Of a stretch of 42,967 nucleotides of DNA, positions 1-42,967 are shown piece after piece. The notes under the pieces were generated by a model that worked only from the letters and a program-made list of their open reading frames with translations, did no database searches and had not been told where the DNA came from. Source of the stretch: a virus (lineage: Duplodnaviria; Heunggongvirae; Uroviricota; Caudoviricetes). How positions within the stretch are numbered: position 1 is the first letter of the stretch; each line of letters starts with the position of its first letter. The position numbers and the translations under genes were made by a program. The stretch is taken from positions 1 to 42,967 of IMG/VR virus record IMGVR_UViG_2563366803_000007. One strand, written 5' to 3'.

Positions 1-105
1 ATGATTTACATCGGTCTACCGCAATGGTCGCATCCTAAATGGGTGCGGTTGGGGATCACCAGCCTTGAAGAGTATGCCCGCCACTTTAACTGCGTGACGC
101 GGTAA
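1..105 (+). pseudogene. 5' fragment (34 codons) of a host DUF72-family gene (yecE-like), ending in a stop at the prophage junction
   Basis: ORF MIYIGLPQWSHPKWVRLGITSLEEYARHFNCVTR* is far shorter than the family; everything downstream is phage-like; resemblance to E. coli YecE N-terminus is from memory only. Confidence 0.4.
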
Positions 106-268
106 ATTTAAAAATCGACAAATATCGTCCAGGAGCGCCATTTTTAATGGCTGGAGATAGCATCCAACATAAGTTGTTTGCAATGTTTGGCGAAATTCAC
201 TGATTTCTCATGCCCCACCCATGCCCCAAGACGCCTGCCACGCGAAATCTTCCATCAATTGACAGCAA

Positions 269-586
269 CTAAACAACCGCATTGTCCTGGCGCACATCGC
301 AGATAGTAAACGTCACTACACCGATGACAGTAACATCGTCCAGGGCCTCGCCCTCGATCGCTTCACCATCTACGGTAATCAGCGACTTTCCTCTCAGCGT
401 AGCAAGTTCAGTGCCGCCGCCGTGCTGGATCAGAACCTGACTACCTTGCTTTGGCTTCAGGGAGATATCCAGCACAACGTAACCACAAGATTGCTCGAAG
501 ACGAGCGTATTTGGACCAACATTGCAGATCGAGTTAACCGTTAATCGCTGTTCCGTGTAGTCCGTCGCGGGTGATGGAAAGCCCAT
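269..586 (-). CDS. UmuD'-like protein (105 aa) beginning at the position of the UmuD cleavage site; no SGDSM-type catalytic motif seen
   Basis: Translation starts MGFPSPATDYTEQR, matching the UmuD/MucA region GFPSPAADYVEQR; C-terminal DDVTVIGVVTFTI resembles the UmuD C-terminal strands; ATG overlaps upstream stop (TAATG) with GGGAGGG RBS. Confidence 0.5.
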   Translation of the reverse strand: MGFPSPATDYTEQRLTVNSICNVGPNTLVFEQSCGYVVLDISLKPKQGSQVLIQHGGGTELATLRGKSLITVDGEAIEGEALDDVTVIGVVTFTICDVRQDNAVV

Positions 587-825
587 TACAGAACCCTCCC
601 CATGTTGGCCATCATCCACAGCCGGTTTTCGCTATGGTCGGTGGTTTTGTCGATGAAATACGTTTGTTCCCGCGCGATCCAGGAGTTCGCCTCAACCTCG
701 GAAAAGTGGATGCCGTGCCGGCGCAGTGCGGTAACGAAGTCTCTGGTATGAAGGTACTGGAATCCCTTGGAGCTGCGCAAAATGGACTCGCGGAAAGCCG
801 CGGCGATGTCTGACTGTCGAAGCAT
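586..825 (-). CDS. Small basic hypothetical protein (79 aa), first gene of a LexA-box-controlled bicistron
   Basis: ATG at 823..825 preceded by GGAGGG RBS; LexA box about 20 bp upstream; stop overlaps start of the UmuD'-like gene. Confidence 0.5.
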   Translation of the reverse strand: MLRQSDIAAAFRESILRSSKGFQYLHTRDFVTALRRHGIHFSEVEANSWIAREQTYFIDKTTDHSENRLWMMANMGRVL

Positions 826-845
826 GACCTGCCCTCCGATAAACA

Positions 846-861
846 CTGTATTTATATACAG
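846..861 (-). promoter_or_regulatory. LexA (SOS) box CTGTATTTATATACAG overlapping the putative promoter of the 586..825 / 269..586 operon
   Basis: Matches CTGT-N8-ACAG; extended sequence ACTGTATTTATATACAGTA is close to the E. coli consensus TACTGTATATATATACAGTA. Confidence 0.6.
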
Positions 862-896
862 TATTGTTTTCGAGAGAACATATCAAGCAGCAGGTG

Positions 897-1658
897 TTAA
901 AGGACTGCCACCCCCCGATCTGACATGCGCGCTTTAACACGCGAGTAGATGCCGTCCAGATCAGATTGCGATTTCGCTGTCGCATGAATCCCATGTGATG
1001 CGTGTTCAATCGTAGCACTATAGAAATTGCTCCCCGCGTGGTAACAATCCCCGACTCCGTGATACTTTGTCGTCGTTGGCGCTGTATATGTCCCGGTAAC
1101 TGATACAACGTCAGAGCTTCCGATATAAATCAGCATGCCTGTAGTGCTCACAGCCAGAGCAACAAATATCCAGTCGCCATCAGAAACGCCTGTCGGCACT
1201 TTAGCAATACCGGAACTGAATCCCCTGACAGTGGATACCAGCTGTCCATTTGTTGGATTAATCCATAATGCTGCACCGCCGTTCGCTGCGGCACCGTCTG
1301 CGGTACCAAACAGGTAGCCACCTGTAGCCTTATATTGTACTACAGCCCAGTGAGTCCACGGGCCACCCACATCGGCAATATTGCTCACCAGTCCATATAA
1401 GCCGCCCACAACCGGCTTGAGGTAGTTTGTGCCATATGTCGGAGGATTGCCGGCACTGAGAGGCGTCAACGTCCTGCCATTAACCAGATCTATCAGACTG
1501 GAAGAATCCGGGCCAAATTCCCATTGACCAAGAGCATCGGATTCAGGAGCAGGGGTAGGCTGAGGAAATAGTGGTGTTAATTTTGATGTATCAACATACT
1601 CCGCTCCAGTAAATGGAACCGAGTAACTTAATTGCTGCAGTGTATAGGACATTACCAT
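897..1658 (-). CDS. Hypothetical protein, distal tail-fibre-associated (253 aa)
   Basis: Last gene of the late operon, overlaps the stop of the upstream spike gene; Gly/Thr/Ser-rich composition. Confidence 0.45.
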   Translation of the reverse strand: MVMSYTLQQLSYSVPFTGAEYVDTSKLTPLFPQPTPAPESDALGQWEFGPDSSSLIDLVNGRTLTPLSAGNPPTYGTNYLKPVVGGLYGLVSNIADVGGPWTHWAVVQYKATGGYLFGTADGAAANGGAALWINPTNGQLVSTVRGFSSGIAKVPTGVSDGDWIFVALAVSTTGMLIYIGSSDVVSVTGTYTAPTTTKYHGVGDCYHAGSNFYSATIEHASHGIHATAKSQSDLDGIYSRVKARMSDRGVAVL

Positions 1659-3376
1659 CCTCTCCTTATTACTTGTTCATACATCCAGTTTGCTAAGTGG
1701 GTCTGGAGTGCTGTACCCCAGTGGACGTTAGTATCATTGGCTGGGGTGTCGGCGGTCCTTAAGCTGCGGGGGACGATCCCTAATGAAACATCGGAAATAT
1801 CATCAGCGCTGGCGCTGGCATACTGAAAAGACCATGGCACACAATCCAGTACTAAATCCCCCCACTTGTCCTTCATCCAGACTGAAATTTCGCGCGAAAA
1901 ATTATTAGGCAATGTCCCTGTAACCTCTCCGGTAGCCACAACACCCGGCGTAATTGGACCACCTACTGGAGGAGTGACAAATAAAACTCTCTTTTCTTGC
2001 GTCAGCTGATAGTTATAAATGCGGGTTAATCTGTCTTTCAGATTTGCTACACGCTCAGAATAATTCGCTGATGTCAGGCCTGAAATGTCATTCCTGCCAA
2101 CCCATATCGTCATCAGATTAAAATTGAGGTCAGCAAAATCACGCTCAAAGGGTGAGCCAGGAGCGCAGTATACTGCAGAACCTGATGCTACCCTGGTAAA
2201 GGTAAATGTGCCGCCAGAAACCCTTGCAAATGCGCCATACACACCACATAGCCACCCGTTCATTGTCTGGTAGCCATTACTGGTTAGTGGCTGGCAATCT
2301 ACCAATTGACCGGTAGATGACAATATCTGGCATACTGTGACATTAACGGAGCCCGATGCAGGAATTGAGTTTCCCTCCACGGTTACCTGCGGAGGTTGAG
2401 CGCCAATTCTCGGCGCTATCATGGACGAATTCTGACCGGAAATTGCCTCTAAATTGAAAGTCCTGCCTGGCAAAAGCCCAGCCAGCGTCGTCCTCCATGC
2501 CGTAGCGCCATTTACCGTCCCCACAGATAAAGAGTCCCCAATGATAGTGAAATCTTTTGTAGGTGATATGTATGGAGAGTTTGCTCCGACTGGTTTCCCA
2601 TACGCCTTCAACTGCAGGTTTGCATGATCAAGGACCAGCAATTTTCGGCCTGCACTATCAACCTGCAAAACCTGTTCTGTTTGGTCAGTTGACGCATACT
2701 GGTACTGATCGGAGAATTTAGGTTGCAGAGTTGTATTAAGCGAACCGGAAGAAAGCATTTCAGTCCCGTAGGCTTTTATGACTTTTCCCGCATGATCTGC
2801 AACAATTAATTTTCTCCCTTCGCTATCAATTAATAAAACAGTCTCAGATTCACTATCTAATAATAGTCTTTTAAAATCAGAAAGCGCCTCAAATACATTA
2901 TCATTTGTATTGTATAGCTCTAAAAACACCGAGGAAATAAGTTGCTGCAAATATTCCTGAGACGGCATTTTTCGTCCGGTAGGCTGCAGCGTCCCGCCAA
3001 CGTTCATGACTTCGATTGCAAGCGCGCTGTCGTCCGGGCTGCGGTAATACGTGGTGCTCCCCGCCGGGATATTCGCGATGTCCGCCTGCGCCGCTGCCAG
3101 TGTCATATACTGGCGGCTGAGTGGAATCAGGTTCTGCCTGGTTTCCTCAACTACAGCATCCCTTTCTTCTTGCGATGTTTCAAAGTCTGCTTGCTGCTGC
3201 GTTAGCTGGTTGCCAGCCTTAACATTAACGCCATGCAAAGTATCTAACTGTTCGCCAGTGCGTGTGGTAATGGTTTCATCGCTGCTATTAACGAACTTAT
3301 CAATAGACTGCATATTATCCCATGCATCAAGCATTGATGCAGACGGCACAGGATTGCCGGTATCGTATTCACTCAT
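1652..3376 (-). CDS. Tail fibre/tail spike protein (574 aa) with GDSL/SGNH-hydrolase-like motif
   Basis: Motif TIIGDSLSVGT (GDS-L block) in the central region; position in the tail-fibre cluster; GGGG RBS before ATG. Confidence 0.55.
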   Translation of the reverse strand: MSEYDTGNPVPSASMLDAWDNMQSIDKFVNSSDETITTRTGEQLDTLHGVNVKAGNQLTQQQADFETSQEERDAVVEETRQNLIPLSRQYMTLAAAQADIANIPAGSTTYYRSPDDSALAIEVMNVGGTLQPTGRKMPSQEYLQQLISSVFLELYNTNDNVFEALSDFKRLLLDSESETVLLIDSEGRKLIVADHAGKVIKAYGTEMLSSGSLNTTLQPKFSDQYQYASTDQTEQVLQVDSAGRKLLVLDHANLQLKAYGKPVGANSPYISPTKDFTIIGDSLSVGTVNGATAWRTTLAGLLPGRTFNLEAISGQNSSMIAPRIGAQPPQVTVEGNSIPASGSVNVTVCQILSSTGQLVDCQPLTSNGYQTMNGWLCGVYGAFARVSGGTFTFTRVASGSAVYCAPGSPFERDFADLNFNLMTIWVGRNDISGLTSANYSERVANLKDRLTRIYNYQLTQEKRVLFVTPPVGGPITPGVVATGEVTGTLPNNFSREISVWMKDKWGDLVLDCVPWSFQYASASADDISDVSLGIVPRSLRTADTPANDTNVHWGTALQTHLANWMYEQVIRRGW

Positions 3377-3388
3377 GGTCGCCCCAAT

Positions 3389-3410
3389 AAAAAACCGACC
3401 ATAAGGTCAG
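3389..3410 (-). terminator. Putative rho-independent terminator between the 65-aa gene and the spike gene
   Basis: Minus-strand hairpin CTGACC-TTAT-GGTCGG followed by TTTTTT. Confidence 0.45.
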
Positions 3411-3434
3411 TTTGCTTTCTGGTAATTTAGTGAC

Positions 3435-3632
3435 TTAATTCTTGCTATTTATTTTTGAATATTCTTTATCATCGTAAAATAGCCCGTCTGCCTTGTTATA
3501 AAACATCCCTGGCTGGCAAAATACACTTTCAGGATATTCGATAAGTTCAGCACCATCATATTCATAACCGCTTTCCGCAATTATGATGTTTTTAACTATT
3601 CCACTTTCAATGACTGCGTAATTACCTGCCAT
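3435..3632 (-). CDS. Small acidic hypothetical protein (65 aa), possible fibre assembly factor
   Basis: ORF start overlaps stop of the upstream fibre gene; function unknown. Confidence 0.4.
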   Translation of the reverse strand: MAGNYAVIESGIVKNIIIAESGYEYDGAELIEYPESVFCQPGMFYNKADGLFYDDKEYSKINSKN

Positions 3633-4501
3633 TATGCGTACTCCTCAATGATGACATAGCCGTTAGCGCCCTTCCCTGATGCCCTGGCGATTGAGTCATA
3701 TGATGCGCCAGCACCACCTCCACCAGGGAAAAATCCATCATCACCGGATGAACTAACGTGTGGAAGGCCACCATAACTACTGTGCGATGCGCCACCTACA
3801 CCACCCAGGCTTACACCTGATCCTCCCTGTCCTCCCTGACCAGCCACTGAGAATATTGTCCCAACAGATGGAGCTCCCGGAATTCCGCCAGCAGAATTAC
3901 CAGCAGACTTTCCCCCCTTACCACCGCCAGCAGAGATACCCAACGCGGTAATGGTAGTGTCTCCCCCATCACCGCCATCCCCTGCATTCCCTGCTGCAAC
4001 TGCCGCGCCACCAGCGCCAATAACGATATTCGCCCCATTAATGGTGCTTACGTCATATAATCCCTCAACATATGCACCACCCGCCCCACTAGGTGCACCA
4101 GTCCCTGCGACGTCTGTTCCCTTACCCCCACCGCCTGCACCCCATGCTTTAATTCTGACTTTTTTAGTGCCAGCAGTTTTTACCCATGCTCCGCTAGCGG
4201 TAAAAACCTGAATGCGGAGCAGGCGTCCTTCTGCCTGATTATTAAGTGCGGACTTGAGAATATTTAGTAACGTGGCAATGTTCCCATTATCCAGGACATC
4301 GCTTCCTGTGCTATCCGCCATGAATTGTGCAAGGACGGCAGCAATTGTAGAGGATTGCCGTAGTGCTTTATTTACTTGTGCTGACGAGGCTTTGCCGGAA
4401 AGAAAACCAGATGCCAGTACAGATAGCGCTTCATAATCAGCCTGTGATAATACGTTTGCCCCGCTACCAGTAGCGAAGGGTTTAAAATCGTTAGTCGCCA
4501 T
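3632..4501 (-). CDS. Tail fibre protein with glycine-rich repeat region (289 aa from ATG at 4499..4501)
   Basis: N-terminus MATNDFKPFATGSGANVLSQADYEAL; long Gly-rich GAGGGGKG/GGDGGDGG tracts; TAATG overlap with upstream gene. Confidence 0.55.
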   Translation of the reverse strand: MATNDFKPFATGSGANVLSQADYEALSVLASGFLSGKASSAQVNKALRQSSTIAAVLAQFMADSTGSDVLDNGNIATLLNILKSALNNQAEGRLLRIQVFTASGAWVKTAGTKKVRIKAWGAGGGGKGTDVAGTGAPSGAGGAYVEGLYDVSTINGANIVIGAGGAAVAAGNAGDGGDGGDTTITALGISAGGGKGGKSAGNSAGGIPGAPSVGTIFSVAGQGGQGGSGVSLGGVGGASHSSYGGLPHVSSSGDDGFFPGGGGAGASYDSIARASGKGANGYVIIEEYA

Positions 4502-5274
4502 TAAAATCTCTCTCCCCATGACCCGCGGTCGAAGCCAGCGATATAGTCATTTTCGATATCGAAGCCAAAAAACTGATAACCATCACTGACGGTCTCTATT
4601 TCACGGACACGAACCCCTGCGGCTTTAACCGTCATATAACCGTTCCGAATCGCCCACCATAGCTCGCTGTTAACCTGGTCAATCGGGTTAATGTCATAGC
4701 GCGATGGTACGTAACCTGCCGGTAATGCGATAAAGGGGCCTTTATTGACGGCGCTATCCAGAATTAACCGGTCTATTTCACTTAGAGCTACCGATGGGTC
4801 ACCGAGTATCCAGATAGAAATCGACATATCCTGGTTGTCGACAATAGCCATGCGGATCCCAGACCCGGCAAGGGCGGCATCAAGAATTGAAGGCAGCGAA
4901 TCGTTCTGACCATCCCAGTTGTTTATCGCCACTTTCACCTTCAGCATTAGCCGATATATTTCATCGCTTAGATCGATAAAACCGTCGTTTGGGTCATATG
5001 GTCCCTGCCAGACCCCCTGATCCCAGCCAACCCGTTCGGTGTCCCACGAAAAATAAATCCCGGTTACCGGTGTAGCCACGCGACGGGAACGACCAACCCA
5101 TTCGCCCACAACGTCGAGTTGCACGCCAATGGCGGTATCAATATCAAAATCGGGTATTAGCCGTGACATGGCATCGGAAACATCGCTCAGTGGCCTGGTG
5201 GACAGGTCAACGTGTGCAAAGAACTTTGGTTTACCGGCGTGGTAGTTGGTTATGCGGTCAGTGTATCTGCTCAT
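4501..5274 (-). CDS. Tail/baseplate protein (257 aa)
   Basis: Translationally coupled between baseplate J-like gene and tail fibre. Confidence 0.5.
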   Translation of the reverse strand: MSRYTDRITNYHAGKPKFFAHVDLSTRPLSDVSDAMSRLIPDFDIDTAIGVQLDVVGEWVGRSRRVATPVTGIYFSWDTERVGWDQGVWQGPYDPNDGFIDLSDEIYRLMLKVKVAINNWDGQNDSLPSILDAALAGSGIRMAIVDNQDMSISIWILGDPSVALSEIDRLILDSAVNKGPFIALPAGYVPSRYDINPIDQVNSELWWAIRNGYMTVKAAGVRVREIETVSDGYQFFGFDIENDYIAGFDRGSWGERF

Positions 5275-6467
5275 GAGACCACCAGATTAATATTGCTGAC
5301 GGCGCAGGATGCTGACTGGTCAAAGGCAATATCCACGTTTGCCGCGGCTACGCCACCGGCAGACGTCCCGATCAGCAACTCGGTAATGTCGTAATACCTG
5401 GCATTACCACCACTGACAACACCAAGGTTAGCCGGTGAGTAAACGCGACTGAGAAGAACGCTGGCGCCGATTGCCAGTGAGTTAATGTAGGCAGATACAG
5501 CCGCCTTTATCTCTTCGCCGACCTGGGATGTGTAGCCCGTAAGGGGTTCGATAGTGATTTTGACGTAAATGGGTACATCGACCGGCCTTGAAAAACCTAC
5601 CGGGTGAGGGTTTCCGTACTTATCAGGCACAACAATCACCGTACTACCGTAGGGTGTTACGCCCTGCCCTTTCACACCACGAATGCTGTTTGCAATGACC
5701 GTCGCATCACCACCTTCTACAATGGCGGCGATTGAGTGCGGCGGCAGGCCATTTGCATCAGTGTTATCTGTATCGTTCTCATACAGCTTGTGACGGGTTA
5801 CGCCGCTGATATTTGCTATCGCACCATCTACCGCCTCAAACGGCGTCAGAGATGGTAAAGCAACGCTCTGTGATTGCCGGACACGCAATTCAGCATTTGT
5901 TTCGGCAGCAACGCCAACGGTAGCCGCTTGAGGGTTAGTTACTGATACCCAGCCACGTGTCGGGGTGTTTATCTTATTGACTGACCCGGCAGGGGCCGCC
6001 ACAGCGCCAGCAACAGAACACGTCGCTGTAGCAATAACCGTCCCATCAATACCAATTGTCACCTGAGCAGGAAGATTCCAGATGATGCCGTTGGCATCTT
6101 TCACAGAGCCGTTTGTGATTAACGTTCCGGCCTCACCTTCGATCAGCTCATCGACCGTAGAATTTGTCGCAGCCCGGCGAGCGATGCCGTTAATTTTGAC
6201 GTTACTGGTTAATGCATCGTCCAGCGCCGTCGACGGAGAAAATGACCGGTAAACAGAAATAGCCGTGTTGTTGGCATCATGAATGGCCAGAGCCACCAGA
6301 GCGACCATCTGGCCGTCTTTGCTGTCCGGGTCGAGATAGGCATCACTGCCATAAATCTGCTGAAAATAGCTAATCAGGGTGCTGAGTATCGTCTGATAAT
6401 CAGGCGCACTTATCCCCTCAGCGGTTACCGTTGCCGATAAGCCGAGTGTGTCGAGGTCCAGAGCCAT
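5271..6467 (-). CDS. Baseplate J-like protein (398 aa)
   Basis: Size and position in the baseplate cluster; call from memory of the family. Confidence 0.55.
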   Translation of the reverse strand: MALDLDTLGLSATVTAEGISAPDYQTILSTLISYFQQIYGSDAYLDPDSKDGQMVALVALAIHDANNTAISVYRSFSPSTALDDALTSNVKINGIARRAATNSTVDELIEGEAGTLITNGSVKDANGIIWNLPAQVTIGIDGTVIATATCSVAGAVAAPAGSVNKINTPTRGWVSVTNPQAATVGVAAETNAELRVRQSQSVALPSLTPFEAVDGAIANISGVTRHKLYENDTDNTDANGLPPHSIAAIVEGGDATVIANSIRGVKGQGVTPYGSTVIVVPDKYGNPHPVGFSRPVDVPIYVKITIEPLTGYTSQVGEEIKAAVSAYINSLAIGASVLLSRVYSPANLGVVSGGNARYYDITELLIGTSAGGVAAANVDIAFDQSASCAVSNINLVVS

Positions 6468-6820
6468 TACGCCTCCGAAGTTACTGTGGTTGTCCCGTAG
6501 ATGGTTTCCACCGTTGCTGTGAACGTTACACGGCGCGTGGTACCGTCAACGGTAGTGTTAAATGCAGTGATTGAGCTAACCCCCTGCGTTTCGAGGATCC
6601 GCTTACGGATAGCGAGGTTGTAGGTATCCGGTTTTTGCTTACCCAGAACGGACTGAATCCACGGGGTTCCCTCCGTGGTATCGAGGAACCACTGCCCGTA
6701 CCAAAGCAGAAAGCGCGTTTTTATGGCCTGCGCGACAGCCTCTGGGGAGTTAACCAGCCACGTATCATCGCCCTGACCGAAGGTGTAATCCCCATCGTCA
6801 TCTTCTCGACGGTATCGCAT
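6467..6820 (-). CDS. Baseplate W/gp25-like protein (117 aa from ATG at 6818..6820)
   Basis: GGAGGA RBS 5 nt before the internal ATG; ATG overlaps stop of upstream gene; the track ORF extends further upstream. Confidence 0.5.
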   Translation of the reverse strand: MRYRREDDDGDYTFGQGDDTWLVNSPEAVAQAIKTRFLLWYGQWFLDTTEGTPWIQSVLGKQKPDTYNLAIRKRILETQGVSSITAFNTTVDGTTRRVTFTATVETIYGTTTVTSEA

Positions 6821-6821
6821 A

Positions 6822-7475
6822 TCATCCTCCGAGTGGTGCTGTACTGCTGCTACCAGGCTCAACGCCACCATGCGTATGCTTATCAACGACTGAGCCATCC
6901 ACCAGCTGCAGGCGGCCGTCAGAAAGAATTTTAAGCCCGTTCAGGTTAAAACCTCCCGGCGCCGTGCCGTTGATAGCTCCACTGGCAGGATTAAGGCTCA
7001 ACTTTGTTTCCCCGTCATCACTGCGCAGCTCTACCGCACTGGTGCTGATACCGCCGATTTTCTTCGCCTGCGACTGCGGGCCGACAATGCAGAAGGCATC
7101 GGATAAATCATGCATGCGCTCGTCTACCGGCTCCTGAATACCCCCACTCTGCCACCAGAAATCAATACAGCGGTCCGCAAAGATAACAAGGCATTCATCA
7201 CCAGCTTTAACAGGAAAAGTCAGCGTGCAACCTCCGCCGCGAGGGAAGATGACAGGAACATCTACCAGTAGCGGGAGGTTTACCGATACCTCGGCGCCGG
7301 ATTCGTCCTGCTCTGCGCCTTTAATGGCTGGCTGAACAACAGCGGTGACGGCGTCCGGATCAAACGACTGAATGATGCCAGGCATGGCTACGCGCATTGC
7401 AGACATGATCGCCTGCGCCAGCTGTGCGTCTGCCTGCTCTTTACTGCCGAGCTGGGAGTTTAGTGCTACGGGCAT
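6822..7475 (-). CDS. Baseplate spike/assembly protein V-like (217 aa from ATG at 7473..7475)
   Basis: Position upstream of W/J-like genes; GGAG RBS before second ATG; first ATG at 7493 directly follows a terminator T-run with no RBS. Confidence 0.5.
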   Translation of the reverse strand: MPVALNSQLGSKEQADAQLAQAIMSAMRVAMPGIIQSFDPDAVTAVVQPAIKGAEQDESGAEVSVNLPLLVDVPVIFPRGGGCTLTFPVKAGDECLVIFADRCIDFWWQSGGIQEPVDERMHDLSDAFCIVGPQSQAKKIGGISTSAVELRSDDGETKLSLNPASGAINGTAPGGFNLNGLKILSDGRLQLVDGSVVDKHTHGGVEPGSSSTAPLGG

Positions 7476-7494
7476 TTGGGTTACTCCGGGCATT

Positions 7495-7514
7495 AAAAAA
7501 CCCGCCGGAGCGGG
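7495..7514 (-). terminator. Rho-independent terminator downstream of the Doc gene
   Basis: Minus-strand hairpin CCCGC-TCCG-GCGGG followed by TTTTTT. Confidence 0.55.
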
Positions 7515-7543
7515 TTGCGATTAGAAGGGATAAACAAGGCCTG

Positions 7544-7951
7544 TCAGTATCCATAAATCGTATCAGCTAAGAGGTCGTTTTTATAATTTGATAGCAGCTT
7601 CAAGGCCAGTGCTGTGCTATCACAATCAGCCTCTCCCGTTGCTGCAAAAACTGTCAATTTTACTAACTCTATGGATGTATTAAGCTCATATCCATTCATA
7701 AGCAAAAACACACTCGCGGCCTGAAACGCGGTCCTCTTATTTGCATCATTAAAAGCATGAGATTTCGCTATAGATACCATATACATCGCAGCAAACTTGA
7801 ATAAGTCTTCACACCCTTCATACATACGCAAATTGTGGACTCTGTTAAGGGCGCCCTCCAACTTCCCTCGATCAGGTTCTCCGCTCTTCGGAAGGGTTGT
7901 TTTCTGGATGGTAATTACCTCTTCGACTGAAAGAAATACAATCTCATCCAT
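7544..7951 (-). CDS. doc: Doc/Fic-family toxin (135 aa)
   Basis: Fic motif HAFNDANKRTA; overall similarity to P1 Doc; start overlaps antitoxin stop. Confidence 0.8.
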   Translation of the reverse strand: MDEIVFLSVEEVITIQKTTLPKSGEPDRGKLEGALNRVHNLRMYEGCEDLFKFAAMYMVSIAKSHAFNDANKRTAFQAASVFLLMNGYELNTSIELVKLTVFAATGEADCDSTALALKLLSNYKNDLLADTIYGY

Positions 7952-8364
7952 TATTTATCTTCCAGTTTTTTAATGATATCTGCATGCCGTGTCTGAGTAT
8001 GTTGCAAAGCCTTGATAAACGATTCAGAAACACCCTGAAGAGCAATTGCCGTATTGGCTACCTTCGTTAAAGCTTGGCGAGCCTCATCAGACCTGAGAAG
8101 GTCATCTAATTGCTTAGTAAGCCGCATAATGCCCTCCCGCGTCTGTGGTGATATATTCGATGTAATCAACTGCGCAAGCTGCGTATCCAGTTTCTTGGAT
8201 GTAGGCTTAATTTCCTTAGCTATCAACTGACAATTGTCAGGCTCTCCACGAAGAATGAGATCAGGCTTACCCCGCTGAGTGACAGTTACACTTTCACCAG
8301 AACGCAGCAGCTCTAGCGTTGCAGATAAATCGGTTCTCATTTGTGTGTAAGTAATAGTTTTCAT
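7951..8364 (-). CDS. Phd/YefM-like antitoxin with long helical C-terminal extension (138 aa from ATG at 8362..8364)
   Basis: N-terminus MKTITYTQMRTDLSATLELLRSGESVTVTQRGKPDLIL is Phd/YefM-like; AGAGGGGG RBS; immediately upstream of Doc. Confidence 0.65.
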   Translation of the reverse strand: MKTITYTQMRTDLSATLELLRSGESVTVTQRGKPDLILRGEPDNCQLIAKEIKPTSKKLDTQLAQLITSNISPQTREGIMRLTKQLDDLLRSDEARQALTKVANTAIALQGVSESFIKALQHTQTRHADIIKKLEDK

Positions 8365-8374
8365 TATGCCCCCT

Positions 8375-8388
8375 CTGTACATGTACAG
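8375..8388. promoter_or_regulatory. Perfect 14-bp palindrome CTGTACATGTACAG overlapping the antitoxin RBS (putative TA operator); -35-like TTGACT about 20 bp upstream
   Basis: Palindrome read directly from the sequence; location typical for TA autoregulation. Confidence 0.4.
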
Positions 8389-8451
8389 ATTAGCGCATAA
8401 TTAGAAGTCAAGAGCAATGAGGCTCTATAGAAAAGTCGGGGGCTGCCGTCT

Positions 8452-8793
8452 CTACTTAACTCTCTGACAGTCGTACGTCCAGAACTCTCTGGGCTCGTCC
8501 ATGTTCTTGCGGATCACTTCGACGTTGAGGATGGCCTTATTGTTGCGCTTAACGTAGTCGAGACCTAGCCAACGCCCTGTTTTGGCGTCTGGGAGCATCC
8601 ATTGCATCATGACGTTATCGAAGTCGTCTTTTTGCTTGAGGAAGGTCATTTTCTGCGTTTCAGGGGCTTGTCCGTTGATATGCATCAACCCATCGCTTTC
8701 GCCCTTTAAGAAAAAAGGTCCGCATTGAGTGGCAGAAAAAGCTCCGCAGGAATAAAACAACCCAAAGACCAAAAATATTCCTAATTTTTTCAT
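8452..8793 (-). CDS. Small secreted hypothetical protein with N-terminal signal peptide (113 aa)
   Basis: N-terminus MKKLGIFLVFGLFYSCGAFSA is signal-peptide-like; ATG overlaps the stop of the upstream baseplate gene. Confidence 0.5.
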   Translation of the reverse strand: MKKLGIFLVFGLFYSCGAFSATQCGPFFLKGESDGLMHINGQAPETQKMTFLKQKDDFDNVMMQWMLPDAKTGRWLGLDYVKRNNKAILNVEVIRKNMDEPREFWTYDCQRVK

Positions 8794-9815
8794 CAGCCAA
8801 CCTTGTTTAAAGTGCTCAGGCTTTGCAGTTCTCTAGCCCCTTTCGCCAGACACAGCAGGTCCATATACCACGCCTGCCCGCGAGTATCGCCAGTATAGTC
8901 AATGCTGCCGACAATGTAATCACCGTCGGTATTGATTGCCGCCAGCTGCGACCCGGGAAGCCCATCGACATAGATGTTACCGTCTGTGGTACTTTCGCCT
9001 AAGATACCTGGTGACTGGCCAACCTGGTCATTACCGAGAGCCTGACGATATACAGAGGCCTGATCCAGCCTGATAAGCCCACCAAGCTTAATATTCGGGT
9101 TTATCAGACAGCGCACATTTACCCCGGCGCCCATCGTCTGCTGAGGCATACCGATCAGGCCCGTATTGGCGTTCAGTACAATCGCTTCCTGTATGTACTT
9201 ATCATCAGGAACAATATGCACCTGGTTGTTTTCGTACCACCAGTTAGCCTTACATTGCCCTGCAAGGCTGTACATCAGGCGTCCAGTGTTCTGATAAATA
9301 GTGCGGCCGCGGGGGAATACAGTTGGACCAAAATCCGGCCTGCTTCCCTCTGTAATGCCATAAGGGCTAAGGGACTGCATACCCAAATCAAACAGGTCAG
9401 CATGCTTCCAGCCTGCCGATACTGTCGTTTTCACGCTGGCGTTGAGATGCCCCTCCCAGCCATCAATACACTGGATGAGCACCCAACTATCGGTGACGTT
9501 ATCTTTTCCGGTAACGGTAAAGCGAATATCACCGTTAAAGATGATCCCCACATTTTTATCAGGATAGTTACCACTGCTGTCTGCTGTGCCGTTATACCCG
9601 GCAATAGCCCTTACACGAGTAAACTCTTTACCCATGATCCGGTTTTGTGTCTCCGGCGACAGATTGTAGATTTTGAAGTTACCCACGAATCCGTTAAAGA
9701 TAGTCGCGGGCATCTTCTGGATATTAAACGTCACCTTAAAATCCGACAGCGAAACCCCATCACCCTTGTCGTCAATAAGCTGCAGCTCAAAGTGCCGCAT
9801 CCAGTTCTGAGACAT
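8793..9815 (-). CDS. Baseplate hub/tail protein (340 aa from ATG at 9813..9815)
   Basis: GGAG RBS before ATG; track ORF begins at an upstream GTG; position between tape measure and baseplate genes. Confidence 0.5.
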   Translation of the reverse strand: MSQNWMRHFELQLIDDKGDGVSLSDFKVTFNIQKMPATIFNGFVGNFKIYNLSPETQNRIMGKEFTRVRAIAGYNGTADSSGNYPDKNVGIIFNGDIRFTVTGKDNVTDSWVLIQCIDGWEGHLNASVKTTVSAGWKHADLFDLGMQSLSPYGITEGSRPDFGPTVFPRGRTIYQNTGRLMYSLAGQCKANWWYENNQVHIVPDDKYIQEAIVLNANTGLIGMPQQTMGAGVNVRCLINPNIKLGGLIRLDQASVYRQALGNDQVGQSPGILGESTTDGNIYVDGLPGSQLAAINTDGDYIVGSIDYTGDTRGQAWYMDLLCLAKGARELQSLSTLNKVG

Positions 9816-9817
9816 AA

Positions 9818-10120
9818 TCACTCCGTTACTGCGTAGAGATGGCTTTTAATGCCGAGGTCGGTTTGGGTTGGATTATCATTTGCCGGGTCGTCGCAATTGA
9901 CATAGAGCGAAAAGCCAAGCCCGAGATAGCGATACTGCGCCAGCAGGTTGGCGCCGGTGATAAGCGGGATCCCCTTTATCAGGTCGGCCCCGGTACTGTC
10001 CATAATATCCAGACACCAGAAAGCAGCACGCCAGGTGACAGCCATTTGCAGGCTTTGACCTGCAACAGATATGGAGAATCGCTGGTTTTCTGGTGATAGA
10101 GGGATTTCTGAAACAGCCAT
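9818..10120 (-). CDS. Tail protein (100 aa)
   Basis: Tightly packed in the tail operon downstream of the tape measure gene. Confidence 0.45.
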   Translation of the reverse strand: MAVSEIPLSPENQRFSISVAGQSLQMAVTWRAAFWCLDIMDSTGADLIKGIPLITGANLLAQYRYLGLGFSLYVNCDDPANDNPTQTDLGIKSHLYAVTE

Positions 10121-10720
10121 TTAACCTCCCGAGATGAAACCGACAAACCGGCTTATTAGCGACTCATCTTTCGGAGTCGGTGTCTTTACTCCTGAATTTT
10201 GCACCGCTGACGTGTTCACTCCCTCTTTCATGTTTTCCTTCGCTGCCACGCTGACTGTCTGCGTCTGGCTGGTGATTATTTCCCTGAGCGTAACTGTCGC
10301 CATCAGTACGTTTTCGCTGGTACGTTCGGTCGTCACATCCAGAGAGCGGATCACCATATTGGTATAAAGACGTTTCCCGGTAGTCACATCAAGCAACTGC
10401 CTTTCCTGCTGCATTTTGAGCAGCTCAGCATAGACTTCCTTAGGCCCCATGTTGTTAAGGGGCGTAGACAGCCCGATGCCTGCTGTATCATAAAAATCCA
10501 GCAAGGAACCACCACCAGCAAAGCCTATCTCCATAACGACTTCTGACGGGCGCCGATATGCATGGTCTGCAATGAACCCTGTTCCTGCGCTTGTAGGCCT
10601 TTCAACTGGATGCTCTGTCACCTCCAGAGCATCGCTATGACGCTCTGAAACCACCACATCGGGTATCATCAGACCAATACGGCGGCTCCGCTGCTGGAAA
10701 AGGGTTGAAAGAATATCCAT
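10121..10720 (-). CDS. Tail protein (199 aa)
   Basis: Start overlaps the tape measure stop; tail operon context. Confidence 0.45.
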   Translation of the reverse strand: MDILSTLFQQRSRRIGLMIPDVVVSERHSDALEVTEHPVERPTSAGTGFIADHAYRRPSEVVMEIGFAGGGSLLDFYDTAGIGLSTPLNNMGPKEVYAELLKMQQERQLLDVTTGKRLYTNMVIRSLDVTTERTSENVLMATVTLREIITSQTQTVSVAAKENMKEGVNTSAVQNSGVKTPTPKDESLISRFVGFISGG

Positions 10721-12720
10721 CAGCTCGGCCCCCTGGTTAGTTGCTGGGTAGCGCGTGCATTAACGTTGCCCTGGCTTTCAGAGACGATTTTCCCCGCCTC
10801 TCTCGGATCGCTGACACCAGAAATGTTGATAACGGTATTCTGGTTCAATGTCGCGCCAGCCCCCGGCATATTGCTCAACACCTTCGGGATATATTGCCTG
10901 GTTTCCTGCGGCATCAGCGCCATGCCGTATTTCTGCACGTTACCGATCCCCCAGTTATACGAGGCCAGAGCTTTACCCAGATCTCCGCCGTTCTTCTGCA
11001 GGAGCATCGATAGATATCGCGCCGCCGCTTCCGCTGACTTGATCGGGTCGAAGACATCATTCCCGCGTAGCCCCATATCCCGAGCGGTGCCAGGCATAAA
11101 CTGGAACATTCCCTGTGCGCCGGCACCGGATACAGCGAACTGATTCCCCCCTGATTCAGTGATAGCGACACTTCGCAGAAGACCAGAAGGAAGGTTATAC
11201 ATAGCCTCCAGCTTACCCATCATCGGGGCCATCCATCCAAGCAACTGAGCGCCAGCTTTTGAAGGTGACGGTCGTTTCACTGATTGTCCGTACTGCGTGG
11301 CATCACCATTCCACCAGTCAACAGCCTTATCCCATAACCCCTGCCCGACAGAGGCGGCACCCTGAATAATCGGGCTATCACTCCACGCTGCGGCTGCGCC
11401 TTTAAGCGAATCCCATGCGCCGGAGAAATCGCCACTAATAACCTTACGCAGAGCGTCCACCAGCGAACCAAGGATTTTGATTGAACTGCGGACGCTTTCG
11501 ATAATCTGGTCAAACAGCCATTTGCCATTAAATTTCGACGTATCGATATTAATGAATTCAAGGAATCGCTTACCCAGATCGACGATGGCAGAGCCAAGGT
11601 CTTTAACCTTCAGATAGATGCCACCAAAGTCCTTACTCAGGCTGGCAAAAGCCTTTTGGGCATATTTGATACCCGGCTCCCATTTCCCCCAGTCTATGAG
11701 CGACTGGCCGCCTTCTTTCCACGTACGATAATCGTCGTAGAGACCTATCAGCGCGGCTCCCAGCATAAAGACACGGCCAATGGGCGACATCGCAAAGGCG
11801 GTATTCAGAAGGCGCCAGGCAACCATCAATGCGCCAAATACCTCAATAACTTGTCTGGTTTCGGTACCGAGTGATTTCCACCAGTTGATAATGTCCCCGG
11901 TGAGCTGTATCAACCGATAAACCACCCGGCCAATGATTTCACCAAACCACAGGACACCTTTGACACCAGCAGTGATAGCCCCTTCAATTTTCGGGAAATT
12001 CTCCATGACCTGACGGCGCAGGCGGTCCAGCGAGCCCGTCAGACCATCGGCCAGACTGGAACCGATTTTGTCCCGCGCCATACCGGCCATTTCGCCGAGG
12101 GAACGGAGTGAGGTCATAAACCTGTTAGACGCAGCAGCAGCCTGTTCAGGATTGAACCCGATGGCCTTTTTCATCGCGTTGTACTGGCCCATGTACTCAC
12201 CAATACCACGGCGCATTGCCATCAGGGTGTTTTCATCCAGACCCAGCATCTGAGCGTACTGGTTAGCTCGGTAATACGGCATGCTGCTAAGACGCTGGCC
12301 GACGCCGGTAAAGATCGTCGCCATATCCCGCATGTTACCGCTGGCATCACGCGTTTGAACCCCCAGCCGGTTCAGAAAACCCTCAGCGCCGGGATTGTTA
12401 CGCATGAACCTGGCAAGATTTTCGAGAGAGCCGCGGGCCCCGTCGACACTGCCGCCAACCTGACTAACCGCATACCCAATCTGCTTAATGCCCTCCACCG
12501 TCGCGCCTGTGCGCTGAGAGGCCCAGTACAGGTCGTCGAGACCGCTGGCAATTTTCGCGGTGAATGCAACGACGGAAAGTGCCGCCGCCTCAACTTTGAC
12601 GCCCAGTTCAATCGCTTTAAGCGTTGTCCCGGCAACGACGGCATCGAATTTTCTGGCGCCAGCCTCATCAACTTTGAACCCAAGCGAGATCAGAAAGTCC
12701 TTGAGCGTTTCAGCGTTCAT
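10720..12720 (-). CDS. Tail tape measure protein with lytic transglycosylase (SLT) domain (666 aa)
   Basis: Predicted membrane/coiled-coil N-terminal part; C-terminal SLT-like block VAITESGGNQFAVSGAGAQGMFQFMPGTARDMGL. Confidence 0.8.
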   Translation of the reverse strand: MNAETLKDFLISLGFKVDEAGARKFDAVVAGTTLKAIELGVKVEAAALSVVAFTAKIASGLDDLYWASQRTGATVEGIKQIGYAVSQVGGSVDGARGSLENLARFMRNNPGAEGFLNRLGVQTRDASGNMRDMATIFTGVGQRLSSMPYYRANQYAQMLGLDENTLMAMRRGIGEYMGQYNAMKKAIGFNPEQAAAASNRFMTSLRSLGEMAGMARDKIGSSLADGLTGSLDRLRRQVMENFPKIEGAITAGVKGVLWFGEIIGRVVYRLIQLTGDIINWWKSLGTETRQVIEVFGALMVAWRLLNTAFAMSPIGRVFMLGAALIGLYDDYRTWKEGGQSLIDWGKWEPGIKYAQKAFASLSKDFGGIYLKVKDLGSAIVDLGKRFLEFINIDTSKFNGKWLFDQIIESVRSSIKILGSLVDALRKVISGDFSGAWDSLKGAAAAWSDSPIIQGAASVGQGLWDKAVDWWNGDATQYGQSVKRPSPSKAGAQLLGWMAPMMGKLEAMYNLPSGLLRSVAITESGGNQFAVSGAGAQGMFQFMPGTARDMGLRGNDVFDPIKSAEAAARYLSMLLQKNGGDLGKALASYNWGIGNVQKYGMALMPQETRQYIPKVLSNMPGAGATLNQNTVINISGVSDPREAGKIVSESQGNVNARATQQLTRGPS

Positions 12721-12903
12721 TAGCCTCTCTCCATTTCGCTATACGGTTTTCGTTATCGGCTTTCAGGTCCAGCCAGTCATTCATACGGGCAATATCAGCC
12801 AGGTCTACTGATCCATCTTTCAGGGCGGTGTAAGGGATAAGCCCGGCATCCACCGGGCGCATCAGGAAATCCTCGCCTTCTGGCATGGATTCCAGGACAG
12901 GAC

Positions 12904-13323
12904 CTATGGCTGGGTAGGCGTCCCGCTGGCGGGGAGTTCTTTCAAAAAATTTCCCAGACTATCGGCGACCACCCGCGCCACCAGCTGCAGCATGGTAAAC
13001 AGGTCCGTATCGTCGAACATCAGTACGCCCTGATCGAACACCTTCGTCCAGCCCTTTTCGTGCTGGCGGGAAACGACGCTCAGGCACGGATAAATCACCG
13101 CGTTAACGTCCTCATCCGGCAGCGCGGCCAGCGTATCGGCAATTTTCGGCAGTACGCTTTCCAGCACTGCACCAGAGTTACCCGCAGCGGCCTGCGCTTT
13201 CAGCGTGGAAAATTCACTAACGAGCCCGGCCAGCACCGGCAGCAGCTTACGGCTGACCTTCAGTTGCTGGAATACGTCAAGTTTGGCGGTTCGGTAATTA
13301 ACCCCTTTGATTTCAAATTCCAT
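12904..13323 (-). CDS. Tail assembly chaperone (G-like, 139 aa); frameshift extends product to 12710
   Basis: Position immediately upstream of tape measure gene; -1 frame stays open for 64 codons beyond the slippery site. Confidence 0.6.
   Translation of the reverse strand: MEFEIKGVNYRTAKLDVFQQLKVSRKLLPVLAGLVSEFSTLKAQAAAGNSGAVLESVLPKIADTLAALPDEDVNAVIYPCLSVVSRQHEKGWTKVFDQGVLMFDDTDLFTMLQLVARVVADSLGNFLKELPASGTPTQP
12943..12951 (-). other. Putative programmed -1 frameshift site (AAT TTT TTG) giving a G-T fusion chaperone ending at 12710
   Basis: Slippery T-run 13 codons before the zero-frame stop; -1 frame open to TGA at 12710..12712, 4 nt past the tape measure ATG. Confidence 0.55.
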
Positions 13324-13326
13324 CCG

Positions 13327-13770
13327 TTAAAACTCCCCAAGCAGCTGATCAATCTTGCCGCAGTCAAAGACCCAGGAAACCGTATTGCCGACTTTGGCGT
13401 TAGCGTGATCGGGTTGCTTCTGGAAAGCACAAGAACGCGCTGTAGTGGTATCACCTGATACTTTGTTGCGAATGACGATGACGTTATTGCCCCACGTCGC
13501 CGAGGACAGGCTCTGTGCGTTGTACATCAGCGAGAGCTTTTTGTTTACCGGGGAGGTTTTCAGCAAAGTTACCGTGATAGTGCCGCTCTTACCGGCGTGC
13601 AGGCTGTGCATCACCTCACCATCGGCGCCGACGGTCATGGTGTTTTTTGCCTCGGTCATCGCAACCGTAATACCTTCTTCGGAGTTCGCCGAGCCGTAGC
13701 CCAGATCGATGCTACCGGTTGGGCCCGTCAGGGATGCCGAGACGTCAATAAAACTATAGGTTCCGCTCAT
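13327..13770 (-). CDS. Tail tube-like protein (147 aa)
   Basis: Size and position between sheath-like gene and chaperone. Confidence 0.5.
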   Translation of the reverse strand: MSGTYSFIDVSASLTGPTGSIDLGYGSANSEEGITVAMTEAKNTMTVGADGEVMHSLHAGKSGTITVTLLKTSPVNKKLSLMYNAQSLSSATWGNNVIVIRNKVSGDTTTARSCAFQKQPDHANAKVGNTVSWVFDCGKIDQLLGEF

Positions 13771-13779
13771 GGTCGCTCC

Positions 13780-14925
13780 TTATCGCACCACATTGATCTG
13801 CACGTCAGCATAGTGAATGGCACCCGCCAGTTTGATCGCCGCCTGAATCACCGGCGACTTACGCGCTTCCCTGTCGGACTGCGCCTGGTTTTCTACTGAA
13901 TCGGCGTGGACGTAGTAACCCTTGGTCAGTGTGTCACCTGATTCAATCTGGCCGATCGGGCCGCCATTCCATACACCCGGAGCCACCAGGCCGTTATTAA
14001 CCGCCTGGTCGAGTGACGCTTCGACGTTGGTCATTAACCGGGTAACGCCCGCGTCGGTTTGCGGAATTTTGGTAGTCGAGGTGTACAGCAGGTTGTAAAG
14101 GTTGGTCTGCACGTAGTTCTGCAACCAGTCCAGGCCGTGGCGTTCATCAAAGAAATCGCCGTTAGCCATCACTCCCTGCTGGAGGATAGCCGTATCATTC
14201 TGGTAGTGCACGAATACATTGCAGTTTTTTGCATCAAGTGCCGATGCCTGGCTGACTGTCAGTGTTTCATACCCGACGCCCGGCTCCTGCTTAAACTTGA
14301 GCGTAATCGCGGTATTACTGCCATTGAAATTAACCGTGAATGCCCGGCCAAATGCAGATAACGCAGCGTATTTATTACCCGATGAATACTGAATAAAACT
14401 GCGTGAATATCCGGCGGTTTTCAGTTTTGATGCCAAATCATCGCTGGATGCAGTCTGCAGGCATTTCTCATCGCTTGTCGTAATCGCCAGAATACGGCTT
14501 ACAGAAGAGGATTCGATCGCCGCAGCCACTTTCAGCCAGTCTGCATCCGGAATATCTGCATCGTCTGCAATCCCCAGCCCATACCATGAAGTATAATCGA
14601 GCATGGCATTCACAGCCTGCTCCAGCGTCTCAGGCGTGGCCTGTTCGCTGTCTCCCTTCGTTTTCACCCAACGACCAACAAAAACCTCCTGAGGTTTCGG
14701 TGATTGAGAGAAAAACACCTGCGCAGCCTTATATTCTGGTGATTCCACGCCAAAATCTTTTCCAATATCTTCCGCGGCAGAATAACGGCGAATGCGCTCA
14801 CTTACCGGAATGATTGTGGACGGGCCGAGAATGAGTAATGCACCAAAATTTCGCCCTGATGCTGCACGCGGCGACATGATCACATCAACATTAACAACGT
14901 TTGATACAGGCAAGCCCTGTGCCAT
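13780..14925 (-). CDS. Tail sheath-like protein (381 aa)
   Basis: Size and position upstream of tube, chaperone and tape measure genes. Confidence 0.5.
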
Positions 14926-14928
14926 AGC

Positions 14929-15495
14929 TTAATCTCCGAAAAAGATGACTGGTGCTTCCACCAGCGATTTAATACCGTACTCGCGCACAACCTTCCGGCG
15001 CAGACGCACCGTCATATCGTAGCGGCGGACCCATTGCTGATTAATAAGTTCAGGGAAGGGAGTCAGACCTGTGTAATCGCCAAGAGACAGCCCAAGCGCA
15101 TTCAGTGCTGCATTGTTCTGCGGCACAGATATACCGTCACGAAACCGGGACGCATACACCATCCCCGCCGGTCCATAAAACGAAGCCATACACTCAATCG
15201 TTTCATGCCGCCAGAGCTGAGAGCCATCATCGGTCTGTCTGGTGAATGCCGGGCTGTCATCACCTGACCATCCGATAACCCCAAACGCACACCAGTTCGT
15301 TTCAGCCGGTAGCAGTGGCGGCTGCTCTTTCTGCCAGCGCGGACGAACCATCCCGGCAGACAGACCGGAAACGTTACGCATCCACTGGCTTAACAGCCTG
15401 TCGAGCGCTTCGTCATAATCCGGATCGCCACTGATTGGTATTAACCATCCGCGCTCTGTACTGGTGTTATTGCTCAACCGGAGTTCCCCCATCAA
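14929..15495 (-). CDS. Neck/tail completion protein (188 aa)
   Basis: Late operon context between head and tail genes. Confidence 0.4.
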   Translation of the reverse strand: MMGELRLSNNTSTERGWLIPISGDPDYDEALDRLLSQWMRNVSGLSAGMVRPRWQKEQPPLLPAETNWCAFGVIGWSGDDSPAFTRQTDDGSQLWRHETIECMASFYGPAGMVYASRFRDGISVPQNNAALNALGLSLGDYTGLTPFPELINQQWVRRYDMTVRLRRKVVREYGIKSLVEAPVIFFGD

Positions 15496-15856
15496 ACGGC
15501 ATCAACTCACAATGCGCCTGAACGAATCCGGCCCCATAAGCTGTATACGGGTCGACGAAGGTCACACGATAATCACGGCCCTGATACGTCACGATATCGG
15601 CATCACGACCAGTCTGTCCCTGCGTCAGTCGCTCAGTCGTCACAATCAGAATTGCACCGCTGATCACCTGCCCTGCCTGCATACGGCGGTTTTCCAGAGA
15701 GCGATCAACAGTTACGACTCCGGCAAACTGCTTTTTAACTTCTCTGTCGCTGCCGATCCCATCCTCATCCACCGTTTGCACACGGCGTGTTACCCACAAA
15801 TTGAAGTCGCAAAAATCGGGGTCAAAAAGCACATCTGTTACATCAAGAGTCGGCAT
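15467..15856 (-). CDS. Head-tail joining protein (129 aa)
   Basis: Late operon context. Confidence 0.4.
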   Translation of the reverse strand: MPTLDVTDVLFDPDFCDFNLWVTRRVQTVDEDGIGSDREVKKQFAGVVTVDRSLENRRMQAGQVISGAILIVTTERLTQGQTGRDADIVTYQGRDYRVTFVDPYTAYGAGFVQAHCELMPFDGGTPVEQ

Positions 15857-16397
15857 CTTTATCTCTCACAATATGGGTAATAGCTCTGCGATATTGCCCG
15901 GTGTCGATTAGCGGTTTCACCAGATCGGTTCCAGGAGACTCACCAGCAGCGCGCCGCGCAAGTTCCTCTTTTGCCCCTTTGCGCCCACGGCGTGCGCGTG
16001 CTTCAACGGTGCTATCAGCAAGCGGTGTAAAGCCGGTAATGGTCATGTAACGCCTGACGCCATTCGCGGCCAGCGTTCCGGCGCGGTTAAGCGCTCTTTC
16101 CGCACCCGCCGCATTTCCATCAAGCGCAGCCTGCGCCGCTGCTTTGAGCTGCGGCACCGTCTGTTCCTCTACCGATTTAACGCCTGGGATCAGGTGCGGG
16201 CGTGGGGGGATGTTTTGCGCTGGTGAGCCGTATTCGTTGACGTAACCGATCCCGGCATTACCAAACGGAACATCCTCACGCTCGCTGTCTTCTTCCGGGA
16301 TGCCCACCAGCACTTCTTTTTTACCGATGGATTTGAGCGCATCCAGAATGGCCTGAGCGTTATCCACCCTCGTTGTCACACCGCTTTTGAAACTCAT
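15843..16397 (-). CDS. Head-tail connector/neck protein (184 aa)
   Basis: Late operon context. Confidence 0.4.
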
Positions 16398-16837
16398 AGC
16401 TGGCGACCACCTGCACCGAACATCGTGATCAGCTGATAAAATTCAGCGCCATATCGGGTGTTATTCCAGAAGCCTGCGTCAGGGTTTAGCGTCGCGCTGG
16501 TGTCATAGCTGATGCTTACCTTGTCAACGGACTTAGAGGACTGAACACCATTGGTTGAACCGCCCGGGCCGCCAACCAGCATCGCCCGGCTATCTGCCGC
16601 CCAAAGCGTCATGTAGTGCGCAACGAACAACTCGGCAAAATACGGAAACAACTTTTTGCCGGTGACCTTTTCGCTTAGCAGCACATCGGCCAGATTCAGA
16701 CGAAACTCGATTTGCGCTTCGGGATATTTGGCAGGGTCAGCAAACTGCGGGAAGTCGCGGCGAAAATCACTTACTGTTGGCAGGCTTTGATTCTTTGGCA
16801 TCTTTCGCCCCATTACCGCCAGTCTGGGCGGCAGCAA
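16394..16837 (-). CDS. Head completion protein (147 aa; start uncertain)
   Basis: Late operon context; overlaps upstream ORF, several candidate starts. Confidence 0.4.
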
Positions 16838-17156
16838 TCTGCGCTTGCAGGCTGTCGTTCTGCTCTTGCAGCTTGAGCAGCGCTTCTTTCAGATCGGCAA
16901 TCAACTGATCTTTATCGACAATCTGCTTATCTTTGTCGGCAATCTGCGCTTGCAGGCTGTCGATAATGGGTTGCAGATCATCGGTGTCGCTAATCACGCT
17001 TTCGGAAAGCTCAGAGTGCGCCTGGGTGAACCAGTGAGACGCGACCTCTTCCGGTACGTTATGCCGCCCCCGGCCAAACTCCTGTTTTGACTGATCGCCG
17101 AGCGTCAGCGTAAACGGAGTGTGAACATGGATGGTAACCAGCTTTTCTTTCGCCAT
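16767..17156 (-). CDS. Hypothetical head-associated protein with C-terminal coiled coil (129 aa)
   Basis: Immediately downstream of capsid gene. Confidence 0.4.
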
Positions 17157-17197
17157 TTTCAGTTTCCTTCTGGCCCCTTTCGGGGCCGTTCTGGTTA

Positions 17198-18139
17198 TCA
17201 GATACCGTCCACGTAGGACAGGGTTTCTTTGTACACTGGCTCAACCGCACCGAGCTTGCCGTAGTAGGTCGCAATCTGGTACAGACCGCGATACTGGATA
17301 GGAACGCTCTGCAACGGCACCAGCGGATAGCGCACGTATTTCTTGTCGTTGGTGTAGGCGATCATACGGTCTTTACCGCCAACCCCACGCCCTTTCAGCC
17401 ATTTGACCGCTTTGATTTCAAGCGGAACGCCGTTCTGGTGGAAAGCGATAGTGTTCACAGCCAGATAGGTCAGCAGTGACTGGTTACCCGCTTCGGAAAC
17501 CTTACGGCTCGCCAGCAGTGAATACTGCTCTGGCGGAATGCGCAGATCAGAAGGCACGATGGAATAACCGGATGCTGCCCAGGAATTCGACAGAATGCTG
17601 TTCACGCTATCGAGAATCTCGTCGTTGGTGGAGTTCGCCCAGGTCTTCGGCGCATTGTTCAGCGTCACACCGACAAGGTTTGCCAGCCCTTTCAGGCCGA
17701 GCGCATCATCGCCAATGTAAACCTGCTCGTCGTTGTCCATCTGCCATTTGAGCTGCATCCCGTCGTACTTCTGGGTATCAATCGGGCGACCTACCTGCTG
17801 AGCTGCTGCCAGCTCTACAACGGTCCAGCCCAGTTCCATGCCCCAGAGATTCAGCGGGTTACCGGATTTGCCGATATCCACGTTTACGCCAGCAATAGCG
17901 GTTGAGTCTTTGCCTACCCAGTTTTTGCCATTCGGATTTGCACCAGTACCCGCAGCGGCGAAGCTGGTATTCGTCCAGCTGGAAATGTCATCTGCGATAG
18001 AGACATCTTCACGCAACTGAATATCGCGGGTCCAGGTGTACCCCACCAGTGGAAGGTTCAGCGTCTGGTCGAGTCGCTCCAGCTCCCCGATGAGAAAGGC
18101 ACCAGATCTATCAACGGTTGCCTGATCAAAAGTAATCAT
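17198..18139 (-). CDS. Major capsid protein (313 aa)
   Basis: Size and position after scaffold and decoration-like genes. Confidence 0.6.
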   Translation of the reverse strand: MITFDQATVDRSGAFLIGELERLDQTLNLPLVGYTWTRDIQLREDVSIADDISSWTNTSFAAAGTGANPNGKNWVGKDSTAIAGVNVDIGKSGNPLNLWGMELGWTVVELAAAQQVGRPIDTQKYDGMQLKWQMDNDEQVYIGDDALGLKGLANLVGVTLNNAPKTWANSTNDEILDSVNSILSNSWAASGYSIVPSDLRIPPEQYSLLASRKVSEAGNQSLLTYLAVNTIAFHQNGVPLEIKAVKWLKGRGVGGKDRMIAYTNDKKYVRYPLVPLQSVPIQYRGLYQIATYYGKLGAVEPVYKETLSYVDGI

Positions 18140-18150
18140 TCGTCTGTTCC

Positions 18151-18654
18151 TTAAATCTTCCAGGAGATTTCTGCATTGCCGTTAGCGTCACCGGCCCCTG
18201 TGAATTCGGCGTTGGTCAGCGCCACGTTTTTGCCACTGACGGACGTGGACATGAAACCGCCCAGCGGCACTTTGATGGATTCATCAGTGGAGACGACAAC
18301 GTATACCGGGGCGCCTTTTTTGATGGTGCTGGCATCAAAATCAGAACCGAGATTAACGGTCATGTAGCCACGCTTCATGGCGTCACCCGGGAAGTTCTTA
18401 TCCGTCCCCACCTGGCGAACCATGTCTGGCTGCGATGTGGTCGGATACGGACGAACGTAGATCCCCTTCACCTTGTCGACGGTGTCACCGTCCGCCAGCG
18501 GCACGAAAAAGCCGTCAGCGTCATATTTGCCAGCCAGACCATAGGCAGCGAAGGCGTTAGCGGATTTAAGGATCACCGGTTCGACGGTTAAGTCCTGCGG
18601 GCGAGAGATAGCCCCGGCAATGCCAACAGGCATCCGGTACAGATATGCAGTCAT
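18151..18654 (-). CDS. Head decoration/structural protein (167 aa)
   Basis: Between scaffold and capsid genes. Confidence 0.4.
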   Translation of the reverse strand: MTAYLYRMPVGIAGAISRPQDLTVEPVILKSANAFAAYGLAGKYDADGFFVPLADGDTVDKVKGIYVRPYPTTSQPDMVRQVGTDKNFPGDAMKRGYMTVNLGSDFDASTIKKGAPVYVVVSTDESIKVPLGGFMSTSVSGKNVALTNAEFTGAGDANGNAEISWKI

Positions 18655-18658
18655 TGGA

Positions 18659-19879
18659 TTATCCTTTGCGGTTAGACCAGAAGTCGGCGTTTTGTTTGTT
18701 CAGGGAAGCGATGCTGGTCATGCCCATATTTGGACGTTGTGCATCGCCCGTGGTGCTGCGGGTGTTTCGCCCTTTGGCAATCTCAGACACGGCGTTAAAC
18801 GCCATATCGACCGATTGCTTGGGCAATTTGCGTATATCCGCATCACCGACAACCTGGCGAACCAGTGTTTTGTCAGCGGCAGCCAGCACATCACGTTTGA
18901 ACGCGGTCGGTTTCACCTTACGGCTCAGATCGATACCCGGCATGATAACTTCGGCACGCCAGGCTGAGTCACCAGTAATCGTGGTTTCCTCTTCATCGTC
19001 CTCGCCGTCACCGGTCGGATTATCGTCAGGCTTATTGTCGTTATCGCCCGTCGCATTTCCTTCCAGCTTAGCCAGCAGGGCTTTCAGTAATGTTTTGAGG
19101 TCATCATCACTGTCGCCGGTTGGACCTCCGCCCATCTCTGGTGCTTTATCCGGTAGTGGTTGCTGCGGGGACAGGTTGATGTTGAGATTAACGCCCTGCG
19201 GCAAATCCCCCTCATCTCCTGTAACTGATGCGGGAGCCGACTCCACCAGTTCGTTCATGGTGTCAGCGTCACCCGTTTTGATGGCCGTGCGCATGCGGGT
19301 CCACCAGCTTTTCTTTTGATTTGCCATTGTGTCTCTGTCTCCAATTGCACAACGATTTCCGGCTCTGCCTTTAGGGACAAGAGCCACATGGTTTCCGGTA
19401 ATATCGACCTGCTCGGCTTTACCTGGCTCGGTCTGCTCGTACTCCGCGTCATAGCCGCACGACACTTCGCGCAGACCATCTTCGATAAGCTGAATGGCGC
19501 TTTCGTCTTTGACGATAAGGTCTGCCAGCATCAAATCAGACTGGTCACCAGTCCCGCGCCGCACGTTCTGAAGATGCCCGACAGCAAGCTCTTTCCAGTT
19601 CTCGGGATTTACCAGCCCCACATTCCCGTTTTCATCTTCAGGATGCAGGATCGTGATGCTCATCCCTTCGAATGAGGCGAGCGTGGCCGGATGGAATACC
19701 TGCTCAGGAGAGCGCGTTACGACTATCTCACCGAGCTTGTCTGGTTTGAGGTTTGGCAGATCGGCAGCGCCGTAGAGCTGTTTACCCGTTCGACCTATCG
19801 GCACGTCTTTGCACAACAGAGAGCCGTCAGCCAGCTGATAGCGGGTTTCCCCCAGCCGGGTATTGAAAAAATATTTCAT
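18659..19879 (-). CDS. Scaffold-like head protein with acidic low-complexity central region (406 aa)
   Basis: Position between head morphogenesis and capsid genes; D/E-rich linker. Confidence 0.5.
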   Translation of the reverse strand: MKYFFNTRLGETRYQLADGSLLCKDVPIGRTGKQLYGAADLPNLKPDKLGEIVVTRSPEQVFHPATLASFEGMSITILHPEDENGNVGLVNPENWKELAVGHLQNVRRGTGDQSDLMLADLIVKDESAIQLIEDGLREVSCGYDAEYEQTEPGKAEQVDITGNHVALVPKGRAGNRCAIGDRDTMANQKKSWWTRMRTAIKTGDADTMNELVESAPASVTGDEGDLPQGVNLNINLSPQQPLPDKAPEMGGGPTGDSDDDLKTLLKALLAKLEGNATGDNDNKPDDNPTGDGEDDEEETTITGDSAWRAEVIMPGIDLSRKVKPTAFKRDVLAAADKTLVRQVVGDADIRKLPKQSVDMAFNAVSEIAKGRNTRSTTGDAQRPNMGMTSIASLNKQNADFWSNRKG

Positions 19880-19893
19880 GGTTTACCTGCGAT

Positions 19894-20667
19894 TCAGGCG
19901 AGATAAGAATGAGGGTTGGGGAAGACGATCTCTTTGTAACAGCGACAGTTCGGGAGCTCGCCAGCATGACCGGTCATGCCGTCAAGCGTAGGGGGTCGGC
20001 CCCATTCGACAAACTTGCCCTCCATCTCACGATGAGAGTGCCGGACGTCGCCATCTTCGGCTGTACGCCAGATATAACCATTCGAGCCGATTGACAGCGC
20101 ACGCGCCTGATCCAGCGCGCCGGTTGCGCGTCCAAGCTCGGTACGGGCGATAAGGTTCGCTCGTGAGCGTGACACGTCACCGGACGCAGCTATCTCTTTC
20201 GCGAATGGCTCAGCGCGGCCACCAGTCACAACGGCCTCGATGGCTTTGTTCTGAATGTCATACACCCGATCGGCGGCCTCAAGAGGCAGCGATTTGATGT
20301 ACTTAATTTGCTCAGCGACGATGGATTTCATCACCTGGCCTACCGGGGCGCGGTCGACCATGTTGCGCAGCTCTGAACTGATGTTCCGGCTGTGCTGACG
20401 CCACTGCTTTTCATTCTGGCGTGCAATGTCGGCGGTAAAGTTCTCAGCTACCTTCGTCGCCCAGGGGGTGATGATTTCACTGTAGCGTTCCAGCGCCTCA
20501 ATAATTTCCGTGATACTGTCATTTGAACCATCGTAGCGACCATTTACGATGTCCCCGACCGCCCGCGCTATCCTGCGTAGACTGGTTCGATACCGGATTT
20601 CCGCCTGACGGTTCCTGCGGTTCGTCATCAGGTTCGCCGATGCCGGGCGGCGCTTCGTCTTCGGCAT
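19894..20667 (-). CDS. Head morphogenesis protein (Mu F / SPP1 gp7 family; 257 aa, start uncertain)
   Basis: C-terminal block GHAGELPNCRC typical of this family; follows the portal gene. Confidence 0.65.
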   Translation of the reverse strand: MPKTKRRPASANLMTNRRNRQAEIRYRTSLRRIARAVGDIVNGRYDGSNDSITEIIEALERYSEIITPWATKVAENFTADIARQNEKQWRQHSRNISSELRNMVDRAPVGQVMKSIVAEQIKYIKSLPLEAADRVYDIQNKAIEAVVTGGRAEPFAKEIAASGDVSRSRANLIARTELGRATGALDQARALSIGSNGYIWRTAEDGDVRHSHREMEGKFVEWGRPPTLDGMTGHAGELPNCRCYKEIVFPNPHSYLA

Positions 20668-21985
20668 TCTCTATGTCCTCGTCGGTAATGGATGCCCCGA
20701 TGCCGGTTACGTCAGAATTTTCGCGCAAATCGGTCATAGCGGCTTTCAGTGTCATCAGACCATCACCCAGCGCCGTACTGATTGCGTTGGTAGTGTTTAA
20801 CGCCACCGTTGAGCGATCGACATCAGACATTTGCCAGAGCGGGTTAAACTCAAACGTGAAATCGTCCGGCAGCGGCTTGCCAAGTTCCGAGCGGTGCATG
20901 ATGTCCAGTATCCGCCGCACCGGAAGACGTAAACGTCTCTCCTGCAACGAACTGATGCGGTCGTAATAGTTGGCAAGGTCTGCATCGCCGGTAGAAAATC
21001 CCTTCGGGGACTGTCCGAACAACCGCACCAGTGGGATACCAACAGCGCCACTAATCTGTTCTGCAAACTGTGAAAGGATGTCATCCAGACCACTGAAGCT
21101 GTACTGATGCGTTTCAAACTTATCCCGCGAGTCCATGAGCGTCATGCCTTCATTGCTCTGGAACTGTCGAATCAGGTCGATATTCTTCAGCAACGCTTCA
21201 TACGCAGGACCACCAAGTGCGATAAGCTCGCGTAGCTTCTCCACGCTGTAGGTACGCAAATGCGCCTTGTAGACCAGCTGCGCCGCGCCGACAGTGGCGC
21301 TATCGAACGCAGTAAGCCGATCCCAGATACGCTCTACAACCGACATTCCCCATTCGTTTTCGGTCATCTTCTGCTGGAATGGCAGCGTCACCCCGTCGAA
21401 GCGAATCAGGCGGCTGTGATGGATGCGCCAGGCCGGGATGCCCGTTGCAGTGGTCACCACGTCGTAAAACTCAGGTTTACCCAGGTCCGGCCCCATCTCT
21501 TTAATGCGGCGGGTCAGCACCGGGTTAATCATCCAGCGGTCGAGCGGGAGAATACCCTTAAACTTGCCTTCTCCAATGGTTTCGAGCCGCAACGGGGTCA
21601 TTGGTGCCTGCCCCTCAATCATGATGAAGCCAACCGCGCCGCCGTAGAGACGCGACCATTTCAGCACGTCGTTCAGCGCATCCCAGATCTGCAACTCATC
21701 CAGCTGCGCTTCCAGGGTGCCACGGTCTTTGGCGTCAATCTCCGAAGTGATGCGAATGCCTTTCCGGGTCATATCGTCCGGGATAGCGTCGACCGCTTCG
21801 CCGATGATCCAGGACGAACGATAGGACCATTCCACCAGCATGCGGTTGCGGCTGGTGAAGTTAGCCCGGTAGGTCGATGCTGAGTGCTGGTTAGGCGTCT
21901 GCATCCCCACGCGGGCGACAAAGTTCTCATAGCCATCAGCGGTGGCCTGTGCCGTTCGCTGAGAGGCTTGCTTGTTTCGCGCCAT
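20519..21985 (-). CDS. Portal protein (488 aa)
   Basis: Size and position immediately after terminase large subunit; start overlaps terminase stop. Confidence 0.7.
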   Translation of the reverse strand: MARNKQASQRTAQATADGYENFVARVGMQTPNQHSASTYRANFTSRNRMLVEWSYRSSWIIGEAVDAIPDDMTRKGIRITSEIDAKDRGTLEAQLDELQIWDALNDVLKWSRLYGGAVGFIMIEGQAPMTPLRLETIGEGKFKGILPLDRWMINPVLTRRIKEMGPDLGKPEFYDVVTTATGIPAWRIHHSRLIRFDGVTLPFQQKMTENEWGMSVVERIWDRLTAFDSATVGAAQLVYKAHLRTYSVEKLRELIALGGPAYEALLKNIDLIRQFQSNEGMTLMDSRDKFETHQYSFSGLDDILSQFAEQISGAVGIPLVRLFGQSPKGFSTGDADLANYYDRISSLQERRLRLPVRRILDIMHRSELGKPLPDDFTFEFNPLWQMSDVDRSTVALNTTNAISTALGDGLMTLKAAMTDLRENSDVTGIGASITDEDIENAEDEAPPGIGEPDDEPQEPSGGNPVSNQSTQDSAGGRGHRKWSLRWFK

Positions 21986-23607
21986 CAGGCCTGTCTCCCT
22001 AGCAGCTCCCAGATGTTCAGGGCTGAATTCATTGGTGCGTAGCTGATCATCACCGAGTCGGCGAGGTTCGGCGACTTGGTGCCGTCAGGCTGTTTATCAA
22101 TAACGATTTTCCCCACTCCGTTAATGGAGTAGGTCGGCTGCGACAGCTCGATGATGAGTTTGTCTTTGCTCGCCATGGCGCTGCTGATTGAGATGATTTC
22201 GTCCGGGTTGTAGGCCATGCCCTCAACCACGGCACGGTAGGTGTTCTGGAAAAGTTTACGTAACCGCCACCAGCTCTGGGCTTTGGCGTTAGCGAAGAAG
22301 TCCTTGTTCAGACGTGCGGCTTGCCCGTTGTCCCCGCGAACAGCTTCATCATCCGGATCAAATACCGCGCCACTACCTCGAAACGGTGTGGCGAGTATTG
22401 ACGGTCGACGCGCAGCGTTACGCAGTTCGTTGATAGCGCGTGCATCGCCGCGAACGCCAGCGCCCAGCCCGTCCTCGTCAAAGCGAAACTCTTCGAGGTT
22501 GTCCTGTTCGCAAAAGCCGAAGACCTTCTCAACGGACTGGTAAATGTCGCTGCCCACGCCGGACCATTCCCGCACGTTCTCCAGGAGGAAGCCGTGACGG
22601 GTCGAAAAGGCGTTTTTGTCCCGGCCTTCGTCGGCGACGTCCATCGCGCCCAGTCGCTTGCCTGTTGGCTGGATGCCCAGCTTGATATGCGCGTCGACAG
22701 CAGCCTGTACCCAGTCGGATGGGATCAGGACGCCTTCCGCTGATGCGCTGTAGTTCAGATCAAGTTCCTGTGCCACCACCACCGGATTATCGATTTTCTC
22801 GCATTCCCTGCGATACCACTCTTCATCCTTGCGAGGATCATCCCGCCAGTGGAATGTGAATACCGGTATCTTCCCGCCATGACGCTTCTGAGCGAACGGG
22901 TTCGCCATGCCGTTAACTGAACTCAGGTCAATACGGCAACGCGTCGTTTGTGACAACGCCGCATCAATCAGCAGAGGACGCTGAAGGAATGCAGCCTCAT
23001 CAACCAGATAAAGCGTGGTACGGTCACCACGACCAATATTATCGCCAGCCTCGCCTTTGATAACGGCACCAGTTTCAGGAAACTCAACACGCATATATGG
23101 CGCGTGCTTCTTCTCGCTCCACGAACCGCGAAACTCTACAGGTAGTGTTTCCACGAACTTGCGCGCCTTCCAGAACAATGCTTTCGGGTCACCGGTGCTG
23201 TCGACGTATTCCTCTTTACGGGAGCCGAAACCGATAACCATTTCTTTGTTGAAGAGACAAAGCGAGCAGGCCAGTCCGATCGCGGTCCAACTGAGCCCCA
23301 TTTCACGGGATTTTTCGGTAATACCATTCTCCCGATTGCCCCAGCGTTCCATAATCCAGTGGATCCACTCCTCCTGCTTAGGGAAGAGTAAAAACGGAAT
23401 GGTCACCGGCAGGCCATAATCAATATTACGCGGGTCCGTTGTCATGCCCCAGTCGATGATGAACTGAGCCGGATTGGTTCGGTAAAACTGTTTTAGTGCA
23501 GGCAATATTTCAGGATTCTGGCGAATGCGTTGTAGGCGTTCCATCCGCCATTCAAAAACCATCTGGTAATCAGGATGTTTAAAATCGAAGGGAAATGGTA
23601 ACGGCAT
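21985..23607 (-). CDS. Terminase large subunit (540 aa)
   Basis: Size, position after small subunit, ATPase-like region LYLVDEAAF. Confidence 0.85.
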
Positions 23608-23609
23608 AC

Positions 23610-24179
23610 TTAGCCCATCATTTTTCTATACGCCTCTGCAGCCTGCTCCGGCGTTAAGTTGGTAATTTCTGTTCTGACTGGTCCTCCATCGGCGCCAGTC
23701 ACTTCATTTTTGACGTTGTCTTTAAACGCCTGAACAGAAACATGGCGCCCAAGCAACTCAAGGTTTTTAACCTTATCAGGCCATTTAATCTTCTTCAGGA
23801 TGCCAACCATCTCTCGGTCATCGCCGCGTCCTTCGAACATTTCCGCAAGATCAAATCCACTGAGGTAGCGCCGCCATGATGCAGGCCACTCAGAGACAGG
23901 CTTCAGACTCATGTCATCAGTCATGATGTCGAGCACGTCCATTTGGTCTATCTCAACCAAGCGTCGCAGAACATAGGCGGCATCGATACCAGTCTGCTCA
24001 ATGCGGGCTGCCTTAAGTTCGGCGACAAAGTTTTGGACATTAACATTTGCTAACAGGCGTGATGCTTGTTCATTGGCAGTCTTCTCGCTGTAACCCGCCC
24101 TGATAGCTGCCTGTGTGGCGTTTAAATCTTTCAGGTACTCACGGGCAAACAGCTCTTGTTTGTCTGTGAGCTTTGCCAT
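23610..24179 (-). CDS. Terminase small subunit (189 aa)
   Basis: N-terminus [31 protein letters not shown] typical of small terminase subunits. Confidence 0.75.
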
Positions 24180-24404
24180 TATTGGCTCCGTTTATCCGTT
24201 AAAAGGGATATCAGTTAAGTTATCCCGTAGGGTATAAGCCATTGTCGAGACCACTCATTGAATGGCCTCTGCAATAACCGATGTCTTTCCATCAGTCCGC
24301 CACCACAAAGAATCTTTTTTGCCATAAGGCTGGAGGTTCATCTTTCAGTGGCTGCCAGTGTTATTTCCCCACTTTCTGGCTTGGGTTGTTTCGCTGTACT
24401 GCCG

Positions 24405-24947
24405 TTAATTGGTGAGTCCGGGGATTACGGTTTGCCCGTGCTGTTCAAGGCGTTCAATTCTCGCCAGTAGCTGAGGCTTCTTAATTTTTCCCCAGCGATT
24501 AAGCAGGCGGCCTGACATGCTGGCAACATCCTTCTCTTTCATGTACTCCAGCATTACGGCATTTCTCTCTTCTTCAAATTGACGATGACCAACCTGAAGC
24601 ATGGCGTACATCCAGTTGAATGCGTTGATGTAAGCAATTTTGATACGCATTGCTTCTTTTTTGGTGTAGGACATAACCAAAAGCATCAACCCATCCTTGC
24701 GGAGACGGTAGAATTTTTGCGGCTTACCATTCTGTAACTCATTGTTTTTATAGCAAAGCTCAAAGTTGAGCTTTGTATCAAACTCAGGAGGGCAAGCTTC
24801 TATGGTTCGCTCAATGTCACGGACTACGTTCTTCGGCAGCTTTCCAAATGCTTTTGCCACCATAAAAGAATCTGTAACCGGATCGTTGTTTGCTACAAAA
24901 ATTAGGTCTCTGAAATCTATATCGTTAACAACGGTTGGGTAGTTCAT
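24405..24947 (-). CDS. Rha-family phage regulatory protein (180 aa from ATG at 24945..24947)
   Basis: N-terminal block VTDSFMVAKAFGKLPKNVVRDIERTIE resembles the Rha domain; track ORF starts at an upstream GTG. Confidence 0.65.
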   Translation of the reverse strand: MNYPTVVNDIDFRDLIFVANNDPVTDSFMVAKAFGKLPKNVVRDIERTIEACPPEFDTKLNFELCYKNNELQNGKPQKFYRLRKDGLMLLVMSYTKKEAMRIKIAYINAFNWMYAMLQVGHRQFEEERNAVMLEYMKEKDVASMSGRLLNRWGKIKKPQLLARIERLEQHGQTVIPGLTN

Positions 24948-25090
24948 AGCGTCTTTACCTTTTAGAAAGTGAGCCTGTCTCACAGAAAAGCCGCCCGAGA
25001 GAGGTCGCCACCTATAACGGCATTTCTCAGGCTCGCTTACTGAAAGGCTCTCGTTAATATGCGCGTGAGATGCGCGTTTACTGCGGACAT

Positions 25091-25113
25091 AAAAAAGCCC
25101 CGCATCGCGAGGC
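25091..25113 (-). terminator. Putative rho-independent terminator downstream of Rz
   Basis: Minus-strand hairpin GCCTCGC-GAT-GCGGGGC followed by TTTTTT. Confidence 0.45.
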
Positions 25114-25145
25114 TCATTAAATGGACTTTGTGATTTGCAAAAAAA

Positions 25146-25604
25146 TTATTTCAGGCATTGCGTCCTGATGTATTCCTGCAGGTAGTTGACCTGTGCGGTT
25201 ATCTTGTCGATTCCACTTCGGAGACGGTAATAATTGAGTTCAGCATCTGCTGTAAGTCCTGGGCTTTCTCCATCGCCCATGCCGCTGGCTCCGGTCGTTG
25301 ACTTTGCACAGGTGGCGGCGACTTGCAGGCGCTTACGCCCAGCAGAAACATCAGCACGGAGACTTTCGATAGTCGCGTTAGCATCAGCAAGCTCCTTTAT
25401 GTATCTTGCGTCGAGTTCTGCTACATCACGTTGACGCTTCCGCATGTCAGCGATGGTGGCGTTCGCCTTCTCCAGTTCACTGGCCTTGTTATCGCGCTGC
25501 TCTTTGTAGGCGATTGCGTTATCACGGTAATGATTAACAGCCCATGACAGGCAAACGATGATGCAGATAACCAGAGCGGAGATAATCGCGGTTACTCTGC
25601 TCAT
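25146..25604 (-). CDS. Rz: Spanin inner-membrane subunit Rz (152 aa)
   Basis: N-terminus [31 protein letters not shown] as remembered for lambda Rz. Confidence 0.9.
25199..25390 (-). CDS. Rz1: Spanin outer-membrane lipoprotein Rz1, embedded in Rz in another frame (start uncertain)
   Basis: Embedded ORF with lipobox-like LLGVSAC followed by Pro-rich segment. Confidence 0.55.
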
Positions 25605-26077
25605 ACCTCAATCTCTCTGACCGTTCCGCCAGCTTCTTTGAATTTTGCAATCAGGCTGTCAGCCTTATGCTCGAACTGACCATAACCAGCCCCCGGCAGT
25701 GAAGCCCAGATATTGCTGCAACGGTCGATTGCCTGACGAATATCACCGTGGTCAATCATCGGTAAAGCGCCACGCTCTTTAATCTGTTGCAGTGCCACAG
25801 CGTCCTGGCTTTTCGGAGAGAAGTCTTTCAGGCCAAGCTGCTTACGATAGGCATCCCACCAACGGGAAAGAAGCTGGTAGCGTCCGGCGGCTGTTGATTT
25901 GAGTTTGGGGTTTAGCGTGACAAGTTTGCGAGGGTGATCGGAGTAATCAGTGAATAGCTCTCCTCCTACAATGACGTCATAACCATGATTTCTGGTTTTC
26001 TGACGTCCGTTATCAGTTCCCTCTGACCACGCCAGCATATCGAGGAACGCCTTACGTTGATTATTGATTTCCACCAT
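25601..26077 (-). CDS. R: Endolysin R (lambda-type lytic transglycosylase, 158 aa)
   Basis: Matches lambda R from memory ([24 protein letters not shown]...). Confidence 0.95.
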
Positions 26078-26384
26078 CTTCTATTCCGGCTTTTTTAGCA
26101 GCGAAGCGTTTGATAAGCGAACCAATCGAGTCAGTACCGATGTAGCCGATGAACACGCTCGTTATATAAGCGAGATTGCTACTTAGTCCGGCGAAGTCGA
26201 GAAGGTCACGAATGAACCAGGCGATAATGGCGCACATCGTTGCGTCGATTACTGTTTTTGTAAACGCACCGCCATTATATCTGCCGCGAAGGTACGCCAT
26301 TGCAAACGCAAGGATTGCCCCGATGCCTTGTTCCTTTGCCGCGAGAATGGCGGCTAACAGGTCATGTTTTTCTGGCATCTTCAT
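26061..26384 (-). CDS. S: Holin S (107 aa)
   Basis: Matches lambda S from memory ([22 protein letters not shown]...); dual-start motif MKM. Confidence 0.95.
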
Positions 26385-26626
26385 GTCTTAGCCCCAATAA
26401 GGGGATTTGCTCTATTTAATTAGGAATAAGGTCGATTACTGATAGAACAAATCCAGACTACTGTGTTTAGTAATCAGATTTGTTCGTGACCGATATGCAC
26501 GGGCAAAACGGCATGAGGTTGTTAGCGCAACCTCCTGCCACCCTCTTTCACGAAGGTCATGTGTAGAAGGCCGCAGCGTAACTATCACTGATGAGTTCAG
26601 GATAGCCAGTGGCTACGGCTCAGTTA

Positions 26627-26702
26627 TGGTGCTGGTTAACGGACTTGAACCGCTACCCATTCGCTTACAAGGCGACTGCTCTACCATTGGAGCTAAACCA
26701 GC
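26627..26702 (-). tRNA. tRNA-Thr (anticodon UGU), phage-encoded
   Basis: Manual cloverleaf: 7-bp acceptor stem GCTGGTT/AACCAGC, D stem GCTC/GAGC, anticodon loop CTTGTAA, T loop TTCAAGT, 3' ACCA encoded. Confidence 0.6.
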
Positions 26703-26707
26703 ATATT

Positions 26708-26782
26708 TGGCGGGACAGCGTGGACTCGAACCACGATAAGAAGGTTAACAGCCTTCCGTAATGACCTTTATACGACTGACCC
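26708..26782 (-). tRNA. tRNA-Asn-like (anticodon GUU), possibly degenerate
   Basis: Manual cloverleaf: anticodon stem GAAGG/CCTTC, loop CTGTTAA, T arm CGTGG-TTCGAGT-CCACG, CCA encoded; one mismatch each in acceptor and D stems. Confidence 0.45.
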
Positions 26783-26873
26783 AAATAAAAAAAGCCACCG
26801 TTGCAACTTAAGAGTCACTAACGGCAGCTTATGCGAATAGTGTTGCTCATTTGCTCAATGATGTCAACACGTT

Positions 26874-27362
26874 CTATGCTACATGTTTAATTTTCTCTAC
26901 ACGTTTCCGGTTTTTAAACGCACTATCCAGAACCGGGTAAATCATAAACAACGAGGCATTGAGGATTTCGTCAACTTCCCGTCGACAGGTTGCGAGCGAT
27001 GGTTTTTGAATGCGCCCGCCGCCCCGGCATAACATCTTGCGAGGTCTTGCGACGCGATGATAGTAAGATGCAATGGCGTGCTTGGAAGAGCCGTGGGCGT
27101 AGTAGCTGAGGAGGATGCCAAAGGCTTTCTTGTCAATGTACATGACGGAATCGACGACCTGAGAAATCAACATTCCATCATCATCATTACACATTGGCCT
27201 TGTCATAACTCTTCCCGGCTCTACGCTCTCCATGAACTTCGCTATTACGCTGCTCATGCGCTTTTCCAGGCGGCCTGAATAAACCCATGCGCCCCACAGT
27301 TCAAGCCAGCCATTCAGCCACTCATGCTGTTCTTTGGTGAGGTTTAGTTCTCTTATGCCCAT
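26874..27362 (-). CDS. Late-gene antiterminator Q-like protein (162 aa from ATG at 27360..27362); not lambda Q
   Basis: Position between ninG and the lysis cassette; GGGAGAAGG RBS; Cys-containing C-terminal region. Confidence 0.6.
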   Translation of the reverse strand: MGIRELNLTKEQHEWLNGWLELWGAWVYSGRLEKRMSSVIAKFMESVEPGRVMTRPMCNDDDGMLISQVVDSVMYIDKKAFGILLSYYAHGSSKHAIASYYHRVARPRKMLCRGGGRIQKPSLATCRREVDEILNASLFMIYPVLDSAFKNRKRVEKIKHVA

Positions 27363-27405
27363 GCGCCTTCTCCCTTGTGATCTGGAATGGTTTTTACTGA
27401 GAACG

Positions 27406-28011
27406 TCATGCGGCCTCACTTCTGCTGTTTCGCAGGTCTTTGAGTTTCTGCTGATACTCCGCCTTGATGGCCCTGCACTCTTCGACAGTCCAGCGATGGC
27501 GGTTATGGTTTGATTCGATTTCGTCTACTGCTTCCTGCCCGATGCGGTTAATCAGTTCGACGCGATACGGAACGAGATTTCCGCTTTTGTGCTGGTTGCA
27601 CACCACGCATTGCTTGTGAATATTGCGTTCATCAAATCGGAGTTGAGGTGCCGCAGCAGTTGTCCGGTAATGCCCGGCATCCCACTGAGCAGACGTGAGC
27701 GTTCCGCACGAGATACATGGTAAGTCGCGGTCTCTTTCTCTGATGAAGGCGTTTACGGCTTGTTGGGCTTGTTTAATCCAGTAACTGCGGGGCTTTAAGG
27801 CGAGTTTTCGAATCTTAAGTTTATCTTTCTGTTTCTGCTCCTCTCGTCGTCGTTTCTTCTCTGCTGCTTTTTCCGCTTTTTTTCGCTGTTTACTTTGTAG
27901 TTTGAGTGCTAACTGAGTTCCGTGTTCCGGGCAGCACCACCACTGATTTGAGAATGCCGGGTGAAACCATTCCTTGCATATTTTGCATTTCCTTCGCGCT
28001 GGTTTAGCCAT
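27406..28011 (-). CDS. ninG: NinG/Rap recombination-promoting nuclease (201 aa)
   Basis: Near-identical to lambda NinG as remembered (MAKPARR...[44 protein letters not shown]). Confidence 0.9.
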
Positions 28012-28180
28012 CGTCTTCTTCCTCGTGCATCGAGCTATTCGGATCGCTCATCAGTTCTGCGCAGCAGTGCTCACACACGTGAACTTCCAGCACATGCAGC
28101 TTCTGACCGCAGTTAGCGCACGTTAAAGCCCGCTCGACGCTTTCTTTCTGGTATTGAATGGATTGGGATGGGCTAAGCAT
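28004..28180 (-). CDS. ninF: NinF (58 aa from internal ATG)
   Basis: [40 protein letters not shown] matches lambda NinF from memory. Confidence 0.75.
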
Positions 28181-28580
28181 GGCTTTCACCATTAAAAAGT
28201 CGCTTGTAAGCATCAATGTCTCGTTTTGCTTCACCGAGCTTTCGTCTTAATTCCATGTTTTCTGATTCAAGCTTTTCCATGTCTTGTTGGTATCGATCGC
28301 GGTGTTCTTTCCATGCTTTTCGATACGCCTTCATGTATGTCGTATTGGCCTTTCTCTTTGCCTGACGAACCGCATGGTGGTTTTTCACAAACCAGTCAGG
28401 GTCGTTAAATGCTGCTCTGGCGCAGGTATACCAATAATTTGTTGCCTCCCTGTTTAGCCAATAAATACTGATAAATGGCAACCGGATAGACACTATTTTT
28501 CGTTGATACTCTTTCTCGCCGAACATGTGCCCTTTTTTGATGCTAAGGCCAAATCCAGGTTGAATTAAAAGCATTGTCAT
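28173..28580 (-). CDS. Hypothetical nin-region protein (135 aa), basic coiled-coil C-terminus
   Basis: ATG overlaps the ninE stop (ATGA); no recognised family. Confidence 0.45.
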
Positions 28581-28753
28581 TTCCTCGCACGATGTCTTAG
28601 CCACCGGATATCCCACAGGTGAGCCGTGTAGTTGAAGGTTTTTACGTCAGATTCTTTTGGGATTGGCTTGCGTTTATTTCTGGAGCGTTTCGTTGGAAGG
28701 TATTTGCAGTTTTCGCAGATGATGTCGGTGATGCTTCGTCGCTGTCGTCTCAT
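28577..28753 (-). CDS. ninE: NinE (58 aa)
   Basis: [58 protein letters not shown] matches lambda NinE from memory; ATGA overlap with ninB. Confidence 0.8.
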
Positions 28754-29160
28754 TCGTACCTCCTGTCGGTAAATCTGACACCCTGACCAATAGCCCATGC
28801 TGTCGTGTACTCAATCAGGCTTGCCATGCGCTTCACGCTCATCTGCGCGCTACTTTCGCGAATGTTGACGTATTCGCCTTCAAGCCCGGGCAAAACATCA
28901 GCTTCCTGCTTTGTTGCCACTGCATGACCGCTGATCAACAAAACCTTCCATTGTTCCGGTTTTAACCATTTTCCGCACCATTGAACCTGACGAGCGATAT
29001 CCGCCAGCATCGCGTGAAATTTTGCGTTCTGGTCAAGATTTCGCTTGTAGTCAGTAATGCGGATCGTGACTGGCTTGTCTTTATCGAGAGGAGTTGAGAG
29101 GATGGCATTTATTGCGGCTTGCTGTTGTTGCTTACTTCGGAGGAAGATTGTCTGCTTCAT
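28750..29160 (-). CDS. ninB: NinB-family recombination mediator (136 aa)
   Basis: Shared blocks with lambda NinB (RSLDQN, QWCGKWL region) and position at the head of the nin region. Confidence 0.6.
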
Positions 29161-29162
29161 CG

Positions 29163-29483
29163 TTACTCCTTCACTTTGACTCCAGCAGCGCGGATGTTTT
29201 CCTCATAAGCATCCATTCCATCGCCGAAGCCATTGGAATAATCAACAGTAAACCCTTTGGCTAATGCTTCTCTGCTGTCGATAAACTTTGGCGCGGTTAT
29301 TTCAATAGCTGATCGCGATGCCTGCCACGTTTGCCAGTGGCCTTGAACATCGTCCATCACGTATTGACCACCAATATTACCACTGCCAATTTCATGGTGA
29401 TTTTCAGGGTAACGGATAAGGTCTGAGGATTCGCCTCCACGTCGCAACCAACTTTCTTCAAACTGCTTTCTTGATTCGTCCAT
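29163..29483 (-). CDS. Hypothetical protein (106 aa)
   Basis: ORF between helicase and ninB; no recognised family. Confidence 0.45.
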   Translation of the reverse strand: MDESRKQFEESWLRRGGESSDLIRYPENHHEIGSGNIGGQYVMDDVQGHWQTWQASRSAIEITAPKFIDSREALAKGFTVDYSNGFGDGMDAYEENIRAAGVKVKE

Positions 29484-29500
29484 CGATACTTACCCTCAGT

Positions 29501-29707
29501 TCAACTCACAAAACGCCACGCCATTTTTGCTACAGCGACAGGCATAACACCGATAATCACCCACAGGAAAATGCTACCGAAAAGCACACCCACCAGGTCT
29601 TTACCTTCGCCTACCAACCGGACAAAACTGCTGGCAACAACAATGAACGTCGCCACCATCCACATAGCACCGAGAATCCTCAATGCAGAGAAAATTAACT
29701 CAGCCAC
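29501..29707 (-). CDS. Small membrane protein, two predicted transmembrane helices (68 aa)
   Basis: Hydrophobic segments ILGAMWMVATFIVVASSFV and LVGVLFGSIFLWVIIGVMPVAVA. Confidence 0.4.
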   Translation of the reverse strand: MAELIFSALRILGAMWMVATFIVVASSFVRLVGEGKDLVGVLFGSIFLWVIIGVMPVAVAKMAWRFVS

Positions 29708-29779
29708 GATTTACCCTCCCCCAAATAAAAAGGCCTGCGATTACCAGCAGGCCTGTTATTAGCTCAGTGATGTAGATGG

Positions 29780-31156
29780 TCATACGTCAGCCCCTTGTGC
29801 ATATCGTCTGCCACGCGCAGCAGGTGCATTTGATGCTGTGCAAATCTGTCTGGCTTCATCCTGGTCACATGCAACAAAGTGTCCGTTACAGAACCGCTGG
29901 TAAACCGTACCAAGCGAGCCAAAACGGTTTTTCGTCACGATGATTTCAGCAAATGGCGCGGCGCTACTGTTCTCGTCATATACCGCTTCCCGATAGAGCA
30001 TGATGATTGAGTCTGCGTCCTGCTCAATGCTTCCTGAATCACGCAAATCTGCGTTTGTCGGGCGTTTGTTTGGTCGCTTCTCAACATCGCGCGAAAGCTG
30101 ACTCAGGGAGATAACCGGTGTTTTCAGGTCTTTCGCCATCGCCTTCAGGCTTCCGGAGATGTGAGCAATTGCGAGGTCGTTGCGATCTGCTTTCGGCTTC
30201 TCAATCAGGCCAAGATAATCCGCCATGATGAGTGACAGGTTTGGATTTTCCTGTTTGTGCCGTTCTGCGATTGAGCGTATTTCTTCGACCGATAACCGCG
30301 AGGCATCGACTACCCATACATCCAAATCTGCAAGCTGACTCATGCCGTTAGCAACGCGCGCCCAGCCTTCGTCATCCATCGATGCAGGATTTCGCAGCAC
30401 GCTAACCGACATCCTCCCGGCGTTGGCAATGCTTCGCTCTGCAATCTGCAATGCGCTCATTTCCATTGAGAAAATCAATACTCCGCGCCGGACGTCAGAA
30501 CCAGGAATAACGCGGCTTGCAACGCCTTCGGCAATCTTCAGCGCCAGTTCGGTTTTCCCCATGCCAGGACGGGCAGCGATTATCACCAGGTCTTCCGCGT
30601 TCATCCCTCCGGTGATGACATCAAGTTCTTCGATTCCGGTCTTCAGGGTATCTGACTCTTCTCCGTTCCTCAGACGCCTGTCAAGCGTGTCAGTGTAGTC
30701 AGTGATGATTTCCCCTAACCGTACAGGTTTAACCTCGTCACGGGGCTTTCTGATGGCTGAAAGACGTTTTACAAGCTCGTCCATCGCCTGACTCGATGCG
30801 TCGATGGTTCCGCTCTGAATTGGTTCACGCATTTCATCCATGATTTCCAGCACCAGACGGCGGTGATAGTTATCCGCGACCATTCCGGCATATCCCTTCA
30901 GGTTTGCGGCGCTCGGGCAGTTTTTGCTGGTCATCAGGATTGACGTGAAATGCTCCTCTCCGCACGCCTCGGCAACCATCAGCGCGTCGATTAGGTTTCT
31001 GTTTCTCGCCTGCTTGCGGATAACCTCGAAGGCTTTCCGGTAGAGCGGAATTGAAAACGCTTCCGGCTCTAGCGTTGCCAGAACGTCGCTGGCGGTTGGT
31101 GTTAATCCACCAATCAGCAGGCCACCGATAACGCTCGCTTCGATATCCTGTCTCAT
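29780..31156 (-). CDS. DnaB-type replicative helicase (P22 gene 12-like, 458 aa)
   Basis: Walker A GMGKT in [17 protein letters not shown]; DnaB-like C-terminal region. Confidence 0.85.
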
Positions 31157-32100
31157 GCAATCCCCCTGTCTGCAAACTTCCCTTCCCGAACTCCCGTTAA
31201 CGAGTCTTCTCTCAGCAGGTAATCAAAATCAGCCGTCCAGCCCGTGTCGTTGTCTCCGAAGTAAAACGGCTTGGCCTGATGCACAAACGCCCTGACATAC
31301 GCTCTGAAACCGTCCACGTTTGGCGTTTTCAGTTGCGGGATGATTTTCTTCAGGCGGCGTTTGCGTTTCTCGTTGACCGCAACAGCGTGTGGAAGTCTGT
31401 CACCGACTTCGGTGTTGTAGGCGTTCAGGAAGGATTCGTAGTCGATTCGTTCTGCCTTTCGACGTTCAGGTTTAACCTGCCCATCGCCTCCCCCATTGGG
31501 GGGTAGGGGGGTATTATTTATATTCTTGTTAATACCTTCTTGTTCATGATGTGCGGTTGTTTGTGCGGCTTCATGTGCGCTTTCATGTGCGGCATGCACT
31601 CTGAAAGCCGCGCCATTGCTGGCTTCGTCATGTGCGGCATCATGTGCGGTTGTTTGTGCGGCTTCATGTGCGGGTGAATCGTCCATTTTTTGAGCATATT
31701 CATGGTAATTTGTGATGGTAATCACACGACCTTTTTGCTTCTCTCCATCAATGGTGATCATCCCCTCTTTCACAAAAACCTGAAGCATCCGCTCAACCTG
31801 ATCACGGCTTGCTGGCTTGCCATGCCTGTCGCATAACTGAAGACCTAAATCAGCTGCTGTCACAACCAGTTGACCGGGTTGCAGATGCCATTCATGACCT
31901 TTGAAATTCGCTTTGTATGGCTTTCTGGCGGCATTCAGGAGAAGGTTTTCCCACAGGGTACGAAGATAAACATCTTTCGCCCATGACTGTTTCAGAATGC
32001 TCCGGTACAACGGAATGTAACCAGTTTTCTGGTTCTCCATCCTGTTGCTCCTGCGCTCGTGTGCGGCGCTGAAATCGTAGATTTTTGCTGTATTGCTCAT
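31153..32100 (-). CDS. Replication initiator (O / P22 gene 18-like, 315 aa) containing the origin iterons
   Basis: N-terminus [10 protein letters not shown] resembles lambda O (MTNTAKILNF); internal repeated HEAAQTTAH peptides encoded by iterons; upstream of helicase. Confidence 0.7.
31548..31673. repeat. Origin iterons: about eight copies of (C/T)ATGTGCGG at 12-bp spacing inside the O-like gene, next to a G-rich/AT-rich tract (31501..31540)
   Basis: Direct repeats read from sequence, arranged as two near-identical ~35-bp blocks. Confidence 0.7.
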
Positions 32101-32102
32101 AA

Positions 32103-32375
32103 CTACCTGCCTTGACGAAAGACCTTAAGAACATCGTTAAACTGACTTACGGATATGTCTTCTTTGAGCAGCTTTTCCAGAAATGCATTTGGAATGAACG
32201 TATATCCCTCCTCTTTTGGTAGAGACGGGAGCAACGTCCTTGCCTCAGCCTTCAGAAGCTCAGTTCTGGCAACTTTCACAAAAGAGATTTGAGTTCTTTC
32301 ATCAATGGAACGAAGGAAGCGCAAACGCTTAACTTCTTTGTGTGTATCAGGTGGATTAAAGCCTTTGTTTCGCAT
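32103..32375 (-). CDS. Hypothetical protein (90 aa) inserted between cII and the O-like gene
   Basis: ATG at 32373..32375 with GAGG RBS; in lambda, cII and O are separated by only about 30 bp. Confidence 0.5.
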   Translation of the reverse strand: MRNKGFNPPDTHKEVKRLRFLRSIDERTQISFVKVARTELLKAEARTLLPSLPKEEGYTFIPNAFLEKLLKEDISVSQFNDVLKVFRQGR

Positions 32376-32386
32376 ATAATTACCTC

Positions 32387-32456
32387 GCTGGATGTTGTTA
32401 AAATTCCATTTGTATTTGATCAGAACGCTCGGTCTTGCACACCGGGCGTTTTTTAT
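32387..32456 (+). ncRNA. oop: oop-like antisense RNA overlapping the 3' end of cII, with intrinsic terminator
   Basis: 3' region GATCAGAACGCTCGG...CCGGGCGTTTTTTATT resembles lambda oop from memory; perfect TATAAT at 32375..32380; 5' end approximate. Confidence 0.5.
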
Positions 32457-32694
32457 TGGTGAGAATCGAAGCAACTTGTCGTGCCAATCGAGCCATATCG
32501 TCGTCAACGACGCCCCATTCAAGAACAGCAAGCAGCATTGAGAACTTTGGAATCCAATCCCTCTTCCACCTGCTGATCTGCGACTTATCAACTCCCACAG
32601 CTTCCGCTGTCTTCTCAGTTCCAAGCATTGCGATTTTGTTAAGCAACGCACTCTCGATTCGTAGTGCCTCGTTGCGTTTGTTTGCACGAACCAT
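32398..32694 (-). CDS. cII: Transcriptional activator CII (98 aa)
   Basis: MVRANKRNEALRIESALLNKIAMLGTEKTAEAVGVDKSQISRWKRDWIPKFSMLLAVLEWGVVDDDMARLARQV matches lambda CII from memory. Confidence 0.9.
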   Translation of the reverse strand: MVRANKRNEALRIESALLNKIAMLGTEKTAEAVGVDKSQISRWKRDWIPKFSMLLAVLEWGVVDDDMARLARQVASILTNKKRPVCKTERSDQIQMEF

Positions 32695-32773
32695 ATGTAA
32701 GTATTTCCTTAGATAACAATTGATTGAATGTATGCAAATAAATGCATACACCATAGGTGTGGTTTAATTTGAT

Positions 32774-32788
32774 GCCCTTTTTCAGGGC
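32774..32788 (-). promoter_or_regulatory. nutR boxB-like hairpin (GCCCTGAAAAAGGGC on the minus strand)
   Basis: Palindromic hairpin between cro and cII as in lambda. Confidence 0.6.
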
Positions 32789-32812
32789 TGGAATGTGTAA
32801 GAGCGGGGTTAT

Positions 32813-33022
<210 letters not shown>

Positions 33023-33039
33023 TTAGTACATGCAACCAT

Positions 33040-33103
33040 TATCACCGCCAGAGGTAAAATAGTCAACACGCACGGTGTTAGATATTTATCCCTTGCGGTG
33101 ATA
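33040..33103. promoter_or_regulatory. Right operator OR1-OR2-OR3 with divergent PR and PRM promoters
   Basis: OR1 TATCACCGCCAGAGGTA (33040..33056), OR2 CAACACGCACGGTGTTA (33064..33080), OR3 TATCCCTTGCGGTGATA (33087..33103), all lambda operator sequences. Confidence 0.9.
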
Positions 33104-33110
33104 GATTTAA

Positions 33111-33827
<717 letters not shown>

Positions 33828-33939
33828 TCGGCAAGGTGTTCTGGTCGGCGCATAGCTGATAACAATTGAGCAAGAATCTTCATCGAATTAGGGGAATTTT
33901 CACTCCCCTCAGAACATAACATAGTAAATGGATTGAATT

Positions 33940-34779
33940 ATGAAGAATGGTTTTTATGCGACTTACCGCAGCAAAAATAAAGGGAAAGATAAGCGCTCAA
34001 TAAACCTGTCTGTTTTCCTTAATTCTCTGCTGGCTGATAATCATCACCTGCAGGTTGGCTCCAATTATTTGTATATTCATAAAATCGATGGAAAAACTTT
34101 TCTCTTTACCAAAACAAATGACAAGAGTCTGGTTCAGAAGATAAATCGCTCTAAAGCTTCAGTTGAAGATATTAAGAACAGCCTCGCAGATGACGAATCA
34201 TTGGGATTCCCATCTTTTTTGTTTGTTGAAGGCGACACCATTGGTTTTGCCAGAACTGTTTTCGGGCCGACCACATCCGATCTGACAGATTTTTTAATCG
34301 GGAAAGGAATGTCATTAAGCAGTGGAGAGCGCGTTCAGATAGAGCCACTGATGAGGGGAACCACCAAAGACGATGTTATGCATATGCATTTCATCGGCCG
34401 AACAACGGTGAAGGTAGAAGCCAAGCTACCTGTATTTGGCGATATATTAAAGGTCTTAGGGGCAACAGATATTGAAGGGGAGCTTTTTGACTCATTGGAT
34501 ATAGTCATTAAGCCAAAATTTAAAAGGGATATAAAAAAGGTTGCCAAGGATATTATTTTTAACCCGTCACCTCAATTTTCAGACATTAGCCTGCGGGCAA
34601 AAGATGAGGCCGGAGATATTTTAACAGAACATTATCTATCAGAAAAAGGCCATCTCTCAGCGCCTCTGAACAAGGTCACCAATGCTGAGATAGCTGAAGA
34701 GATGGCATATTGCTACGCAAGAATGAAAAGTGATATACTGGAATGTTTTAAAAGGCAGGTGGGCAAAGTTAAGGATTAA
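33940..34779 (+). CDS. rexA: RexA exclusion protein (279 aa)
   Basis: Length and position immediately downstream of cI as in lambda. Confidence 0.85.
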   Translation: MKNGFYATYRSKNKGKDKRSINLSVFLNSLLADNHHLQVGSNYLYIHKIDGKTFLFTKTNDKSLVQKINRSKASVEDIKNSLADDESLGFPSFLFVEGDTIGFARTVFGPTTSDLTDFLIGKGMSLSSGERVQIEPLMRGTTKDDVMHMHFIGRTTVKVEAKLPVFGDILKVLGATDIEGELFDSLDIVIKPKFKRDIKKVAKDIIFNPSPQFSDISLRAKDEAGDILTEHYLSEKGHLSAPLNKVTNAEIAEEMAYCYARMKSDILECFKRQVGKVKD

Positions 34780-34794
34780 TTATCAGGAGTAATT

Positions 34795-35229
34795 ATGCGG
34801 AACAGAATCATGCCTGGTGTTTACATAGTAATAATTCCTTACGTTATCGTAAGCATTTGCTATCTCCTTTTCCGCCACTACATTCCTGGTGTTTCTTTTT
34901 CAGCTCATAGAGATGGTCTTGGGGCGACATTGTCATCATATGCAGGAACCATGATTGCAATCCTGATTGCTGCCTTGACGTTTCTAATCGGAAGCAGAAC
35001 GCGCCGACTGGCCAAGATTAGAGAGTATGGGTATATGACATCGGTAGTTATTGTCTATGCCCTTAGTTTTGTTGAGCTTGGAGCTTTGTTTTTCTGCGGG
35101 TTATTGCTTCTTTCCAGCATAAGCGGCTACATGATACCCACTATCGCCATCGGCATTGCCTCTGCATCGTTCATTCATATATGCATCCTTGTTTTCCAAC
35201 TATATAATTTGACCAGAGAACAAGAATAA
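34795..35229 (+). CDS. rexB: RexB membrane protein (144 aa)
   Basis: Multi-pass hydrophobic protein, length and position as lambda RexB. Confidence 0.85.
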   Translation: MRNRIMPGVYIVIIPYVIVSICYLLFRHYIPGVSFSAHRDGLGATLSSYAGTMIAILIAALTFLIGSRTRRLAKIREYGYMTSVVIVYALSFVELGALFFCGLLLLSSISGYMIPTIAIGIASASFIHICILVFQLYNLTREQE

Positions 35230-35402
35230 CCCGGCCTCAGCGCCGGGTTTTCTTTGCCTCACGATCGCCCCCAAAACACATAACCAATTGTATTTATTGA
35301 AAAATAAATAGATACAACTCACTAAACATAGCAATTCAGATCTCTCACCTACCAAACAATGCCCCCCTGCAAAAAATAAATTCATATAAAAAACATACAG
35401 AT

Positions 35403-35465
35403 AACCATCTGCGGTGATAAATTATCTCTGGCGGTGTTGACATAAATACCACTGGCGGTGATACT
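35403..35465 (+). promoter_or_regulatory. Left operator OL3-OL2-OL1 with PL promoter (-35 TTGACA, -10 GATACT)
   Basis: Three 17-bp lambda operator sequences: AACCATCTGCGGTGATA, TATCTCTGGCGGTGTTG, TACCACTGGCGGTGATA. Confidence 0.9.
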
Positions 35466-35504
35466 GAGCACATCAGCAGGACGCACTGACCACCATGAAG
35501 GTGA

Positions 35505-35535
35505 CGCTCTTAAAAATTAAGCCCTGAAGAAGGGC
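35505..35535 (+). promoter_or_regulatory. nutL (boxA CGCTCTTA, boxB GCCCTGAAGAAGGGC)
   Basis: Lambda nutL sequence between PL and N. Confidence 0.75.
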
Positions 35536-35733
35536 AGCATTCAAAGCAGAAGGCTTTGGGATTGGATGAATGAGCAGGCTGATGCTCGACCAATGTATAA
35601 ACAGCGCTCATGGCAAGCAGTAACCAATCTGCGCCTCAAGACAGCGTCACTGGTAGTGCGGGCGCTCTAACCAGTAAGCCGGGGTTCAGCGCCGGCCATC
35701 CAATCACCAAAGCTAACTGACAGGAGAATCCAG

Positions 35734-36060
35734 ATGGATGCACAAACACGCCGCCGCGAACGTCGCGCAGAGAAACAGGCTCAATGGAAAGCAGCAAATC
35801 CCCTGTTGGTTGGGGTAAGCGCAAAACCAGTTAACCGCCCTATTCTCTCGCTGAATCGCAAACCGAAATCACGAGTAGAAAGCGCACTGAATCCGATAGA
35901 CCTTACGGTGCTGGCTGAATACCACGAACAGATTGAAAGCAACCTGCAACGTATTGAGCGCAAGAATCAGCGCACATGGTACAGCAAGCCACGCAGTGAA
36001 ATGGGTGTGACTTGTGTTGGTCGCCAGAAAATGAAATTAGGCAGCAAACCACTTATTTGA
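35734..36060 (+). CDS. N: Antiterminator N (108 aa)
   Basis: MDAQTRRRERRAEKQAQWKAANPLLVGVSAKPVNRPILSLNRKPKSRVESALNPIDLTVLAEYHEQIESNLQRIERKNQRTWYSKPRSEMGVTCVGRQKMKLGSKPLI matches lambda N from memory. Confidence 0.95.
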   Translation: MDAQTRRRERRAEKQAQWKAANPLLVGVSAKPVNRPILSLNRKPKSRVESALNPIDLTVLAEYHEQIESNLQRIERKNQRTWYSKPRSEMGVTCVGRQKMKLGSKPLI

Positions 36061-36068
36061 GGTGATAT

Positions 36069-36344
36069 ATGGAATTTCATGAAAGTGCGATTTGTGATTT
36101 TCGCGCTAACGCAAATTCAGTAAAACCACAGCCAATTGCAGTTCTTTTTAAAACAATGGGTGCGTGGGCTGTTTTATGCTTCGCCGCTGATGACACTGAC
36201 GCAAGAATGGCAATAGGCCAAGAGATGGAGATGGACCCGACAAACGATGAATTCATAATTTATGGCGCTCCATCTAATTACTTACTTGATACCTGCAACA
36301 TTTACAACAAGGCTGCCTTATGGTGGCCTTTATTTTTGGCATAA
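36069..36344 (+). CDS. Hypothetical protein (91 aa)
   Basis: ORF immediately downstream of N; no recognised family. Confidence 0.45.
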   Translation: MEFHESAICDFRANANSVKPQPIAVLFKTMGAWAVLCFAADDTDARMAIGQEMEMDPTNDEFIIYGAPSNYLLDTCNIYNKAALWWPLFLA

Positions 36345-36456
36345 ACAACAGAATAAACACTGCACTGTGTATTCATTCCAACGAGTGAATACACGGAGCA
36401 ATGTCGCTCGTAACTAAACAGGAGCCGACTTGTTCTGATTATTGGAAATCTTCTTT

Positions 36457-36485
36457 GCCCTCCAGTGCGTGAGGGCGATTTTTTT
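36457..36485 (+). terminator. Rho-independent terminator (tL1-like): GCCCTC-CAGTGCGT-GAGGGC followed by a T-run
   Basis: Hairpin and seven T residues read from sequence, ending 4 nt before the downstream RBS. Confidence 0.55.
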
Positions 36486-36497
36486 GATGGAGGATAT

Positions 36498-37466
36498 ATG
36501 AGTGAAGTAACAGATTTAGTTGTTATTGAAAAAGCAAATGCAATGACTGTATTTCAGTCTGCCGACCAGATTGAAGAAATCCTTCAAAAGGTTGAACGTG
36601 AAGTTATGTCCTTTGTGCCTGATATCACAACGGCAAAGGGCAGAAAGGAGATCGCTTCTCTGGCGTATAAAGTTGCGCAGACGAAAACATATCTCGATGG
36701 TCTTGGCAAAGACCTTGTTGCTGAACTGAAGGAAATTCCAAAGCTAATTGATGCCAACCGCAAGACAGTGCGTGATCGCCTTGATGAGCTGAAAGCCAAG
36801 GCACGCCAGCCTCTTACTGATTATGAGGAAGAACGGGCGCGGATTAAAGCCGAAGAAGAAGCTAAGGCAGCAGCTGAAGCTCTCGCAAAGCAAATTGAGT
36901 CTGACCATGAAATAGCGATTTTGATGGATCGCGAATTTGACCGCCAAAGAGAAGAGGCAAGACTCAAAGCGGAGCAGGAAAAGCGAGAGCATGAAGAACG
37001 CTTAAAAAAAGAAGCTGAAGAGAAAGCCAGAGCTGAAGCCGAAGCAAAGGCAAAAGCCGAAATTGAAGCAGCAGCAAGGCGAGAAGCAGAAGCTAAGGCC
37101 GCAGCGGAACGTGCAGAGCGTGAACGCATTGAAGCCGAGCAACGAGCACAGCGCGAAGCAAAAGAGGCAGCAGAACGAGCTGAAAGAGAAAAGCAGGCGG
37201 CAATTGAAGCAGAACGCCGAAAAGCACAGGAGGAGGCTGAACGAATCCGGCGCGAGGCTGAAGCAAAAGAGCAAGCCAGAATAGCAGAAGAAAAAAGAAT
37301 CAAGGACGAAGAAGAGCGTAGAGCAAAGGATAAAGCTCACCGGAAAGAAGTAAATAACAAAATACTTGCTGACCTTATCAAGGTTGGCGCATCAGAAGAT
37401 GTTGCTAAAAATATCATAACAGCCATCGTAAAAGGCGAAGTATTCGCAACAAAAATAACCTACTAA
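36498..37466 (+). CDS. Hypothetical protein (322 aa) with structured N-terminal domain and about 200-aa Ala/Glu/Lys/Arg-rich coiled-coil (TolA-like) region
   Basis: GGAGGA RBS then ATG at 36498; long EAKAKAEAEA-type repeat tract; track ORF starts at an upstream GTG. Confidence 0.5.
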   Translation: MSEVTDLVVIEKANAMTVFQSADQIEEILQKVEREVMSFVPDITTAKGRKEIASLAYKVAQTKTYLDGLGKDLVAELKEIPKLIDANRKTVRDRLDELKAKARQPLTDYEEERARIKAEEEAKAAAEALAKQIESDHEIAILMDREFDRQREEARLKAEQEKREHEERLKKEAEEKARAEAEAKAKAEIEAAARREAEAKAAAERAERERIEAEQRAQREAKEAAERAEREKQAAIEAERRKAQEEAERIRREAEAKEQARIAEEKRIKDEEERRAKDKAHRKEVNNKILADLIKVGASEDVAKNIITAIVKGEVFATKITY

Positions 37467-37490
37467 TAAAACCAACATAAGGAACCACCC

Positions 37491-37622
37491 ATGATTTACG
37501 CAATCGCGGGAGGCGCTCGCATGGGTGCCTTCCAATTAAATGAATCTTTACTTGAACGAATCACCCGTAAATTACGTGACGGATGGAAAAGAGTTGAGGT
37601 CTTATTATGCGCAATGAAATAG
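37491..37622 (+). CDS. cIII: CIII-like protease inhibitor (43 aa)
   Basis: Shares ESLLERITRKLRDGWKR core with lambda CIII from memory. Confidence 0.8.
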   Translation: MIYAIAGGARMGAFQLNESLLERITRKLRDGWKRVEVLLCAMK

Positions 37623-37759
37623 CCATCAATCACCAGATGCTTCGTGCGGCACAAAACAAAGCAGTAATAGCCCGATTTATTGGTGATTCGAAAATGTGGC
37701 TTGAAGCAAATAAAGCGATGAAATCAGCTATCAACCTTCCGTGGTATCGCAGGAAATGA
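37607..37759 (+). CDS. kil: Kil-like host division inhibitor (50 aa)
   Basis: Overlaps the cIII 3' end as in lambda; FIGD-KM block recalled from lambda Kil. Confidence 0.5.
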   Translation: MRNEIAINHQMLRAAQNKAVIARFIGDSKMWLEANKAMKSAINLPWYRRK

Positions 37760-37914
37760 GTTTTACAGATAACTGGTCAGACGAAGAATTCATTCGTCAG
37801 ATGAAAGAATTAATCGGTAACGAAGGAGATATTCATGTCACTTGCAACCACAGTGAAGGAGAGCAAGTTACAGAGACGCATGTACACGCAGAAAGCTCTC
37901 TGGTATCGCCATAA
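37756..37914 (+). CDS. Small hypothetical protein (52 aa), possibly Arf-like
   Basis: ATGA-coupled to kil; position upstream of erf. Confidence 0.3.
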   Translation: MSFTDNWSDEEFIRQMKELIGNEGDIHVTCNHSEGEQVTETHVHAESSLVSP

Positions 37915-38015
37915 TGGCGACCGCGAAGGAATGCGGGTATGCCTTAATTTGTCCCGAGTCGAAGTATTAAATCAGCGTTATTTCCTTGGGTCGTGTCCAT
38001 TCTGAGAACAATCAT

Positions 38016-38621
38016 ATGAGCAAAGAATTTTACGCAAGACTGGCAGCTATTCAGGAGAATCTGAACGCGCCAAAGAATCAGTACAACTCATTCGGTAAAT
38101 ATAAATACAGAAGCTGCGAAGATATTCTTGAAGGCGTTAAGCCGTTACTGAATGGTCTGTTTTTATCAATCAGCGATGAAGTTGTGTTGATTGGTGATCG
38201 GTATTACGTGAAAGCCACGGCAACTATTACCGATGGCGAAAACAGCCATACAGCAACCGCTCTTGCACGAGAGGAAGAAAGCAAGAAAGGAATGGATTCT
38301 GCACAAGTTACGGGAGCTACAAGCTCTTATGCACGCAAGTATTGCCTCAATGGTTTGTTCGGCATTGATGATGCGAAAGATGCAGATACAGACGAGCATA
38401 AACATCAGCAGAACGCAGCAGCAAAGCAATCAAAACCATCACCTACACCTGAACAGGTTCTAAAAGCATTCACTGACGCAGCAATGCAGAAAAACACCGT
38501 AGAAGAGCTTAAACAGGCGTTCGCCAAAGCGTGGAAGATGCTCGAAGGCACACCTGAGCAGCACAAAGCGCAGGACGTTTACAACATCAGACGAGACGAA
38601 TTAGAAGGAGCTGCTGCTTAA
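38016..38621 (+). CDS. erf: Erf single-strand annealing recombinase (201 aa from internal ATG)
   Basis: MSKEFYARLAAIQENLNAPKNQYNSFGKYKYRSCEDILEGVKP matches P22 Erf N-terminus from memory. Confidence 0.85.
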   Translation: MSKEFYARLAAIQENLNAPKNQYNSFGKYKYRSCEDILEGVKPLLNGLFLSISDEVVLIGDRYYVKATATITDGENSHTATALAREEESKKGMDSAQVTGATSSYARKYCLNGLFGIDDAKDADTDEHKHQQNAAAKQSKPSPTPEQVLKAFTDAAMQKNTVEELKQAFAKAWKMLEGTPEQHKAQDVYNIRRDELEGAAA

Positions 38622-39004
38622 TGGCACATTCGATTACTGTAAGACTAAACAAGCCCGCAAGAGAGTTTCAGGCCGGGGAAAATATCGGATTCAACATCCG
38701 TGCTGGCGTTCAGTATTACGATCGCCAGACAAAAAAGAAAGAATGGACAAACTACAGCGCCGTTGTATTTGCCAAGCCGGGAGCGCAAGCGGATTACTAC
38801 CGTAGTGTTCTTGTTGAAGGTGGCATTGTTGAAATTACCGGAGAAAACATCAGGGTTGATGTTTATCAGGGGCAAAATGGTCAATCAATCACTCTTGAAT
38901 TACTGAATGCAAAGATTGGATTTGCAACTTCAGGAAACAGCCAACAGCAGCAAAGTAGCAATCATCAAAATCATCCTGAATACGACGATTCAATTCCCTT
39001 CTAG
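38621..39004 (+). CDS. Short SSB-like single-stranded DNA-binding protein (127 aa)
   Basis: C-terminal acidic tail DDSIPF (SSB tail is DDDIPF) after a Gln-rich linker; coupled to erf. Confidence 0.55.
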   Translation: MAHSITVRLNKPAREFQAGENIGFNIRAGVQYYDRQTKKKEWTNYSAVVFAKPGAQADYYRSVLVEGGIVEITGENIRVDVYQGQNGQSITLELLNAKIGFATSGNSQQQQSSNHQNHPEYDDSIPF

Positions 39005-39027
39005 ATTAGCAAAATAAGGATTCCATT

Positions 39028-39321
39028 ATGCCAGCGCCTCTGTATGGTGCGGATGACCCGCGCCGCTGTTCCGGCAATTCCGTATCGGAGGTGCTGGATA
39101 AATTCAGAAAAAACTACGATCGAATAATGTCTCTACCGCAGGAAACGAAAGAGGAAAAGGAATTTCGCCACTGCATATGGCTTGCAGAGAAAGAAGAGCG
39201 CGAGCGAATTTACCAGACATCAATCCGACCATTCCGCAAAGCCACATATACCCACTTCCCTGAAATTGACCCGCGCCTGCGTCATTACCGCTCACGCTAT
39301 GGCGCTATCAGTAATGACTGA
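39028..39321 (+). CDS. Hypothetical protein (97 aa), tentatively Abc2-like anti-RecBCD
   Basis: Size and position after erf as in P22; identity not verifiable here. Confidence 0.4.
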   Translation: MPAPLYGADDPRRCSGNSVSEVLDKFRKNYDRIMSLPQETKEEKEFRHCIWLAEKEERERIYQTSIRPFRKATYTHFPEIDPRLRHYRSRYGAISND

Positions 39322-39331
39322 GGAATTAACA

Positions 39332-39622
39332 ATGAAAACAATGAAGCTAAACATCGACCTCGGCAAATACGTTATTACCGGAACCAAACACGATCTGATT
39401 CTTAGCGAAAGAGGAATTATCAAAGAAGGCGAGAATGCAGGGAAAGAAACACTAAGTCGTATCGGTTATTACAGCAAGTTTGAGCATCTGGTTAAAGAGT
39501 TATGCAACCGTGAAATCCTGTTATCTCAGGCGCAGACACTACAGGATATTCAGCAGCATATCGAAACTTTAGGTATGTCACTTAGCATGGCTATTGACCA
39601 GTTCATGGAGAGTAAATCATGA
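39332..39622 (+). CDS. Hypothetical protein (96 aa)
   Basis: GAGGA RBS before ATG at 39332; early-left accessory region. Confidence 0.4.
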
Positions 39623-39783
39623 GAGGACTTGCATACAATCCCGGCATTCTTCCGGCAGAAATGATTATTCGCCAACGCGTAAAGCCAATGCCATCGAGAG
39701 AGGAATTGCTTAAAAGAAATAGTTTCGGTTCTGTTAATGACAACAAATATCTGAATGCGATGTGGCGGAGTGGGAAGAAATGA
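39619..39783 (+). CDS. Small hypothetical protein (54 aa)
   Basis: ATG overlaps upstream stop (ATGA); coupled to the next gene. Confidence 0.3.
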
Positions 39784-40376
39784 AACAAATGACACTAATT
39801 GAGATGGATGGATTTCTGAAAGGTAAATGCATACCACGAGATTTAAAGGTTAACGAAACAAACGCTGAATATCTGGTGCGTAAATTTGCTGAAGCGGAGG
39901 CCAAGATTTCGGCTCTGTCCGAAGACCACCAGAAAGCGATTGAGTCAATTAAGCAGGCTGATGCGGCTGTTAAGTTGGCACACGAGAAGTTTTCGGCGCT
40001 GGCGGCGGAGAATGCGAGGCTTAAGGCCTTCAAAACCGCCGTTTATCAGCAGATGGGCGTCGGATGTGATGCTCCTGAATTCTCCATTACGGTAGGTTTG
40101 AGTAACTTACGTCGTTTTGCTGACACACTCCACGTCATTGAGCGTGAGTTCTTTACCAAAGAGCTACCTGATGAAGAGCACGAAGGCGAAACATTCAATG
40201 AATGTCCACTTAGCTGGGGAATGAGCGTCGAACAGTACGTTTCCGAGTTTCGCAAATGCCTGGCTGAAGTACGTGCGCAGGGCGTGGAGATGTTTGCTGA
40301 GTGTGCATACACACTTGAACATCATGATCACGCAGTAGCCTTCGCCGCTGAGCTTCGCAAAGGAGGCAACCAGTGA
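39780..40376 (+). CDS. Hypothetical protein (198 aa from ATG at 39780)
   Basis: GGAG RBS; ATGA overlap with the preceding small ORF. Confidence 0.4.
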
Positions 40377-40924
40377 GCAAGATTGACTATCAGGCACTGC
40401 GTGAAAAGGCAGAGAAAGCAACGTGTGGCGAGTGGTCGCTCGAATATGGAGAGGGCCGATTTGATGGTGATGATGCACTAATTCATCGCGAGGCTGCTGG
40501 ATATATTCCCATTTGCAGAATTGAAGGAGCGCATCCTGAAAGCGGTTTCGATGAAGATTTCCAAATAGAACAGCAGGCCAATGCTGAATTCATCGCCGCA
40601 GCCAATCCAGCTACCGTCTTGGCGCTGCTGGATGAGCTGGAAAGAAACCAGCAATACATCAAACGCCGCGACCAGGAGAACGAGGATATTGCGTTAACGG
40701 TAGGGAAGTTGCGCGTTGAGCTTGAGGCAGAAAAACAGCGGGCAAAGGATCTGTTTATGGAAAATGCCCGGCTTAAGTCAGGCATAGCCGGTCTGATACA
40801 CCTCGGTATTCGATATGCAGATGTTGAGGTCATGAAAATTGCTGGAGATGCCCAGCTTTCTACCCCATGCACTGACAGCATCATAAACAGCATTGCAACA
40901 GGCATTCGCATCAAAGGAGAGTGA
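40373..40924 (+). CDS. Ead/Ea22-like protein (183 aa)
   Basis: N-terminus [21 protein letters not shown] typical of Ead/Ea22-like prophage proteins. Confidence 0.55.
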   Translation: MSKIDYQALREKAEKATCGEWSLEYGEGRFDGDDALIHREAAGYIPICRIEGAHPESGFDEDFQIEQQANAEFIAAANPATVLALLDELERNQQYIKRRDQENEDIALTVGKLRVELEAEKQRAKDLFMENARLKSGIAGLIHLGIRYADVEVMKIAGDAQLSTPCTDSIINSIATGIRIKGE

Positions 40925-40925
40925 G

Positions 40926-41171
40926 ATGAACGCTATAACCAAAGAACGTATCAAATTATTCATTAAAAATCCGCTTGATAACGGACTTACTCGTGGCGAA
41001 CAAATGGAACTGGCACGAATTGCACTGGCATCACTGGAACGCGAACAGATTCGCCACGAGCATGCCAAATGGTCTGACTCCACATTTGGCTGCGTTGGCC
41101 CCATTGGTCCACTGAAACACCTCTCAAAAGAGGCACTGGAAGCCGCAGCCGAACCTGACGATCTCAGCTAG
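40926..41171 (+). CDS. Hypothetical protein (81 aa)
   Basis: AAGGAGAG RBS; start just after upstream stop. Confidence 0.4.
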   Translation: MNAITKERIKLFIKNPLDNGLTRGEQMELARIALASLEREQIRHEHAKWSDSTFGCVGPIGPLKHLSKEALEAAAEPDDLS

Positions 41172-41272
41172 TGTGCTGATATGCAGTTCCTGTTGTGGGA
41201 TGCCAGCGCTGTGCTGATTGCCAAGAAGAGTTTGAAGAACGTGGTAAGCACCTAAGGTGATGTATGTGGGTA

Positions 41273-41398
41273 ATGATGAAGCTTAAACGTACTGGGCAGG
41301 AGATGTATTTCCAGTGTTACGACAGCAGGGAAAAGGCTGAAATGGCGATTAAGGTTATGAATTCCGTCGCCAGTAGCTGGGAATTCTATATCAGTTAA
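41273..41398 (+). CDS. Small hypothetical protein (41 aa)
   Basis: Short ORF MMKLKRTGQEMYFQCYDSREK upstream of xis; below the 60-aa track cutoff. Confidence 0.25.
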   Translation: MMKLKRTGQEMYFQCYDSREKAEMAIKVMNSVASSWEFYIS

Positions 41399-41419
41399 AG
41401 AGTGCGGCAGAGGTGATGC

Positions 41420-41665
41420 ATGCAGACAATAATCCAGATCGAGCCAAACGAATGGGTTTCAGAGGACTTGCTGATGGCAGTCACAGGGATGAAACGTGGA
41501 ACCATTACACGGGCCCGCAAATCATCCTGGCTGCTTGGGCGTGAGTATAAGCACGTTTCCCCTGAAGGTGACCCAAAGCCAACCAGCGAATGCATGTACA
41601 ACCGCAAAGCGGTAGACGCATGGATTCAGGCGCAAAAGCAACCATTGGGTGATCGGGCGGTATGA
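41420..41665 (+). CDS. xis: Excisionase-like protein (81 aa)
   Basis: Small DNA-binding-like protein immediately upstream of int. Confidence 0.55.
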   Translation: MQTIIQIEPNEWVSEDLLMAVTGMKRGTITRARKSSWLLGREYKHVSPEGDPKPTSECMYNRKAVDAWIQAQKQPLGDRAV

Positions 41666-41707
41666 AACAGGTAAACTTGCAACGCTCCTGGACGTCGGGA
41701 GGGATAA

Positions 41708-42967
41708 ATGAGTAAAGAATCATACCCAACGGGCGTTGAGAACCACGGAAAGTCACTCCGCATATGGTTCATTTTTAAAGGTAAGCGTGTCAGGGAAAAC
41801 CTCGGTGTCCCTGACACCGCTAAAAACAGGAAGGTGGCCGGGGAGCTGAGAACGTCAGTTTGTTTCGCTATCCGCATGGGGACCTTTGACTATGCGGCCC
41901 AATTCCCCAACTCGCCAAATCTGAAAACTTTCGGCATCGGGAAGAAAGATATCACCGTAAAAGATCTGTCTGAAAAATGGCTTGAGCTTAAACGGATGGA
42001 GATCTGCGCTAATGCCATAAACAGGTATGAATCGGTGGTGAGAAGCATGCTGCCGAGGGTTGGCGCGAATAAGCTGGTTTCGTCTGTGACAAGAGAAGAG
42101 CTTCTCTATATCAGGAAGGATATGCTGGCGGGGGATAAAGGGTTGAGTGTGGTGACGGTAAACTACTACATGACCACGATCGCGGGTATGTTTCAGTTCG
42201 CTGTTGATAATGGCTATGTGAGTGAAAACCCGTTTAACGGCATCAAGCCGCTAAAGAGGGCCAGGATAGAACCAGATCCGCTCACACGTGATGAATTCGT
42301 TCGCTTCATAGATGCCTGCAAGCATCAGCAAACGAAAAACCTGTGGTCAATTGCGGTATACACAGGATTACGTCACGGTGAGTTGGTATCCCTCGCATGG
42401 GAAGACATAGATCTGAAAACTGGAACGATGACCATACGCCGGAATTATACGAAACTCGGTGATTTCACTCTACCAAAAACCGAAGCCGGTACCGACAGGG
42501 TCGTTCACCTGATCAAGCCAGCCATTGACGCTTTGAGGAACCAGGCGGAAATGACCAGGTTAGGCAGGCAGTATCAGGTTGAGGTACAACTGCGGGAGTA
42601 TGGCCGAACGGTCATTCACGACTGTACATTTGTGTTCAATCCTCAGTTGGTTAAAAAAAGTGGCAGCGTAGGTTACCTGTACAAAGCCGATTCAGTTGGT
42701 GACTCATGGGATGCGGCGCTTAAACGGTCAGGTTTAAGGCACCGCAAGGCGTATCAGTCGAGACACACTTACGCCTGCTGGTCGCTGTCTGCCGGGGCCA
42801 ATCCGAGTTTCATTGCCAGCCAGATGGGACACTCCAGCGCCCAGATGGTTTTCAATGTTTACGGCGCCTGGATGGCCGACAGCAGCAGCGATCAGATTGC
42901 TATGTTGAACCAGAAATTATCGGACTTTGCCCCATCCATGCCCCACGGCATGGCGATAGGAATATGA
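41708..42967 (+). CDS. int: Tyrosine integrase (Rac IntR-like family, 419 aa)
   Basis: C-terminal catalytic region with YTGLRHGE, HTYACWSLSAGANPSFIASQMGHSSAQMVFNVY blocks; strong resemblance to Rac IntR from memory. Confidence 0.9.
   Translation: MSKESYPTGVENHGKSLRIWFIFKGKRVRENLGVPDTAKNRKVAGELRTSVCFAIRMGTFDYAAQFPNSPNLKTFGIGKKDITVKDLSEKWLELKRMEICANAINRYESVVRSMLPRVGANKLVSSVTREELLYIRKDMLAGDKGLSVVTVNYYMTTIAGMFQFAVDNGYVSENPFNGIKPLKRARIEPDPLTRDEFVRFIDACKHQQTKNLWSIAVYTGLRHGELVSLAWEDIDLKTGTMTIRRNYTKLGDFTLPKTEAGTDRVVHLIKPAIDALRNQAEMTRLGRQYQVEVQLREYGRTVIHDCTFVFNPQLVKKSGSVGYLYKADSVGDSWDAALKRSGLRHRKAYQSRHTYACWSLSAGANPSFIASQMGHSSAQMVFNVYGAWMADSSSDQIAMLNQKLSDFAPSMPHGMAIGI

Follow-up and report, generated by a model that had tools for sequence, protein, structure and literature searches.

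A conserved accessory protein that alternates with NinX between ninE and ninF in lambdoid phages

The nin region is among the oldest-studied of phage accessory regions, and most of its small genes are, to our knowledge, still without an assigned function. In lambda, ninE is joined directly to ninF with no intervening gene; in P22 a gene of 112 codons, ninX, lies between the two. NinX (Pfam PF10765, Phage_P22_NinX; PHROG 444) is dispensable and has no assigned function either. The genes of the region follow one another closely, and such tight ATGA packing is typical of the nin regions in all lambdoid phages (PMC8022706). We present here a comparative analysis of the gene found between ninE and ninF in a 42,967-nucleotide stretch of viral DNA (IMG/VR record IMGVR_UViG_2563366803_000007, positions 1 to 42,967; "the window"), which is a lambdoid phage or prophage lying in reverse orientation, with its early-right operon on the minus strand.

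The gene, here called ORF135, occupies positions 28173-28580 of the minus strand, its TAG stop included; the earlier note on this DNA had reported a 135-amino-acid reading frame at exactly these coordinates, without its strand. It is flanked upstream by ninE (28577-28753, minus strand, 58 amino acids; Pfam PF05322 NinE, E=7e-44) and downstream by ninF (28004-28180, minus strand, 58 amino acids; PF05810 NinF, E=1.7e-12, and phrog_672), and, as that note had also held, it is built into the nin operon through an overlapping start and an overlapping stop. The 3' end of ninE reads AGG AAA TGA, and the ATG of ORF135 (28580-28578) begins at the last A of AAA, giving the ATGA arrangement. At its own 3' end ORF135 reads CAT GCT TAG (stop at 28175-28173), and the ATG of ninF (28180-28178) lies inside CATGCT, so that the two genes overlap by 8 nt and the ninF start codon falls on the last ORF135 codons (His-Ala-stop). 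The ninB/ninE junction is likewise of the ATGA type and ninF overlaps ninG by 8 nt. Alignment shows the N-terminus of the window's ninF to be of the P22 type (MLSPSQS...), which differs from that of lambda.

The 5' junction of the gene, CGTGCGAGGAAATGACAATG (28572-28591, minus strand; delimited by alignment with P22 and lambda and by an exact-match scan of viral contigs), contains the last ninE codons and a Shine-Dalgarno-like GAGGA, runs through the ATGA at which stop and start overlap, and takes in the first three codons of the gene (MTM); the 3' junction is ATGCTTAG (28173-28180, minus strand). A second in-frame ATG, at 28574, lies two codons into the gene and is better spaced from the GAGGA. 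The resulting 133-amino-acid form is the choice of RefSeq/PGAP and of most databases (WP_000924594.1), as against 135 amino acids from the ATG at 28580. The true N-terminus is thus MTMLLIQ... or MLLIQ..., an uncertainty of two residues.

The nin operon of the window is minimal, with only ninB, ninE, ORF135, ninF, ninG and Q, and it comes after a gene for a DnaB-type helicase and a terminator-like hairpin. The latter, a GC hairpin followed by a T-run that was picked up by consensus scanning at 29731-29754 (minus strand), lies between the helicase gene, of which it is just downstream, and the nin genes, in the position of the tR2 terminator of lambda and the L2 terminator of P22; a terminator is annotated in P22 at the equivalent point. 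A consensus scan found no promoter-like site near ORF135 on its strand, an Rfam scan found no structured-RNA family beneath the gene, and the window holds no paralogue of it. Given the lack of a promoter-like site on this strand and the tR2-like hairpin upstream, expression of ORF135 is most likely delayed-early and dependent on antitermination. The gene is a non-essential accessory member of the lambdoid nin operon, which is a delayed-early operon transcribed from pR; it is dispensable, since lambda does without it.

Comparison with P22 shows how ORF135 relates to ninX. In an alignment of the window with lambda and P22, ORF135 and P22 ninX follow identical 3' ends of ninE and share the same first nine bases, ATGACAATG (Met-Thr-Met). 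At their 3' ends both genes read GCTTAG and overlap a common ninF start, ATGCTTAGCCC, a junction with which most NinX-type reading frames end, that of P22 included. Between these shared junctions the two sequences are unrelated. We scanned IMG/VR for exact copies of the 20-mer CGTGCGAGGAAATGACAATG and found it in at least 119 stretches, for a total of 121 loci when others already collected are included. Among the matches listed, 91 of these 121 loci carry a NinX-type gene behind the 20-mer and 25 an ORF135-type gene, while 5 run off the end of the contig. All 25 of the ORF135-type frames among the matches listed are exactly 135 codons long, and no third family stands behind the 20-mer in the 116 complete reading frames among them. 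Nor could any gene be linked to the type of cassette present when every cluster of reading frames within 5 kb on either side was examined by Fisher test over the 116 loci among the matches listed: nothing survived correction for about 100 tests, and the lowest p, leaving the slot itself aside, was 0.03. With no linked flanking gene, the cassette evidently reassorts freely.

ORF135 and NinX are accordingly alternative, unrelated cassettes in a single mosaic slot between ninE and ninF, a slot that is empty in lambda, and the shared junctions and unrelated interiors show that ORF135 is not a gene added to the operon but a non-homologous "allele" at the position of NinX. Exchange takes place by recombination at the shared gene-boundary sequences, the classic mosaic pattern of the lambdoid phages. 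The two proteins thus have in common their slot, their junctions, a similar size (112-147 amino acids for NinX), their dispensability and the want of an assigned function; they differ in that the centre of the NinX-type proteins is hypervariable, while ORF135 is uniform.

That ORF135 resembles no nin protein of lambda had been claimed in the earlier note, and this was borne out. ORF135 matches no Nin family in Pfam, while its neighbours match NinB, NinE, NinF and NinG; a tblastn search of the lambda nin region (40300-44800) gave a best E of 0.71, out of frame with the annotated genes, and one of the whole P22 genome gave nothing better than E=0.7. The same note had suggested comparison with the P22 proteins NinX, NinY and NinZ, with a clear identity there counting as refutation, and no such identity appeared. 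For NinX, BLASTP produced no alignment, and hhalign gave a probability of 0.25% when an alignment of 50 ORF135 sequences was set against 47 NinX-type proteins; PF10765 matched neither ORF135 at E<=1 nor any of 25 family members at E<=0.01, and the P22 NinX itself, as a positive control, matched it at 4.1e-31. For NinY, BLASTP returned only a 2-residue match at E=19, and for NinZ no alignment at all. With the proteins of the nin region generally (NinB/Orf, NinD, NinE, NinF, NinG/Rap, NinH, NinY and NinZ) ORF135 shares the operon, the tight ATGA-type packing and membership in the class of small, non-essential delayed-early genes, but it is homologous to none of them.

By its sequence, ORF135 is assigned instead to PHROG 1511, a family with no assigned function whose members include WP_000924594.1, H0039 of VT1-Sakai and ORF53 of PY54, and which has distant relatives in PHROG 8749. 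The match is full-length, with residues 3-135 aligning to positions 1-133 of the 133 positions of the phrog_1511 HMM at E=6.6e-85. The window's copy is 96-99% identical to those of Stx1 and Stx2 phages, HK629, HK630 and mEpX2. It differs from the rest of PHROG 1511 in having Asn79 and Arg87, which most members lack, and in nothing else of substance. Against Pfam, NCBIfam and PADLOC, ORF135 matched nothing above threshold, only coiled-coil noise (CagS, DUF3584, GerR, LmuB), and the same was true when 25 members of the family were run against Pfam and PADLOC. Neither ORF135 alone nor the profile of its family found anything significant among the PDB sequences, the best hits being HY5 (0.0078) and GCN4 (0.03), over the zipper only. 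A literature search found no publication on the protein.

The family is widespread. Searches with tblastn found ORF135 in 58 phage records, among them VT1-Sakai, H-19B, HK629, HK630, mEpX2, P27, PA28, P22-like Salmonella phages and PY54 (the last with 46% identity), and in all of these it is either labelled "hypothetical protein" or left without annotation. Of 5,426 complete E. coli genomes 392 (about 7%) carry it, many Stx prophages being among the carriers, and it occurs on 49 plasmids. A copy with 80-84% identity is a free-standing gene on non-mobilizable plasmids of about 110 kb, in the size range of SSU5-type phage-plasmids, where its surroundings include a 5'-3' exonuclease gene, an SbcCD-like pair and RepB. 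When 1.84 billion representatives were searched exhaustively with HMMER, no more than 37 proteins were found, some 20 of them distant members of the same length with 25-34% identity, and the length of the protein is in fact kept among its relatives from 97% down to about 25% identity. Over the 199 pairs with dS>0.05 among 22 distinct natural alleles the median dN/dS is 0.137. ORF135 is a genuine gene under selection and, on present evidence, an ordinary one: an already catalogued, widespread and conserved hypothetical phage protein.

AlphaFold2 predicts the same topology for ORF135 with an alignment of 30 close homologues (pLDDT 78.6) and with one of 50 sequences that includes the distant members (pLDDT 84.6, the five models all falling between 79 and 85): strands at residues 3-8, 13-18, 28-33 and 37-42, then helices at 44-59, 61-67 (short) and 69-132 (long). 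The predicted N-terminal domain, residues 3-59 (28404-28574, minus strand), would thus consist of a four-stranded beta sheet and the helix 44-59; across the divergent family it is conserved in the sheet's hydrophobic core, in a basic hairpin tip, K15-K16-G17, and in G21. The most conserved motif of the family, as judged from the alignments and from conservation by column, is D60-P-D-W63-x3-N67-x4-R72-x2-K75 (28356-28403, minus strand), at the predicted hinge where head and long helix meet. That helix (residues 69-132; 28185-28376, minus strand) has a basic N-terminal half and is predicted with pLDDT 90-97 over residues 81-120; E/D121, L/Y125 and R/K126, near the C-terminus, are also conserved.

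Heptad analysis places a core at about residues 83-129, with M83, W90, Y97, L104, L111, A118 and Y125 in the d positions and M101, N108, L115, I122 and F129 in the a positions, so that an asparagine occupies one a position. The C-terminus had been described in the earlier note as a basic coiled coil; this is partly right, for the heptad core is there and residues 61-100 have a net charge of +7, but residues 101-135 have a net charge of 0. Of the 50 aligned members, 30 have an electrostatically attractive g-e' pair at 107-112 and 36 have one at 121-126. The heptad core, its a-position asparagine and these two conserved salt bridges point to a helix that pairs as a parallel, two-stranded coiled coil, and so to a dimer bearing two small basic heads, though a parallel homodimer is not assured, given that the g-e' pair 100-105 is repulsive in 25 of the 50. 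The distance from W63 to L104 is one heptad shorter in 16 of the 50 members (35 residues vs. 42), which is consistent with a stalk.

Foldseek searches of the PDB with both models gave no match with E<1.9 and TM scores of at most 0.27. Roadblock/LC7/longin, Ragulator and PH/PTB-like folds recurred as weak matches (E>=1.9, TM<0.3) that amount to no evidence of kinship. The swapped-hairpin DNA-binding domain of AbrB and MazE was considered for its beta-beta-turn-beta-beta topology; no SpoVT_AbrB protein appears in the best 50 Foldseek PDB matches for either model, and Pfam gives none. The sole match in BFVD came from an Stx1 phage, whose copy of this protein is truncated. Between Pfam, NCBIfam, PADLOC, the PDB sequences and Foldseek against both the PDB and BFVD, no significant sequence or structural match to a characterised protein was found.

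Our best guess, offered tentatively, is that ORF135 acts as a dimer that binds DNA, or a complex handling DNA, in stoichiometric amounts. It enters the ninE-ninF slot, as does NinX, by recombination through the common junction sequences, and it is translated by coupling to ninE and itself coupled to ninF. The basic head of beta sheet and helix (residues 3-59), the DPDW..N....R..K hinge and the helix of about 60 residues would then make a dimer with two heads, which early in infection may bind DNA, or a complex engaged in recombination, replication or repair, stoichiometrically rather than by catalysis. This guess draws on the uniformly basic character of the family (every member has a pI of 8.6-10.5), on the conserved basic positions K15, K16, R72, K75 and R126, and on a neighbourhood of DNA metabolism. 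In the window the neighbours of ORF135 include NinB and NinG. Distant homologues lie in the early regions of unrelated phages, one beside RdgC, an exonuclease and an N6 methyltransferase, others beside a DNA-repair exonuclease and dCMP deaminase, and another beside a dUTPase; the PY54 homologue is near an exonuclease and a methyltransferase, and the neighbours of the plasmid copy noted above are of the same sort. Among the genes around six distant homologues, the PY54 homologue and a copy on a phage-plasmid we found no fixed partner gene, only this generic neighbourhood, which is weak evidence for a DNA-related role because the early regions of phages are generically rich in such genes. The net charge of residues 61-100 varies from -3 to +7 across the family, so that a grip on DNA by a basic helix is not a family feature, and the basic surfaces would also suit acidic protein partners or RNA.

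The biology of a swappable slot fits equally well with the main rival reading, which we rate only slightly lower, in which ORF135 is a factor for host takeover or counter-defence, the heads of the dimer inhibiting a host immunity sensor, nuclease or protease, with NinX as an alternative solution to the same problem. In its favour, ORF135 is a small, non-essential early protein in an exchangeable accessory position, reassorting independently of all its neighbours, and the strikingly hypervariable centre of the alternative, NinX, is reminiscent of genes caught up in an arms race. The fold without known relatives and the spread over lambdoid phages, the N15-like phage PY54 and the plasmids in the SSU5 phage-plasmid size class also speak for it. 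ORF135 itself, however, is under strong purifying selection, as its dN/dS value shows, and has no hypervariable region; none of the data suggest a target; and no PADLOC family matches it, though PADLOC covers defence and not anti-defence. Nor does it match the known anti-phage defence proteins in PADLOC, the scans having given only coiled-coil noise (LmuB at E=0.0046, JetC and others, each in 1 or 2 of the 25 members).

It is very unlikely that ORF135 is a moron expressed in the lysogen, for example for superinfection exclusion or for a defence that benefits the host. Its carriage by many prophages, those of Stx phages included, and its dispensability, as seen in lambda, are what such a gene would lead one to expect; however, it has neither its own terminator nor its own promoter-like site, it is coupled in translation to both neighbours within the pR delayed-early operon and downstream of the tR2-like terminator, and it shows no match to a defence family in PADLOC and no membrane or secretion features in its sequence.

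Some members of the cluster carry the automated names "BZIP domain-containing protein" and "bZIP transcription factor", which would make ORF135 a sequence-specific regulator whose basic region grips the major groove while a leucine zipper dimerises it. There is some basis for the label. The zipper heptad repeat, with its a-position asparagine, is contiguous with the preceding helix, predicted as continuous over residues 69-132, as in a bZIP protein; in the window's allele N79-x7-R87 stands in the canonical register relative to the zipper, and the counterpart of Asn108 is the a-position asparagine of GCN4, whose sequence served only to show the register. There are weak profile matches to HY5, GCN4 and C/EBP (E 0.008-0.35) as well. 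Yet the signature does not hold in the family: among the 50 members N79 is found in 2 (25 have Thr) and R87 in 9, PROSITE PS00036 matches none, 18 are gapped at the N79/R87 columns, and in 16 the spacing through the supposed basic region is 7 residues shorter. The Pfam model bZIP_2 reaches 10 bits where 22.3 are required (E=0.95), no bZIP family is among the family-wide Pfam matches at E<=0.01, and the PDB yields no significant match. The eukaryotic bZIP proteins (GCN4, C/EBP, HY5) resemble ORF135 in having one unbroken helix that is basic in its N-terminal half and carries a heptad zipper in which an asparagine takes an a position, but they are without an N-terminal beta domain. With signature residues unconserved and scores below threshold, membership is rejected at the level of the family, and a bZIP function for ORF135 is highly improbable; the likeness may lie in the overall layout, with a zipper coming after a basic helix, a matter of working alike at most.

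That ORF135 is a chance reading frame or a decaying pseudogene of a cryptic prophage, as the many truncated or frameshifted copies in the databases and the H-19B record, which aligns to it in two pieces, might suggest, is refuted by the selection and the length conservation described above, with intact copies in the functional phages HK629, HK630, mEpX2 and the P22-like Salmonella phages and a confidently predicted AlphaFold2 fold.

To the specialist ORF135 will come as no surprise, being a well-catalogued hypothetical protein and one more accessory cassette of the nin region. What is new is modest: its exact allelic relation to NinX, a predicted architecture of head, hinge and stalk with no structural neighbour, and the refutation of the bZIP label. 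As a gene that is selected and widespread, that is the exact alternative to NinX, and whose bZIP annotation is unsupported, it becomes a cleaner target for experiment, and nature offers a ready swap set for the slot in ORF135, NinX and the empty junction of lambda. A bolder view, which we consider unlikely, is that ORF135 and NinX are interchangeable functional analogues that solve the same problem, for example by neutralising a host nuclease or immunity factor or by remodelling a recombination intermediate that NinB and NinG handle. If that is true, ORF135 would found a new class of dimeric coiled-coil phage effectors with a previously unseen N-terminal fold, and lambdoid phages would have a small "hot spot" of counter-defence between ninE and ninF.

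By comparison with locus L002 and with lambda (L011), the window phage has a minimal nin operon (26874-29160), comprising ninB, ninE, ORF135, ninF and ninG, with Q directly after ninG. The ninC, ninD, ninH and ninI genes of lambda are all missing, and in the closest E. coli prophages, which align with the window only piecewise, a Ser/Thr phosphatase gene lies between ninG and Q. Past the Q antiterminator gene (26874-27419, minus strand) are two tRNA genes, tRNA-Thr(TGT) and tRNA-Asn(GTT) (26627-26782, minus strand), flanked on the other side by lambda-type holin and endolysin genes (25601-26384); at the equivalent position the Stx phages carry tRNAs together with their toxin genes. On the ninB side, a strong terminator-like hairpin (29731-29754, minus strand; 8 bp, 6 GC, then TTTTATTT) directly follows the helicase gene, and after it comes a very hydrophobic 68-aa ORF (29501-29707, minus strand; phrog_1165, unknown function) that contains a second terminator-like site (29632-29658, minus strand). 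Between this small ORF and ninB is one of 106 aa (29163-29483, minus strand) that matches no Pfam family, only phrog_343, of unknown function; its counterparts in RefSeq relatives are annotated as hypothetical.

The two occupants of the ninE-ninF slot differ: ORF135 is uniform, whereas the NinX-type proteins, represented here by P22 NinX (L001:35497-35835) and the IMG/VR contigs that carry the ninE/slot junction (L012-L130), vary in their centre. Among these loci the N-terminus (MTMDYSQLSDFEIN) and the C-terminus (...AMIVFLMMQDANNA) are constant, while the 40-70 residues between them occur in at least eight unrelated-looking variants, with total lengths of 105-165 aa. The NinX-type genes thus amount to a hypervariable cassette nested within the slot cassette.

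Automated names for the relatives of ORF135 (cluster P0001 and P0073) are inconsistent. Most are called 'hypothetical protein', but 'BZIP domain-containing protein', 'bZIP transcription factor' and 'TMF family protein' also occur. The name 'CII family transcriptional regulator' is attached to a 121-aa entry that matches PF05269 and shares 97% identity with half of ORF135; this ORF probably arose as a chimera or through mis-assembly. In the historical sequence of phage H-19B (AF034975.3, 9219-9624) the alignment to ORF135 is split into two pieces, suggesting an apparent frameshift, and the record leaves the gene unannotated, naming only the flanking 'nin orf-58-A/B'; together, these two features may explain the neglect of ORF135 in early descriptions of the Stx-phage nin region. 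Salmonella phage GE_vB_TR (MG969415.1) has two separate matches to ORF135, at about 47% identity, and is the sole record with more than one copy among the phage records matched.

The gene is also found on plasmids. A 129-aa copy, 80-84% identical to ORF135, lies on the E. coli O104:H4 plasmid p09EL50 (NC_018651.1; L131:6007-6396), and some 40 similar plasmids of about 110 kb, non-mobilizable and hosted by E. coli, Shigella and E. albertii, carry it as well. The plasmid copy is free-standing, with neither ninE nor ninF flanking it; in its vicinity are genes for a 5'-3' exonuclease, RepB and an SbcCD-like pair, and the plasmids appear to be phage-plasmids. Its occurrence there shows that ORF135 has been transferred between lambdoid phages and these apparent phage-plasmids.

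Follow-up and report, generated by a model that had tools for sequence, protein, structure and literature searches.

The window analyzed here (the whole stretch of 42,967 nucleotides of a Caudoviricetes genome, IMG/VR record IMGVR_UViG_2563366803_000007) encodes a 68-aa two-helix membrane protein and a 106-aa acidic soluble protein between the replication module and ninB. We tentatively regard them as dispensable, delayed-early accessory genes of the nin region: the membrane hairpin may bind a specific membrane partner, and the 106-aa protein may act by binding or modulation. The identity of the two genes and the logic of their expression are well supported; no homology was found that links either protein to any activity, and neither matched a family of known function or a solved structure. 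Published accounts describe the nin genes as dispensable under laboratory conditions and, for the most part, without a known function (PMC5630979, PMC8022706), and a literature search by family, by gene name and by nin-region membrane proteins returned no paper on either gene.

Locus layout and expression context

The preliminary description had placed two small ORFs at 29163-29707, at the replication/nin junction between a helicase gene and ninB; these coordinates are exact, both ORFs lie on the minus strand, and their neighbors are indeed a DnaB-type helicase upstream and NinB downstream. The features of the locus are as follows.

32100..31153, minus strand: replication initiator (PF04492)
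31156..29780, minus strand: DnaB-type replicative helicase, last gene of the replication module (PF03796, E 2e-77; PF00772, E 4.6e-13)
29722..29754, minus strand: tR2-type intrinsic terminator, stem-loop AGGCCTGC-TGGTAATC-GCAGGCCT (29754..29731), then TTTTTATTT
29714..29722, minus strand: Shine-Dalgarno sequence GGGGGAGGG of the 68-aa gene, 6 nt 5' of the GTG start
29707..29501, minus strand: gene of the 68-aa two-helix inner-membrane protein, GTG start (phrog_1165; HK022 gp58 / Lahn2 ORF69 type)
29483..29163, minus strand: gene of the 106-aa acidic soluble protein, ATG start (PF26207 Phage_phiTE_015 / phrog_343; HK022 gp59, Sf6 gp48 type)
29160..28750, minus strand: NinB/Orf recombination mediator, downstream neighbor (PF05772, E 7e-56; phrog_72, E 2.6e-53)

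Together with ninB-ninE-...-Q, the two genes make up a closely packed operon of the early-right transcript. The spacer between the helicase gene and the 68-aa ORF is 72 nt, that between the 68-aa and 106-aa ORFs is 17 nt, and the gap between the 106-aa ORF and NinB is 2 nt; the Shine-Dalgarno sequence of the 106-aa gene (GAGGG) is located inside the 17-nt spacer 3' of the 68-aa gene, and that of ninB is contained in the last codons of the 106-aa gene (GTGAAGGAGTAA; KVKE, stop). The gene order 3' of NinB is NinE, a 147-aa ORF, NinF, NinG and Q. The 147-aa ORF between NinE and NinF (28173-28616, minus strand) matches phrog_1511 (E 9e-85), a family of unknown function, and has no Pfam match. The interval from the Q antiterminator gene (26874-27419) to the holin gene (26061-26384) contains genes for tRNA-Thr(TGT) and tRNA-Asn(GTT) (26627-26702 and 26708-26782, minus strand); in Stx phages, this position is occupied by tRNA genes that precede the toxin genes. 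The prophage is mosaic: the best single phage records, HK544 and CUS-3, cover only 39% of positions 18000-42967, at 96-97% identity.

The terminator scan gave a stem of 8 pairs, 6 of them G-C, with a loop of 8 nt, and the hairpin is retained in both the MFE and the centroid folds. With a fold z-score of -0.82, the 76-nt terminator segment does not stand out, and the call is based on the hairpin with its U-run, on conservation, and on annotation in related phages, where the equivalent element is designated tR2 (HK620 and Lahn2) or rho-independent terminator (mEp235). The GTG codon of the 68-aa gene is located 23 nt past the terminator stem. All 84 viral loci have the terminator 5' of the 68-aa gene, and all 84 keep GGGGGAG(A/G)G, a TAAATC-type spacer and then GTG. 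When the terminator-plus-Shine-Dalgarno linker (29708-29775 of the window) was compared with the equivalent stretch in L085, L088, L090, L092 and L003, nearly identical nucleotides were found before three allelic types whose proteins are only 44-59% identical. Judged from this alignment, one conserved linker fronts at least three allelic types and is a conserved mosaic joint with diverged cargo. An Rfam scan of the window matched two tRNAs alone, so no known RNA element accounts for the conservation.

A consensus scan found no sigma-70-like promoter in 28500-30300; because the scan was for the sigma-70 consensus only, low-level expression in lysogens could still occur. In the established lambda model, N antitermination lets RNA polymerase pass tR2. 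The conserved GTG and Shine-Dalgarno sequence, with a tR2-type terminator directly upstream, thus identify the 68-aa gene as the first gene of an N-dependent nin operon, and the terminator, the lack of a promoter and established lambda biology together suggest that both genes are delayed-early, lytic and silent in the prophage. Both would be translated only during lytic growth, once N-modified RNA polymerase had passed tR2, and would be off in the repressed prophage.

The 68-aa membrane protein and its relatives

The 68-aa protein matches phrog_1165 over its full length (residues 1-68 on 1-68 of 68, E 3.5e-37), and its gene is that known as HK022 gp58 (AUM59826.1), Lahn2 ORF69 (CAJ26394.1) and Stx2-converting phage 86 orf69. 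Residues 2-68 of the protein are the same in the copies of HK75, HK629 and HK630; identity is 95.5% to the copy of Stx2a phages (Stx2-converting phage 86 orf69) and 93.9% to HK022 gp58. More diverged types are found in HK620 and H-19B (56-59% identical) and in Salmonella P22-like phages (44-46% identical), along with a few metagenomic relatives of 63-66 aa (33-41% identical); relatives at 33-59% identity retain the length, the two-helix pattern and the helix-2 motif. Relatives of the 68-aa protein were collected as 205 protein clusters, and those of the 106-aa protein as 225. The family of the 68-aa protein is evidently narrow, as a search of the full library representatives gave only 17 matches, mostly fragments of the same cluster.

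By tblastn, the 68-aa gene was found in 107 of 50,697 phage records, all of them lambdoid or P22-like and from Escherichia and Salmonella; 48 of the 107 are Stx2a-converting phages, and most Stx2a-converting phage records found here carry it. Some part of the 641-bp segment that includes the gene was matched in 2061 of 5426 complete E. coli genomes, in which the gene is annotated as "hypothetical protein" or "membrane protein". Its position is always the first after the replication module, whatever the type of module, which may end with a DnaB helicase, with lambda P plus ren (H-19B), with an IstB/DnaC-like loader plus a 96-aa ORF, or with a primase-helicase plus an HNH protein. On its 3' side it abuts ninB directly or is followed by a PF26207 gene or by other small ORFs, and in every case it precedes a PF26207 gene, NinB or NinE. 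HMM searches of all ORFs in the window found no paralogs of either the 68-aa or the 106-aa family.

All 84 viral loci keep the reading frame intact and begin it with GTG. In frame, the median pairwise dN/dS is 0.31; the two shifted frames give 0.48 and 1.21. This signal of purifying selection is consistent but modest, and 0.31 is only moderately below 0.48. Variable sites are distributed 33/22/41 by codon position, the third being not strongly favored, and many of the changes at first positions exchange one of L, I, V and M for another. Comparison with relatives shows that both ORFs are evidently real genes; for the 68-aa gene, diverged relatives that have kept its length are a stronger argument than dN/dS.

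Reference records mis-annotate the 68-aa gene, which is also easily confused with "ninA". In mEp235 and HK630 it is annotated as 52 aa from an internal ATG (mEp235_046 and HK630_052; L001 2896-3054 and L002 2501-2659), and in HK75 it is likewise 52 aa long; the conserved Shine-Dalgarno sequence and GTG, and the conservation of the first 16 residues in diverged alleles, favor 68 aa over 52 aa. It is missing from the annotation of HK620 (AF335538 12378-12584; L003 2569-2775) and of H-19B (AF034975 8088-8294; L094 2001-2207), each of which has a homolog of the 68-aa gene, 56% identical, in the apparent gap that follows tR2. Codon 15 of the copy in H-19B is an in-frame stop, which indicates either a pseudogene or a sequencing error.

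The protein is very hydrophobic (GRAVY 1.49) and has a pI of 10.0. The two strongly hydrophobic helices that had been noticed in the sequence are borne out by Kyte-Doolittle maxima (19-residue window) of 2.15 at residues 11-29 and 2.49 at residues 41-59, and by an AlphaFold2 model built from an alignment of 21 relatives, in which helices 2-33 and 38-67 are predicted to form a hairpin about the turn E34-D37 (EGKD) with a mean pLDDT of 87.4. The charge distribution, which is the sole basis for the orientation, suggests an N-in/C-in topology in which K/R10, K61 and R65 face the cytoplasm and the turn R30-D37, which is net-neutral, lies outside. The protein has small-residue motifs (G40xxxG44, G53), a conserved proline in helix 2, and a short C-terminal tail with two charges only.

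Alignments of the relatives display the helix-2/tail motif F..W..IG..PV..AK.AW and conservation of W16, V32, G35, D37, F47, W49, G53, P56, V57, K61 and W64, as well as of a basic residue at position 10. Conservation clusters in the turn, helix 2 and the C-terminal tail, and helix 1 drifts: mean column entropy is 1.7 in TM1 versus 1.3 in TM2 and 1.04 in the tail. TM2 has only a weak helical conservation moment (0.19). The family is shallow, with most members more than 84% identical, and the conservation pattern hangs on about a dozen diverged sequences. Scans of the protein against Pfam, NCBIfam and PADLOC gave no match, comparison of the family profile with PDB sequences gave only chance-level hits (E>0.09), and a fold search of BFVD with the hairpin gave nothing significant, as expected of a simple hairpin, the sole holin having an E value of 8.7.

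The 106-aa protein and the PF26207 family

The 106-aa protein is predicted to be soluble and acidic (pI 4.9, GRAVY -0.84) and is matched by phrog_343 (E 1.1e-29). It had been described as unrecognized, which holds for scans against Pfam, NCBIfam and PADLOC, none of which gave a match; yet its 98% identical relative P0121 carries PF26207, as do, by precomputed assignment, all 120 of the 120 relatives among the matches listed. The protein can thus be assigned, indirectly and through its relatives, to PF26207 (Phage_phiTE_015). A Pfam scan of five relatives, P0121 among them, also gave no match, and the copy of Pfam that was scanned was evidently without the PF26207 model. The 106-aa protein is 72.6% identical to HK022 gp59 (AUM59827.1), 60% identical to mEp235_047, and 35% identical to Sf6 gp48; PF26207 relatives are encoded by Sf6, by P22-like phages, and by virulent phages that infect Salmonella, Klebsiella, Yersinia, Hafnia and Pseudomonas. 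No name beyond "hypothetical" was found for PF26207 proteins in the records of these relatives or in the phage records compared.

PF26207 proteins are two-part mosaics: an N module spans residues 1-62, a C module spans residues 63-106, and the two reassort independently. The conserved core consists of S4, R5, F8, E9, W50, W53, S56, R57 and E61, of which R5, F8, W53, S56, R57 and E61 are invariant in the N module. Some members (P0139, P0223, P0191) have an N-terminal CxxC...CxC extension, which is zinc-ribbon-like, or a further N-terminal domain, and a common ending of the family, ...AAG(V/I/L)KVKE, overlaps the ninB Shine-Dalgarno sequence. The particular combination of modules in the window is uncommon: 99% identity to the 106-aa protein was reached in only one phage fragment record, and at least 80% of the 641-bp segment was covered in only 53 of the 5426 E. 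coli genomes.

In the AlphaFold2 model of the 106-aa protein, of middling confidence (pLDDT 69), two conserved helices are arranged around a disordered glycine-rich loop. A fold search with this model found no PDB match at E<=0.001, and its matches in BFVD were uncharacterized phage proteins only; searches of PDB sequences with the single sequence and with the family profile gave only chance-level hits (E>0.09). The protein is built on a conserved two-helix core that carries reassorting variable segments, an arrangement suggestive of a small binding or modulator protein of variable specificity.

Possible functions and comparison with known systems

In our tentatively preferred reading, the 68-aa protein would, as predicted, span the inner membrane as a helical hairpin with both ends in the cytoplasm (N-in/C-in) and engage in sequence-specific intramembrane binding, either to itself or to a conserved inner-membrane protein of the host or phage. 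Conservation in the turn, helix 2 and the tail, with a variable helix 1, points to such binding, and the hairpin may use the conserved second helix and tail to contact another inner-membrane protein. The idea of a specific partner is one that we infer from where conservation falls in a shallow family. The protein would tune host physiology in lytic development, and not act as a generic membrane-disrupting toxin.

It is unlikely that the 68-aa protein is a host-killing or membrane-permeabilizing factor, a holin- or viroporin-like hairpin that would form oligomeric pores or depolarize the membrane in lytic growth. Its size and predicted two-TMD N-in/C-in topology, like those of the class II holin S21, its G40xxxG44 and G53 motifs and its conserved helix-2 proline would all suit a pore-forming protein, and silence in the prophage would let a toxic gene persist; however, its C-terminal tail is short with two charges only, its residue-specific conservation is unlike that of holins and Hok/TisB-type toxins, which tolerate wide sequence drift, and early pores would abort the phage's own cycle. 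The gene is also located in the early operon, away from the endolysin, no Pfam holin family matched the protein at E<=0.1, and the phage has its own lysis genes. The lysis cassette of the window (25146-26384) comprises a lambda-S-type holin (PF05106, 26061-26384, E 2.4e-30), a putative endolysin ORF and Rz. The 158-aa ORF between holin and Rz (25601-26077, minus strand) presumably encodes the endolysin; no Pfam family matched it at E<=0.001.

Some small inner-membrane proteins of phages exclude other phages by acting on DNA entry, as exemplified by HK97 gp15, P22 SieA and T4 Imm. That the 68-aa protein is likewise a superinfection-exclusion or defense factor, keeping the DNA of other phages from crossing the inner membrane, we consider improbable. 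Such a role would suit a small inner-membrane protein of a temperate phage that is as widespread as this one (some part of its segment was matched in 2061 of 5426 complete E. coli genomes), and an arms race could account for three diverged allelic types that share a single conserved linker. However, the intrinsic terminator directly before the gene and the lack of a promoter-like site make expression in a lysogen unexpected, so that exclusion from the prophage state is disfavored; exclusion confined to the lytic period could occur but would be less beneficial. PADLOC defense models matched neither the 68-aa nor the 106-aa protein (0 families at E<=1). The hint of host killing or exclusion in the preliminary description is thus partly disfavored by the context of the gene, and the searches of PADLOC, Pfam, NCBIfam, PDB and predicted folds gave no match that speaks for or against it.

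A more particular proposal, that the 68-aa hairpin is a specific regulator of a host inner-membrane machine, for which FtsH/HflKC, a DNA-entry transporter and a membrane-bound abortive-infection system are candidates, has a low probability. If it held, the protein might influence the choice between lysis and lysogeny, exclusion during the lytic phase, or escape from defense, and its three allelic types would mirror adaptation to different targets.

The two proteins might instead work as a pair, the hairpin serving as membrane anchor or receptor for the soluble PF26207 protein, and this we consider quite improbable. A PF26207 gene begins 12 to 17 nt after the 68-aa gene in 39 of 80 loci, the same arrangement occurs with the diverged E. 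coli 68-aa allele (L088-L090), Salmonella loci have a PF26207 gene close downstream, separated by a 51-aa ORF or an IS element, and a weak PF26207 gene is found even near the most distant 68-aa relative (L091). On the other hand, the 68-aa gene abuts ninB in half of the loci, with no PF26207 gene, Sf6 and many virulent phages have PF26207 proteins but no detectable 68-aa homolog, and PF26207 modules reassort independently of the 68-aa allele. The IS element was seen in a Salmonella prophage (L086 4344-5491), in which an IS3-family transposase gene lies between the 68-aa homolog and the PF26207 gene.

It is very improbable that one or both ORFs are non-functional and that conservation reflects the recent spread of a DNA segment (terminator linker, recombination junctions): most 68-aa copies are indeed more than 90% identical, the codon-position counts (33/22/41) lack a strong third-position skew, the flanking linker is itself highly conserved, and the H-19B record has an in-frame stop, but relatives at 33-59% identity retain length, frame, both helices and the motif, a strong Shine-Dalgarno sequence and intact frame are found in 84 of 84 loci, dN/dS is 0.31 against 1.21 in a shifted frame, and the PF26207 family extends across several phage genera.

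As it stands, the finding is an ordinary one that matters little, since it recovers two lambdoid nin-region genes that are already cataloged as hypothetical in many phage records. The membrane gene is nevertheless very common in E. coli prophages, including Shiga-toxin phages, tightly conserved, and located in a clean N-dependent context; this prevalence, conservation and context make it a cheap candidate for deletion and expression work.

Several known genes resemble the 68-aa gene in location or form. NinA of P22 and HK620 shares its location between the helicase gene and ninB, but is a 27-aa ORF, 84 nt long in HK620 and SPN9CC, which begins at the stop of the helicase gene and runs over the tR2 hairpin. 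An identification of the 68-aa gene as ninA was rejected, as ninA is annotated separately, upstream, in HK620, SPN9CC and Lahn2. The comparison with the P22 ninA region that the preliminary description had proposed finds NinA to be a separate ORF over the terminator, and neither ORF of the window matches a P22-type nin gene of known function. Lambda Ren, like the 68-aa protein, is the product of a small accessory gene at the lambdoid P/nin junction, but is not homologous, is not membrane-bound, and is encoded before tR2, whereas the 68-aa gene comes after it; in lambda, only about 70 nt lie between ren and ninB. Neither Pfam nor PHROG linked the 68-aa protein to Ren, and this identification too was rejected, since H-19B has ren, the terminator and then the 68-aa homolog in tandem.

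Class II holins such as S21 of phage 21 (68/71 aa, two TMDs) are similar to the 68-aa protein in their length of about 70 aa, two transmembrane helices and predicted cytoplasmic ends, but are encoded in the lysis cassette, whereas the 68-aa gene belongs to the early-right operon and has no evident dual-start motif. A holin identity was rejected on account of the early operon, the lack of a holin-family match and the presence of the phage's own holin. For a protein that acts on a specific partner, a working analogy only is offered by Gp11 of the staphylococcal phage PhiNM1, which is reported to be a small membrane protein encoded among the early genes that acts on specific host membrane-associated targets; with phage and host both unrelated, no sequence relationship is to be expected (PMC11237401).

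The closest counterparts are the nin-region genes of other lambdoid phages. HK022 gp59, mEp235_047 and Sf6 gp48 belong to the same family as the 106-aa protein and occupy the same slot before ninB; compared with HK022 gp59, the 106-aa protein is a less common recombinant in which an HK022-type N module is followed by a C module that is combined in other proteins with different N modules. The 68-aa gene shares with HK022 gp58, Lahn2 ORF69 and the HK75 type its place directly after tR2, and is in substance the same gene.

Follow-up and report, generated by a model that had tools for sequence, protein, structure and literature searches.

In the lambda model, iterons and an A+T tract are located midway along gene O (PMC7466680, PMC3349717). 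The iterons, annotated at 39034-39118, are four 18-bp imperfect palindromes, spaced by 20-24 bp and located in the gene just past the domain recognized by the Phage_rep_O model; the A+T tract comes next, and is followed by a dyad (GTCAGAG...CTCTGAC). The module lies downstream of cII and is transcribed from pR, and O recruits the DnaB of the host via P. The initiators of phages phi80 (gp15) and HK97 (gp54) match the same Phage_rep_O model. In phi80 four annotated binding sites, palindromic, 15-16 bp long and spaced by 20-21 bp, occupy the same slot within the gene, and precede an A+T tract. According to a note in the HK97 record, P22 gene 18/12 represents the same module type as HK97 gp54/gp55. 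Iterons are found in plasmids as well, where direct repeats set beside an A+T-rich tract are read by winged-helix initiators of the RepA, RepE and pi kind. Plasmid iterons measure ~17-22 bp, are spaced by ~22 bp and lie outside the rep gene, and the Rep proteins carry two winged-helix (WH) domains.

The DNA analyzed here (the window, a stretch of 42,967 bp) includes the early-right operon of a lambdoid prophage. The operon is on the minus strand, and the gene order is cI (33114-33827, plus strand), cro, cII, a 90-aa ORF, a 315-aa ORF and a 458-aa ORF. The replication module and its promoter are made up as follows:

33038-33066, minus strand: pR-like promoter, TTGACT-17-GATAAT, between cI and cro (consensus scan, 10 of 12 matches)
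31153-32100, minus strand: O-like replication initiator gene, 315 aa, containing the array (Pfam Phage_rep_O; PHROG 345, 'replication initiation O-like')
31675-32100, minus strand: region coding for the predicted N-terminal winged-helix DNA-binding domain, aa 1-142 (AF2 model)
29780-31156, minus strand: DnaB-type replicative helicase gene, 458 aa (DnaB_C, 2e-77; DnaB N-terminal domain, 4.6e-13; PHROG 19)

As in lambda, the module lies downstream of cII, and the pR-like promoter would drive cro-cII-O-helicase transcription across the predicted origin. In contrast to lambda, the module encodes a DnaB-type helicase of its own, the ATG of which overlaps the TGA of the initiator gene (ATGA, 31153-31156). 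Phage_rep_O (PF04492) matches aa 20-132 of the initiator (56.7 bits against a cut-off of 28.7, E 3.6e-15), and is the sole Pfam domain found in the protein. The locus departs from the iteron plasmid type (Rep_3, or RepA-RepE-pi) in this respect, and also because its units measure 12 bp and reside inside the gene. DNA ~98% identical is found in CUS-3, JEP4, Gally, Kapi1 and HF4s, where the two genes are annotated as O/replication protein and P/helicase. Identity with lambda amounts to 96% in the cII region, as far as 32405; beyond this point, the only similarity left is an island of 22 nt where O begins. The 90-aa ORF (32103-32375, minus strand) lies in the interval from cII/oop to O, which holds no gene in lambda. 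Its ribosome-binding site is a strong GAGG, and the product falls in PHROG 2519, of unknown function; Pfam gave no match, and the ORF is unannotated in CUS-3. A strong terminator-like hairpin followed by a T run (32422-32452, plus strand), antisense to the 3' end of cII, occupies the position of the oop RNA terminator of lambda.

Anatomy of the array and flanking elements

The array includes eight units of 12 bp, each featuring an 8-bp core (ATGTGCGG on the plus strand, CCGCACAT on the gene strand), grouped into two blocks of four. Blocks and adjacent elements are listed in the direction of the gene:

31627-31674, minus strand: iteron block 1, first in gene direction, CCCGCACATGAA GCCGCACAAACA ACCGCACATGAT GCCGCACATGAC, aa 143-158
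31594-31626, minus strand: 33-bp spacer, GAAGCCAGCAATGGCGCGGCTTTCAGAGTGCAT, aa 159-169
31546-31593, minus strand: iteron block 2, adjoining the A+T tract, GCCGCACATGAA AGCGCACATGAA GCCGCACAAACA ACCGCACATCAT, aa 170-185
31512-31545: A+T-rich tract of 34 bp, 27 of 34 residues A+T (79%), putative DNA-unwinding element
31490-31511: candidate for a third element of the origin, made up of the GC dyad CCCCCA-t-TGGGGG (31490-31502) and another G6 run (31506-31511)

The preliminary description had reported about eight copies of the repeat at 12-bp phasing, arranged as two near-identical ~35-bp blocks adjoining a G-rich/AT-rich tract, and encoding repeated peptides of the initiator. All these features were found. 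The pitch is exactly 12 bp within either block, and the step from one block to the other is 45 bp, which is not a multiple of 12. The blocks look near-identical because 31 bp are repeated exactly at an offset of 93 bp (31549-31579 and 31642-31672). Read on the minus strand, the units keep to the codon frame and translate as (A/P)-A-H-(E/D) repeats, and one 10-residue peptide is encoded twice in the 315-aa ORF (aa 144-153 and aa 175-184). The tract next to block 2 is rich in A+T, and the G residues beyond it form two G6 runs, the former at 31498-31503.

The heptamer TGTGCGG occurs nine times in the window, against 6.75 copies expected from shuffles for the whole window on both strands. Seven of the copies are in the array (at 31550, 31562, 31586, 31631, 31643, 31655 and 31667), and the eighth unit, at 31574, reads TGTGCGC, so that all eight are comprised within 31550-31673. 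By arithmetic from the shuffles, ~0.02 copies would be expected by chance in these 124 bp. A scan of the array for YATGTGCGG identified four exact and four one-mismatch copies, every one on the plus strand. No second cluster of cores was detected elsewhere in the window by the TGTGCGG and YATGTGCGG scans. Outside the array, YATGTGCGG has 10 matches with at most one mismatch, compared to the ~19.5 expected for the whole window, and the iteron motif may be mildly avoided in the rest of the phage. A ninth exact TGTGCGG is located at 32060-32066, within codons 12-14 of O (AAH). It was considered as an extra O site and discarded: the copy is probably there by chance and does not follow the iteron type in relatives, because the same AAH N-terminus is found in S.Inf 5-2 along with a different core, and is missing from the relatives in Klebsiella and Yersinia.

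Inverted repeats with both arms inside the array were not found, and a hidden dyad symmetry of the units was rejected on this ground. Since the sites lack dyad symmetry, the dimer-binding model of lambda is not simply transferable to this array. The 12-bp pitch is not forced by coding either, because the spacings of the palindromes in lambda, phi80 and HK97 are not multiples of three.

All 109 arrays with two blocks have a spacer of 33 bp. Approximately the first 22 nt (GAAGCCAGTAATGGCGCGGCTT) have been kept across all specificity classes, including those with unrelated cores, and recur in phage ENT47670 of Cronobacter; among close relatives, no part varies more than the second half. The spacer matched none of the consensus sequences tried. 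The possibility that it represents an inverted iteron was rejected, because the sequence is nearly unchanged in classes with unrelated cores.

In 30-nt windows the A+T tract reaches 73-77% A+T, and coincides with a local GC minimum (0.35-0.375). A 7-bp inverted repeat, GGTATTA (31510-31516)/TAATACC (31530-31536), overlaps the tract, its left arm beginning 2 bp outside, and has been kept in all close relatives.

The GC dyad is the equivalent of the lambda dyad. A tight dyad (stem of at least 6, loop of 4 at most, no farther than 80 nt past the last iteron) was seen beyond the array in 62% of the 37 module types; control windows taken from the same genes gave 6.8%. The equivalent places in L005, L006, L091-L124, L126 and L127 carry such a dyad in most types. 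The stems vary by type with compensatory changes, as CCCAC/GTGGG versus CCCGC/GCGGG, or ATTAAATAC/GTATTTAAT versus ATTAGATAC/GTATCTAAT. The dyad following the tract has the appearance of a structural element conserved among these origins, and compares with the 28-bp palindrome of lambda. Sites fitting the DnaA-box (TTWTNCACA) or the IHF (WATCAANNNNTTR) consensus were not found within thousands of bases of the origin.

On the strength of sequence comparisons, the array is very probably the replication origin of the lambdoid prophage, set where its own initiator gene codes for the linker, and the repeats are almost certainly the binding sites of the prophage's own initiator. The organization had been described as lambda-like. 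The likeness stands at the level of the module, as the sites lie in the gene just past the Phage_rep_O domain (the array spans aa 143-185, the DNA-binding domain ends at ~aa 136), and are followed by the A+T tract and then by the dyad. It does not extend to the architecture of the sites, because eight direct 12-bp units and a 33-bp spacer replace the four spaced palindromes of lambda. Origins in lambdoid initiator genes are textbook matter, and finding one at this place was therefore expected; the direct 12-bp-unit architecture is new, and the specificity seems its own.

The repeats could also be genuine O sites that serve mainly for control, either through autoregulation, titration/handcuffing or exclusion of related phages, initiation taking place elsewhere. 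A passage of PMC3401445 describes plasmid iterons as serving both initiation and control, and cloned lambda iterons inhibit rep-lambda phages (PMC3349717). Also in favor of control is the two-block design with its constant spacer. Yet, the A+T tract is found directly beside the array in every relative, and the dyad in the proportion of types given above, the window lacks a second core cluster, and the position of the array equals that of the functional lambda origin. We consider it very unlikely that control is the main role of the repeats.

Conservation of the cores and co-variation with the initiator

The analysis was extended to 80 near-identical and 36 diverse Enterobacterales prophage loci, from which 110 arrays of this type were parsed. 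Blocks have the 4+4 layout in 85 arrays and the 3+3 layout in 24, and units are invariably direct, with a pitch of exactly 12 bp. In the 184 units of 29 arrays, position 3, a third codon position, is always C (184/184), position 6, the third position of the Ala codon, is either A or G, and position 9 is T in 165 units. Position 1, a first codon position (P/A/T/S/G), carries 0.25 bit. The control is provided by conserved four-fold codons in the part of these loci encoding the N-terminal domain, which carry 0.52 bit on average at the third position, and 1.25 at the most. When 46 distinct near-identical arrays were compared, minority calls amounted to 0.28 per position in the cores, 1.91 in the inter-core segments, and 1.48 in the spacer. 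These figures argue for DNA-level selection on the cores, and the comparative data as a whole for a DNA-level function tied to the N-terminal domain. In three loci (L018, L060 and L065) block 2 has been partly overwritten by block-1-like units, and such gene conversion between blocks accounts for some of the homogeneity seen among the repeats.

The AF2 model of the initiator, built on 19 sequences only, has a mean pLDDT of 76.8, and 10-residue blocks over aa 31-140 average 70-93. The order of the elements (helix 44-56, three strands, helix 82-88, helix 99-111, beta wing 115-129) gives the N-terminal region the predicted fold of a winged helix-turn-helix, with helix 3 (aa 99-111) as the predicted recognition helix. 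In Foldseek searches against the PDB the best matches are all winged-helix DNA binders (MarR, CRP, CodY, RosR), though weak (E >= 0.01), and a sequence search of the PDB with the initiator retrieved no relative.

In the model, helix 3 has residue 100 in its second position, and this residue co-varies with the fifth base of the core, which may be either A or G. The base is uniform in 27 of the 29 scored arrays, L004 and L104 each having one off-type unit. By majority, 22 of the arrays are A-type and seven G-type, the counterpart of CCGCACAT in G-type sites being CCGCGCAT; two further arrays missed by the parser (L101 and L116) were classed by eye from their sequence, raising the G-type total to nine. 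The segregation is perfect, since D100 is found in 22/22 A-type and H100 in 9/9 G-type proteins. Correspondingly, aa 98-100 read SRD in the A-type and SRH in all nine G-type proteins. Residue 82 segregates just as perfectly, being A in 20 of the 22 A-type proteins (P in the other two) and S in 9/9 G-type. K95/E95 was dropped as a third co-varying residue, as L101 and L116 show V and I there. The co-variation could partly reflect shared ancestry, phylogeny being a partial confounder of the comparison; in two cases, G-type proteins are not much closer to one another than to A-type proteins.

Relatives with other cores, 46-52% identical, retain the two-block 12-bp layout, and differ at the start of helix 3:

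Helix 3 start SPQAV: core CGATGAAC
Helix 3 start SAKAV: core GTCGAA
Helix 3 start S(A/P)KQV: core GAGGTAAC
Helix 3 start SKQSV: core CCGRTACAC

Peptides encoded by other-core arrays, such as PDEPCDKPSD, VEGSDEPPVE and EVTKQVSNEV, are unrelated to the His-rich one, and this speaks against a repeat function at the peptide level. It has to be considered, in fact, that the repeats might represent nothing else than a low-complexity His/Ala-rich linker peptide, possibly metal-binding, duplicated by slippage and devoid of any cis-acting role as DNA. The units are codon-aligned and encode (A/P)-A-H-(E/D) repeats, and block conversion and changes in copy number (4+4, 3+3, one block) bear witness to repeat dynamics. 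Conservation, however, is the reverse of that expected for coding, third positions being fixed and first positions variable. Quite different peptides are accommodated in the same layout in relatives, and the synonymous choice between GCA and GCG is nearly uniform within each array and follows residue 100. The linker explanation is very improbable in view of these data.

HK97 provides a natural swap of the N-terminal half of the module. Its gp54 shares with the initiator the C-terminal domain (94% identity over aa 185-315, 124 of 132 residues), and the helicase region (gp55, 'similar to DnaB') is ~97% identical at the DNA level, the GC dyad and the gene order being also shared. In contrast, the N-terminal domain of gp54 is unrelated beyond the family level, and four unrelated ~19-bp palindromes (ATTAGCCGACTTGGCTAAT), spaced by 23, 24 and 20 bp, are found exactly at the place of the array. 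DNA similarity to HK97 stops at ~31529, a mosaic joint inside the A+T tract. It follows that N-terminal domain, array and the adjoining half of the A+T tract are transferred together, as a single unit. Association with different partners is documented by a Klebsiella phage, in which the same N-terminal domain and array are followed by a different C-terminal region, and then by a lambda P-type loader. The Klebsiella relative of the same N-terminal type bears the annotation 'replication initiation protein 15', and the tract that follows its iterons is almost that of phi80. The HK97 swap, the pairing of D100/H100 with A/G and the different starts of helix 3 concur in suggesting that the site sequence is matched to the N-terminal domain, which would act as a specificity module. 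The claim that iteron sequence and initiator specificity differ from those of lambda is supported by comparative data: the array has cores of its own, and the N-terminal domain co-varies with them.

That the main role of array and spacer is that of a 'boundary sequence' for recombination, promoting mosaic exchange of N- and C-terminal modules among initiator genes, is the least probable explanation, and can be given hardly any credit: the HK97 joint falls beside the array, one N-terminal type occurs with several C-terminal types, and many database copies are 'partial' and end at ~aa 146-211, but joints lie in or after the A+T tract rather than in the array, the cores are not usable as shared homology because they differ between specificity classes, and a boundary role would in any case be compatible with origin function.

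Short direct cores located just past a related N-terminal domain (25-32% identity) are found in Cronobacter phage ENT47670 and in Lactobacillus phage phiAT3 as well. In ENT47670 the TGTCCAA units number 3+3, and are accompanied by a spacer resembling the one here, an A+T tract and a dyad of 9 bp. In phiAT3 one block of five TGTCAATCAA units, plus scattered copies, is accompanied by a purine-rich tract, an 8-bp dyad and a DnaC-type partner. The pitch is 11 bp in both phages, versus 12 bp here. No description of either array was found in the literature.

Putative mechanism and distribution of the array type

If the array is the origin of the prophage, initiation may be envisaged as follows. The N-terminal winged-helix domain (aa ~29-136) would read the 8-bp core CCGCACAT through helix 3, and the O-like protein would occupy all eight sites, four per block with a pitch of 12 bp. 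The nucleoprotein complex thus formed would destabilize the neighboring 34-bp A+T-rich tract, and the C-terminal domain, of the HK97 gp54 type, would bring in the DnaB-type helicase of the phage, the gene of which comes next downstream. As in lambda, the process is probably helped by transcription of the gene from pR. Binding of O, unwinding, recruitment of the helicase and any stoichiometry are inferred only.

How O is accommodated on the sites is more speculative. Monomers might be arranged head to tail, the 12-bp pitch imposing an untwisting of the DNA. Bringing sites spaced by 12 bp into register would untwist the DNA by about half a turn per block, and this could help melting the A+T tract. 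We tentatively put forward, as a possibility that is rather doubtful, a mode of recognition unlike that of lambda for this branch of the O family, in which single winged-helix domains polymerize in head-to-tail order on 8-bp cores with a pitch of 11-12 bp, forming two lobes around the invariant 33-bp spacer, where a host factor or another surface of O would dock, and untwisting the DNA. Were this correct, the D100/H100-A/G pairing would represent a readable one-residue, one-base rule.

The array type has been identified in 286 of 5,426 complete E. coli genomes (~5%), and in prophages across Enterobacterales. The N-terminal domain occurs in ~48 records of Stx2a-converting phages. Searches by the motif string, and for the iterons of HK97, CUS-3 and phi80, retrieved no paper on this iteron type, which appears to be common yet unstudied. 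The arrays provide a natural series of matched initiator/site specificities, with several cores in one layout and a clean D/H-A/G switch. The series could be exploited to study the evolution of origin specificity and the replicon incompatibility of co-resident prophages, or to design orthogonal replicons. In annotation pipelines the gene carries only the label 'replication protein', and no origin is marked.

A Symbiopectobacterium MAG (L123) has one block and no spacer, and the copy of Xenorhabdus ehlersii (L092) is truncated after the spacer. Many database copies of the initiator (among P0001-P0074) are 'partial', 146-211 aa long, and their contigs stop at the array or just past it, which suggests that short-read assemblies often break at the repeat or at the mosaic joint.

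What the first reader, a model, noticed from the sequence alone, without database searches (positions are those of the whole stretch)
32103..32456. Extra gene inserted between cII and the O-like replication gene, overlapping an oop-like antisense RNA promoter
In lambda, cII and O are about 30 bp apart, with oop antisense RNA overlapping the cII 3' end. Here a 90-aa ORF with a good RBS (GAGG, ATG at 32373..32375) fills that junction. Its start lies next to a perfect TATAAT (32375..32380) on the opposite strand that would drive the oop-like RNA, whose terminator and 3' sequence are conserved. The O-like gene keeps only the first ~10 residues of lambda O ([10 protein letters not shown]) before diverging, which marks a recombination junction.
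Basis: partly seen in the sequence, partly recalled or inferred. Interest (0 to 1): 0.45.

Follow-up and report, generated by a model that had tools for sequence, protein, structure and literature searches.

The report
Small conserved gene preceding phage replication initiator
The 90-codon frame between cII and the replication initiator is a real, conserved phage gene of unknown function whose start sits inside the promoter of a lambda-oop-like antisense RNA; other lambda-like phages such as P22 and HK97 have the same layout, so this is an ordinary mosaic junction, not a new kind of element.

Summary
A 90-aa ORF (32103-32375, minus strand) with a GAGG ribosome-binding site lies between cII and an O-like initiator. 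A perfect TATAAT (32375-32380, plus strand) overlaps its start codon, upstream of an oop-like terminator.

The ORF is a real gene. Its dN/dS is 0.06-0.13. It matches phrog_2519 over its full length. It occurs in about 5% of complete E. coli genomes. In 12 loci, with homologues down to about 40% identity, it sits in the order cII - ORF - initiator - DnaB-type helicase.

TATAAT and a roughly 70-nt two-hairpin antisense RNA are conserved in all 12 loci, and the terminator stem shows compensatory changes. Lambda has the same layout: its pO -10 (CATAAT) overlaps the O start codon. P22 (orf48) and HK97 (gp53) carry small ORFs in the same slot, and this layout is published.

The mosaic joint with lambda lies in the cII 3' end/oop terminator (about 32400-32455), not at codon 10 of O. 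The MSNTAK motif is a general feature of O-like N-termini.

New here: residues 54-88 of the ORF are homologous to residues 23-59 of lambda/HK97-type initiators. The ORF therefore contains a retained stump of an initiator gene. Its function is untested. My best guess is a non-DNA-binding modulator of replication initiation.

The parts
32103..32375 (-). ORF90: 90-aa protein-coding gene (phrog_2519), first cistron of the replication module
   Evidence: full-length family match; dN/dS 0.06-0.13; both halves under purifying selection; length and C-terminus conserved.
32383..32386 (-). Shine-Dalgarno GAGG of ORF90, 7 nt before the ATG
   Evidence: sequence. GAGG, TAGG or GGAG is kept at this position in all homologous loci.
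32375..32380 (+). -10 hexamer TATAAT of the pO-like promoter, overlapping the complement of the ORF90 start codon
   Evidence: present in 12 of 12 full-length loci. In L016 it is displaced by 2 nt relative to the ATG, so the hexamer is what is kept, not its spacing to the ATG. The lambda equivalent, CATAAT, overlaps the O ATG (PMC3985674).
32352..32357 (+). Candidate -35 (TGGATT, 17-nt spacer), weak and not conserved
   Evidence: 3/6 match; differs between loci (TGGATG, TGGCAT, TGGTAC, TTGGTT). The promoter did not pass the consensus scan.
32387..32457 (+). Predicted oop-like antisense RNA, about 71 nt, with a 5' hairpin and a terminator hairpin. It is complementary to the cII 3' end and the cII-ORF90 spacer. 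The start site is inferred as 7 nt after the -10.
   Evidence: fold -20.3 kcal/mol; homologous loci give 68-73 nt RNAs; lambda oop is about 77-80 nt. Not experimentally mapped.
32422..32452 (+). Intrinsic terminator hairpin of the antisense RNA, followed by a T-run to 32457, inside the last codons of cII
   Evidence: 12 pairs, 6 G-C; two stem pairs show compensatory double changes (AU/GC/UA and GC/UA) and only one of 96 cells is unpaired. L015, L016, L020, L021 and L024 have different hairpin sequences at the same place.
32398..32691 (-). cII (97 aa), lambda type, diverging only in its last ~20 codons
   Evidence: (PF05269, E 3e-47).
32400..32455 (.). Mosaic joint between the imm-lambda block and the replication module
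   Evidence: identity 95-100% falling to 87%, 72% and then about 45%; the 99.5% block ends at 32405. Stx2a phages share the module only up to about 32463.
31153..32100 (-). O-like initiator (315 aa). It starts 2 nt after the ORF90 stop, with an AGG 5 nt upstream inside the ORF90 3' end.
   Evidence: (PF04492, E 3.6e-15), 4, 101, 107: the N-domain is shared with Klebsiella phage Mulock O; the C-terminal 135 aa are 83% identical to those of a gp18-type initiator.
32075..32103 (+). Degenerate pO-like relic over the O-like start codon (TCGTAG-17-CATAAC)
   Evidence: Read from the sequence and compared with lambda pO, TTGAGT-17-CATAAT. It lacks the final T of the -10. Other loci have CATCGC here. 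Probably inactive (inference).
31543..31685 (.). Origin iterons (12-nt period, CATGTGCGG core) inside the O-like gene, encoding a His-rich linker
29780..31156 (-). DnaB-family replicative helicase, 90% identical to P22 gp12

Best explanation
SHOWN.
- ORF90 is a genuine, conserved early gene. It is the first cistron of a P22-type replication module (ORF90, then an initiator with a gp18-type C-domain, then a gp12/DnaB-type helicase).
- That module has been joined to a lambda immunity region by recombination inside the conserved cII 3' end/oop segment.
- The ORF90 start codon is embedded in the -10 of a conserved pO/oop-type antisense unit. The predicted RNA is about 70 nt and ends at a terminator inside cII. 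In lambda, the O start codon is embedded in pO in the same way.
- The protein is chimeric in origin. Residues 54-88 descend from residues 23-59 of a lambda/HK97/P22-type initiator N-domain (first strand plus two helices of the winged helix). The recognition helix and wing are missing.
- The basic N-terminal helical hairpin shares a short motif with P22 orf48 at the same offset from the N-terminus.

INFERRED (mechanism).
- ORF90 is transcribed from pR, and its translation probably runs on into the initiator cistron.
- It probably acts as a small protein that cannot bind DNA and that mimics part of an initiator. It would use the retained initiator element to bind initiator N-domains or their partner, and so modulate assembly of the origin complex or helicase recruitment. 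The target could be its own module or co-resident rival lambdoid phages.
- The oop-like RNA probably down-regulates cII as in lambda, and pO transcription probably opposes pR read-through.
For: Real gene:
- dN/dS is 0.06-0.13, against ratios above 1.7 in four of the five other frames and 0.27 in the fifth. pN is far below pS in both halves across 28 pairs.
- Full-length match to phrog_2519, E 8e-57.
- Found in 285 of 5426 complete E. coli genomes, 278 of them over at least 80% of the query.

Synteny:
- The order cII, 20-28 nt spacer, ORF, then a 2-nt gap or 4-8-nt overlap, initiator, DnaB-type helicase where the contig reaches that far, holds in 12 loci with homologues down to about 40% identity.

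Module type:
- The helicase is 90% identical to P22 gp12.
- The initiator C-domain is gp18-type.
- The same initiator N-domain combined with a P-type loader, in Klebsiella and Yersinia phages, has no ORF90.

pO/oop unit:
- TATAAT is kept in 12 of 12 loci. Predicted RNAs are 68-73 nt with two hairpins.
- The terminator stem shows compensatory changes.
- Codon 2 uses the same Arg codon, CGA, in all six lineages, although synonymous sites elsewhere vary freely.
- In lambda, pO lies 2 bp from the O start (PMC3985674).

Joint with lambda.

Initiator stump:
- 16 of 19 family members hit PF04492 positions 5-39, best E 5e-5.
- hhalign against lambda O gives P 0.0014.
- The C-half HMM scores 11.6 bits on average against lambda, P22, HK97 and L021 initiators, versus -2.9 +/- 1.1 for shuffles; 0 of 2000 shuffles reach it. 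HK97 O scores 22 bits.

N-half versus DUF2740: 2 of 2000 shuffles reach the observed score.

Structure: AF2 model with pLDDT 83, showing a helical hairpin, a short beta-hairpin and two helices.
Against: - No experiment or annotated homologue gives a function. Fold searches found nothing.
- Near-identical helicase and gp18-C modules carry unrelated or barely related small ORFs in the slot (P22 orf48, HK97 gp53). Related initiators in Klebsiella and Yersinia phages carry a ParB-like or a KilAC gene there, also with overlapping stop and start. So the slot behaves like a variable accessory position, and stop-start coupling is generic to it, not specific to ORF90.
- ORF90 pairs with at least four different initiator N-domains. 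This argues against a specific fit to its own initiator's origin-binding domain.
- The -35 of the antisense promoter is weak and unconserved, and the promoter failed the consensus scan.
- The RNA and the protein have not been observed.
Confidence: 0.45

Rival explanations
1. ORF90 is an accessory ('moron-like') early gene unrelated to replication, for example host takeover, anti-defence or exclusion. It merely occupies the recombination-permissive slot between the conserved oop segment and the initiator gene, and its link to the module is physical only.
For: - The slot holds unrelated cargo in related modules: DUF2740 in P22, gp53 in HK97, a ParB-like protein in Klebsiella phage Mulock, and KilAC plus a 59-aa ORF in a Yersinia phage.
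- Overlapping stop and start with the initiator is seen for that cargo too.
- ORF90 is independent of the initiator N-domain type.
- The family is narrow: 14 representatives in 1.84 billion proteins.
Against: - It has no promoter or terminator of its own, as classic morons do.
- Synteny is invariant down to about 40% identity.
- Its best-supported homology is to an initiator domain.
- There is no meaningful hit to defence libraries: PADLOC gives only JetB at E 0.02.
Confidence: 0.3
2. What matters is translation of the ORF rather than its product. ORF90 would serve as a leader cistron that delivers ribosomes to the initiator start and houses the pO spacer and -35. Initiator synthesis would then be tied to events at the cII/oop junction, functionally like the leader peptides coupled to rep genes in antisense-controlled plasmids (R1 tap/repA; from my own knowledge).
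For: - There is a 2-nt gap or a 4-8-nt overlap with the initiator start in every locus.
- The first 12 nt of the ORF are conserved at the nucleotide level, including the Arg codon CGA, which is rare in E. coli by my own knowledge.
- The 5' end of the antisense RNA abuts the ORF's SD.
Against: - Purifying selection acts on all 90 codons in both halves, and the C-terminus (FRQGR) is conserved. That is far more than a leader needs.
- The predicted antisense RNA starts just 3' of the SD complement and so does not cover the SD or ATG.
- In lambda, oop does not affect O-P mRNA, and pO- only slightly raises O (PMC3985674).
Confidence: 0.1
3. ORF90 is a dominant-negative decoy aimed at rival phages. 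The retained fragment of a lambda/HK97/P22-type initiator N-domain would poison oligomerisation of such initiators from co-induced prophages or co-infecting phages, while its own initiator carries a divergent N-domain.
For: - The stump matches lambda/HK97-type initiators (HK97 O 22 bits, lambda O 11.8) but hardly matches the initiators it travels with. hhalign against the window-type O family gives P 0.27, and L021's own gp18-like initiator scores only 1.5 bits.
- It lacks the DNA-recognition half of the domain.
- Many E. coli genomes carry several lambdoid prophages (my own knowledge).
Against: Entirely inferential. It is not known that residues 23-59 of O mediate oligomerisation. The gene is repressed in the lysogen, so it cannot protect against superinfection.
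Confidence: 0.1
4. ORF90 is a chance open frame or a decaying relic of an initiator gene with no present function.
For: Part of it is indeed a stump of an initiator gene. CUS-3's original annotation did not call it.
Against: - dN/dS is 0.06-0.13 with saturated synonymous sites.
- Length, start and stop are conserved over 12 loci and at least 9 lineages.
- The SD is conserved.
Confidence: 0.03

Closest known systems
P22 orf48 (Pfam DUF2740, phrog_1913) and HK97 gp53: small ORFs between cII/c1 and the initiator gene
   Same: - Same slot: directly after the cII-type gene and directly before, or overlapping, the initiator gene of a gp18 plus DnaB-type helicase module.
- The start codon lies under the oop promoter -10, which is annotated in the P22 record.
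- Small, basic, helical proteins of unknown function.
- A 17-residue motif, HK.(V/I)(K/L)R.RFL.S, is shared with orf48 at the same offset.
   Different: - ORF90 is about twice as long and carries an extra C-terminal initiator-derived segment.
- There is no Pfam DUF2740 hit, and profile-profile comparison gives only P 0.04.
- gp53 shows no evident similarity by eye; it was not formally compared.
Lambda pO promoter / oop antisense RNA
   Same: - Antisense to the cII 3' end.
- The -10 overlaps the start codon of the gene after cII.
- The 5' end of the RNA abuts that gene's SD.
- Two-hairpin RNA with an intrinsic terminator inside cII. The 3' 50 nt are 87-99% identical to lambda (PMC3985674, PMC3349717).
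   Different: - The -10 is TATAAT rather than CATAAT, the -35 is weaker (3/6 against 4/6), and the predicted RNA is about 71 nt rather than 77.
- The promoter and the first ~18 nt of the RNA belong to the replication module, not to lambda.
- The gene under the promoter is ORF90, not the initiator.
- Untested experimentally.
N-terminal origin-binding domain of lambda O / P22 gp18 / HK97 O (Pfam Phage_rep_O, PF04492)
   Same: Residues 54-88 of ORF90 align with residues 23-59 of these initiators: GY/F-x-x-(I/L)-x-N ... (D/E)L(S/T)-x-x-Q-(F/M) ... (F/L)R.
   Different: Only the first ~35 of 95 domain positions are present. The score is below Pfam's threshold (14.6 against 28.7 bits). There is no recognition helix or wing, no iteron-coded linker and no C-terminal domain, so it cannot be an initiator.
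Leader-peptide coupling of plasmid rep genes under antisense control (R1 tap/repA-CopA; from my own knowledge)
   Same: A short upstream cistron abuts the initiator start, with a small antisense RNA transcribed from the opposite strand at its 5' side.
   Different: ORF90 is long and under selection as a protein. The predicted antisense RNA does not cover its SD or ATG, and it targets cII rather than the leader.

Membership tests
phrog_2519 (uncharacterised phage protein family) | Full-length match to the family HMM | tested here: met
   E 7.9e-57, residues 1-90 on profile positions 1-90 of 90. Diverged homologues also match.
Lambda-type pO/oop antisense unit | Short transcript antisense to the 3' end of the cII-type gene, ending at an intrinsic terminator inside cII | tested here: met
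   Terminator at 32422-32452 plus a T-run. Compensatory pairs. Equivalent hairpins with different sequences in 5 diverged loci. 87-99% identity to lambda oop 3' sequence.
Lambda-type pO/oop antisense unit | Sigma-70 -10 hexamer overlapping the start codon of the gene that follows cII | tested here: met
   TATAAT at 32375-32380 overlaps the CAT at 32373-32375. Kept in 12 of 12 loci. Lambda has CATAAT over the O ATG (PMC3985674).
Lambda-type pO/oop antisense unit | Recognisable -35 hexamer at 16-18 nt | tested here: inconclusive
   TGGATT (3/6), variable among loci. The site was not reported by the consensus scan.
Lambda-type pO/oop antisense unit | The transcript exists and lowers cII expression (RNase III-dependent in lambda) | not testable with these tools
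   Needs 5' RACE or RNA-seq plus genetics. Rfam holds no oop model: lambda's own oop gives no hit, so the negative result says nothing.
Phage_rep_O (PF04492) replication initiators | Domain match at or above Pfam's gathering score, covering the winged-helix domain | tested here: not met
   14.6 bits against a 28.7 cut-off; only profile positions 6-39 of 95. Best family member about 20-24 bits. The partial homology is real, but ORF90 is a fragment, not a member.
DUF2740 (PF10872; P22 orf48) | Match to the family profile | tested here: not met
   No PF10872 hit at E <= 1 for any of 19 members. hhalign P 0.04.
DUF2740 (PF10872; P22 orf48) | Short collinear motif indicating distant common origin | tested here: inconclusive
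   Family-level HMM score 5.75 bits against -0.5 +/- 1.2 for shuffles; 2 of 2000 shuffles reach it; only 17 aligned residues.
[quoted passage not shown] | Small ORF between oop and the initiator gene, with its start at the pO -10 | tested here: met
   PMC3349717 describes this organisation and names P22 orf48, HK620 hkaW and HK97 gp53 as examples.
Antisense-controlled leader peptide of a rep gene (R1 tap type) | The antisense RNA pairs with the leader's translation-initiation region | tested here: not met
   The inferred start (32387) lies 1 nt beyond the SD complement (32383-32386), so the RNA covers neither the SD nor the ATG. The start site is inferred, not mapped.

The most novel reading that the evidence does not exclude
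ORF90 is a domesticated stump of a lambda/HK97-type initiator gene. It would work as an initiator mimic: a small protein that cannot bind DNA and that caps or poisons the N-domain assemblies of such initiators. It would thereby tune replication of its own module or, more interestingly, sabotage rival lambdoid prophages induced in the same cell.
Probability: 0.12. Interest if true: 0.55.

Novelty: new member of a known kind. Interest (0 to 1): 0.27.

Why it matters
The result tidies the reading of a very common mosaic junction; the ORF is in about 5% of complete E. coli genomes, including Stx2a phages.
- The extra gene is real.
- The oop/pO unit is conserved around it.
- The true recombination joint lies in the cII 3' end/oop segment.

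The modestly new point is that the gene contains a conserved fragment of a replication-initiator domain. This gives a concrete, cheap hypothesis for one of the small unknown ORFs that sit in front of P22-type replication genes. If that ORF modulates initiation or interferes with rival phages, it would bear on prophage induction and competition in Stx-phage lysogens. If not, it remains an ordinary hypothetical accessory gene.

Tried and rejected
- Rfam scan of the region: no hit. A control on lambda's own oop was also negative, so Rfam simply lacks the family.
- PDB sequence profile search: nothing.
- NCBIfam: nothing.
- PADLOC: only JetB at E 0.02, taken as noise.
- Exhaustive HMM search of 1.84 billion representatives: only 14 hits, all the same small family or fragments, and no full-length initiator.
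- Profile-profile comparison with the neighbouring O-like family: not significant, P 0.27.
- Co-divergence of ORF90 with cII, the initiator N-domain, the initiator C-domain or the helicase: mosaic, with no informative correlation.
- A programmed-frameshift fusion of ORF90 to the initiator: rejected, because the frame offset is not constant among loci (L016 differs).
- 'orf48' in accessory-gene screens (PMC12373910): an unrelated numbering (gnarl1), not P22 orf48.
- No paper mentions DUF2740.
- The idea that MSNTAK marks a lambda joint: rejected.

Full report
**Layout**

The window is inverted relative to the lambda map. On the plus strand are cI (33114-33827) and rexA/rexB. On the minus strand, in order, are:
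- cro (33013-32813)
- cII (32691-32398)
- the 90-aa ORF (32375-32103)
- an O-like initiator (32100-31153)
- a DnaB-family helicase (31156-29780)

GAGG sits 7 nt before the ORF's ATG. TATAAT (32375-32380, plus strand) shares a base with the complement of that ATG. A 12-pair hairpin plus T-run lies at 32422-32457 on the plus strand, inside the last codons of cII.

**Is the ORF a gene?**

Yes.
- It matches phrog_2519 end to end (E 8e-57).
- Near-identical copies (about 97-98% amino-acid identity) occur in CUS-3, JEP4, HF4s, Gally, Kapi1 and about 50 Stx2a phages, and the DNA occurs in 285 of 5426 complete E. coli genomes.
- Homologues at 70-80% identity occur in Salmonella and Scandinavium prophages. 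Homologues at 40-63% were found by an exhaustive HMM search.
- Against these homologues, synonymous sites are saturated while dN is 0.06-0.20. dN/dS is 0.06-0.13. The same alignment read in four of the five other frames gives ratios above 1.7, and in the fifth, an antisense frame, 0.27.
- Both halves of the protein are constrained.
- The family is narrow: 14 representatives among 1.84 billion proteins. It has no Pfam or NCBIfam model.

**Context**

In 12 loci representing at least nine diverged lineages the order is always cII, then a 20-28 nt spacer, then the ORF, then a 2-nt gap or a 4-8-nt overlap, then the initiator, then a DnaB-type helicase where the contig reaches that far.

The initiators behind the ORF have at least four different N-terminal origin-binding domains. 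One of them is P22 gp18-like. Wherever the full initiator could be compared it has the gp18-type C-terminal domain, with L015 too diverged to judge (27% identity). The window's helicase is 90% identical to P22 gp12.

The window's initiator N-domain also occurs in Klebsiella phage Mulock and in Yersinia phages. There it is joined to a different C-domain and a P-type loader, and the ORF is absent. The slot instead holds a ParB-like or a KilAC gene.

So the ORF belongs to the P22-type half of the module, not to the origin-binding specificity.

**The antisense unit**

From lambda's own sequence, pO is TTGAGT-17-CATAAT. The -10 lies over the O start codon, and the oop 5' end abuts O's SD. PMC3985674 places the pO- mutation 2 bp from the first O codon.

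The window has the same architecture with ORF90 in place of O.
- TATAAT is kept in all 12 loci. In L016 it is shifted 2 nt relative to the ATG, so the hexamer itself is what is conserved.
- Each locus predicts a 68-73-nt RNA with a 5' hairpin and a terminator hairpin.
- Among the alignable loci, two stem pairs show compensatory double changes (AU/GC/UA and GC/UA). In the L004-L006 lineage these are achieved through synonymous changes in cII.
- Five diverged loci have different hairpin sequences at the same place.
- Codon 2 of the ORF uses the Arg codon CGA in all six lineages examined, while nearly every other conserved residue varies synonymously. This points to nucleotide-level constraint next to the -10.

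There are weak points. The -35 matches only 3 of 6 positions, is not conserved, and the promoter failed the consensus scan. The transcription start is inferred. Rfam cannot help, because lambda's own oop finds no family.

**Where is the recombination joint?**

Window 32405-35560 is 99.5% identical to lambda 35494-38646, that is, from nutL through rexB, rexA, cI and cro to cII. Identity is 95-100% through cII, then 87% and 72% across the oop terminator, then about 45% beyond the cII stop. Stx2a phages share the module only up to about 32463.

The joint is therefore the conserved cII 3'/oop segment. PMC3349717 describes this segment as a 33-bp region of high homology among lambdoid phages.

The [11 protein letters not shown]-terminus is not a joint.
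- Related motifs head O-like proteins that lack the ORF upstream: MNTAEILKF in Mulock and MSTAKLFDI in the Yersinia phage.
- It resembles the N-terminal ClpX recognition signal of lambda O. That comparison is from my own knowledge (Flynn et al. 2003) and was not tested here.
- Over the O-like start there is only a degenerate pO relic, TCGTAG-17-CATAAC.

**Precedents**

The P22 record annotates an oop terminator, an oop promoter and orf48 (48 aa). orf48 starts under that promoter and overlaps gene 18. HK97 has gp53 in the same place. [quoted passage not shown] The arrangement is thus known; ORF90 is another occupant of the slot.

**What the protein is made of**

AF2 gives a model with pLDDT 83: a basic helical hairpin (residues 11-51), a short beta-hairpin (54-59) and two helices (63-71, 76-86). 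It has no significant structural neighbours.

The C-terminal third recurrently hits the first 35 positions of Pfam Phage_rep_O, below the threshold.
- 16 of 19 members hit it, best E 5e-5.
- hhalign against lambda O gives P 0.0014.
- In a column-shuffle test, an HMM of residues 52-90 scored 11.6 bits on average against the first 80 residues of the lambda, P22, HK97 and L021 initiators. Shuffles gave -2.9 +/- 1.1, and 0 of 2000 reached the observed value.
- HK97 O scored 22 bits, aligning ORF residues 54-88 with O residues 23-57.

The ORF ends just where the initiators continue with KTYG(W/F/Y)NK. The recognition helix and wing are absent.

The N-terminal half shares a 17-residue motif with the orf48/DUF2740 family at the same offset (2 of 2000 shuffles), but profile-profile support is weak (P 0.04).

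The simplest history is as follows. A replacement of the initiator gene left the first ~60 codons of a lambda/HK97-type initiator. This stump became joined to, or extended from, the small upstream ORF, and selection has maintained it since.

**Mechanism (inferred)**

The gene is transcribed from pR. Its stop abuts or overlaps the initiator start, so ribosomes probably pass from one to the other. The same geometry holds for unrelated cargo in Klebsiella and Yersinia phages, so coupling does not prove partnership.

My preferred reading, at roughly 35-40% for the mechanism, is a small non-DNA-binding protein that uses the retained initiator element to bind initiator N-domains or their partner. 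It would thereby modulate origin-complex assembly or helicase recruitment.

The main rival, at about 30%, is an accessory gene unrelated to replication. The variable content of the slot in otherwise near-identical modules favours that rival.

A leader-only role is unlikely given selection on all 90 codons. A chance frame or a dead relic is excluded by the substitution pattern.

**Verdict**

This is a known kind of lambdoid junction with an uncharacterised but already catalogued gene family. The one new item is the initiator-derived segment. Interest is low to moderate.

Noticed in passing
window 32405-35560: A 3.16-kb block is 99.5% identical to lambda 35494-38646 (nutL/pL, rexB, rexA, cI, cro, cII). 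The window is therefore an imm-lambda phage or prophage with a non-lambda replication module. Other lambda-like patches (90-100% identity) are scattered through the nin, lysis and early-left regions.
   Followed up: partly
window 31153-32100 (O-like gene): The initiator is itself mosaic. Its N-domain and His-rich linker are shared with Klebsiella phage Mulock O (59% identity over 283 aligned residues; about 80% in the first 140), which works with a P-type loader. Its C-terminal 135 aa are 83% identical to those of a gp18-like initiator (L021) and are homologous to the P22 gp18 C-terminus.
   Followed up: partly
window 31543-31685: There are two clusters of 12-nt-period repeats (CATGTGCGG core) inside the O-like gene, presumably origin iterons. 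They encode a His/Ala-rich linker, [10 protein letters not shown]....
   Followed up: partly
window 32075-32103 (+): A degenerate copy of lambda pO lies over the O-like start codon (TCGTAG-17-CATAAC, against lambda's TTGAGT-17-CATAAT), including a 14-nt stretch identical to lambda (AATACAGCAAAAAT on the coding strand). The motif encodes NTAKI, which resembles the ClpX N-terminal degron of lambda O (own knowledge, untested).
   Followed up: partly
L002 (Stx2a phage 981509), helicase gene at 4220 and beyond: The helicase downstream of the same ORF90-O pair is annotated as 2394 nt, against 1377 nt here. It is nevertheless 99% identical over the part that aligns. This suggests an insertion, possibly an intein or an extra domain, in the Stx2a-phage helicase.
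   Followed up: no
L017 (P22) 1850-1996; phrog_1913: P22 orf48 (DUF2740), an early-operon ORF next to the replication genes, is labelled 'tail protein' in RefSeq and PHROGs. This is probably an annotation error.
   Followed up: no
window 32370-32372 (codon 2 of ORF90): Arg codon CGA (rare in E. coli, by my own knowledge) is invariant in six diverged lineages, and AAC AAA follow unchanged in five of them. Nearly all other conserved residues vary synonymously. This fits constraint from the overlapping promoter spacer or from translation initiation.
   Followed up: partly
whole window: TATAAT is under-represented: 7 occurrences on both strands against 15.6 +/- 3.6 in shuffles.
   Followed up: no
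L005 1552-2457 and L006 1163-2071: In two prophages that carry an ORF90 homologue, a ~300-aa gene sits next to the repressor gene; the L005 copy has a BstA_C domain and so is a BstA-type abortive-infection gene. The family is discussed in PMC8585504.
   Followed up: no
P0001, P0002, P0035 (gene calls of 120-164 aa): Some database gene calls extend ORF90 upstream through the cII 3' end in another frame, or fuse it to cII. The window's own frame is also open back to a GTG at 32687 (194 aa). These longer versions are probably miscalls, because the conserved start is MRNK with its own SD.
   Followed up: partly

Follow-up and report, generated by a model that had tools for sequence, protein, structure and literature searches.

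The Rec module of phage P22 (arf-erf-abc1-abc2) has the same operon layout and the same start/stop overlap as the locus described here, except that an SSB stands in our locus where P22 has the unrelated Abc1 (94 aa). Phage HK620 also has an SSB in this slot, between the gene for its annealing protein and abc2; this protein, HkaK or 'SSB-2', was first annotated as abc1 because of its slot and proved to be an SSB (PMC5928155). Its last six residues (NDYPPF, compared with DDSIPF here) are needed for the binding of Sak4 to SSB-coated ssDNA and for the stimulation of annealing and recombineering, in the case of recombineering by ~10-fold (PMC5928155, Hutinet et al. 2018). The partner in HK620 is the RecA-like Sak4 whereas in our locus it is the Rad52-like Erf. 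In phage λ, the C-terminal domain of Redβ binds the C-terminus of host SSB, and compatibility between annealing protein and SSB tail governs recombineering (PMC11611040, PMC12054835); for this domain with the host SSB C-terminus or with λ Exo, the literature cites PDB 6M9K and 7UJL.

A 2025 survey in Genome Research (PMC12315714) named HK97 gp40 'SSB-1b' from its AlphaFold 3 fold, assigned canonical SSB-1 to ES18 and Sf6, and defined an 'HK75 functional type' of module that combines an anti-RecBCD protein, an SSB and an annealing protein without a nuclease; the C-terminal tail of HK97 gp40 is not mentioned there. Here we analysed a locus of this kind in a window of 42,967 nt, by which we mean the whole stretch of viral DNA under study. 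Its 127-aa protein is a member of the HK97 gp40/SSB-1b family; family and module type have already been described, and the finding is not new. What is new, if minor, is the conservation of the C-terminal tip across the family and the loss of that tip in the HK97 reference through a one-base frameshift.

Organization of the recombination module

The features discussed below are as follows.

37756–37914, plus strand: small acidic ORF of 52 aa in the arf slot of P22, directly after kil; phrog_2123 'recombinase'
37835–38005, plus strand: second small ORF, 56 aa, ending ...LGSCPF; HK97 gp42-type, phrog_1723
38016–38621, plus strand: erf, single-strand annealing protein of 201 aa; PF04404, phrog_155, P22 Erf
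38442–38618, plus strand: Erf C-terminal domain (~aa 143–201), predicted three-helix bundle
38606–38623, plus strand: coupling junction, with AGGAG at 38606–38610, the erf TAA at 38619–38621 and the ssb ATG at 38621–38623
38621–39004, plus strand: ssb, gene for the 127-aa protein
38621–38935, plus strand: OB-fold domain (aa 1–105) of the SSB-1b protein, HK97 gp40 type; AlphaFold2, Foldseek, hhalign, phrog_44
38936–38983, plus strand: short Q/N/S-rich linker (aa 106–121), predicted to be disordered
38984–39001, plus strand: C-terminal tip DDSIPF, five of six positions as in DDDIPF of E. coli SSB
39028–39321, plus strand: abc2, anti-RecBCD (RecBCD-hijacking) protein of 97 aa; PF11043, phrog_656, P22 Abc2

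The early-left genes of the window run in the order N, cIII, kil, small ORFs, erf, ssb, abc2, which is also the order in HK97 and HK446. We are dealing with a temperate lambdoid phage, and the region, arranged as (arf-slot ORFs)-erf-ssb-abc2, makes up the recombination module of its early-left (pL) operon and matches the HK75 functional type. No plus-strand terminator was found inside the module, promoter-like matches within it amount to a single weak one, fewer than in shuffled sequence, and none of the ORFs overlapping the three genes from erf to abc2, on the same or the opposite strand, matches a PHROG.

The 52-aa ORF matches phrog_2123 over its full length (E 7e-42), has a counterpart annotated as a gene in phage vB_EcoP-720R6, and is possibly an accessory recombination factor; a short SDEEFI-like motif is all that it has in common with P22 Arf. 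Overlapping it by 80 nt in another frame, and ending 11 nt before erf, is the 56-aa ORF, with a full-length match to phrog_1723 (E 2e-35) and 71% identity to HK97p33. At the other end of the module, the 97-aa gene previously called 'tentatively Abc2-like' is definitely Abc2, and only the caution of that description falls away: PF11043 aligns over residues 1–97 of 97 (E 9e-64, 212 bits), phrog_656 matches as well, and identity to P22 Abc2 is 94%.

The erf gene had been named correctly. Translation from its ATG gives MSKEFYARL, the same N-terminus as in P22 Erf, and the product matches PF04404 (E 2e-44, 151.6 bits against a cut-off of 25) and phrog_155 (E 2e-57). It consists of an N-terminal annealing domain (~aa 1–135), a linker and a C-terminal domain of ~55 aa; identity to P22 Erf is 75% overall, with the N-terminal domain nearly identical and the last ~50 aa a diverged allele. 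An AlphaFold2 model of the fragment aa 136–201 has a pLDDT of 86 and helices at fragment residues 10–23, 27–41 and 46–65, though it was built on a shallow alignment, the search with full-length Erf having given only sequences >82% identical; a homologue search with the C-terminal domain alone returned only gene fragments. The predicted three-helix bundle recalls the small helical C-terminal domain with which λ Redβ docks the SSB tip, but no structural or sequence match between these two domains was detected: a Foldseek search of the PDB with the Erf model gave nothing below E 0.8, and the Redβ domain was absent from the top 50. The Erf domain is swapped as a unit between annealing proteins, and we regard it as a candidate module for interaction with a partner. 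Because the model has no significant structural match, docking of the SSB tip on this domain is a conjecture.

The erf stop and the ssb start have one base in common (TAATG), with AGGAG 10 nt upstream of the ssb ATG. The earlier note had called the 127-aa gene translationally coupled to erf; the physical overlap is there, and from it we infer the coupling itself. All related loci with an intact SSB-1b or Abc1 gene downstream have this 1-nt overlap, whereas canonical SSB-1 genes start directly after the erf stop instead of overlapping it. In two phages, one of Yersinia and one of Vibrio, the annotated coordinates of the SSB-1b-type gene and of the gene upstream abut.

Fold and relationships of the 127-aa protein

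Several lines of evidence bear on the earlier description of the 127-aa protein as SSB-like with an SSB C-terminal tip. Prediction with AlphaFold2 and Foldseek gave an SSB/PriB-type OB fold. The model has a pLDDT of 83 overall and >90 for most of aa 1–103, and its strand order, which includes a helix at aa 55–63, is that of an SSB-type OB fold. All of the best 50 PDB matches that Foldseek listed were SSB or PriB chains, with a probability of 1.00 and E 2e-5 to 8e-4 but moderate fold scores (TM 0.4–0.55, rmsd 5–6 Å), and those BFVD matches that carry a name were mostly phage SSBs. The protein also matches phrog_44 'SSB' (E 2e-28).

Alignment with E. coli SSB by hhalign runs in register over the whole OB domain, with a probability of 75%, or 79% with a broader profile, and E ~2e-5. 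It pairs Y32, W42, F50 and Y82 with the ssDNA-stacking residues W40, W54, F60 and W88, in the same register with the broader profile, an equivalence that depends on an alignment of 75–79% probability. In our alignment of the sequences (A1), Y32 and F50 are invariant, at least 90% of sequences have W42, and position 82 is occupied by Y or F. The protein resembles E. coli SSB and the canonical phage SSB-1 (PF00436), which likewise have an OB fold, aromatics at the W40/W54/F60/W88 equivalents, a disordered linker and an acidic IPF tip. It differs from E. coli SSB in sequence (~15% identity by Foldseek), in having T43 aligned with His55, a residue important for formation of the E. coli SSB tetramer, and in having a much shorter linker, ~16–20 aa in this protein and in SSB-1b compared with ~55 aa in E. 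coli.

A Pfam search of the 127-aa protein gave no match, and the protein missed all curated sequence cut-offs for the SSB family (TIGR00621, for example, at 16.4 bits with a cut-off of 54). PF00436 appeared for 3 of 25 homologues, with a best E of 0.095, and for one of 10 distant members, at 14 bits with a cut-off of 26. When the family profile was run against 1.84 billion (1.84e9) representatives, it reached only ~200 clusters and did not reach canonical SSBs. HMM searches of PDB sequences were never significant, whether begun with the single protein (E 0.04), the full family alignment (E 0.34) or an OB-only alignment (E 0.23). The best matches in these searches, low-complexity ones aside, were always SSB, and the sub-threshold matches were weak but consistent in being to SSB only (PDB 7d8j, 6cqk and 4dam, TIGR00621, PF00436). 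With HkaK of HK620 no sequence kinship was found (hhalign probability 0.4%), and the two are alike only in slot and tip motif.

The evidence points to a strongly diverged phage SSB, made up of an OB fold, a short disordered linker and an SSB-Ct tip and predicted to bind ssDNA. The earlier description is borne out by the fold, the aromatics aligned by hhalign, the architecture, PHROG 44 and the published SSB-1b label.

The C-terminal tip and the SSB-1b family

The 127-aa protein ends in ...HPEYDDSIPF before a TAG stop at 39002–39004. Whereas pLDDT is <50 over aa 107–127 and the linker is hypervariable in length and sequence among homologues (whole proteins of 123–215 aa), the family keeps an architecture of OB domain, variable Q/P-rich linker and acidic tip ending in (I/P)-P-F. 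Of the 550 stop-to-stop segments ≥40 aa long that the six frames of the whole window contain, only one has an end of the form acidic-acidic-x-hydrophobic-P-F/Y. A hydrophobic-P-F/Y end is present in 81 of 107 full-length 90%-identity cluster representatives, 79 of the 81 having an acidic residue just before it, and in a second set at least 62 of 115 full-length representatives retain the tip. Among 70 near-identical copies, one of the last seven positions varies compared with 7 of 17 linker positions. The DDSIPF tail is not a chance match. In the Yersinia-phage member, the tail (PPMDFDDDIPF) is host-identical over its last 11 residues.

HK97 gp40 is 94% identical to the 127-aa protein (120 of 127 residues, E 2e-81), and HK97 has the same erf-ssb-abc2 order and predicted SSB-like fold. 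The proteins of mEp043, mEp213 and PhiR12 are 100% identical to ours, and identical or near-identical genes are found in phages mEp043, mEp213, PhiR12, HK446, HK633, Sf101 and CUS-3. In the HK97 reference, one extra A near the 3' end of gp40 changes the tail to ...DDSNPILI, whereas the copy in the window keeps DDSIPF; some prophage copies of SSB-1b are likewise frameshifted or without the tip.

SSB-1b lies directly after Erf in ~75 IMG/VR loci as well as in Intestinirhabdus and Yersinia, and a Vibrio phage has an SSB-1b-type gene directly after RecT plus exonuclease. Canonical SSB-1 genes fill the same post-erf slot in other phages, and Erf followed by a canonical SSB is found in other Proteobacteria and Firmicutes; our scan of genome contigs for erf yielded 14 loci only, which are anecdotes rather than statistics. 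Where the Erf N-terminal domain is near-identical, loci with the HK97-type C-terminal domain always have an SSB next, which is SSB-1b in almost all and canonical SSB-1 in locus L083; four loci combine a P22-like Erf N-terminal half with the HK97-type C-terminal domain and SSB-1b. In 80 loci picked for the P22-type C-terminal domain, the next gene encodes either Abc1 or else a canonical SSB-1 with a DDEIPF or DDDIPF end. Simple co-variation, in which an SSB would accompany the HK97-type domain and Abc1 the P22-type, is rejected because the P22-type domain occurs with canonical SSB. Physical linkage of neighbouring DNA can account for the association that remains between allele and gene, in a set of loci that is highly redundant.

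Discussion

By analogy with HK620 SSB and Sak4, the experimental precedent, the most likely role of the 127-aa protein is that of a recombination SSB dedicated to the module, which would coat phage ssDNA and recruit Erf and host SSB partners through its tip. We derive every step of the following mechanism from homology and precedents. Abc2 would make host RecBCD into a resection enzyme that has ceased to load RecA. The phage SSB would be synthesized together with Erf, given the overlap of their genes, and would coat the ssDNA exposed by resection. The acidic IPF tip may then recruit Erf onto the ssDNA, or let Erf displace the SSB, and annealing would proceed; the contact with Erf would probably be made through its C-terminal three-helix domain. 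Being nearly identical to that of the host, the tip could also bring host SSB-interacting proteins to phage DNA. We consider it probable that this explanation holds as a whole, that is, a lambdoid Rec module in which SSB-1b is a diverged SSB that works by the proposed mechanism. That P22 recombines without a phage SSB, which is to that extent dispensable, counts against it, as do the tip loss or frameshift in the HK97 reference and some prophage copies, the missed sequence cut-offs, the moderate fold scores, the lack of a structural match for the Erf C-terminal domain and the absence of clean co-variation.

Two roles had been offered in the earlier note. The first, a dedicated recombination SSB, is the better supported, by the position in a recombination module, by immediate adjacency to erf (in Vibrio phages, to RecT plus an exonuclease) and by the HK620 precedent (PMC5928155). 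The second is a decoy or competitor, whose host-like SSB-Ct would titrate or redirect ExoI, RecQ, RecO, RecJ, PriA, Ung and others, so that phage recombination intermediates are protected or host repair is disturbed rather than Erf being helped directly. A tip that agrees with that of the host at five of six positions, or over 11 residues in the Yersinia-phage member, and a very short linker of ~16–20 aa speak in favour of such a role. A peptide decoy has no need of an OB domain, however, yet this is the best-conserved part of the family, ssDNA-stacking aromatic positions included; moreover, the SSB-1b gene always abuts that of an annealing protein or its exonuclease, and the HK620 tip acts positively on the phage recombinase. 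With a conserved DNA-binding domain that would be superfluous, the decoy is disfavoured: we give the titration of host proteins, and equally its supposed consequence for intermediates or repair, a low probability, and a pure decoy role is unlikely.

The protein might instead be a general replication SSB, for theta or rolling-circle replication, brought next to erf through module shuffling only. SSBs are core replication proteins, phage SSBs are often found in replication modules (PMC2896510), and the replication defects of staphylococcal phage ssb mutants resemble those of sak/sak4 mutants (quoted in PMC5928155). Here, though, the gene belongs to the pL recombination module and does not lie beside the O/P replication genes, and its physical overlap with an annealing-protein or exonuclease gene extends across very different phages. 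We therefore think a general replication SSB improbable, with the added consideration that recombination and late replication are coupled in these phages, which makes this explanation overlap with the one we prefer.

There is also a small chance that the tip serves mainly something other than Erf, as a phage-own 'SSB interactome hub' on phage ssDNA that pulls partners from host SSB or masks ssDNA from defence systems sensing phage SSBs or ssDNA. If that is true, the Erf three-helix module would be an unrecognised class of SSB-Ct reader, common to unrelated annealing-protein N-terminal domains. Finally, because the gene fills the exact abc1 slot, from erf to abc2, and overlaps the erf stop by 1 nt just as abc1 does in P22, it could be read as a functional analogue of Abc1, an accessory anti-RecBCD factor and not an SSB, as HkaK originally was for the same reason, but we find this very hard to credit given that BLASTP returned no alignment with Abc1 at E ≤ 100, hhalign gave a probability of 0.3%, the fold is SSB-like and HkaK, which fills that slot in HK620, turned out to be an SSB.

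The value of identifying the 127-aa protein as a phage SSB is mostly one of annotation. The SSB-1b family is still recorded as 'hypothetical protein' at NCBI and has no Pfam model, while the cluster closest to the 127-aa protein alone holds >1,600 member sequences; these proteins can be annotated with confidence as phage SSBs with an SSB-Ct tip. The frameshifted tail of HK97 gp40 calls for caution when the HK97 sequence is taken as the family prototype. For recombineering, Erf would come with a ready-made cognate partner in SSB-1b, and matched pairs of this sort have been shown to make annealing proteins more portable (PMC12054835); the conserved tip may offer a simple handle on the access of Erf-type annealing proteins to SSB-coated DNA.

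Organization of the erf, SSB-1b and abc2 genes

Three tightly packed genes occupy 38016-39321 on the + strand:

38016-38621, +, erf, 201 aa (Pfam ERF, E 2e-44; PHROG 155)
38621-39004, +, gene of a 127-aa protein of the HK97 gp40-type family SSB-1b
39028-39321, +, abc2, 97 aa (full-length PF11043 match, E 9e-64; 94% identity to P22 Abc2)

These matches bear out the erf assignment of the earlier note and turn its tentative Abc2-like gene into a certain Abc2; the DDSIPF tail it described downstream of erf is also present, the 127-aa protein ending in ...HPEYDDSIPF. The erf stop codon and the next ATG have one base in common (TAATG), with AGGAG 10 nt 5' of that ATG. N, an ORF of unknown function, a 333-aa coiled-coil protein, cIII, kil and two small overlapping ORFs lie on the 5' side, and DUF5405 and DUF2737 genes on the 3' side. 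Because of these neighbours, and because 37400-39900 yielded no + strand terminator and a single weak promoter-like match, below the number in shuffled sequence, the genes constitute the recombination module of a lambdoid early-left operon.

The two small ORFs fill the arf slot between kil and erf and share 80 nt that are read in different frames:

37756-37914, +, full-length phrog_2123 match (E 7e-42), labeled 'recombinase'
37835-38005, +, full-length phrog_1723 match (E 2e-35), labeled 'recombinase'; 71% identity to HK97p33; C-terminus ...LGSCPF

The 333-aa protein (36465-37466, +, between N and cIII) has a long E/A/K/R-rich coiled-coil region, no Pfam match, and PHROG matches of unknown function only (phrog_1376, phrog_21365). 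At the homologous position phage HF4s carries a gene annotated as a phi80 Agt-like 'Gam antitoxin', and a Yersinia phage has a 346-aa gene annotated TolA-like directly 5' of cIII. The genome as a whole is a mosaic, since at 85-92% identity positions 1-25000 match structural genes of SEN34-like and vB_EcoM-type myoviruses (tail sheath, baseplate J), the early region is that of a lambdoid phage, like HK97, HK446 and P22, and the phage collection contains no record with 80% or more coverage of the first 25 kb.

The 127-aa protein is a predicted SSB

Judged by sequence, the 127-aa protein is an orphan among curated models, with no Pfam match and a TIGR00621 score of 16 bits, below the cut-off of 54. 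An OB-domain profile run against 1.84 billion representatives found only ~200 clusters and did not recover canonical SSBs (PF00436). The weak signals all agree on a putative SSB, namely PHROG 44 'SSB' (E 2e-28), sub-threshold matches of SSB-1b to SSB chains 7d8j, 6cqk and 4dam, and an hhalign alignment with E. coli SSB in register over aa 3-93 (75-79% probability). The AlphaFold2 model has pLDDT >90 over most of aa 1-103, the strand-helix order of SSB and a disordered segment at aa 107-127; the best 50 PDB matches listed by Foldseek are all SSB or PriB chains, and the BFVD matches with a name are mostly phage SSBs. Profile alignment pairs Y32, W42, F50 and Y82 with the ssDNA-stacking W40, W54, F60 and W88 of E. 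coli SSB, and all four are conserved aromatics family-wide. Family members (123-215 aa) have the SSB architecture of an OB domain, a hypervariable Q/P-rich linker, among the shortest in the window copy, and an acidic IPF tip. Fold, structural matches, hhalign register, PHROG 44 and family layout thus support the earlier SSB-like reading, and structure prediction returns the OB fold whose absence would have counted against that reading.

The C-terminal tip is under selection

Several lines of evidence indicate that the tip is selected. An acidic-acidic-x-hydrophobic-P-F/Y ending occurs in 1 of 550 stop-to-stop segments of the window (>=40 aa, six frames); the only other segment ending in PF is the 37835-38005 ORF. 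Across SSB-1b, 81 of 107 full-length 90%-identity cluster representatives end in hydrophobic-P-F/Y, 79 of the 81 with an acidic residue just upstream, as do at least 62 of 115 full-length representatives at 50% identity. Among 70 near-identical copies, variation touches only one of the final 7 positions versus 7 of 17 in the linker, and a Yersinia-phage member ends in PPMDFDDDIPF, the enterobacterial host tail. A metagenomic sub-lineage with long Q/P-rich linkers (P0091, P0095, P0097, P0103, P0106-P0108, P0117, P0118) lacks the acidic IPF tip and ends in …NF(N/Q/S)(Q/H)PQR, which hints at another partner or another host tail.

The 127-aa protein matches proteins of phages mEp043, mEp213 and PhiR12 at 100% identity and HK97 gp40 at 94%. 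To HK97 gp40, a 2025 survey in Genome Research covering 325 lambdoid phages gave the name 'SSB-1b' on the basis of its AlphaFold 3 fold (PMC12315714). The same survey defines an 'HK75 functional type' (27 phages) with anti-RecBCD, SSB and annealing protein and no nuclease, and makes no mention of the SSB-1b tip (PMC12315714). The HK97 reference (NC_002167, about 3590-3611, corresponding to 38990-39004 here) has one additional A (TCCAATCCC versus TCC-ATCCC in HK446 and TCA-ATTCCC in the window), which changes DDSIPF* to DDSNPILI*, so the published prototype is without the conserved tip. This A, found only in the two HK97 genome copies among the loci examined, may reflect either an error in sequencing or a genuine lesion. 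Since family and module type are published, the survey is silent on the tip and its prototype is frameshifted, the conserved tip is a small addition to published knowledge and not a new kind of element. Degraded copies also occur: in HF4s (L003, 3161-3556) and in one IMG/VR prophage a frameshift splits ssb-1b into pieces of 94 and 36 aa.

A recurrent SSB slot and a shuffled Erf domain

Of 80 IMG/VR loci whose Erf N-terminal domain is near-identical, about 75 have erf, then SSB-1b with the same 1-nt overlap, then abc2. SSB-1b also lies behind the Erf gene in a Yersinia phage and behind RecT plus exonuclease genes in a Vibrio phage, in both with abutting coordinates, and in other Proteobacteria and in Firmicutes MAGs the gene behind erf encodes a canonical SSB with an acidic xPF tip. 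In HK620 the slot holds HkaK, an SSB unrelated to SSB-1b, whereas in P22 it holds Abc1, unrelated to the 127-aa protein. Because SSB-1b, canonical SSBs and HkaK all occur there, SSBs of any lineage recur in the slot that follows the annealing-protein gene.

Partner binding by an SSB tail normally needs a free terminal Phe. In ~20 IMG/VR loci (L145, L148, L151, L171, L173 and others) a canonical SSB-1 encoded behind the annealing-protein gene carries a 15-aa extension (APVTLPFPRHAIHAI) beyond DFDDDIPF, leaving IPF internal. An Erf homologue of an Anaeroplasmataceae MAG (L096, 2489-3007), without the helical C-terminal domain or an adjoining SSB gene, itself ends in an SSB-like acidic xPF tip, …EDEQDDDCPF. 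In locus L070 erf is shortened at aa 150 and directly followed by a 322-aa ORF, by appearance a putative IS transposase.

The window's Erf is 75% identical to that of P22, with an almost identical N-terminal annealing domain and a diverged allele over the last ~50 residues. The mosaic joint follows a PEQVLKAF motif, and the last ~50 residues go together with the downstream gene. We considered the C-terminal allele as a code for the downstream partner and rejected this. In IMG/VR loci L100-L179 (e.g. L110, L134, L171), the P22-type ~55-aa C-terminus (…DKKKLIERYQHDWQLL…) is found with Abc1 or with canonical SSB, and on two N-terminal domains, that of a 205-aa Erf and that of a 235-aa annealing protein (MNLDQLDEPFAAEDIEWRIQ…), joined at E-Q-(V/I)-L-K-(A/D)-F. 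The domain is therefore a shuffled module with no clean partner code. A docking site on Erf for the SSB tip is conjectural, because this domain, a predicted three-helix bundle, matches nothing in the PDB significantly and its best 50 matches do not include the Redβ C-terminal domain.

Proposed role in recombination

In the best-supported model, every step of which we infer for the 127-aa protein, Abc2 would reprogram RecBCD, as known for P22 (PMC9836394), SSB-1b would coat the resulting ssDNA, and its tip would bring in Erf or allow Erf takeover of the ssDNA; the tip may also bring in host SSB partners. In HK620, the last six SSB residues (NDYPPF) are needed for Sak4 binding of SSB-coated ssDNA and for ~10-fold stimulation of recombineering (PMC5928155). 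Redβ requires the host SSB tail, which its C-terminal domain binds (PMC11611040), and matched annealing-protein/SSB pairs improve recombineering (PMC12054835). These precedents are experimental.

A general replication SSB, which partly overlaps this model, is disfavoured by gene position. A pure decoy for host SSB partners, the earlier note's alternative, is disfavoured because conservation within the protein is highest in the OB domain, predicted to bind DNA, and against an Abc1 analogue, no similarity to Abc1 was detected. The dedicated recombination SSB also proposed in that note is the best-supported model, given the predicted fold, the slot and the HK620 precedent; the note's observation is confirmed and its interpretation supported. 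The element is an ordinary module, described already, and its value lies in annotation and in offering Erf and SSB as a matched pair for tests in biochemistry or recombineering.

Follow-up and report, generated by a model that had tools for sequence, protein, structure and literature searches.

A mosaic block of small accessory genes in the early-left operon of a lambda-immunity Escherichia coli prophage

The window, the whole stretch of 42,967 nucleotides analysed here, is an Escherichia coli prophage with lambda immunity and an early-left operon and recombination (Rec) module of the HK97/HK446 type. Between that module and the excisionase gene lies a block of small genes and, with a probability that we put at roughly 0.7, its nature, anatomy and origin are best described as those of the accessory tail of this operon (the "ea", or exo-xis-equivalent, segment), built by recombination. 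The block is of an already known kind, the ordinary accessory gene block of lambda-like phages, and most likely it is a hotspot where accessory genes for host modulation and anti-defence gather, with individual functions that are putative. Five of its small genes are intact, and a further two are reduced to broken remnants; its gene content is mosaic, with 39 different arrangements among the 80 related viral contigs or loci that formed our comparison set. The present arrangement would have been built by recombination at conserved gene-boundary linkers together with one microhomology-mediated deletion.

Position and anatomy of the block

The features on which the argument depends are the following.

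37986-38621: Erf, recombination module, upstream of the block
38621-39004: SSB-like gp31, recombination module
39028-39321, +: abc2 (anti-RecBCD), last gene of the recombination module (PF11043, E=9.1e-64)
39332-41398, +: early-left accessory block, six ORFs between the recombination module and xis
39332-39622, +: ORF1, 96 aa, DUF5405; homologue of HK446 gp29 and Sf6 gene 24
39619-39783, +: ORF2, 54 aa, DUF2737; homologue of HK446 gp28, HK97 gp38 and P22 orf56
39780-40376, +: ORF3, 198 aa, mosaic EaE/Oad2-type protein; ATGA overlap with ORF2
39875-40350, +: variable body of ORF3, with flanks almost identical to HK446 DNA
40029-40289, +: core domain of ORF3, residues 84-170, about 80-85 aa, no Pfam family
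40373-40924, +: ORF4, 183 aa, GTG start, Ead/Ea22-like; GTGA overlap with ORF3
40926-41203, +: ORF5 pseudogene, 5' remnant of a DUF550/EaA-type dATP/dGTP pyrophosphohydrolase gene
41197-41203: recombination joint, GGGATGC, a 7-nt microhomology common to the DUF550 and TraR/DksA genes
41198-41260, +: 3' remnant of a TraR/DksA C4 zinc-finger gene, the last 20 codons (GCQRCADCQEEFEERGKHLR) and the stop, in a frame that differs from that of ORF5
41264-41398, +: ORF6, 44 aa (41 aa if translation begins with the ATG at 41273); small conserved protein
41420-41665, +: excisionase, xis (PF06806, E=2.8e-34)

The six ORFs that an earlier note had placed here are all present where it had put them, on the + strand, and its view that they occupy the Ea-type region of a lambdoid phage, between the recombination genes and xis, is upheld by the genes on either side. 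Erf, gp31 and Abc2 (the last 94% identical to P22 Abc2) lie upstream and xis lies downstream; the window also carries lambda-type cI, RexA, RexB, N, CIII and Kil, of which N, CIII and Kil are located upstream of the block on the PL strand, and a PL-like promoter (TTGACA-17-GATACT) is found at 35437-35465. Because N, CIII and Kil precede it in a PL-type operon, and a recombination module and xis enclose it, the block is the positional equivalent of the lambda exo-xis region and of the P22 ea region. By extension from lambda biology, transcription from PL would reach it by read-through under N antitermination, once N, CIII, Kil, Gp33, Erf, the SSB-like gp31 and Abc2 have been passed.

The tight packing that the earlier note had remarked upon is real and takes three forms at four junctions: two ATGA overlaps (39619-39622, ORF1/ORF2; 39780-39783, ORF2/ORF3), one GTGA overlap (40373-40376, ORF3/ORF4) and a 1-nt spacer (TGAgATG, 40922-40928, ORF4/ORF5). 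A Shine-Dalgarno-like purine run precedes every ORF start by 5-9 nt, the strongest being AAAGGAGG before ORF4 and AAAGGAG before ORF5. Since stop and start codons overlap and Shine-Dalgarno sequences are placed inside the ends of the upstream genes, ORF1 to ORF5 would be translated as a coupled chain.

The same note had considered only one of these proteins recognisable, which proved too pessimistic. Four of the six exceed the curated Pfam cut-offs (DUF5405, DUF2737, Ead_Ea22 and a partial dATP-dGTP_PPHyd), ORF3 is a mosaic of the EaE/Oad2 type, and for ORF6 there are matches to a PHROG and to a small protein family. They are not chance ORFs: five of the six have family matches, and conserved homologues of every one exist in phages or prophages. 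One antisense ORF (40483-40914, -) matches phrog_13760; it faces the strongly conserved DNA that encodes the Ea22 coiled coil, and we set it aside, since the family is most likely an antisense one called in error. Sequence searches of the PDB with ORF1, ORF2, ORF3, ORF4 and the profiles A2 and A7 gave nothing below E=0.2, an Rfam search of the block gave no RNA family, and a repeat search of 38900-41750 gave only short repeats at chance level. A PADLOC scan of all the products returned no matches; its library contains no anti-defence proteins, and hence the result is neutral on an anti-defence role.

The closest counterpart is HK446, with which the window shares 89% identity in gp33, 99% in Erf, 99% in gp31, 97% in Abc2, 98% in gp29 (ORF1) and 100% in gp28 (ORF2), and in which the order after abc2 is the same (gp29-gp28-gp27, the slots of ORF1-ORF2-ORF3); the two differ in what follows the gp27 slot, which in HK446 is an ead stub with xis behind it. 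P22, where the region reads abc2-orf56-eaE-orf45-eaF-eaD-eaI-eaA-eaG-eaC-xis, presents the same order of types (abc2, the ORF2 homologue orf56, an EaE-slot gene, an EaD-type gene and an EaA-type gene), but it has no DUF5405 gene, its EaD has only a 40-aa coiled-coil stretch in common with ORF4, and ORF5 amounts to only the N-terminal quarter of an EaA-type protein. In lambda the corresponding genes likewise separate the recombination genes from xis within the PL operon (PMC10834534, PMC7093339, PMC8614690), whereas homologues of orf60a, orf61, orf63, orf73 and ea8.5 are lacking from the window's block. A further likeness is to the abc2-adjacent regions studied by Silas et al., in which fast-evolving accessory genes lie beside the counter-defence gene abc2 and some of these genes are counter-defences or triggers of abortive infection (10.1101/2023.04.06.535777; PMC12373910); the window's own peptides were not found in the supplementary files examined for PMC12373910.

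The first two genes of the block have very different distributions. ORF2, which matches PF10930 over profile positions 1-52 of 53 (E=4.2e-30; 103.8 bits, gathering score 25) and is 74% identical to P22 orf56, is a backbone gene tied to abc2: a gene of its type follows abc2 by 14 nt in 65 of 70 related loci. ORF1, by contrast, is small and optional, an insertion between abc2 and ORF2 that is missing from 70 of the 80 related loci. It scores 25.7 bits against the DUF5405 model (gathering score 21.6) and matches DUF5405 proteins in BFVD with TM-scores of 0.75-0.86, its fold search giving no informative match. Our literature search found no functional study of DUF5405 or DUF2737. The PHROG to which ORF1 belongs (phrog_154, E=1.5e-32) is labelled "replication initiation protein", as is one of its BFVD matches, but we regard such a function as very improbable and rejected it: a 96-aa protein made of a beta-meander and two helices matches no solved replication protein, the phage already has O/P-type replication genes elsewhere in the window, and the gene is absent from most relatives. 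The label appears to be a propagated annotation.

The variable slot after the DUF2737 gene

The earlier note had also stated that regions of this kind carry anti-defence genes, and one slot of the block corresponds to a recently described gene of that class. ORF3 occupies, directly after the DUF2737 gene, the slot that in HK446 is held by gp27, or Oad2, a protein that binds the P2 OLD nuclease and inhibits it directly (July 2026 preprint, 10.64898/2026.07.10.737580). According to the same preprint, OLD is triggered by Gp33, and Oad2 is related to P22 EaE and is at times fused to EaD/Ea22. The resemblance of ORF3 to Oad2 is restricted to particular segments. Their overall identity is 35%, and the similarity is confined to residues 1-36, which are near-identical, and to the short anchors LAAENAxxK, LAEVRAQ and LRKGGNQ; it does not extend over the whole length, and the body of ORF3 (about residues 37-190) is unrelated to that of Oad2, while the linker into the next gene is the same in both phages. 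The DNA gives a parallel picture: identity to HK446 is near 100% as far as about 39874, and the same holds from about 40351 into the start of ORF4. The parts that the two proteins have in common may be recombination anchors and not functional determinants.

ORF3 has no Pfam match and no BLASTP match to P22 EaE at E<=1e-3. Its layout consists of the N module (residues 1-36), a coiled coil that runs to LAAENARLK, the core, a short variable cassette and the LRKGGNQ tail; the N module is conserved, the coiled coil probably oligomerises the protein, and the body is swappable. The core is matched at E<=1e-3 by 244 clusters (50% identity) of proteins 96-845 aa long and has no PDB relative; it is absent from all 80 related viral loci, and 3 of 50,697 phage records contain it. 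Of 59 relatives that were scanned, two carry a fusion to DUF551 and one a fusion to a Lar restriction-alleviation domain. The exact ORF3 protein is found on five contigs, in three different downstream contexts. AF2 predicts only helices in ORF3, among them a long one at 28-92, but with low confidence (pLDDT 59), and the core was represented with almost no diversity in the input alignment; the model is too poor for a fold search, and consequently no binding surface can be argued for.

The slot itself is far more variable than its surroundings. Whereas the flanking genes are 97-99% identical to those of the window in the 80 related loci, the 74 loci in which the slot was compared have 65 distinct proteins there, with a median pairwise identity of 47%, which form 29 clusters at 70% identity. 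The possibility that these cassettes are wholly unrelated was rejected, as their bodies chain into a single mosaic cluster at >=40% identity.

We tentatively suggest that the body of ORF3 binds an immune protein of the host or of a prophage and neutralises it; by analogy, this would be a sensor that responds when RecBCD is disturbed by the phage's own Abc2 and Gp33. P2 OLD itself is an unlikely target, because an Oad2 homologue with 54% identity already fails to inhibit OLD (10.64898/2026.07.10.737580). A broader and more speculative proposal, to which we give rather little weight, is that the slot after the DUF2737 gene is a specificity-switching anti-immunity locus in which a constant N module, coiled coil and linker frame interchangeable bodies, each of which neutralises its own immune sensor among those that guard RecBCD or recombination; the diversity could also be the product of neutral mosaic shuffling rather than of an arms race. 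Were the proposal true, the ~80-aa domain of the ORF3 body, with its 244 clusters and single Lar fusion, would be a new and widespread counter-defence module directed against a target other than P2 OLD. If ORF3 and its many alleles are immune inhibitors, the slot would provide a ready catalogue of counter-defence specificities in E. coli prophages, through which the host defence systems that they counter could be traced.

The Ead/Ea22-like gene

ORF4 matches PF13935 with E=4.6e-36 (124.9 bits; gathering score 27). Its Ead N domain is followed by a coiled coil of the Ea22 type, by a C-terminal domain that differs from the one in Ea22 and by the tail GIRIKGE. To lambda Ea22 it is 44% identical over residues 1-123, the coiled-coil stretch ERNQQYIKRRDQENEDIALTVGKLRVELE being identical in the two proteins, and the DNA of the gene end and boundary linker is identical to the end of lambda ea22. 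Past residue 123 no alignment with lambda Ea22 was obtained, and a PDB sequence search with ORF4 gave no match although the C-terminal domain of lambda Ea22 has been solved (PMC10834534); the C-terminal domain of ORF4 is thus unlike the solved one. Ea22 is a tetramer with a pro-lysogenic phenotype (PMC10834534, PMC7093339), and its deletion favours lytic growth in lambda and in Stx phages (PMC7093339). ORF4 is an Ea22-type protein and, by analogy, the function that we favour for it, without great assurance, is to bias infection towards lysogeny as the Ea22 of lambda and the Stx phages does.

The same analogy could be carried one gene further, so that ORF3 and ORF4 would both be Ea22-type modulators of the lysis-lysogeny decision, tetrameric coiled coils that engage a host factor, favour lysogeny and have no connection with immune evasion. 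The N domain and coiled coil that ORF4 has in common with lambda Ea22 and the effect of Ea22 deletion agree with this, as do the three-part architecture repeated in ORF3 and the Ead-type N termini of many relatives of its core. We nonetheless think it doubtful: the sole characterised protein of the ORF3 slot is an immune inhibitor, neither C-terminal domain is related to that of lambda Ea22, and a conserved host factor accounts less easily than changing targets for the extreme allelic diversity.

Gene remnants and the xis-proximal end

ORF5, which the earlier note had counted as a gene, is a truncated remnant. Its open frame (40926-41171, 81 aa) covers only profile positions 1-38 of 97 in PF04447, an incomplete domain, and in-frame homology continues beyond it to the joint. 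Comparison with the intact ~209-aa relatives in E. coli T28R and Ecol_276 reveals a GAG>TAG change at 41169-41171, as well as a TGG>TGT change, and the homology ends at about 41203; judged from these sequences, ORF5 is a dead 5' fragment produced by a premature TAG and a deletion. The exact 81-aa form exists on only three contigs. In a four-way DNA alignment the window follows the DUF550 relatives to the left of the joint and a TraR/DksA-xis-int module to its right, the GGGATGC lying within an imperfect patch of ~20 nt (41197-41216).

The apparently empty stretch between ORF5 and ORF6 (41172-41263) consists of further DUF550 sequence and of a second gene remnant that the earlier note had missed. 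This remnant derives from a TraR/DksA gene of 72 aa that is intact in E. coli WCHEC035148 and in Klebsiella phage GZ7; it keeps only the second CxxC pair, and no complete four-cysteine ORF with a start codon is present.

Such debris invites the view that most of the block is mosaic baggage without function, carried by a prophage in decay and persisting by linkage and frequent recombination and not by selection. ORF5 has been cut by a nonsense codon and a deletion, the TraR/DksA gene is down to 20 codons, ORF1 is dispensable in most relatives, and no phage or complete E. coli genome record spans at least 80% of the region. Yet ORF1-4 and ORF6 are intact and have good ribosome-binding sites, conservation of ORF1, ORF2 and ORF6 is at 77-100%, the substitutions being conservative, and the same genes are carried by viable phages, HK446, HK97 and Sf6 among them; we consider this view improbable and retain that of a host-modulating and anti-defence accessory block.

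ORF6, the last gene before xis, belongs to the Klebsiella/E. coli xis-int module and travels with it. It matches phrog_37627 (E=1e-8), and its homologues in E. coli and Klebsiella form 15 clusters with 77-95% identity, nearly all of exactly 44 aa and differing by conservative substitutions. Five of the seven differences from phage GZ7 DNA are at third codon positions, and AAGGTGA is found 5 nt upstream of the ATG. Should the proposals on ORF3 not hold, the value of the analysis would lie in annotation: the finding that a propagated "replication initiation protein" label is unsupported, and the identification of a pseudogene, of a gene remnant and of the small gene ORF6, which is annotated in GZ7 and omitted by PGAP in E. 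coli.

Setting and layout of the block

The segment at 39332-41398 (+) is a typical accessory segment of a lambdoid early-left operon, and recombination at conserved gene-boundary linkers, together with one microhomology-mediated deletion, probably built it. A whole lambdoid prophage makes up the window. The final 9188 nt of the window match E. coli assembly GCA_000408585.1 at 100% identity; in that assembly yecE, yecN, cmoA and cmoB come after the integrase. The earlier note had placed the block between the recombination genes and xis, and this location held: lambda-type cI, RexA and RexB, lambda N, CIII and Kil, and Erf, an SSB-like protein and Abc2 lie 5' on the same strand, and xis and int lie 3'. 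HK97 gp40, a predicted SSB (PMC12315714), is the counterpart of the SSB-like protein. Given this gene order, the block is the positional equivalent of the lambda exo-xis region and the P22 ea region. All six ORFs and the ATGA overlaps reported earlier were found again on the plus strand, the ORFs at precisely the positions stated.

Features of the block and its surroundings
35437-35465 (+), predicted PL-like promoter upstream of the block, TTGACA-17-GATACT
37756-37914 (+), Gp33 homologue, 52 aa, 89% identical to HK446 Gp33
39332-39622 (+), ORF1, 96 aa
39619-39783 (+), ORF2, 54 aa
39780-40376 (+), ORF3, 198 aa
40373-40924 (+), ORF4, 183 aa, GTG start
40926-41171 (+), ORF5, 81 aa
41197-41203, joint between the DUF550 and TraR/DksA remnants: GGGATGC, common to both parental sequences, in an imperfect patch of ~20 nt
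41264-41398 (+), ORF6, 44 aa (41 aa if an internal ATG is used)

The ATGA overlaps occur at the ORF1/ORF2 and ORF2/ORF3 junctions; ORF3 and ORF4 overlap by GTGA, and a single base separates the ORF4 stop from the ORF5 start (TGAgATG). Shine-Dalgarno-like purine-rich stretches lie 5-9 nt 5' of all six starts, those of ORF4 and ORF5 within the final codons of the preceding gene. No sigma-70-like promoter was predicted inside 39332-41398, and the sole plus-strand terminator-like match there (40131-40146) has a weak 5-bp stem of a kind that shuffled sequence also yields. By analogy with lambda, the block would be transcribed by N-antiterminated read-through from PL.

Elsewhere in the prophage, the lambda-type immunity region (33114-35229, +) encodes cI, RexA (PF15969, E=1e-97) and RexB (PF15968, E=8.5e-92), so that the prophage carries the RexAB abortive-infection system. 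Between N and CIII, 36465-37466 (+) encodes a 333-aa Glu/Ala/Lys-rich protein without a Pfam family, a near relative of which is labelled 'TolA' in RefSeq, probably a low-complexity artefact. Two adjacent tRNA genes (26630-26702 and 26711-26782, -) lie in the late/nin part. Upstream of erf, the Gp33 frame overlaps by 80 nt a 56-aa ORF in another frame (37835-38005, +), the one annotated in its place by PGAP and in some phage records.

A variable slot behind conserved neighbors

ORF1 (DUF5405) is 98% identical to HK446 gp29, and ORF2 (DUF2737) is 100% identical to HK446 gp28 and 74% to P22 orf56. Among 80 IMG/VR loci carrying ORF2, this gene lies 14 nt 3' of abc2 in 65 of 70 cases, and only 10 of the 80 have ORF1, as an insert of ~290 nt in the abc2-ORF2 interval. 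The PHROG label 'replication initiation protein' for ORF1 is without support; neither these two genes nor ORF6 have a supported function.

ORF3 occupies the slot directly after the DUF2737 gene, which in HK446 holds gp27. A July 2026 preprint shows that this protein, named Oad2, binds P2 OLD and keeps the nuclease from being activated, and describes it as related to P22 EaE and at times fused to EaD/Ea22; there, an HK75 homologue 54% identical to it does not inhibit OLD, and Gp33, from the same operon, triggers OLD (10.64898/2026.07.10.737580). Residues 1-36 of ORF3 and Oad2 are nearly identical, and both contain the short motifs LAAENAxxK and LAEVRAQ and the tail LRKGGNQ; outside these parts they diverge, with an overall identity of 35%. 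The DNA is almost identical to that of HK446 up to ~39874 and again from ~40351 into the beginning of the following gene.

Across the 80 loci, median identity to the window is 97-99% for erf, gp31, abc2, ORF2 and the initial 36 codons of the slot gene; the loci were picked by ORF2 similarity, so that the conservation of ORF2 is partly built in and Abc2, erf and gp31 are the independent controls. The whole slot proteins comprise 65 distinct sequences in 74 loci, range from 122 to 264 aa and have a median pairwise identity of 47%; they form 29 clusters at 70% identity and at 40% join up into a single mosaic family. Oad2 occurs only in HK446 itself, the next best being 62% identical. A modular hotspot in which anti-immunity genes evolve fast is how the preprint already describes this locus (10.64898/2026.07.10.737580).

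The body of ORF3 includes a core of ~85 aa, almost invariant in close relatives. The diverged domain family defined by this core comprises 244 clusters (50% identity). No Pfam family was found for ORF3, and no Pfam or PDB representative for the core family. The core is present in 3 of 50,697 sequenced phage records and in none of the 80 loci; it also occurs in E. coli prophage proteins that have different N termini, some of them present on hundreds of contigs, and one relative carries a fused Lar restriction-alleviation domain. The AF2 model of ORF3 is poor (pLDDT 59) and all-helical, and its predicted long helix at 28-92 is consistent with a coiled coil. ORF3 is a modular relative of Oad2, encoded next to Abc2 and Gp33, with which the phage itself manipulates RecBCD and which can trigger immune sensors. 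ORF3 is the most specific functional lead in the block; its likeliest role, by analogy, would be to inhibit an immune protein directly, though probably one other than P2 OLD, a reading to which we give a probability of about 0.3-0.4.

Two observations concern the DNA beyond the slot. Downstream of oad2, HK446 retains some 13 codons from the start of an ead-type gene, after which homology stops (L007, 4300-4345); the stub comes from a deletion at this same conserved linker. In a contig with the exact ORF3 (L091), ~720 nt without a called gene follow it (6598-7320), possibly another decayed Ead-type gene.

An Ea22-like protein, a decayed gene and ORF6

ORF4 is Ead/Ea22-like (PF13935). It aligns with lambda Ea22 across the N domain and halfway through the coiled coil, with ERNQQYIKRRDQENEDIALTVGKLRVELE identical, and the two end alike in a GIRIKGE tail whose underlying DNA is identical. 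The C-terminal domains differ, and a search of ORF4 for the solved lambda Ea22 domain gave no match. Ea22 of lambda and Stx phages favours lysogeny (PMC7093339, PMC10834534); ORF4 may do likewise, a tentative suggestion but the leading one for this protein. Opposite the conserved Ea22 coiled-coil DNA, an antisense ORF (40483-40914, -) matches phrog_13760 (E=3e-25), a family probably built from mis-called antisense ORFs.

ORF5 matches only positions 1-38 of 97 in the dATP/dGTP pyrophosphohydrolase (DUF550) model. Its intact relatives are ~209 aa long and read ...DDLSEWADMQFLLWDAQRR..., compared with which the window has GAG changed to TAG at 41169-41171, together with TGG>TGT. Homology to them ends after LLWDA, and from 41198 the window continues, in a different frame, with the final 20 codons of a TraR/DksA zinc-finger gene, of which E. 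coli WCHEC035148 and Klebsiella phage GZ7 have intact copies. The exact 81-aa form occurs on three contigs only, and together with the nonsense TAG and the lost homology this marks ORF5 as a recent pseudogene rather than a small conserved gene. The RefSeq annotation of E. coli T28R breaks a single continuous DUF550/DUF551 frame (L003:3809-4438) into two same-frame features, a 'partial' pseudogene and a shorter CDS; Ecol_276 (L004:3804-4472) is annotated with a similar split.

Right of the joint, the DNA of ORF6, xis and int shares 99.6% identity with same-site prophages of some 50 E. coli genomes and 96% with phage GZ7, from which ORF6 differs mostly at third codon positions. ORF6 carries no PGAP annotation in E. 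coli. Its family has 15 clusters (77-95% identity), nearly all of exactly 44 aa and with conservative substitutions, and a good ribosome-binding site precedes it. Other Klebsiella phages have xis and int in common with the window, their homology beginning just past the ORF6 stop codon, which argues that ORF6 is an optional small gene of the xis-int module.
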